From: Escherichia coli | GTDB taxonomy: Bacteria; Pseudomonadota; Gammaproteobacteria; Enterobacterales; Enterobacteriaceae | Reading direction: 5' to 3' (one strand) | Assembly (NCBI RefSeq): GCF_003334255.1 | Contig: NZ_QOWU01000009.1 | DNA length: 64,000 nt | Part shown: positions 1 to 64,000 of the stretch, one piece after another | Position numbering within the stretch: the stretch's first letter is position 1 | Layout of the letters: each line of letters opens with the position of its first letter | The notes under the pieces: model-generated | The model's input: only the letters and a program-made list of their open reading frames with translations | The model's database searches: none | What the model was told of the DNA's origin: nothing | Made by a program: the position numbers and the translations under genes

Positions 1-28678: not shown

Positions 28679-29959
28679 TTGTTTGACCGTTATGATGCTG
28701 GTGAGCAGGCGGTACTGGTACACATCTATTTTACGCAAGACAAAGATATGGAAGACCTCCAGGAGTTTGAATCTCTGGTCTCTTCCGCCGGTGTCGAAGC
28801 ATTGCAGGTGATTACCGGTAGCCGTAAAGCGCCGCACCCAAAGTATTTTGTAGGTGAAGGTAAAGCAGTTGAAATTGCGGAAGCTGTCAAAGCGACGGGT
28901 GCTTCGGTCGTTCTTTTTGACCATGCCCTGAGCCCGGCGCAAGAGCGTAACCTGGAGCGTTTGTGCGAGTGTCGTGTTATCGACCGCACCGGCCTTATTT
29001 TAGATATTTTCGCCCAACGTGCGCGTACCCATGAGGGTAAGTTGCAGGTTGAGCTGGCGCAGCTGCGCCATCTGGCTACGCGCCTGGTGCGTGGCTGGAC
29101 CCACCTTGAAAGACAGAAAGGCGGGATAGGTTTGCGTGGTCCGGGTGAAACCCAGCTCGAAACCGACCGTCGTTTGTTGCGTAATCGCATCGTGCAGATA
29201 CAGTCGCGCCTGGAAAGAGTTGAAAAGCAGCGTGAGCAGGGGCGGCAATCGCGTATCAAAGCCGACGTTCCTACTGTTTCGCTGGTGGGATATACCAACG
29301 CCGGTAAATCTACCCTTTTCAATCGCATCACCGAAGCGCGGGTCTACGCGGCAGACCAGTTGTTTGCCACCCTCGACCCGACGTTGCGGCGTATTGACGT
29401 TGCAGATGTCGGTGAAACCGTACTTGCAGATACCGTAGGGTTTATTCGCCACCTGCCGCACGATCTGGTGGCGGCATTTAAAGCCACGTTACAAGAGACG
29501 CGGCAAGCCACATTACTGCTGCACGTCATTGATGCGGCGGATGTGCGTGTACAAGAAAACATCGAAGCGGTGAATACGGTTCTTGAAGAGATCGACGCTC
29601 ACGAGATCCCAACCCTGCTGGTGATGAACAAGATCGATATGCTGGAAGATTTCGAACCGCGTATTGATCGGGACGAAGAGAACAAACCGATCCGTGTCTG
29701 GCTTTCCGCACAGACCGGAGCGGGGATACCACAGCTTTTTCAGGCTTTGACGGAGCGGCTTTCCGGCGAGGTGGCGCAGCATACATTGCGTCTGCCACCG
29801 CAGGAAGGGCGTCTGAGAAGTCGTTTTTATCAGCTTCAGGCAATAGAAAAAGAGTGGATGGAGGAGGACGGCAGCGTAAGTCTGCAAGTTCGTATGCCGA
29901 TCGTTGACTGGCGTCGCCTCTGTAAACAAGAACCGGCGTTGATCGATTACCTGATCTAA
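28679..29959 (+). CDS. hflX: GTPase HflX
   Basis: 426 aa; G-domain motifs GYTNAGKST and DTVGF. Confidence 0.93.
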
Positions 29960-30044
29960 CGGCGTAGCGTCTGAAGCGTGGAGTCATATCCTCTGGCGTC
30001 GAAAGACAACAGGGATCACCGCATAACAAATATGGAGCACAAAC

Positions 30045-31304
30045 ATGGCGTGGAATCAGCCCGGTAATAACGGACAAGACCGCGACCCGTGGGGAAGCAG
30101 CAAACCTGGCGGCAACTCTGAGGGAAATGGAAACAAAGGCGGTCGCGATCAAGGGCCACCTGATTTAGATGATATCTTCCGCAAACTGAGCAAAAAGCTC
30201 GGTGGTCTGGGCGGCGGTAAAGGCACCGGATCTGGCGGTGGCAGTTCATCGCAAGGCCCGCGCCCGCAGCTTGGCGGTCGTGTCGTTACCATCGCAGCGG
30301 CAGCGATTGTCATTATCTGGGCGGCCAGTGGTTTCTATACCATTAAAGAAGCCGAACGCGGCGTGGTAACACGCTTTGGTAAATTCAGCCATCTGGTTGA
30401 GCCGGGTCTGAACTGGAAACCGACGTTTATCGACGAAGTCAAACCGGTGAACGTGGAAGCCGTGCGTGAACTGGCCGCTTCTGGTGTGATGCTGACGTCG
30501 GACGAGAACGTAGTGCGCGTTGAGATGAACGTGCAGTACCGCGTCACCAATCCGGAAAAATATCTGTATAGCGTGACCAGCCCGGATGACAGCCTGCGTC
30601 AGGCTACCGACAGCGCCCTGCGTGGAGTTATCGGTAAATACACCATGGACCGCATTCTGACGGAAGGTCGTACCGTGATTCGTAGCGATACTCAGCGCGA
30701 ACTGGAAGAGACGATTCGTCCGTATGACATGGGTATCACGCTGCTGGACGTCAACTTCCAGGCTGCTCGTCCGCCGGAAGAAGTAAAAGCGGCGTTTGAC
30801 GATGCGATTGCCGCGCGTGAAAACGAACAGCAATACATTCGTGAAGCAGAAGCGTATACCAACGAAGTTCAGCCGCGTGCGAACGGTCAGGCGCAACGTA
30901 TCCTCGAAGAGGCGCGTGCGTACAAGGCCCAGACCATCCTGGAAGCTCAGGGTGAAGTGGCGCGCTTTGCTAAACTTCTGCCGGAATATAAAGCCGCGCC
31001 GGAAATTACTCGCGAGCGTCTGTATATCGAGACGATGGAAAAAGTGTTGGGTAACACCCGCAAAGTGCTGGTTAACGATAAAGGTGGCAACCTGATGGTT
31101 CTGCCGTTAGACCAGATGCTGAAAGGTGGTAACGCCCCTGCGGCGAAGAGCGATAACGGTGCCAGCAATCTGCTGCGTCTGCCGCCAGCCTCTTCCTCCA
31201 CAACCAGTGGAGCAAGCAACACGTCGTCCACCAGTCAGGGCGATATTATGGACCAACGCCGCGCCAACGCGCAGCGTAACGACTACCAGCGTCAGGGGGA
31301 ATAA
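30045..31304 (+). CDS. hflK: FtsH modulator HflK (SPFH/band-7)
   Basis: 419 aa; Gly-rich N-terminus, single TM helix, SPFH domain. Confidence 0.93.
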   Translation: MAWNQPGNNGQDRDPWGSSKPGGNSEGNGNKGGRDQGPPDLDDIFRKLSKKLGGLGGGKGTGSGGGSSSQGPRPQLGGRVVTIAAAAIVIIWAASGFYTIKEAERGVVTRFGKFSHLVEPGLNWKPTFIDEVKPVNVEAVRELAASGVMLTSDENVVRVEMNVQYRVTNPEKYLYSVTSPDDSLRQATDSALRGVIGKYTMDRILTEGRTVIRSDTQRELEETIRPYDMGITLLDVNFQAARPPEEVKAAFDDAIAARENEQQYIREAEAYTNEVQPRANGQAQRILEEARAYKAQTILEAQGEVARFAKLLPEYKAAPEITRERLYIETMEKVLGNTRKVLVNDKGGNLMVLPLDQMLKGGNAPAAKSDNGASNLLRLPPASSSTTSGASNTSSTSQGDIMDQRRANAQRNDYQRQGE

Positions 31305-31306
31305 CG

Positions 31307-32311
31307 ATGCGTAAGTCAGTTATCGCGATTATCATCATCGTGCTGGTAGTGCTTTACATGTCTGTCTTTGTCGTCAAAGAAGGTGAGCGCGGTATTACGC
31401 TGCGTTTTGGTAAGGTACTGCGTGACGATGACAACAAACCTCTGGTTTATGAGCCGGGTCTGCATTTCAAGATACCGTTCATTGAAACGGTGAAAATGCT
31501 CGACGCACGTATTCAGACCATGGACAACCAGGCCGACCGCTTTGTGACCAAAGAGAAGAAAGACCTGATCGTCGACTCTTACATCAAATGGCGCATCAGC
31601 GATTTCAGCCGTTACTACCTGGCAACGGGTGGTGGCGACATTTCGCAAGCGGAAGTGCTGTTGAAACGTAAGTTCTCTGACCGTCTGCGTTCTGAAATTG
31701 GTCGCCTGGACGTGAAAGATATCGTCACCGATTCCCGTGGTCGTCTGACCCTCGAAGTACGTGACGCGCTGAACTCCGGTTCTGCGGGTACAGAAGATGA
31801 AGTTACTACCCCGGCGGCAGATAACGCCATTGCCGAAGCGGCAGAGCGCGTAACGGCTGAGACGAAGGGCAAAGTTCCGGTCATCAACCCGAACAGTATG
31901 GCGGCGCTGGGTATTGAAGTTGTCGATGTGCGTATCAAGCAGATCAACCTGCCGACCGAAGTGTCTGAAGCGATCTACAACCGTATGCGCGCCGAGCGTG
32001 AAGCGGTAGCGCGTCGTCACCGTTCACAAGGTCAGGAAGAAGCGGAAAAACTGCGCGCGACTGCCGACTATGAAGTGACCAGAACGCTGGCAGAAGCTGA
32101 GCGTCAGGGCCGCATCATGCGTGGTGAAGGCGATGCCGAAGCAGCCAAACTGTTTGCTGATGCATTCAGTAAAGATCCGGACTTCTACGCATTCATCCGT
32201 AGCCTGCGTGCTTATGAGAACAGCTTCTCTGGCAATCAGGACGTGATGGTCATGAGCCCGGATAGCGATTTCTTCCGCTACATGAAGACGCCGACTTCCG
32301 CAACGCGTTAA
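31307..32311 (+). CDS. hflC: FtsH modulator HflC (SPFH/band-7)
   Basis: 334 aa, starts 3 nt after the hflK stop; N-terminal TM helix and SPFH domain. Confidence 0.93.
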   Translation: MRKSVIAIIIIVLVVLYMSVFVVKEGERGITLRFGKVLRDDDNKPLVYEPGLHFKIPFIETVKMLDARIQTMDNQADRFVTKEKKDLIVDSYIKWRISDFSRYYLATGGGDISQAEVLLKRKFSDRLRSEIGRLDVKDIVTDSRGRLTLEVRDALNSGSAGTEDEVTTPAADNAIAEAAERVTAETKGKVPVINPNSMAALGIEVVDVRIKQINLPTEVSEAIYNRMRAEREAVARRHRSQGQEEAEKLRATADYEVTRTLAEAERQGRIMRGEGDAEAAKLFADAFSKDPDFYAFIRSLRAYENSFSGNQDVMVMSPDSDFFRYMKTPTSATR

Positions 32312-32340
32312 TATAACGACTGCGGTACAGGTCAATAAAG

Positions 32341-32378
32341 CCACCGCATCCTCAGGGATGTCGGTGGTTTTCTTTTTC
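32341..32378 (+). terminator. Rho-independent terminator after hflC
   Basis: Hairpin ccaccgcatcctcagggatgtcggtgg followed by ttttctttttc. Confidence 0.55.
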
Positions 32379-32392
32379 TATAAGGATAATGA

Positions 32393-32590
32393 ATGAATTC
32401 GACAATCTGGCTGGCGCTTGCCCTGGTTTTGGTACTGGAAGGTTTAGGGCCGATGCTTTACCCGAAGGCATGGAAGAAGATGATCTCTGCGATGACCAAT
32501 TTGCCCGATAATATTTTACGTCGTTTTGGCGGTGGACTTGTGGTTGCGGGCGTTGTGGTCTACTACATGTTGAGGAAAACGATTGGCTGA
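32393..32590 (+). CDS. yjeT: Small membrane protein YjeT (DUF2065)
   Basis: 65-aa hydrophobic ORF at the conserved position between hflC and purA. Confidence 0.7.
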   Translation: MNSTIWLALALVLVLEGLGPMLYPKAWKKMISAMTNLPDNILRRFGGGLVVAGVVVYYMLRKTIG

Positions 32591-32690
32591 ACAAAAAACA
32601 GACTGATCGAGGTCATTTTTGAGTGCAAAAAGTGCTGTAACTCTGAAAAAGCGATGGTAGAATCCATTTTTAAGCAAACGGTGATTTTGA

Positions 32691-33992
<1,302 letters not shown>

Positions 33993-34196
33993 TTCTGGTA
34001 CGCCTGGCAGATATTTTGCCTGCCGGGCGAACAGTGTGATACATTGCTGTGTCGGGTAAGCCATTACGCTATCCGACACAGTGTTAAATCCTCGCTTTTT
34101 TCCTTCCCCGAACTGAAATAAATTAGCGACACAGCTTGTGGCTGGTTTATCATCAATATAAATGTATTTTTTCCCGATTTCCCTTTTGAGGTTGAT

Positions 34197-34622
34197 GTGC
34201 AGTTAACGAGTTTCACTGATTACGGATTACGTGCGCTGATCTACATGGCGTCATTGCCAGAAGGGCGGATGACCAGTATTTCTGAAGTGACTGACGTCTA
34301 CGGCGTCTCCCGTAATCATATGGTCAAAATAATCAATCAACTTAGTCGTGCCGGCTACGTGACTGCTGTTCGTGGAAAAAATGGCGGCATTCGCCTGGGT
34401 AAACCGGCGAGTGCGATACGTATTGGTGATGTGGTGCGCGAGCTGGAGCCCTTATCGCTGGTGAATTGCAGCAGTGAGTTTTGCCACATTACACCTGCCT
34501 GTAGGTTGAAACAGGCACTTTCTAAGGCCGTGCAAAGTTTTCTTACGGAACTGGATAACTACACGCTTGCCGATTTGGTTGAAGAGAATCAACCGCTTTA
34601 TAAATTATTGCTGGTGGAGTGA
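34197..34622 (+). CDS. nsrR: NO-sensing transcriptional repressor NsrR (Rrf2 family)
   Basis: 141 aa; Rrf2 HTH and three C-terminal cysteines for the Fe-S cluster; overlaps the rnr leader. Confidence 0.9.
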
Positions 34623-34660
34623 CGAAAATCTTCATCAGAGATGACAACGGAGGAACCGAG

Positions 34661-37102
34661 ATGTCACAAGATCCTTTCCAGGAACGCGAAGCTGAAAAAT
34701 ACGCGAATCCCATCCCTAGTCGGGAATTTATCCTCGAACATTTAACCAAACGTGAAAAACCGGCCAGCCGTGATGAGCTGGCGGTAGAACTGCACATTGA
34801 AGGCGAAGAGCAGCTTGAAGGCCTGCGTCGCCGCCTGCGCGCGATGGAGCGCGATGGTCAACTGGTCTTCACTCGTCGTCAGTGCTATGCGCTGCCGGAA
34901 CGCCTCGACCTGGTGAAAGGTACCGTTATTGGCCACCGTGATGGCTACGGCTTTCTGCGGGTTGAAGGGCGTAAAGATGATTTGTATCTCTCCAGCGAGC
35001 AGATGAAAACCTGCATTCATGGCGATCAGGTGCTGGCTCAGCCGCTGGGTGCTGACCGTAAAGGTCGTCGTGAAGCGCGTATTGTCCGCGTACTGGTGCC
35101 AAAAACCAGCCAGATTGTTGGTCGCTACTTTACCGAAGCGGGCGTCGGCTTTGTGGTTCCTGACGACAGCCGTCTGAGCTTCGATATCTTAATCCCGCCC
35201 GATCAGATCATGGGCGCGCGGATGGGCTTTGTGGTCGTAGTCGAACTGACTCAGCGTCCGACTCGCCGCACCAAAGCGGTGGGTAAAATCGTCGAAGTGC
35301 TGGGCGACAATATGGGCACCGGCATGGCGGTTGATATCGCTCTGCGTACCCATGAAATTCCGTACATCTGGCCGCAGGCTGTTGAGCAACAGGTTGCCGG
35401 GCTGAAAGAAGAAGTGCCGGAAGAAGCAAAAGCGGGCCGTGTTGATCTGCGCGATTTACCGCTGGTCACCATTGATGGCGAAGACGCCCGTGACTTTGAC
35501 GATGCAGTTTACTGCGAGAAAAAACGCGGCGGCGGCTGGCGTTTATGGGTCGCGATTGCCGACGTCAGCTACTATGTGCGTCCGTCAACGCCGCTGGACA
35601 GAGAAGCGCGTAACCGTGGCACGTCGGTGTACTTCCCTTCGCAGGTTATCCCGATGCTGCCGGAAGTGCTCTCTAACGGCCTGTGTTCGCTCAACCCGCA
35701 GGTAGACCGCCTGTGTATGGTGTGCGAGATGACGGTTTCGTCGAAAGGCCGCCTGACGGGCTACAAATTCTACGAAGCGGTGATGAGCTCTCACGCGCGT
35801 CTGACCTACACCAAAGTCTGGCATATTCTGCAGGGCGATCAGGATCTGCGCGAGCAGTACGCCCCGCTGGTTAAGCATCTCGAAGAGTTGCATAACCTCT
35901 ATAAAGTGCTGGATAAAGCCCGTGAAGAACGCGGTGGGATCTCATTTGAGAGCGAAGAAGCGAAGTTCATTTTCAACGCTGAACGCCGTATTGAACGTAT
36001 CGAACAGACCCAGCGTAACGACGCGCACAAATTAATTGAAGAGTGCATGATTCTGGCGAATATCTCGGCGGCGCGTTTCGTTGAGAAAGCGAAAGAACCG
36101 GCACTGTTCCGTATTCACGACAAGCCGAGCACCGAAGCGATTACCTCTTTCCGTTCAGTGCTGGCGGAGCTGGGGCTGGAACTGCCGGGCGGTAACAAGC
36201 CGGAACCGCGTGACTACGCGGAGCTGCTGGAGTCGGTTGCCGATCGTCCTGATGCAGAAATGCTGCAAACCATGCTGCTGCGCTCGATGAAACAGGCGAT
36301 TTACGATCCAGAAAACCGTGGTCACTTTGGCCTGGCATTGCAGTCCTATGCGCACTTTACTTCGCCGATTCGTCGTTATCCAGACCTGACGCTGCACCGC
36401 GCCATTAAATATCTGCTGGCGAAAGAGCAGGGGCATCAGGGCAACACCACTGAAACCGGCGGCTACCATTATTCGATGGAAGAGATGCTGCAACTGGGTC
36501 AGCACTGTTCGATGGCGGAACGTCGTGCCGACGAAGCAACGCGCGATGTGGCTGACTGGCTGAAGTGTGACTTCATGCTCGACCAGGTAGGTAACGTCTT
36601 TAAAGGCGTAATTTCCAGCGTCACTGGCTTTGGCTTCTTCGTCCGTCTGGACGACTTGTTCATTGATGGTCTGGTCCATGTCTCTTCGCTGGACAATGAC
36701 TACTATCGCTTTGACCAGGTAGGGCAACGCCTGATGGGGGAATCCAGCGGCCAGACTTATCGCCTGGGCGATCGCGTGGAAGTTCGCGTCGAAGCGGTTA
36801 ATATGGACGAGCGCAAAATCGACTTTAGCCTGATCTCCAGCGAACGCGCACCGCGCAACGTCGGTAAAACGGCGCGCGAGAAAGCGAAAAAAGGCGATGC
36901 AGGTAAAAAAGGCGGCAAGCGTCGTCAGGTCGGTAAAAAGGTAAACTTTGAGCCAGACAGCGCCTTCCGCGGTGAGAAAAAAACGAAGCCGAAAGCGGCG
37001 AAGAAAGACGCGAGAAAAGCGAAAAAGCCATCGGCGAAAACGCAGAAAATAGCTGCAGCGACCAAAGCGAAGCGTGCGGCGAAGAAAAAAGTGGCAGAGT
37101 GA
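34661..37102 (+). CDS. rnr: Ribonuclease R
   Basis: 813 aa from ATG at 34661 with ggagg RBS ([17 protein letters not shown]...); RNB domain, S1 domain and Lys-rich C-terminal tail. Confidence 0.93.
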
Positions 37103-37159
37103 TCAATACCCTCTTTAAAAGAAGAGGGTTAGATTGCTGACAAAATGCGCTTTGTTCAT

Positions 37160-37259
37160 GCCGGATGCGGCGTGAACGCCTTATCCGGCCTACATAATCA
37201 CGCAAATTCAATATATTGCAGAGATCATGTAGGCCGGATAAACGTAGTGCATCAGGCAA
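37160..37259. repeat. REP/BIME palindromic elements
   Basis: gccggatgcggcgtgaacgccttatccggcctaca and tgtaggccggataaacgtagtgcatcaggca between rnr and rlmB. Confidence 0.6.
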
Positions 37260-37281
37260 AACGTAAACAACGAGTACATTA

Positions 37282-38013
37282 ATGAGCGAAATGATTTACG
37301 GCATCCACGCAGTGCAGGCCCTGCTGGAGCGCGCCCCTGAACGTTTTCAGGAAGTCTTTATTTTAAAAGGCCGTGAAGATAAACGTCTGTTACCGCTGAT
37401 TCACGCCCTTGAGTCTCAGGGCGTGGTTATCCAGTTGGCAAACCGCCAATATCTCGACGAGAAAAGCGACGGTGCCGTGCATCAGGGCATTATCGCCCGC
37501 GTGAAGCCAGGACGTCAGTATCAGGAAAACGATCTGCCGGATCTGATCGCTTCGCTCGATCAACCGTTCCTGCTGATCCTCGACGGCGTAACCGATCCGC
37601 ACAACCTCGGCGCGTGCCTGCGTAGTGCGGACGCCGCAGGCGTTCATGCGGTGATTGTGCCGAAAGATCGCTCCGCACAGCTCAACGCTACGGCGAAAAA
37701 AGTAGCCTGCGGCGCGGCAGAAAGCGTTCCGCTGATTCGGGTGACTAACCTTGCGCGCACCATGCGTATGTTGCAGGAAGAGAATATCTGGATCGTCGGT
37801 ACGGCAGGCGAGGCGGATCATACACTCTATCAGAGCAAAATGACCGGACGCCTGGCGCTGGTGATGGGTGCGGAAGGTGAAGGTATGCGTCGCCTGACTC
37901 GTGAACATTGCGATGAGTTGATCAGCATCCCGATGGCTGGAAGCGTTTCTTCCCTGAACGTTTCGGTTGCGACCGGAATTTGCTTATTTGAAGCGGTGCG
38001 CCAGCGCAGCTAA
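37282..38013 (+). CDS. rlmB: 23S rRNA (Gm2251) 2'-O-methyltransferase RlmB
   Basis: 243 aa; SpoU/TrmH methyltransferase fold motifs. Confidence 0.92.
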
Positions 38014-38029
38014 TTTCTCAGAATTATGA

Positions 38030-38060
38030 AAAGCCATCCAGATTTGGATGGTTTTTTTTG
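38030..38060 (+). terminator. Rho-independent terminator after rlmB
   Basis: Hairpin ccatccagatttggatgg followed by tttttttt. Confidence 0.5.
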
Positions 38061-38138
38061 TCTATAGCTGGTAAGATAATTACGTATTGCAAATATTCAT
38101 TTTATTAATATTTAAACTTAATCTATATGGAATAATAT

Positions 38139-38540
38139 ATGACATGGAATCCGTTGGCGCTAGCGACGGCGCTGCAAACTGTACCTGAACAAAATATTGA
38201 TGTAACAAATAGCGAGAACGCATTAATTATTAAAATGAATGATTATGGCGATTTGCAAATCAATATTCTTTTTACTTCCCGCCAAATGATTATCGAAACC
38301 TTTATTTGTCCGGTGAGTAGTATCAGCAATCCAGATGAATTTAATACCTTCTTATTAAGAAATCAGAAGATGATGCCGTTGTCATCGGTAGGGATCTCCA
38401 GCGTACAACAGGAAGAGTATTACATTGTTTTCGGGGCGTTATCGCTTAAATCTTCTCTTGAAGATATCCTGCTTGAGATAACCTCGCTGGTAGATAACGC
38501 ATTGGATCTGGCTGAAATTACAGAAGAATATTCACACTAA
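38139..38540 (+). CDS. yjfI: Uncharacterised protein YjfI (DUF2170)
   Basis: 133-aa ORF, first gene of the conserved yjfIJKLMC cluster. Confidence 0.75.
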   Translation: MTWNPLALATALQTVPEQNIDVTNSENALIIKMNDYGDLQINILFTSRQMIIETFICPVSSISNPDEFNTFLLRNQKMMPLSSVGISSVQQEEYYIVFGALSLKSSLEDILLEITSLVDNALDLAEITEEYSH

Positions 38541-38558
38541 TTACAAGGACGGGTATTT

Positions 38559-39257
38559 ATGGGAATTTTAAAAAGTTTATTTACGCTGGGGAAATCGTTT
38601 ATCTCCCAGGCGGAAGAATCCATTGAAGAAACCCAGGGCGTGCGCATGCTGGAACAGCATATTCGTGACGCTAAAGCTGAACTCGATAAAGCCGGAAAAT
38701 CTCGCGTTGATCTGCTGGCGCGGGTGAAATTAAGTCACGATAAGCTGAAAGATTTACGTGAGCGCAAAGCCAGTCTGGAAGCCCGTGCGCTGGAAGCGTT
38801 AAGCAAGAACGTTAATCCGTCGTTGATTAACGAAGTTGCTGAAGAAATCGCGCGCCTTGAGAATCTCATTACCGCTGAAGAGCAAGTGTTGTCGAATCTG
38901 GAAGTCTCCCGTGATGGCGTGGAAAAAGCAGTTACAGCGACAGCGCAGCGTATCGCTCAGTTTGAGCAGCAAATGGAAGTCGTTAAAGCCACTGAAGCCA
39001 TGCAGCGTGCACAACAGGCTGTAACAACCTCTACCGTTGGCGCATCTTCCAGCGTTTCGACAGCGGCAGAATCCTTAAAACGCCTGCAAACGCGTCAGGC
39101 CGAACGTCAGGCTCGCCTGGATGCTGCCGCACAGTTGGAGAAAGTCGCAGACGGTCGCGACCTTGACGAAAAGCTGGCGGAAGCCGGAATTGGCGGTAGC
39201 AATAAAAGTAGCGCCCAGGATGTATTAGCAAGACTGCAACGCCAACAGGGCGAGTAA
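38559..39257 (+). CDS. yjfJ: PspA/IM30-family protein YjfJ
   Basis: 232 aa, predicted coiled coil throughout, as in PspA-family proteins. Confidence 0.8.
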   Translation: MGILKSLFTLGKSFISQAEESIEETQGVRMLEQHIRDAKAELDKAGKSRVDLLARVKLSHDKLKDLRERKASLEARALEALSKNVNPSLINEVAEEIARLENLITAEEQVLSNLEVSRDGVEKAVTATAQRIAQFEQQMEVVKATEAMQRAQQAVTTSTVGASSSVSTAAESLKRLQTRQAERQARLDAAAQLEKVADGRDLDEKLAEAGIGGSNKSSAQDVLARLQRQQGE

Positions 39258-39307
39258 TTTTTTTGCCAGCCTCGCTAAAAGGCTGGCAACTATTTTAAGG
39301 ATAAAAT

Positions 39308-39967
39308 ATGTCTGGTTTTTTCCAGCGTCTGTTTGGCAAGGATAATAAGCCAGCTATCGCTCGTGGTCCGCTGGGACTTCATCTCAATAGTGGCTTTACG
39401 CTCGACACGTTAGCGTTTCGTTTGCTGGAAGATGAATTGCTGATTGCGCTGCCGGGTGAGGAATTTACGGTAGCCGCCGTCAGCCACATCGATCTGGGCG
39501 GCGGTAGTCAGATTTTCCGCTACTACACTTCAGGCGATGAGTTTCTGCAAATCAATACCACCGGCGGCGAAGATATTGATGACATTGATGATATCAAGCT
39601 CTTTGTCTATGAAGAGAGCTACGGTATCAGTAAAGAGAGTCACTGGCGCGAGGCGATCAACGCCAAAGCGATGGGAGCAATGACCTTAAACTGGCAGGAA
39701 AAACGCTGGCAGCGATTTTTTAACAGCGAAGAACCGGGAAATATCGAACCCGTCTACATGCTGGAAAAAGTAGAAAATCAAAACCATGCCAAATGGGAGG
39801 TCCATAATTTTACCATGGGCTACCAACGGCAAGTAACCGAAGATACTTACGAATATTTGCTGCTAAATGGTGAGGAATCTTTTAACGATCTCGGCGAGCC
39901 AGAGTGGTTATTTTCGCGCGCGTTGGGTGTCGATATCCCGCTGACATCACTTCATATTATTGGTTAA
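39308..39967 (+). CDS. yjfK: Uncharacterised protein YjfK (DUF2491)
   Basis: 219-aa ORF at the conserved position. Confidence 0.75.
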   Translation: MSGFFQRLFGKDNKPAIARGPLGLHLNSGFTLDTLAFRLLEDELLIALPGEEFTVAAVSHIDLGGGSQIFRYYTSGDEFLQINTTGGEDIDDIDDIKLFVYEESYGISKESHWREAINAKAMGAMTLNWQEKRWQRFFNSEEPGNIEPVYMLEKVENQNHAKWEVHNFTMGYQRQVTEDTYEYLLLNGEESFNDLGEPEWLFSRALGVDIPLTSLHIIG

Positions 39968-39984
39968 TTACAAGGACGTTTACA

Positions 39985-40383
39985 ATGCATATACTGGATT
40001 CACTTCTTGCCTTTAGCGCCTATTTTTTTATTGGCGTGGCTATGGTGATTATTTTTCTGTTTATCTATTCTAAAATTACACCGCACAACGAATGGCAGTT
40101 AATCAAAAACAATAATACCGCGGCGTCACTGGCGTTCAGCGGTACATTGTTGGGTTACGTTATCCCCTTATCCAGTGCGGCAATCAATGCGGTGAGTATT
40201 CCAGACTATTTCGCCTGGGGCGGGATTGCACTGGTGATTCAGTTACTCGTTTTTGCTGGTGTCAGACTTTATATGCCCGCATTAAGCGAAAAAATTATTA
40301 ATCACAATACCGCAGCAGGAATGTTTATGGGAACCGCCGCGCTGGCTGGCGGTATTTTTAACGCAGCTTGTATGACATGGTAA
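39985..40383 (+). CDS. yjfL: Inner membrane protein YjfL (DUF350)
   Basis: 132 aa from ATG at 39985 (MHILDSLLAFSAYFFIGVAMV...); four hydrophobic helices. Confidence 0.75.
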   Translation: MHILDSLLAFSAYFFIGVAMVIIFLFIYSKITPHNEWQLIKNNNTAASLAFSGTLLGYVIPLSSAAINAVSIPDYFAWGGIALVIQLLVFAGVRLYMPALSEKIINHNTAAGMFMGTAALAGGIFNAACMTW

Positions 40384-40392
40384 TGGACGATC

Positions 40393-41031
40393 ATGGCCAG
40401 AAAACGCAAATCAAGAAATAACAGTAAAATTGGTCACGGAGCGATTAGTCGCATTGGTAGACCGAATAATCCTTTTGAACCGCGTCGCAATCGCTACGCA
40501 CAAAAATACTTAACGTTGGCGCTAATGGGCGGTGCCGCTTTTTTCGTATTGAAAGGTTGTAGCGATAGTAGCGATGTCGATAACGACGGCGACGGAACGT
40601 TTTACGCGACAGTGCAGGATTGTATTGATGACGGTAATAATGCCGACATTTGCGCGCGTGGCTGGAACAACGCCAAAACGGCATTTTATGCCGATGTTCC
40701 GAAGAATATGACTCAGCAGAACTGTCAGTCTAAGTACGAAAATTGCTACTACGACAATGTTGAACAGAGTTGGATCCCGGTCGTTTCTGGATTTTTGTTA
40801 AGCCGGGTTATTCGTAAAGATCGCGATGAGCCGTTTGTTTATAACAGCGGCGGTTCCTCTTTTGCTTCGCGCCCAGTCTGGCGCAGCACTTCTGGTGATT
40901 ACTCTTGGCGCTCCGGTTCTGGCAAAAAAGAGTCTTACTCTTCGGGCGGCTTTACCACCAAAAAAGCGTCTACCGTTTCTCGCGGCGGCTATGGTCGTTC
41001 TTCCAGCGCCCGTGGGCATTGGGGAGGCTAA
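40393..41031 (+). CDS. yjfM: Uncharacterised protein YjfM (DUF1190)
   Basis: 212-aa ORF; N-terminal signal/anchor, Gly/Ser-rich C-terminus. Confidence 0.75.
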   Translation: MARKRKSRNNSKIGHGAISRIGRPNNPFEPRRNRYAQKYLTLALMGGAAFFVLKGCSDSSDVDNDGDGTFYATVQDCIDDGNNADICARGWNNAKTAFYADVPKNMTQQNCQSKYENCYYDNVEQSWIPVVSGFLLSRVIRKDRDEPFVYNSGGSSFASRPVWRSTSGDYSWRSGSGKKESYSSGGFTTKKASTVSRGGYGRSSSARGHWGG

Positions 41032-41033
41032 TC

Positions 41034-53215: not shown

Positions 53216-53584
53216 TTACTTTTTCGTTTCGGGCGTCGGATAAACAGCCAGATAAACGTAACCACAGCTGCTGAGGGTATCGGCTTCGCAGGTCAGCCCT
53301 CTGGCATACAGCGTGACGGTATGCTGATGGCGGGGATTCAGTTCACCGCTGGTAAGCATGAGTTCCAGTTGTTTCATCAGCAGCGGAAAGGCCTGCTCCA
53401 GATGGTAGGCATCCGCGTCGCTGAACTGTCCTCTGATACCGGCGCGGTCGGCAAGGTAATGCAACCGGTTACCCTCCTGCACCAGACGTGCCCCGAAACA
53501 GGGCGTCACGGTACAGGGCAGTCCCCACCAGATGCGGTTGTTATGGTCGTCGGGATAATTTGTCTCATGGCGCGAGTCTGACAC
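53216..53584 (-). CDS. CbeA/YeeU/YfjZ-family antitoxin
   Basis: About 122 aa from a GTG at 53584 (..RIWWGLPCTVTPCFGARLVQEGNRLHYLADRAGIRG...LAVYPTPETKK); 89 bp upstream of the toxin. The ORF track's 158-aa ATG version (to 53692) would overlap the next gene. Confidence 0.8.
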   Translation of the reverse strand: MSDSRHETNYPDDHNNRIWWGLPCTVTPCFGARLVQEGNRLHYLADRAGIRGQFSDADAYHLEQAFPLLMKQLELMLTSGELNPRHQHTVTLYARGLTCEADTLSSCGYVYLAVYPTPETKK

Positions 53585-53633
53585 GATAAAATCCTTACAG
53601 AAAATCGATGAATGATAGTTTAACGATGACAGG

Positions 53634-54278
53634 TCAGCCGGCGTGGAGACCGGCTTCGGTGAAGGTATATGCATTGATGTGAATGGCCTCATCTACAGCG
53701 GCGTCTGAGGTCAGCCAGTCGTACTCGTTTTCCAGCTGGCGGTACAGCCAGAAGGCCAGGTCGCGCAGGGCTTCGCTGACAGCGGCTTCCGCATCGGCTG
53801 TCAGTGCCTGACCAGTCGGACTGTTCCGGGTGACGGTGATATCCATGCTGTACGGATGGCAGTAACGTCCCCGGTGACTGATTTCAGCCTGTAACTGCCA
53901 GAAGTTACGCTTCTGTACCGCCTGCAGGGCATCCGCGATACGATGAAGCTCACGGTCCTGCGGGGCATATTCCCTGATTTTCCGGGGGGCCGCTGGCTGC
54001 CAGTGCCAGCGCCCTTCAAAGCAGGCTCCGTCCCCCTGGCTGCAGAATCCGCTGAACCAGATGCACGGCTCTTCCATAAACCTGCCGTTGCTGAGCCGGA
54101 AAACGCGCTGGCGGAGGTCAATCCCGAAAATGCCACAGACCGCCCTGAAGTCCTCATACACGTTTTCATACCAGTTGCTGTCAGCATGATGCTGACGGTA
54201 CCAGTCGCGGGCTTTTTCCTGTGCGGTGGCGGATAGCTCATTCAGTGTATACACGGTGGAGGTGATAATTCTGCTCAT
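53634..54278 (-). CDS. Hypothetical protein, 214 aa, Trp/Tyr-rich and acidic, family not recognised; lies between DUF987 and the antitoxin
   Basis: ORF MSRIITSTVYTLNELSATAQEKARDWYRQHHADSNWYENVYEDF..., tightly packed (18 bp after the DUF987 stop, 49 bp before the antitoxin GTG). Confidence 0.5.
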   Translation of the reverse strand: MSRIITSTVYTLNELSATAQEKARDWYRQHHADSNWYENVYEDFRAVCGIFGIDLRQRVFRLSNGRFMEEPCIWFSGFCSQGDGACFEGRWHWQPAAPRKIREYAPQDRELHRIADALQAVQKRNFWQLQAEISHRGRYCHPYSMDITVTRNSPTGQALTADAEAAVSEALRDLAFWLYRQLENEYDWLTSDAAVDEAIHINAYTFTEAGLHAG

Positions 54279-54296
54279 CTGAATGCCCTTCCTGAT

Positions 54297-54518
54297 TCAG
54301 TTCAGGGTGACGCTCATCAGCCGGACATACGGGCCAAAACTGTCCTTATGGCGTTCAGCAAACACGGCCAGCACACCGGGAATATCCTGCACTTCACGAC
54401 CGGTATACGTTTCAGTGCTGCCGTGCCAGCGGTATTTGCCGGTACAGAACGGAAAAAGACGGGATGCAGGATGCTGTTGGTGAATACGCATGGCTTCACC
54501 ACGGGTGATGATTTTCAT
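54297..54518 (-). CDS. DUF987 protein (YeeT/YpjJ/YkfH family)
   Basis: 73 aa, MKIITRGEAMRIHQQHPASRLFPFCTGKYRWHGSTETYTGREVQDIPGVLAVFAERHK..., in the conserved slot after the RadC-like gene. Confidence 0.65.
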   Translation of the reverse strand: MKIITRGEAMRIHQQHPASRLFPFCTGKYRWHGSTETYTGREVQDIPGVLAVFAERHKDSFGPYVRLMSVTLN

Positions 54519-54580
54519 AATGGGATACCTCTGAAGACAGAAGATAAAAGTGAAAACAAGCGTGATGTGGTTGTGACGGG

Positions 54581-55057
54581 TTAAAGCAGACCATGTTCGG
54601 CAAAGGAGAAAACCTGGCTGCCACCGACTATCAGATGGTCCGGCACCCGGATATCCACCAGGCCCAGTGCCTGTACCAGACGTTCCGTGATAAGGCGGTC
54701 TGCCTTGCTGGGTGTGACTTCACCGGACGGGTGATTGTGCGCCAGTACCACGGCAGCGGCATTGTGGTACAGGGCGCGTTTAATCACTTCCCGGGGATGG
54801 ACTTCCGTGCGGTTGATGGTGCCGGTGAAGAGGGTTTCACCGGCAATCAGCTGATTCTGGTTGTTCAGATACAGCACCCGGAACTCTTCACGCTCCAGTC
54901 CCGCCATGTTCAGAATCAGCCATTCTCGTGCCGCACGGGTGGAGGTGAAGGCCACGCCGGGTTCATGAAGATGGCGGTCCAGGGTTTTCAGGGCCCGCTG
55001 AATGAGGCTGCGCTCGCCGGGCGTCATCTCTCCTGGCAGAAAGGAAAGCTGTTGCAT
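54581..55057 (-). CDS. RadC-like JAB/MPN-domain protein (YeeS/YfjY/YkfG family)
   Basis: 158 aa with JAMM motif HNHPSGEVTPSKAD. Confidence 0.8.
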   Translation of the reverse strand: MQQLSFLPGEMTPGERSLIQRALKTLDRHLHEPGVAFTSTRAAREWLILNMAGLEREEFRVLYLNNQNQLIAGETLFTGTINRTEVHPREVIKRALYHNAAAVVLAHNHPSGEVTPSKADRLITERLVQALGLVDIRVPDHLIVGGSQVFSFAEHGLL

Positions 55058-55071
55058 TGTTCCAGCCCCTT

Positions 55072-55551
55072 TCAGTCAATGATGCGCATAATGGCGTTGC
55101 ATTCCGGATGCTGCAGGGCGTAGTCCCGCAGACGGTAATAATGAACCGTCATGGCATAACACTCCGTGCGACAGGCATGATGACTGTACGTCATCAGACA
55201 GGCAGCAATGCCGGCGGCTTCCGGGCTCATTTCAGCACGGTTACCGTTCATGGCATTGAACAGTACCCATGTCTCGTCATCATCGTCATCCGGTTCGGGT
55301 GCCATAAATGCCCCGCCGTTGTTCAGGGTGTACAGATTCCAGATACCACCGCAGTAGTCTTCGCAAAGACGGTCCATCCAGCCGAAGACACGGGGTTCCA
55401 GGGTCACCCACTGTGGAATGAGGCCAAAATGTTGCGGCCAGAAGCTGATGCGCTGTTCATCAGGGATGAGGGTGGCAACAAGTCGGGACTGGTCACTCCC
55501 TGGTGCTGTGGCTGAAGAAAGAGCAGTTGTGTTCTGAGAAGCGATTTTCAT
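55072..55551 (-). CDS. Antirestriction protein, ArdB/KlcA type (YfjX/YafX family)
   Basis: About 160 aa from ATG at 55551 (MKIASQNTTALSSATAPGSDQSRLVATLIPDEQRISFWPQHFG...), with an acidic DDDDDE stretch; the ORF track's 183-aa version starts further upstream. Confidence 0.7.
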   Translation of the reverse strand: MKIASQNTTALSSATAPGSDQSRLVATLIPDEQRISFWPQHFGLIPQWVTLEPRVFGWMDRLCEDYCGGIWNLYTLNNGGAFMAPEPDDDDDETWVLFNAMNGNRAEMSPEAAGIAACLMTYSHHACRTECYAMTVHYYRLRDYALQHPECNAIMRIID

Positions 55552-55644
55552 GAGTGAAATCCTTGTAATGTGAATAAATGAGAGGGAGTAAAGGTCGGGA
55601 GCTGGCAACATCACGTTCATCACTGACCGTGAGACCCGGTAATA

Positions 55645-55890
55645 TCAGGGATGAATGATATTCGGCTGAAATTCCGGACAGCCGTACGCGTAACCGTTCC
55701 GGTCACAGACGGATGGCCAGATGCCATTGCCTGTACTCAGTCTGCACAGACTGAGTTCTCCGGGACGGTAAAGCAGACGGGTACACCAGGCGCACAGGTC
55801 ATCATCAGAAATGGAACGACATCCCGGCAGCGCCTCCGGGGCGTCGGGTGATACGGGTGCCTGAATCACGCCTTCAGGGATATGTTTCAT
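55645..55890 (-). CDS. Small Cys-rich protein, DUF905-like (YkfF/YfjW slot)
   Basis: About 81 aa from ATG at 55890, overlapping the DUF932 stop by 1 nt (TGATG), suggesting translational coupling. Family assignment is by position and size only. Confidence 0.45.
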   Translation of the reverse strand: MKHIPEGVIQAPVSPDAPEALPGCRSISDDDLCAWCTRLLYRPGELSLCRLSTGNGIWPSVCDRNGYAYGCPEFQPNIIHP

Positions 55891-56708
55891 CAGCGCATGC
55901 TCTCCAGCAGCGTTTCTGCCATCACCCACAATGCGCGGTTGAGCTTAATATCGGTGTCGATGCTGTGAATGGCACGGGTATGGATACGTTTTCCTTTAGC
56001 GCTGCGACCTGAAATTCCGCCTTTCAGCATATTCTCCTGAATGGTCTGATAAGCACTCCACAGGTCCTTACCGTAATCTTCCCGGCGTCGTGGCGTCAGA
56101 ATGTCGGCGGTGGTGACGGGCTGATGTTCGTCACCATAACGGTAAGTCAGTGCCGCCTGTGCCAGCGCCTGGCGTGCCGGTGGCGGCAGGACCAGCGACT
56201 GCATGGCATCACGTTTCTCTTCAATCCGGTCAAAAACCTCCACCACCTCGTAAGCCCCTTCAATGACTCTGTCCACCACATTTCCCCGGTGTGGAACACG
56301 CACTTCCCCCAGAGACTGACCACAGACGCACCCGTTCTGGCAGACGAACCGGAAGTAACCCGGCAGCATCTGGTAGCTGGAGGTACCGTCATGGGAGTTG
56401 AGCAGAATGATTTCAGGGACATGTTCTCCGTTTATCTCTCCGGCCCGCCGCAGACGCAGCATGTGTTTGGTGTATTCCCGGCGGCCCGGGTCGCGCACAC
56501 GGGTCTGGCAGGCGAAAAAGGGCTGGAAGCCTTCCCGCTGCAGACTTTCCAGTACGGTGATGGTGGGGATGTACGTATAGTTCTGGCTTCGGGACGTGTG
56601 TTTCTCTTCCCCGAAAATCCCCGGCACATGGTGCATCAGCTCTTCATGTGTCAGCGGACGGTCACGGCGTATCTGGTTCGCATAACCAAAACGACTGACT
56701 AATTGCAT
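55890..56708 (-). CDS. DUF932 protein (YfjQ/YafZ family)
   Basis: 272 aa, MQLVSRFGYANQIRRDRPLTHEELMHHVPGIFGEEKHTSRSQNYTYIPT..., in the conserved CP4-type position. Confidence 0.65.
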   Translation of the reverse strand: MQLVSRFGYANQIRRDRPLTHEELMHHVPGIFGEEKHTSRSQNYTYIPTITVLESLQREGFQPFFACQTRVRDPGRREYTKHMLRLRRAGEINGEHVPEIILLNSHDGTSSYQMLPGYFRFVCQNGCVCGQSLGEVRVPHRGNVVDRVIEGAYEVVEVFDRIEEKRDAMQSLVLPPPARQALAQAALTYRYGDEHQPVTTADILTPRRREDYGKDLWSAYQTIQENMLKGGISGRSAKGKRIHTRAIHSIDTDIKLNRALWVMAETLLESMR

Positions 56709-57118
56709 ACTTTGCTCCTTATCGGTGGTTAAGATTTACTGGTGCAACAAATGAAAAAAGCCGCGTCTCCCGGAGAAGACGCGGCCTGATGGATGAAATC
56801 AATGAAGTTTATTGTCTGAGAAGCCCTCCACTGGCGAGCCACGCATTAAGCTGTTTTCCGGCATCAGCTTCAGAGTTCCGGCAGCGTCAGCGTCGCTGAC
56901 CTTCCGCGTTGCGGATAACCCGACGGAAATGCATTCCCGGGTCATCCTGGATAAACACATTGCGGTAAGCGGTTATGACAGCAACCGCCTGCCCGTATGA
57001 GAAAGATCCTTCAGCCAGGACATACTCTGTGTGTAACCCGGCATATCTGGTTTCTCCTGATAAATAGCCTCTGCCATACGTTGTGGCAGAGGCTGAAGCA
57101 TGAAACTGACTTCAGGGA

Positions 57119-57574
57119 TCAGTTAACATTTTTTCCGGAAACGGTAATCAGCAGTGGATGGTAGTCCTGGGGATCGAAAACCGATAACGGCAGACTGACA
57201 CGATGGCCGTTACTTTCTTCAGTTGCTTTAATGATTTCGGTTGTGGCGACATTTTCCACGCACTCCGTTTCCAGAAATGCGTCTGTGGTTCGCGTGGCAT
57301 TACTGTCACCAAAGGCTTCCGTTTCCATTTTTCTGGTCACCAGCGTCTGACCATATTTGTCTTTGAGTTGCAGAGTGATGGTGAGGGGGCCAAATCCTTC
57401 ATCGTTTCCGCCATTATCCAGTCGGAACTGGTAAGCACAAATATTTCCCGGGAGCCATATCGTATCTGTATTGCGTATACTGATGTAACGTTGATCCTGT
57501 GCCCGGAGTGGGGCAGACCACGTTAACCCCAGAATGACGCCAGTAATAATGCAGGTTTTGAACAGGTGAATCAT
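57119..57574 (-). CDS. Secreted/periplasmic hypothetical protein, 151 aa (YfjT-like)
   Basis: N-terminal signal peptide MIHLFKTCIITGVILGLTWSAPLRAQ; 75 bp downstream of the YeeR-like gene. Confidence 0.5.
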   Translation of the reverse strand: MIHLFKTCIITGVILGLTWSAPLRAQDQRYISIRNTDTIWLPGNICAYQFRLDNGGNDEGFGPLTITLQLKDKYGQTLVTRKMETEAFGDSNATRTTDAFLETECVENVATTEIIKATEESNGHRVSLPLSVFDPQDYHPLLITVSGKNVN

Positions 57575-57649
57575 GGTATTTACCTCTCTGAGTCATGACG
57601 ATGACACTGGCAAATCAGGTGATAAAACCTAAAAGGAGCAGAACACACG

Positions 57650-60172
57650 TTATGCCGGGAGCTCCGGGGGGAATGCTTCTTCCAGCCGGTTAACCATCTT
57701 GCCGAGATGGGATGCATCATATTCCATGACGGGGCGTTGCCTGATGATACTGACCACCAGTGGTTTGATTAACATATTGGTCGCGGCCCGTTGTTGTATA
57801 CCGGCGGCGAAAATGATCTCCAGAGCATTCTGATCGATAACACGGGCCAGATTCGCGTTCAGATTTTCAATCTCATGTCCGGTCAGCAGGAAACTGCCGG
57901 CAAGCCATGTCACCTGCTCCTGAATCATTGCCAGAATTTTGACGCGATCTTCTTCAACCAGCGCTCCGGCAATTTTTCCTGATACAGTGGAGGCAATCAT
58001 TCCCCCCAGAACACCGCCAACCACACGCCCTGTCAGTGCACCAAATGGTCCCAGTGGACTGAACAATATCCCGCCCGCCACTGACCCGACAGCACCACCT
58101 GCCACACCGGAAGATGCCACGGCAAGATTCCTGATGAACTGCGCACCGGAGATCCGTCCCCGCAACATTTTGATCATGTCAGGGCCGGTTGTGACAGCTA
58201 CCAGTGCCAGAGATGTCACCAGCGTACCCTTCATCACTTTGTTCAGGGCACTGATATTTCCTGCACCGGTCCCCTTCTGAAGCGCCTGCCGGACAGTCGG
58301 GCTGGCCGTCGAAAAATCAATATGCTTCAGCATACCCTGAACAACAGTGAGCCGGTGAAGTTGCTGGGTTGTAACGTAGACAGCCAGTGTGCGGGTGAAG
58401 GTTTTTCCTGCCTGGACAGCAGCTGTCTGCAGGGCAGCATCGCGATCGCCGGTGCTGAGCCAGAAGACCGATGCCGTCAGGGCAAAACTGATCCCTCCGG
58501 CCGCCAGACTGACAACCGACCCCTCGGCAATATCATAAGTGACCGATTCGATGGTCCCGAACCGGGTGATATTACGGGCCTGGGTATAAGTCAGATGTCC
58601 CCGACGAATCAGCCGGGACGCTTCTGCGGGATCGGTTACACCGGGTACTTTACCTTCGCGGATCTTATTCTTCATGGTTTCCACAGCGCCGGCATACTGA
58701 TCACGGGGGACTTCCAGTTGCATGGGACCATGATTTCCCATGTAACGATACTGTCCGTTTTGTCCGTCGAATGCCGCACCGACGCTACGGGCTGCAGTTG
58801 AACAATATTTCGTCTGGATTTCTGTTCCGCTGACCAGTCTGTCTGCTCCATTTCTGGCATTATTATCACCGAGGATCCGTGCGTTTTTCAGACGGACTCT
58901 GTCGACAATATGGTTTCCCCGTTCAGCGGCAAACCCATGTCCCTGCCCTCCGGAAGCAAACATTTTCTCATTTGTACTCCAGGTTTCCGGCAGTTTCATG
59001 AGAATCAGACCATTCGCCGTTGCATCGGAAATAAAACCGGTGTAAGAACGTTCATAAATGTCCTGACACAGTGTTTCTGTTTCGCGACAAAGAGAGGAGC
59101 AGTACCATTCCGGATCCGGCTTATGATTTTCCGGGGCATGATGTACTTCTGTCAGCCCGCAGGAGGCACAGATACGAAGCTCATCCACGTGGTGGAATGA
59201 TACAAAACGGCGGCCTTCTGAAAAGGGGTACCAGTCACCGCCGTCCAGGCAACGATCGAGAAAATCGTCATTCGCTTCCGGTGATAAATTCAGGCGGTTC
59301 CGGAAGAGGGTTTTCAGTTCATCAGGGGTAAATGACAGGCTCTCTCTCAGCTTTTCGTTGAAACCCGCCATGTTTCTTTCATACCAGGCATTGTCCAGTA
59401 GCCAGTTTCCGTCTGCCAGTTCAAATTCCCTCAGTTCTCCCCGGGAAATCCGTTGAGAAATGAGTGTCAGCCAGATGCGCTCCGTCAGCGTTTCAGGAAG
59501 GCTGTAATCGTTTTGCAAACTGCTCAGCCATGATTTACTGTTGAGCACCGGTTGTTCTTCCAGTGTCTGGCTGATGGCACTGGTCAGTCTTTTCAGCGCC
59601 TGGATCTGGCTGGCCGCCCATAGCAGCGTCACTAATGCAGCCAGCCAGTACAACAACCCGCCCCACCACATCAGTGAGGGTGAAATATCGAACTGCAATG
59701 CGATCAATGGTGCGTATGCAGAACACGCCATAAGGAAAAAAGCAGTATAAAAACAGCAGTAATACCCGTTAATTTCCTTGCTGATATCTTCAGGTGTGAG
59801 CCCGTTCTGCTGAATGGTTCTTATCTGCACGGGAAGAGCCAGCAGACCAGCGGCGAGAGCGGTGGTCAGAATAAATTTTACAGAGTCAAAAGTATGAGCC
59901 TCCAGTGCGATATGTTTACCATCAAGTCCCCACATGAAGCTGATGATCATTCCGGCAATCGTCAGAAATACGCCTGCCAGCCAGCGAATATGGAATAACC
60001 GGGTTATGCGTTCAGTGATATAGCCAGCCAGTAAAGCCGGACCGAACAGACACAGCAATACGAATCCTGCCAGCGCAGACGCCGTGCTGGTTAATGCTCT
60101 GAACAAAAGGCGAAGAATGGCAAATCCTGCGATCAGCAGAATCAGCGCGCCGACTATCTGTAACATAGTCAC
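57650..60172 (-). CDS. Full-length YeeR-like inner membrane protein, 840 aa
   Basis: N-terminal about 200 aa with multiple hydrophobic helices, a central region with a CxxC...CxxxC cluster (CASCGLTEVHH...CSSLC), and a C-terminal glycine-zipper-like hydrophobic region; N-terminus resembles K-12 YeeR as I recall it. Confidence 0.6.
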   Translation of the reverse strand: MTMLQIVGALILLIAGFAILRLLFRALTSTASALAGFVLLCLFGPALLAGYITERITRLFHIRWLAGVFLTIAGMIISFMWGLDGKHIALEAHTFDSVKFILTTALAAGLLALPVQIRTIQQNGLTPEDISKEINGYYCCFYTAFFLMACSAYAPLIALQFDISPSLMWWGGLLYWLAALVTLLWAASQIQALKRLTSAISQTLEEQPVLNSKSWLSSLQNDYSLPETLTERIWLTLISQRISRGELREFELADGNWLLDNAWYERNMAGFNEKLRESLSFTPDELKTLFRNRLNLSPEANDDFLDRCLDGGDWYPFSEGRRFVSFHHVDELRICASCGLTEVHHAPENHKPDPEWYCSSLCRETETLCQDIYERSYTGFISDATANGLILMKLPETWSTNEKMFASGGQGHGFAAERGNHIVDRVRLKNARILGDNNARNGADRLVSGTEIQTKYCSTAARSVGAAFDGQNGQYRYMGNHGPMQLEVPRDQYAGAVETMKNKIREGKVPGVTDPAEASRLIRRGHLTYTQARNITRFGTIESVTYDIAEGSVVSLAAGGISFALTASVFWLSTGDRDAALQTAAVQAGKTFTRTLAVYVTTQQLHRLTVVQGMLKHIDFSTASPTVRQALQKGTGAGNISALNKVMKGTLVTSLALVAVTTGPDMIKMLRGRISGAQFIRNLAVASSGVAGGAVGSVAGGILFSPLGPFGALTGRVVGGVLGGMIASTVSGKIAGALVEEDRVKILAMIQEQVTWLAGSFLLTGHEIENLNANLARVIDQNALEIIFAAGIQQRAATNMLIKPLVVSIIRQRPVMEYDASHLGKMVNRLEEAFPPELPA

Positions 60173-60286
60173 TCCGTGATGAATATCATGTTATTGTGAA
60201 TGCCAGTGAATGTGGCACTGAAACGTTTTCCCCCGTCCGGGTCCCGGTCATGATGACCGGGACCACAGAGAGGCAAAGCAGAATTA

Positions 60287-63200
60287 TCAGAAGGTCACAT
60301 TCAGCGTGGCCTGACTGTTATAACCTTCAGCGCTGCTGCCGTTGATGCTGTGGGCATAACCGGCCTGAACGCCCAGGGTGATATTTTCCCGGACACGGGC
60401 TTCCAGTCCGGCCTGCAGATCCAGTGAAGTGCCATTCTGTGAGGGAGAGAACGTCATCCCGCTGCCTGCGGTGGAGGTCCCCACACGCATATCACCCCGG
60501 GAGCTGAAGGTGCGGATAACGGAAGGCTGTACCCACCAGTTCACCGGCAGTTCACGCACACTGTGTTTTGCACTGTCACGCAGGGGGGCACGGGATGAGG
60601 TGCCTTCACCAAAGGTCATATCGTTGTGGCTGCCCAGACGGAAGCCGGCACGCACATGTTGTGCACTGCCATGCCCGAACCTCACATAACCGGCGTTATC
60701 CTGGCCGTCATCCAGGGAGAGTCCCTGCCAGGTGTACTGCAGTTGTGGCTCCAGCATCAGGTTGTCAGTGATACTGAAGGGCAGACCGGTTTCCAGTGAG
60801 CCCAGCCAGCCCCAGCCCCGGACGCGGAAGTCGTTATTGTCCGATGACGCTTTCATGCTGTGGCGGGTTCCCTGTGCCACTATGTCAGCCCACAGGCCGG
60901 AGGAGGTGTGTGTCAGGTTCATATATCCGCCCAGGCTGCCGGCATCATCCCGGACCGTGCCGGCACGGGAGCCGTCATCATCCTTAACATCAACGGAAGA
61001 ATGGCCTGCAGCACCATATATCCCTGCGGTCACAGACATACCGGCAACCTCTGTTCTCAGCAGGTCACCCTCCAGGCGGACGAAGCCATAGCTGCCGCTG
61101 CTTTCCGGCGTGGCCCCACGGGCAATACCGCCGTTGTTATCGTGACCGAGATGGCCGCCCTGAATGCTGAGACGGACGCTGTTATTTTCACCGTTTACAC
61201 CGGTCTGATGGCTGCGTGAGCCTGCCAGAATCCGGTCATAGTCCATTGCCTGTGTCAGCATGGAGGCATACAGGGGGACTTCTGCACGATAAGCATTTTC
61301 ACTGCGCAGATACCAGCTCTCATCACTGTCCCGGTTGAGGGAGTAGTTAAAGGCACCGGCCTGCAGCCTGTTCCCCTGGACAAAGGCCCCTTCCTCCGTG
61401 GTGGCACCGTTAATGGCTTCCACCACCTGAATACCCTTACCGCTGGTCGCCAGCCCCGACGCACTGTTGCCAGCGTTCACCAGGTTCAGGATGGTTTTTC
61501 CGGTTGCCCTGCCACCGTCAATGACCAGTCTGTCAGCATTGTTCTGTGCCATATCCGGGCGTACACGCAGGCTGATGGTGCCATTCTGTCCGTTCAGGTT
61601 TTTCACTTTCAGGGTTGCCGGTACGAACTTCCCTGTGCGGGCGGAGGTGAAATGAATCTGTCCGGCATGGCTGAGGTCATCCACCACCGACTGAACCGTG
61701 GCGTTATCGGGGATATTCCAGGTGGCACCGGAGGCGAGAGTGACATTCGTGGGGGCAATGGCACCGTTCAGCACAGTGCTGCCGGTCAGCTTCAGGGCTG
61801 TACCGCGCTGAGCAATGACATCCGTGGTGACGGTACTGTCGTTCAGCGTCAGCGTGCCTTCATTCAGGTTGACGGCTTTCTGGGTGAGTGTGGTGTTGCT
61901 GACAGTGAGTGTGCCACTTCCTGATTTTTCCACGCTGCCGTTACCGGTGAGAGAACCTCCCTGCAGGAGTGCATCGCCTTCACGGATGGTCAGGGTATCG
62001 TTGTTCACCGTCTTCCCGGAAAGGGTAAGTATGGCACCGTTATTCAGCGTGGTGGTGCCCGCCAGTGTGCCGCCCCTGGCGGTGAACAGTCCGCCATTTA
62101 CCGTGGTATCCGTGGCCGTATCACCGGCGTTCAGCGTGAATGAACTGCCTTTTTCCAGCATCAGGGCATCCGCCTGACCGCCTCCGATACTGAATGCCTT
62201 TCCGTCGCTCCGGGTACCACTGACAGCGGCACCGGAATCGGCCAGCAGTACACCGCCATTTCCCATGGATACGGTGGTGGCGGTGCCACCGTTGCGGACA
62301 TCCAGCGTTCCGCCATCATCCACGCGGGTATTAGTGGCTGTGTGTCCGGTCAGCACATCCAGGCGTCCGCCATTTTCCAGTACGACATTATCAGCTTTAC
62401 CCTCCACAACAGAGAATGCTCCCAGGCGGTTTATGCCGGTAACGGTTGCAGCCGTACTGGTAACCAGTGCGCCGCCCTGCTTCAGGGTGACATTCGTGGC
62501 TGTACCACCGGCGTCCACCTGCAGTCTGCCCTTCTGATTAACGGTGGTATTCCCGGCCACCCCCCCGTTTTTGACAATCTGCCAGCCGTCACTGTTTACA
62601 ACAGTGCCAGACGCCGTACCGCCGTTGTGCACATACTGGTACCCCCCATTCAGCGTGGTATCCAGTGCGTGACCATGTACAGTCTGGTCGCCGCCGGCAT
62701 AAACCACAGTGGTATTTGCCGTTCCTTCAGCAGCCACAATCTGACGACCATTTTTATTGATGGTGGTGCGTACGGCATCTCCGTAGACGGTCTGCCCGGT
62801 ATCACCATTTTCCGCATCCGGTCCCCCTTCCGCGCCGGTATTCACAACCGTGTCGGTTGCCACTGCGCCGGATTTGATGGCCTGCCAGCCCTTCTCATTA
62901 ATGACGGTACCCGTTGCAATCCCGTCTTCATGTACCCACTGCTCACCGCCGTTCAGAGTGGTGTTCACTGCCTGCCCCTGAAGGCTCTGTCCGCCTCCGG
63001 CACTGATAACCGTGTCTGAAACGCTTCCTCCGGCATTCACTCTCTGAAGACCACCACCGGTGACAGTAGTGTTGTTGGCGGTACCGCCATTTTGTATCCA
63101 TTGGCCGCCGGTATTGGCCTCGTTATCCGGCCCATACTCCAGCCCGGTACTGATGGTCATTCCGTTGGCCGTACCGAAGACAATCTGGTTGTCATGATTT

Positions 63201-64000: not shown

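Follow-up and report, generated by a model that had tools for sequence, protein, structure and literature searches.

X214, a DUF8835-Family Gene beside CbtA/CbeA in Escherichia coli Islands, Belongs to the Backbone of Establishment Gene Arrays

Between the DUF987 gene and the CbeA antitoxin gene of an Escherichia coli genomic island stands a gene of 214 codons. Is it a part of the toxin–antitoxin (TA) module that it adjoins, and if not, to what does it belong? The gene, here called X214, lies at 53634–54278 (−) of the window, by which we mean the whole 64,000-nt stretch of DNA that was analyzed. A preliminary description, made from the sequence alone, had taken it for a gene inserted into a canonical module in which the antitoxin gene comes straight after DUF987, and had offered three readings of it: an extra antitoxin-like regulator, an anti-restriction factor, or a cargo defense gene.

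Results

X214 Is a Conserved Gene in a Co-directional Array

The preliminary account of the locus and of the protein's composition was accurate. X214 is tightly packed between DUF987 and cbeA, with gaps of 18 nt and 49 nt (Table 1), and its product is rich in Trp and Tyr (W 8, Y 10, F 10; 13% aromatic) and acidic (D+E 29 vs. K+R 22; pI 5.6), with no transmembrane or hydrophobic segment (top 19-residue Kyte–Doolittle mean 0.63). All genes from DUF932 through DUF4942 have the same orientation, and a consensus scan of the array strand from 52000 to 57200 found no sigma-70-like promoter; the stretch looks like one operon-like array. The DUF932 gene at its head is of the YubP/YafZ type, one of the foremost families in plasmid leading regions (PMC11541004, supplement 3). 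X214 has a G+C content of 58.3%, above that of both the module (53.7%) and the window (52.4%).

Table 1. Position of X214, its neighbors, and the island junction in the window
Feature	Position	Strand	Remark
X214, member of DUF8835 / PHROG 5162	53634–54278	−	645-nt ORF, ATG start, 214 aa
Shine–Dalgarno-like AGGAAGG, 8 nt 5′ of the X214 ATG	54287–54293	−	direct sequence reading
DUF987 (YeeT-like) gene, directly upstream of X214	54297–54518	−	stop 18 nt before X214 start
CbeA/YeeU-family type IV antitoxin gene, GTG start at 53584	53216–53584	−	49 nt downstream of X214
CbtA toxin gene	52749–53126	−	co-directional array with X214
RadC-like JAB-domain gene	54581–55057	−	co-directional array with X214
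KlcA/ArdB-type antirestriction gene	55072–55545	−	co-directional array with X214
DUF932 (YubP/YafZ-type) gene	55890–56708	−	head of the X214 array
Distal module genes, whole span	51114–52752	−	
DUF5983	52264–52752	−	distal part of the X214 module
DUF957	52047–52244	−	distal part of the X214 module
DUF4942	51114–51962	−	distal part of the X214 module
Left island junction	50908		blastn, K-12 ula region vs. window

Several features surround the array. Between it and a large 1,091-aa ORF at 60287–63562 lie two ORFs on the minus strand: one of 151 aa (57119–57574) whose start resembles a signal peptide, and one of 840 aa (57650–60172) with long hydrophobic stretches rich in Gly and Ala. On the other side, K-12 ula DNA matches the window at 47006–50907 only (blastn), the match ending 56 nt into ulaE, so that the left junction of the island, in the interval 50843–50920, falls within this gene. 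Neither ulaE nor ulaF was found in the remainder of the window, so the ascorbate operon is interrupted by the island, which continues beyond the window end. Within the array, the RadC-like gene has a relative of reported activity: RefSeq has renamed yfjX and yfjY of K-12 CP4-57 as lfgA and lfgB (locus L106, 3920–4869), and LfgB, the RadC-like protein of this type of module, reportedly acts as a protease on the antitoxin MqsA, which it cleaves (PMC10846083), which bears on the possible role of the RadC gene in the window.

X214 is a genuine gene, well above what a chance ORF would be. Its DNA is found at 80–100% identity in 2,001/5,426 complete E. coli genomes, and one genome may hold as many as 8 copies; these carriers, over a third of the total, include CFT073 and Nissle 1917. 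At least 80% of the gene is covered in 1,946/2,004 E. coli records, and the identical protein occurs on 313 contigs. Beyond E. coli, a scan of 1.84 billion 50%-identity cluster representatives returned 3,526 relatives at E ≤ 1e-3. Pairwise dN/dS ranges overall from 0.1 to 0.3, indicating purifying selection: 0.23 for copies within E. coli (dS 0.18), 0.17 for a pair of copies from Salmonella, and 0.1–0.2 between genera. The preliminary description had allowed for a spurious ORF lacking any conservation, and these figures remove that doubt. A neighbor-joining tree groups all enteric copies in a single clade, with the alphaproteobacterial clade as its sister.

Family Assignment and the Antitoxin Name

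X214 belongs to DUF8835 / PHROG 5162, a catalogued, uncharacterized family. The PHROG 5162 profile matches the full protein (E 3.3e-36; residues 2–210 vs. profile positions 2–195 of 201) and also matches distant bacterial members and phage copies, and 100% identical RefSeq genes are labeled either "DUF8835 domain-containing" (WP_016234190.1) or "hypothetical protein." The preliminary description could name no family for the protein, which is right insofar as no characterized family matches; the family and the exact protein were nonetheless already catalogued, and the gene as such is no discovery.

Searches for relatives of known function came back empty. X214 has no match in NCBIfam or in Pfam-A, in a release without a DUF8835 model; no PADLOC defense family matched at E ≤ 1; and single-sequence and profile searches of PDB chain sequences returned noise only. 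The structure matches of the AlphaFold model, a comparison that the preliminary description had proposed, include no solved fold relative. CbeA/YeeU structures are missing among the fold matches listed for the model, and AFDB50 gave X214's own family alone, under legacy names. In hhalign comparisons, probabilities were below 1% for CbeA (0.1%), KlcA (0.2%), ArdC-like (0.4%), CbtA, DUF987, DUF6915, DUF6878, toprim-like, and other neighbor families. Literature searches, which covered DUF8835 and its legacy name as well as the module families and the SQGDG motif, turned up neither a study of the protein nor an experimental datum for any family member.

Four further leads were set aside. The N-terminus weakly resembles PHROG 2321, "Ref-like RecA filament endonuclease" (E 0.029), a match that was not repeated in other family members. 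The homologue in Acinetobacter phage CP14 is labeled "RNA polymerase binding protein," and the neighboring annotation looks like positional transfer from T4. In this phage (L104, 3992–5986), the T4 names sliding clamp, clamp loader, and DNA polymerase sit on ORFs of 140–280 nt, and these T4-type replication gene names look like positional mis-transfers. An entry bearing the legacy name in a vesicle proteome of ETEC is RelB, which belongs to a family other than that of X214. Finally, leading-region family 394 of Samuel et al. shares the legacy name, and its identity with the X214 family could not be established.

The "antitoxin" name itself deserves comment. In some databases X214 goes under the name "antitoxin of the YeeV-YeeU system," the homologue in phage Muenster received its "YeeU-like antitoxin" label purely through BLAST name transfer, and the legacy "antitoxin" name has also been applied to RelB/StbD-type proteins. 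The name is unsupported for the X214 family and is no evidence on function. A type II antitoxin of the StbD/Phd/YefM/RelB kind would have about 80–100 aa; X214 has 214 aa, forms a compact alpha/beta domain in the predicted model, and contains no Pfam antitoxin domain. Nor does the arrangement of a type II antitoxin with its toxin directly downstream apply in the window, where the gene 3′ of X214 is cbeA and not a toxin. Our results argue for dropping this annotation from a family that comprises thousands of protein clusters beyond E. coli, that many databases mislabel in this way, and to which no solved structure is related.

A Deletion Scar in K-12

The K-12 CP4-44 layout without X214 derives from the layout with it. 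The order DUF987-then-antitoxin, which the preliminary description regarded as canonical, is found in K-12, where 73 nt of CP4-44 separate yeeT from cbeA (locus L105, 6040–6112); this spacer, however, holds a relic of X214. It opens with ATGAGCAGAATTATCGCCACTACC (MSRIIATT), which are codons 1–8 of X214, and its homology to the window returns about 26 nt 5′ of the cbeA GTG. Because the first eight codons are kept, the K-12 layout represents a deletion of ~0.64 kb. It is a deletion derivative, and X214 is no insertion, contrary to the earlier account. The spacer forms a 16-codon mini-ORF that ends just 5′ of cbeA.

Both states are widespread among E. coli. The deletion scar occurs at 3,181 places in 2,824/5,426 complete genomes, and intact X214 at 2,880 places, vs. 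12,925 places for DUF987. About 22% of DUF987 modules thus have an intact X214 and about 25% have the scar, while the remaining modules, of the CP4-6 or CP4-57 type, leave little space between DUF987 and the antitoxin and hold no relic. Other rearrangements were also seen in E. coli. Stop-loss read-through has produced X214–CbeA fusions of 342–343 aa (P0003, P0019, P0025, and others) on several contigs, including a 4.66-Mb genome; in one case a deletion has fused X214 with KlcA (P0038), and in another the N-terminus is duplicated (P0001). Together, these forms suggest that the X214 region is prone to rearrangement.

X214 in Alphaproteobacterial and Plasmid Arrays

Outside enterobacteria, X214 has a different and highly regular neighborhood. 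A scan of 100,044 species genomes yielded 582 confirmed X214 loci, and the neighbor counts that follow refer to the best 80 of these, 79 from Alphaproteobacteria and 1 from Salmonella. Only the Salmonella locus among these 80 carries CbtA, CbeA, DUF987, or enteric-type DUF932. Immediately upstream of X214 stands a DUF6915-type gene of about 140–160 aa (72/80), with an 8-nt stop/start overlap in the loci inspected. Farther upstream are a large ParB (59/80) and an ArdC-like antirestriction gene (45/80). Downstream are a methyltransferase with a strawberry-notch-type helicase (about 1,440 aa; 76/80), a toprim/primase-like gene (54/80), and DUF2493 (45/80). The gap between X214 and the methylase–helicase is at most 164 nt in 42/59 loci. 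Contigs from three metagenomic look-ups were too short to inform on context. The order in conjugative plasmids and ICEs of Alphaproteobacteria is ArdC – ParB – DUF6915 – X214 – methylase–helicase – toprim. On RepABC plasmids of Rhodobacterales, the order SSB – DUF932 – RadC – DUF6878 – ... – X214 – methylase/helicase – toprim parallels the enteric order DUF932 – KlcA – RadC – DUF987 – X214.

Many of these neighbors belong to known leading-region families. SSB, ParB, DUF932/YubP, DUF905/YubL, and KlcA are among the largest such families of plasmids (Samuel et al. 2024, PMC11541004, supplement 3). X214 is set co-directionally among leading-region families, namely SSB, ParB, DUF932, ArdC/KlcA, and methyltransferase, where "leading region" is judged from the neighboring families rather than from the position of oriT.

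The stretch just downstream of X214 also receives insertions. Plasmids of Thioclava and Celeribacter (L108, 20711–23825; L003, 8708–11822) carry MbcA/RES, DUF1778, and AbiEi/AbiEii between X214 and the methylase–helicase, and other inserts of 0.8–2.2 kb lie 3′ of X214 in 11/59 loci. This junction is a cargo hotspot. On a Neotabrizicola plasmid (L109, 24593–27171 and 5504–7452), the establishment array with X214 is flanked by a ubiquitin-like conjugation set (multiubiquitin, E2, ThiF, and DUF6527) and by deazaguanine-related genes (QueC-like and nucleoside 2-deoxyribosyltransferase).

Phage Homologues in Terminal Repeats or Near Genome Ends

Homologues of X214 occur in 78 phage records, among them Caulobacter and Brevundimonas jumbo phages, the PBECO4 and RaK2/K64-1/Muenster groups, 100-kb myoviruses of Acinetobacter, and Pseudomonas phage Lana. 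In several records the annotated terminal repeat spans the homologue, and in others the homologue is present in two copies or lies within a few kb of the genome end. In Muenster, whose repeat measures 20 kb, it is gene 6 counted from the left end of that repeat, and it is also found within the repeats of fENko-Kae01 and of Caulobacter jumbo phages. Such repeats are the first phage DNA to enter the cell.

Predicted Structure and Conserved Residues

AlphaFold2, run on a 123-sequence alignment, predicts X214 to be a single compact alpha/beta domain with high confidence (mean pLDDT 96.7, pTM 0.89). Across 123 diverse family members, residues E14, L15, G52, D108, Y139, H141, W177, and Y179 are at least 90% conserved, as is a Gly-rich loop, G77-F-x-x-Q81-G-D83-G-A-x-F-x-G89; the motifs E14-L15, G77–G89, Y139-x-H141, and W177-x-Y179 are all found in the protein of the window. 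The family as a whole is acidic (median pI 4.7, median net charge −17). Residues 1–57 alone, predicted to form an N-terminal strand and helical hairpin, match another uncharacterized phage family, PHROG 10310, in several members (E 1e-5 to 5e-9), which suggests an N-terminal module shared between the two families and fused to different C-terminal parts.

E. coli and alphaproteobacterial X214 proteins are 60–63% identical. Such identity across classes is unusually high for a counter-defense protein and counts against that reading. One speculation is that this identity, taken together with the Gly-rich loop and the polar residues that are invariant, reflects a defined site for ligand binding or catalysis with a highly conserved target; such a pattern would argue against a fast-evolving protein mimic.

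Relation to CbtA and CbeA

In enterobacteria, X214 and CbeA are close companions. A CbeA-family gene abuts X214 in all enteric loci sampled, in two gene orders. Layout A, DUF987–X214–CbeA–CbtA, is that of the window, CFT073, pB39_V, and a divergent E. coli island, while layout B, DUF987–CbeA(–CbeA)–X214–CbtA, is that of Klebsiella michiganensis and Salmonella. X214 directly precedes the toxin gene in layout B, and the cbeA stop overlaps the X214 start in Salmonella. Salmonella islands (L096, 5293–6004; L065, 7260–8004) have two tandem, overlapping, mutually divergent CbeA-family genes, followed by X214 and then cbtA, the first CbeA copy being only distantly like the second. The constant adjacency of cbeA and the X214–CbeA fusions hint at a local functional tie in enterics.

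One possibility is that X214 is a third component of the enterobacterial CbtA/CbeA module, for instance by acting as a chaperone, by providing a second antitoxin, or by tuning CbtA toxicity or CbeA activity. We consider this unlikely, even though the adjacency in both layouts and the natural fusions speak for it. CbtA and CbeA are absent at 79/79 alphaproteobacterial loci among the best 80 of the 582 confirmed loci, leaving Salmonella as 1/80 with the pair, and also from the plasmid contexts inspected and all phage copies. Even among E. coli DUF987 modules, about 78% lack an intact X214. The cbeA/cbtA pair of K-12 CP4-44 has no intact X214 and works without it; this pair was reportedly characterized experimentally by Masuda et al. 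in 2012 as a working TA. The negligible hhalign probabilities for both CbeA and CbtA count against a third component as well. AlphaFold2 gave no docking signal for an X214–linker–CbeA fusion (pTM 0.60), which weighs little because the CbeA half was poorly modeled (pLDDT about 50).

X214 is thus separable from the TA pair, as the alphaproteobacterial loci, most E. coli modules, and the K-12 pair all lack joint presence, and obligate pairing with a CbtA-family toxin gene is not what these loci display. The antitoxin-like regulator of the preliminary description is accordingly weak at best, and as to the co-occurrence with cbtA/cbeA that it asked about, cbeA is adjacent in every sampled enteric locus, and most DUF987 modules of E. 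coli lack an intact X214. CbeA and CbtA beside X214 appear to be cargo, like the other TA modules on alphaproteobacterial plasmids. A recurrent cargo slot downstream of X214 offers a simple explanation for both the enteric adjacency and the "antitoxin" misnomer.

Discussion

X214 is a conserved backbone gene of "establishment" arrays and not TA cargo. Its backbone position in these arrays, its presence in phage terminal repeats, and its conservation as a stand-alone gene lead us to infer a role in early establishment or counter-defense. Whether X214 is, as we propose, a stand-alone cytoplasmic protein that acts early after DNA entry to this end strikes us as an even call. Among the readings of the preliminary description, anti-restriction or establishment is the best supported by context, which includes ArdC, ParB, SSB, DUF932, KlcA, methylase–helicase, and the phage terminal repeats.

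Under this proposal of an early-acting establishment protein, X214 would be transcribed with its array shortly after the DNA of the element enters a new cell. The protein would then act alone on a highly conserved target, for example a core protein of the host or of its defenses, or a ligand of nucleotide or nucleic-acid type. A putative pocket, predicted from sequence conservation, would comprise the loop G77-F-x-S-Q-G-D-G-A-x-F-x-G89 together with E14, D108, and Y139-x-H141, and through it X214 would favor the survival and establishment of the entering DNA. Conjugation machinery is absent near X214 in chromosomal E. coli islands, and the "entry" role may be vestigial there.

A bolder and more tentative proposal, which we would sooner bet against than for, is that DUF8835 is a new class of early-acting counter-defense or host-takeover effector, with a fold not represented among solved structures, that acts via a conserved ligand-binding or catalytic pocket. 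As part of the same joint claim, and held just as tentatively, this class would be common to jumbo phages and to conjugative elements along with the relics of these in chromosomes, with a target conserved from Alpha- to Gammaproteobacteria. The array backbone, the K-12 scar, and the first-entering DNA of phages make X214 a concrete candidate for anti-defense and establishment screens.

Another explanation is that X214 serves as an accessory, such as a replication or modification cofactor, of the DUF6915, methylase–helicase, and toprim/primase machinery, and has been orphaned in E. coli islands. Its tight synteny with DUF6915 and the methylase–helicase is consistent with this, and its high conservation would fit a part in core DNA transactions. 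Nevertheless, purifying selection on X214 persists in enteric islands and in phages, where DUF6915 is absent, and no methylase–helicase stands beside X214 in the phage early regions inspected. We therefore regard an accessory role in DNA processing as improbable.

It is very unlikely that X214 is a cargo anti-phage defense gene of the island, which was the third reading of the preliminary description. Defense-related genes do occur nearby, with AbiE, RES toxins, and the ubiquitin-like system in CP4-type islands or alphaproteobacterial arrays. Against this reading, X214 itself matches no PADLOC model and occupies a fixed backbone position instead of a variable cargo slot, and phages themselves carry the family, in early or terminal-repeat regions of 78 records. 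Finally, X214 was deleted in the CP4-44 lineage, with the scar spread to 2,824 genomes, and many copies are truncated, yet a decaying relic or spurious ORF without function in E. coli is scarcely credible given dN/dS values of 0.23 within the species and 0.1–0.2 between genera, near-complete coverage in 1,946/2,004 records, identical proteins on 313 contigs, a ribosome-binding site, and a confidently predicted fold.

How does X214 compare with known systems? The type IV antitoxins of the CbeA/YeeU family (PF06154) are its neighbors in all sampled enteric loci, but X214 has no sequence or profile similarity to them and mostly occurs without any CbtA or CbeA. A second comparison is with phages. 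T5-like phages carry their pre-early genes in direct terminal repeats. Phage copies of X214 are similarly placed in terminal repeats near the genome end, a likeness of position alone, and X214 is not known to be homologous to any T5 pre-early protein. The antirestriction proteins KlcA/ArdB, ArdA, and ArdC differ from X214 in sequence, with no Pfam match and hhalign probabilities below 1% to KlcA and ArdC-like profiles; like X214, they are small, cytoplasmic, mostly acidic proteins from the same co-directional arrays of conjugative elements. F-like leading regions lack X214, which is carried by only 5 Escherichia plasmid records, whereas leading-region genes in general (SSB, PsiB, ParB-like, DUF932/YubP, and DUF905/YubL; PMC11541004) have neighbor families in common with the X214 array and share its one-directional organization.

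Follow-up and report, generated by a model that had tools for sequence, protein, structure and literature searches.

In the window, by which we mean the whole 64,000-nucleotide stretch of Escherichia coli DNA that was analysed, 410 bp (positions 56709 to 57118) interrupt an island of closely spaced genes. What is this DNA? The original prediction had called it a non-coding gap and had proposed three kinds of content: an internal promoter, a small RNA or what is left of a deleted gene. Our analysis points to a gene remnant of a particular kind: almost certainly, the gap consists of a recently inactivated DUF905 (YkfF-family) gene, oriented like the other genes of the island, and of the signals that flank it.

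Layout of the locus

According to the ORF list every gene around the gap is encoded on the minus strand. The main neighbours are the following:

60287-63562, minus strand: agn43 (ORF list)
57650-60172, minus strand: YeeR-like gene, 840 aa (ORF list)
57119-57574, minus strand: irmA, IrmA-family secreted protein, 151 aa (ORF list; 'IrmA family protein' in RefSeq at the homologous position)
55890-56708, minus strand: DUF932 domain gene, 272 aa, next to the gap on its downstream side (ORF list and RefSeq annotation)

Beyond the DUF932 gene the minus strand carries a small ORF, followed by antirestriction, RadC/JAB and DUF987 genes (ORF list). The limits given for the gap are exact: the irmA ORF stops at 57119, the DUF932 ORF starts at 56708, and the longest ORF between them has 62 aa. 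The spacing of 0-90 bp ascribed to the other island genes is roughly right (from overlap to about 90 bp), with 114 bp between agn43 and the YeeR-like gene.

Of 5,426 complete E. coli genomes searched with megablast, 4,211 contained the gap DNA, which occurred at about 10,800 places in all. The number of places per genome had a median of 2 and a maximum of 14; nearly all were chromosomal and 7 were on plasmids. Many places per genome are found because the island belongs to a multi-copy, CP4-like family.

The small ORF between the DUF932 and antirestriction genes (55645-55929, minus strand) is Cys-rich. It has 81 aa if read from the ATG at 55890, which overlaps the DUF932 stop codon as ATGA, and 94 aa from an upstream GTG. 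AR_0017 has no such annotated ORF, and there 54 bp separate DUF932 from the antirestriction gene; the islands are mosaic at this point.

The gap had been described as containing a single ORF, but four are listed:

56812-57000, plus strand: 62-aa TTG-initiated shadow ORF, antisense to the DUF905 frame (ORF list)
56799-56960, minus strand: 53-aa ORF (ORF list)
56973-57101, minus strand: 42-aa ORF (ORF list)
56997-57164, plus strand: 55-aa ORF (ORF list)

The first of these had been judged spurious, and the comparison with other copies bears this out: it is a mere shadow of the DUF905 frame on the opposite strand. Eight close copies keep all 62 aa open, as a real small gene would, but the ORF starts with TTG, runs opposite to every neighbouring gene, is exactly antisense to the DUF905 frame, shrinks to 28-51 aa in the diverged copies L003, L004 and L013, and was never annotated in the RefSeq loci examined. 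We give virtually no credence to its being a gene. The two minus-strand ORFs are out-of-frame pieces of the broken DUF905 gene, made by its lesions.

The DUF905 gene and its lesions

The DUF905 gene, its ribosome binding site (RBS) and its two lesions have these positions:

56809-57044, minus strand: DUF905 (PF06006, YkfF-family) pseudogene (tblastn, Pfam, PDB 2HJJ, RefSeq annotation)
57054-57058, minus strand: AGGAG, Shine-Dalgarno sequence of the DUF905 gene (read from the sequence; aligns with the RBS of intact alleles)
57029-57034, minus strand: lesion 1, ACACAC instead of the ACAC of intact alleles, +2 bp, (AC)2 to (AC)3 (alignments and translations)
56887-56889, minus strand: lesion 2, TGG (Trp52) to TGA, nonsense (alignments and tblastn)

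Six-frame translation of the window revealed DUF905 family sequence in one minus-strand frame, broken by a stop. In tblastn searches the intact H105 protein matched the window with 72 identities in 74 positions and an in-frame stop (E 3e-46), and the YkfF core matched the raw window with an E value of 3e-15. When both lesions were mended, the translation matched positions 2-68 of the 70-position Pfam model PF06006 (60.3 bits, E 1.9e-16) and, with phmmer, YkfF (PDB 2HJJ; E 3.4e-15, residues 8-74 against 6-72). It also matched one PHROG of unknown function. The NCBIfam and PADLOC libraries had no family for DUF905, and no function for DUF905/ykfF was reported in the literature searched. The three marks of family membership, a Pfam profile match, homology to YkfF and an intact family member at the orthologous position, were all found.

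The ancestral coding sequence extends from the ATG at 57044-57042 to the TAA at 56811-56809, and comprises 236 nt in the window versus 234 nt in intact alleles. The AGGAG sequence is kept 9 nt upstream of the retained ATG. Although RBS and start codon are thus retained, the window has no uninterrupted DUF905 ORF of about 70-80 aa. Lesion 1 moves the frame after codon 4, and the retained ATG now gives a 23-aa peptide ending at the stop codon 56975-56973. On account of this +2 frameshift and of the TGA at codon 52 the window copy was filed as a DUF905 pseudogene. The term 'non-coding' is correct in the sense that the gap lacks an intact ORF, but not as a description of its DNA, which is DUF905 coding sequence with a frameshift and a premature stop.

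In a 13-sequence alignment the coding sequence of the window differed from the intact H105 allele by the two lesions and one codon 2 substitution, and was otherwise equal. A single substitution besides the lesions indicates that the inactivation is young. The distribution of the alleles was assessed with 70-nt exact queries against 5,426 RefSeq complete genomes. The AC-insertion allele had exact matches in 640 records, and the H105-type TGG allele in 498. The TGA allele was found with window-type flanks in 25 records and with flanks of the CFT073/Nissle 1917 type in 138.

Comparison with homologous islands located a gene at the position of the gap and settled the remnant reading. Five sampled genomes (AVS0285, H105, MS6193, JNE120393 and strain 405) carry an intact 234-nt DUF905 coding sequence between irmA and DUF932. 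The H105 allele (WP_000902034.1) and the WP_001119729.1 alleles of AVS0285, MS6193 and JNE120393 occupy the same position between irmA and DUF932 as the window copy; unlike the latter, they encode the full 77 aa. The predicted 'deleted gene remnant' was therefore essentially right: a remnant is present, since an intact 77-aa DUF905 gene stands at this position elsewhere, but the window copy was inactivated by point lesions rather than deleted.

In AVS0285, 78 bp separate the intact gene (77 aa, WP_001119729.1) from irmA and 99 bp separate it from DUF932, and H105, MS6193, JNE120393 and strain 405 show the same arrangement. The intact order is irmA, hairpin, RBS, 77-aa DUF905 gene, strong intrinsic terminator and DUF932; with spacers of about 78 and 99 bp, such an island has no unusual gap. 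In the window the two lesions, (AC)2 to (AC)3 after codon 4 and TGG to TGA at codon 52, abolish the DUF905 frame, and without this frame the 410 bp look empty to a reading based on ORFs.

Six of the 11 sampled loci that still carry DUF905 had a broken copy, in a sample biased towards window-like copies. The E597 copy combines the AC insertion with a 1-bp deletion, CE2050 has a 22-bp deletion, and EBJ003 has the 22-bp deletion and the AC insertion. In O157 ATCC 43889 everything except the last ~55 nt of DUF905 was replaced. The lesions seen in chromosomal-island DUF905 genes thus include AC insertion, nonsense codon, 1-bp deletion, 22-bp deletion and 5' replacement. Such frequent and independent inactivation is a hint that an element already resident in the chromosome can do without the gene, and dispensability after residence would fit a role of the early-entry, leading-region type. 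Among the intact alleles dN/dS was ~0.5, a value calculated from 3-15 differences that does not establish purifying selection.

At the homologous position RefSeq uses the label 'DUF905 family protein' for three kinds of entry: intact genes, fragments and frameshifted pseudogenes. A fragment of 29 or 43 aa is labelled in AR_0017, CFT073 and AHB7, and a frameshifted pseudogene in E597, CE2050 and EBJ003. Thus, the RefSeq/PGAP labelling of broken DUF905 copies is inconsistent, some being given as short proteins and others as frameshifted pseudogenes. Broken copies annotated as proteins occupy L001:3208-3297, L005:1679-1810 and L008:577-666.

Could a shortened DUF905 product, such as that of the 29-aa PGAP CDS (56976-56887), still be made and be functional? 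Such products have RefSeq records: WP_112031555.1 (29 aa), WP_032196594.1 (43 aa, CFT073) and WP_225385657.1 (29 aa). However, the 29-aa PGAP call, which was made in the near-identical DNA of AR_0017, relies on ATA, a non-canonical start, no ATG, GTG or TTG yields at least 30 aa in its frame, no RBS is visible, and the fragment covers less than 40% of the 70-position domain. We regard a functional short product as highly improbable; the fragment records look as if homology had driven the annotation of a broken gene.

Hairpins, leader and possible regulatory roles

Three further elements flank the pseudogene:

57067-57093, minus strand: irmA-proximal hairpin (folding dG -20.7 kcal/mol, z -4.5 versus shuffles)
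56750-56787, minus strand: DUF905 intrinsic terminator (terminator scan; folding dG -24.5 kcal/mol, z -6.7)
56709-56749, minus strand: DUF932 leader, with RBS AAGGAG at 56720-56715 and ATG at 56708-56706 (read from the sequence)

The pseudogene, the two hairpins and the leader account for nearly all of the 410 bp.

The irmA-proximal hairpin stands directly after the irmA stop codon and is common to all irmA-linked copies. It has a GC-rich stem of 10 bp (GCCUCUGCCA/UGGCAGAGGC) and a 7-nt loop, and is followed by UAUUUAUC. The hairpin probably serves the irmA operon as terminator, its U-tract being weak in the window allele; the consensus terminator scan made no call at it. The five sampled lineages with intact DUF905 all have an extra TTTT after the irmA hairpin (GGC TTTT TATTTA), a better U-tract. 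The window (57059-57066) and all five other sampled AC-insertion copies read GGC TATTTA there.

The DUF905 terminator has the form of a Rho-independent terminator: between 56787 and 56758 it has a 13-bp stem with 8 GC pairs and a 4-nt loop, followed by U6. The distance from the ancestral stop codon to the terminator is 21 nt, and that from the terminator to the DUF932 start codon about 42 nt. The terminator is kept in 12 of 12 aligned homologous copies, and the sole change in the stem, C to U, turns a G-C into a G-U pair.

Between the DUF905 stop and the DUF932 ATG the mean pairwise identity was 95%, compared with 85-91% for the DUF905 and 92-97% for the DUF932 coding sequence. On the simplest reading of these alignments the stretch would belong to the DUF932 module, with recombination breakpoints inside DUF905. 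The O157:H7 ATCC 43889 island (L006:2501-2653) keeps the last ~55 nt of DUF905, the terminator and the DUF932 leader. Upstream, in place of irmA and the 5' part of DUF905, it has unrelated genes, which comprise two hypotheticals, an RdcB-family gene and one for a patatin-like phospholipase. Such a replacement implies that a recombination breakpoint fell inside DUF905.

In K-12 the DUF932 genes yafZ and yfjQ (L014:6007-6097 and L015:8575-8665) are also preceded by a GC-rich hairpin, which is followed by TTTATTTGTTTT and an RBS. The gene upstream of yafZ/yfjQ is a GTPase gene (ykfA/yfjP), and the hairpin is present all the same. Hairpins just before DUF932 seem to recur among these islands, and the arrangement of terminator-like hairpin and leader is therefore not peculiar to this gap.

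With the gene inactivated, ribosomes would still initiate at the retained RBS and ATG on any transcript that passes the irmA hairpin, and would produce the 23-aa out-of-frame peptide. Such a transcript would then either stop at the DUF905 terminator or continue into DUF932. The window copy would not be expected to give a functional DUF905 protein.

With a strong terminator so close to the DUF932 start (about 42 nt upstream), the downstream genes need either read-through or a promoter of their own. The published operon, agn43-yeeR-irmA with irmA last (PMC4807369), also counts in favour of an internal promoter in the gap, which would drive the block of DUF932, antirestriction, RadC and toxin-antitoxin (TA) genes. 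This would be an added role, compatible with the pseudogene. The sigma-70 consensus scan, a weak test that covers the sigma-70 consensus only, detected no site on the minus strand between 56400 and 57700, and the sole plus-strand site lies outside the gap. Moreover, there are only 74 nt between the irmA stop and the DUF905 ATG, mostly filled by the hairpin and the RBS, and in the ~40 nt from the U-tract of the terminator to the DUF932 RBS we saw no acceptable -35/-10 pair by eye. The predicted internal promoter thus failed to appear in the scan, and we consider it unlikely.

For the predicted small RNA there was neither an Rfam match nor any excess structure beyond the two hairpins, and conservation between the pseudogene and the DUF932 start was no higher than that of the DUF932 gene. 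Rfam 15 was scanned with the segment 55500-58500 at E <= 10, and no match came near its gathering score. The best scores were 13-17 bits (gathering scores 38-66, E 2.3-9.5) and belonged to terminator-hairpin look-alikes or eukaryotic families. Folding of the whole gap gave z -4.9 on the minus and z -4.1 on the plus strand, whereas the central 236-nt coding part folded no better than shuffles (z -1.4). Excess structure in the gap was rejected, the two hairpins (z -4.5 and -6.7) explaining the whole-gap values fully.

A more specific proposal concerns the 3' end of DUF905 with the terminator and possibly the leader, which could be a functional 3'-UTR-type sRNA or a cis-acting attenuator, the element rather than the protein being what is retained. 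It can draw on the O157 copy, where these parts were kept and the remaining DUF905 was lost, and on the stop-to-ATG stretch, the best conserved segment of the gap. In addition, the GC hairpin with its U6 tail resembles the usual 3' end of Hfq-type sRNAs. Against it, the stretch is conserved like the adjacent DUF932 coding sequence and travels with it, and its 95% identity, being at the DUF932 level, was rejected as evidence for a separate element. A 165-nt stretch folded with z -1.8, which the terminator alone explains, the consensus scan found no promoter for the candidate, and Rfam was silent. Esr41, an O-island sRNA that was compared, was rejected for this locus, as it maps between z1181 and z1182.

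An sRNA or attenuator of this kind is very unlikely in our estimate. The same slim chance applies to its acting as an attenuator or 3'-derived sRNA that gates the DUF932/antirestriction/RadC/TA block. If it did, the loss of DUF905 translation (premature stop ~165 nt before the ancestral stop) would alter read-through or Rho polarity into the DUF932 block. More generally, the gap DNA may have gained or kept a secondary role, e.g. as a weak promoter or a processed 3' RNA.

Once the inactivated DUF905 gene is recognised, the irmA-DUF932 spacing is normal, and the island map loses a spurious 'unusual intergenic region'. Apart from correct annotation, and from flagging the inconsistency in RefSeq, the result has little importance.

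DUF905 relatives in K-12 and on plasmids

Both the family of this feature and its state, that of a pseudogene, are known; it is an ordinary case that public annotation already labels. K-12 has one intact DUF905 gene (ykfF) and one broken copy (ypjI). YkfF, encoded in the CP4-6 prophage (PDB 2HJJ), belongs to the same family and is 43% identical over 67 residues to the conceptual translation of the window copy. The island of ykfF resembles that of the window in having DUF932, antirestriction, RadC/JAB, DUF987 and CbtA/CbeA-type TA genes, and ykfF, too, has a terminator-like hairpin just before the RBS of the next gene. The two differ in state and position: ykfF, with an intact frame of 79 aa, comes after DUF932 and has ykfB and the antirestriction gene yafX as neighbours, whereas the window copy is broken and precedes DUF932.

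DUF905 genes also occur on conjugative plasmids, where ykfF is found near psiB/psiA (bioRxiv 10.1101/2025.05.22.655438; 10.1101/2022.07.06.498992). This leading-region ykfF, in the ssi3 operon with a parB-like gene, psiB and psiA, is of the same Pfam family as the window copy. It is plasmid-borne and lies downstream of a single-strand initiation element, whereas in the window the 74 nt upstream of the gene hold a simple hairpin. The Frpo (F) and ssi (ColIb) elements are imperfect hairpins of ~200-300 nt with promoter hexamers in the stem. Folding of the gap did not find a long structure of the Frpo/ssi type, its only strong structures being the two hairpins of 27-30 nt. The presence of DUF905 near psiB/psiA in plasmid leading regions would fit an island block whose composition itself resembles a leading region.

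As the direct precedent we regard ypjI of the K-12 CP4-57 prophage, an annotated pseudogene and, like the window feature, a frameshifted DUF905 gene in a CP4-type island. Its frames read ...NIEDDQGIHVRLIVRDAEGRMV / WRAWNFEPDAGEGFNRYI... (L015:15546-15817). Another K-12 gene, ypjJ, was rejected as a DUF905 gene, as it is DUF987. Compared with the window copy, ypjI is located upstream of the antirestriction gene lfgA/yfjX, carries other lesions and has lost the N-terminal part.
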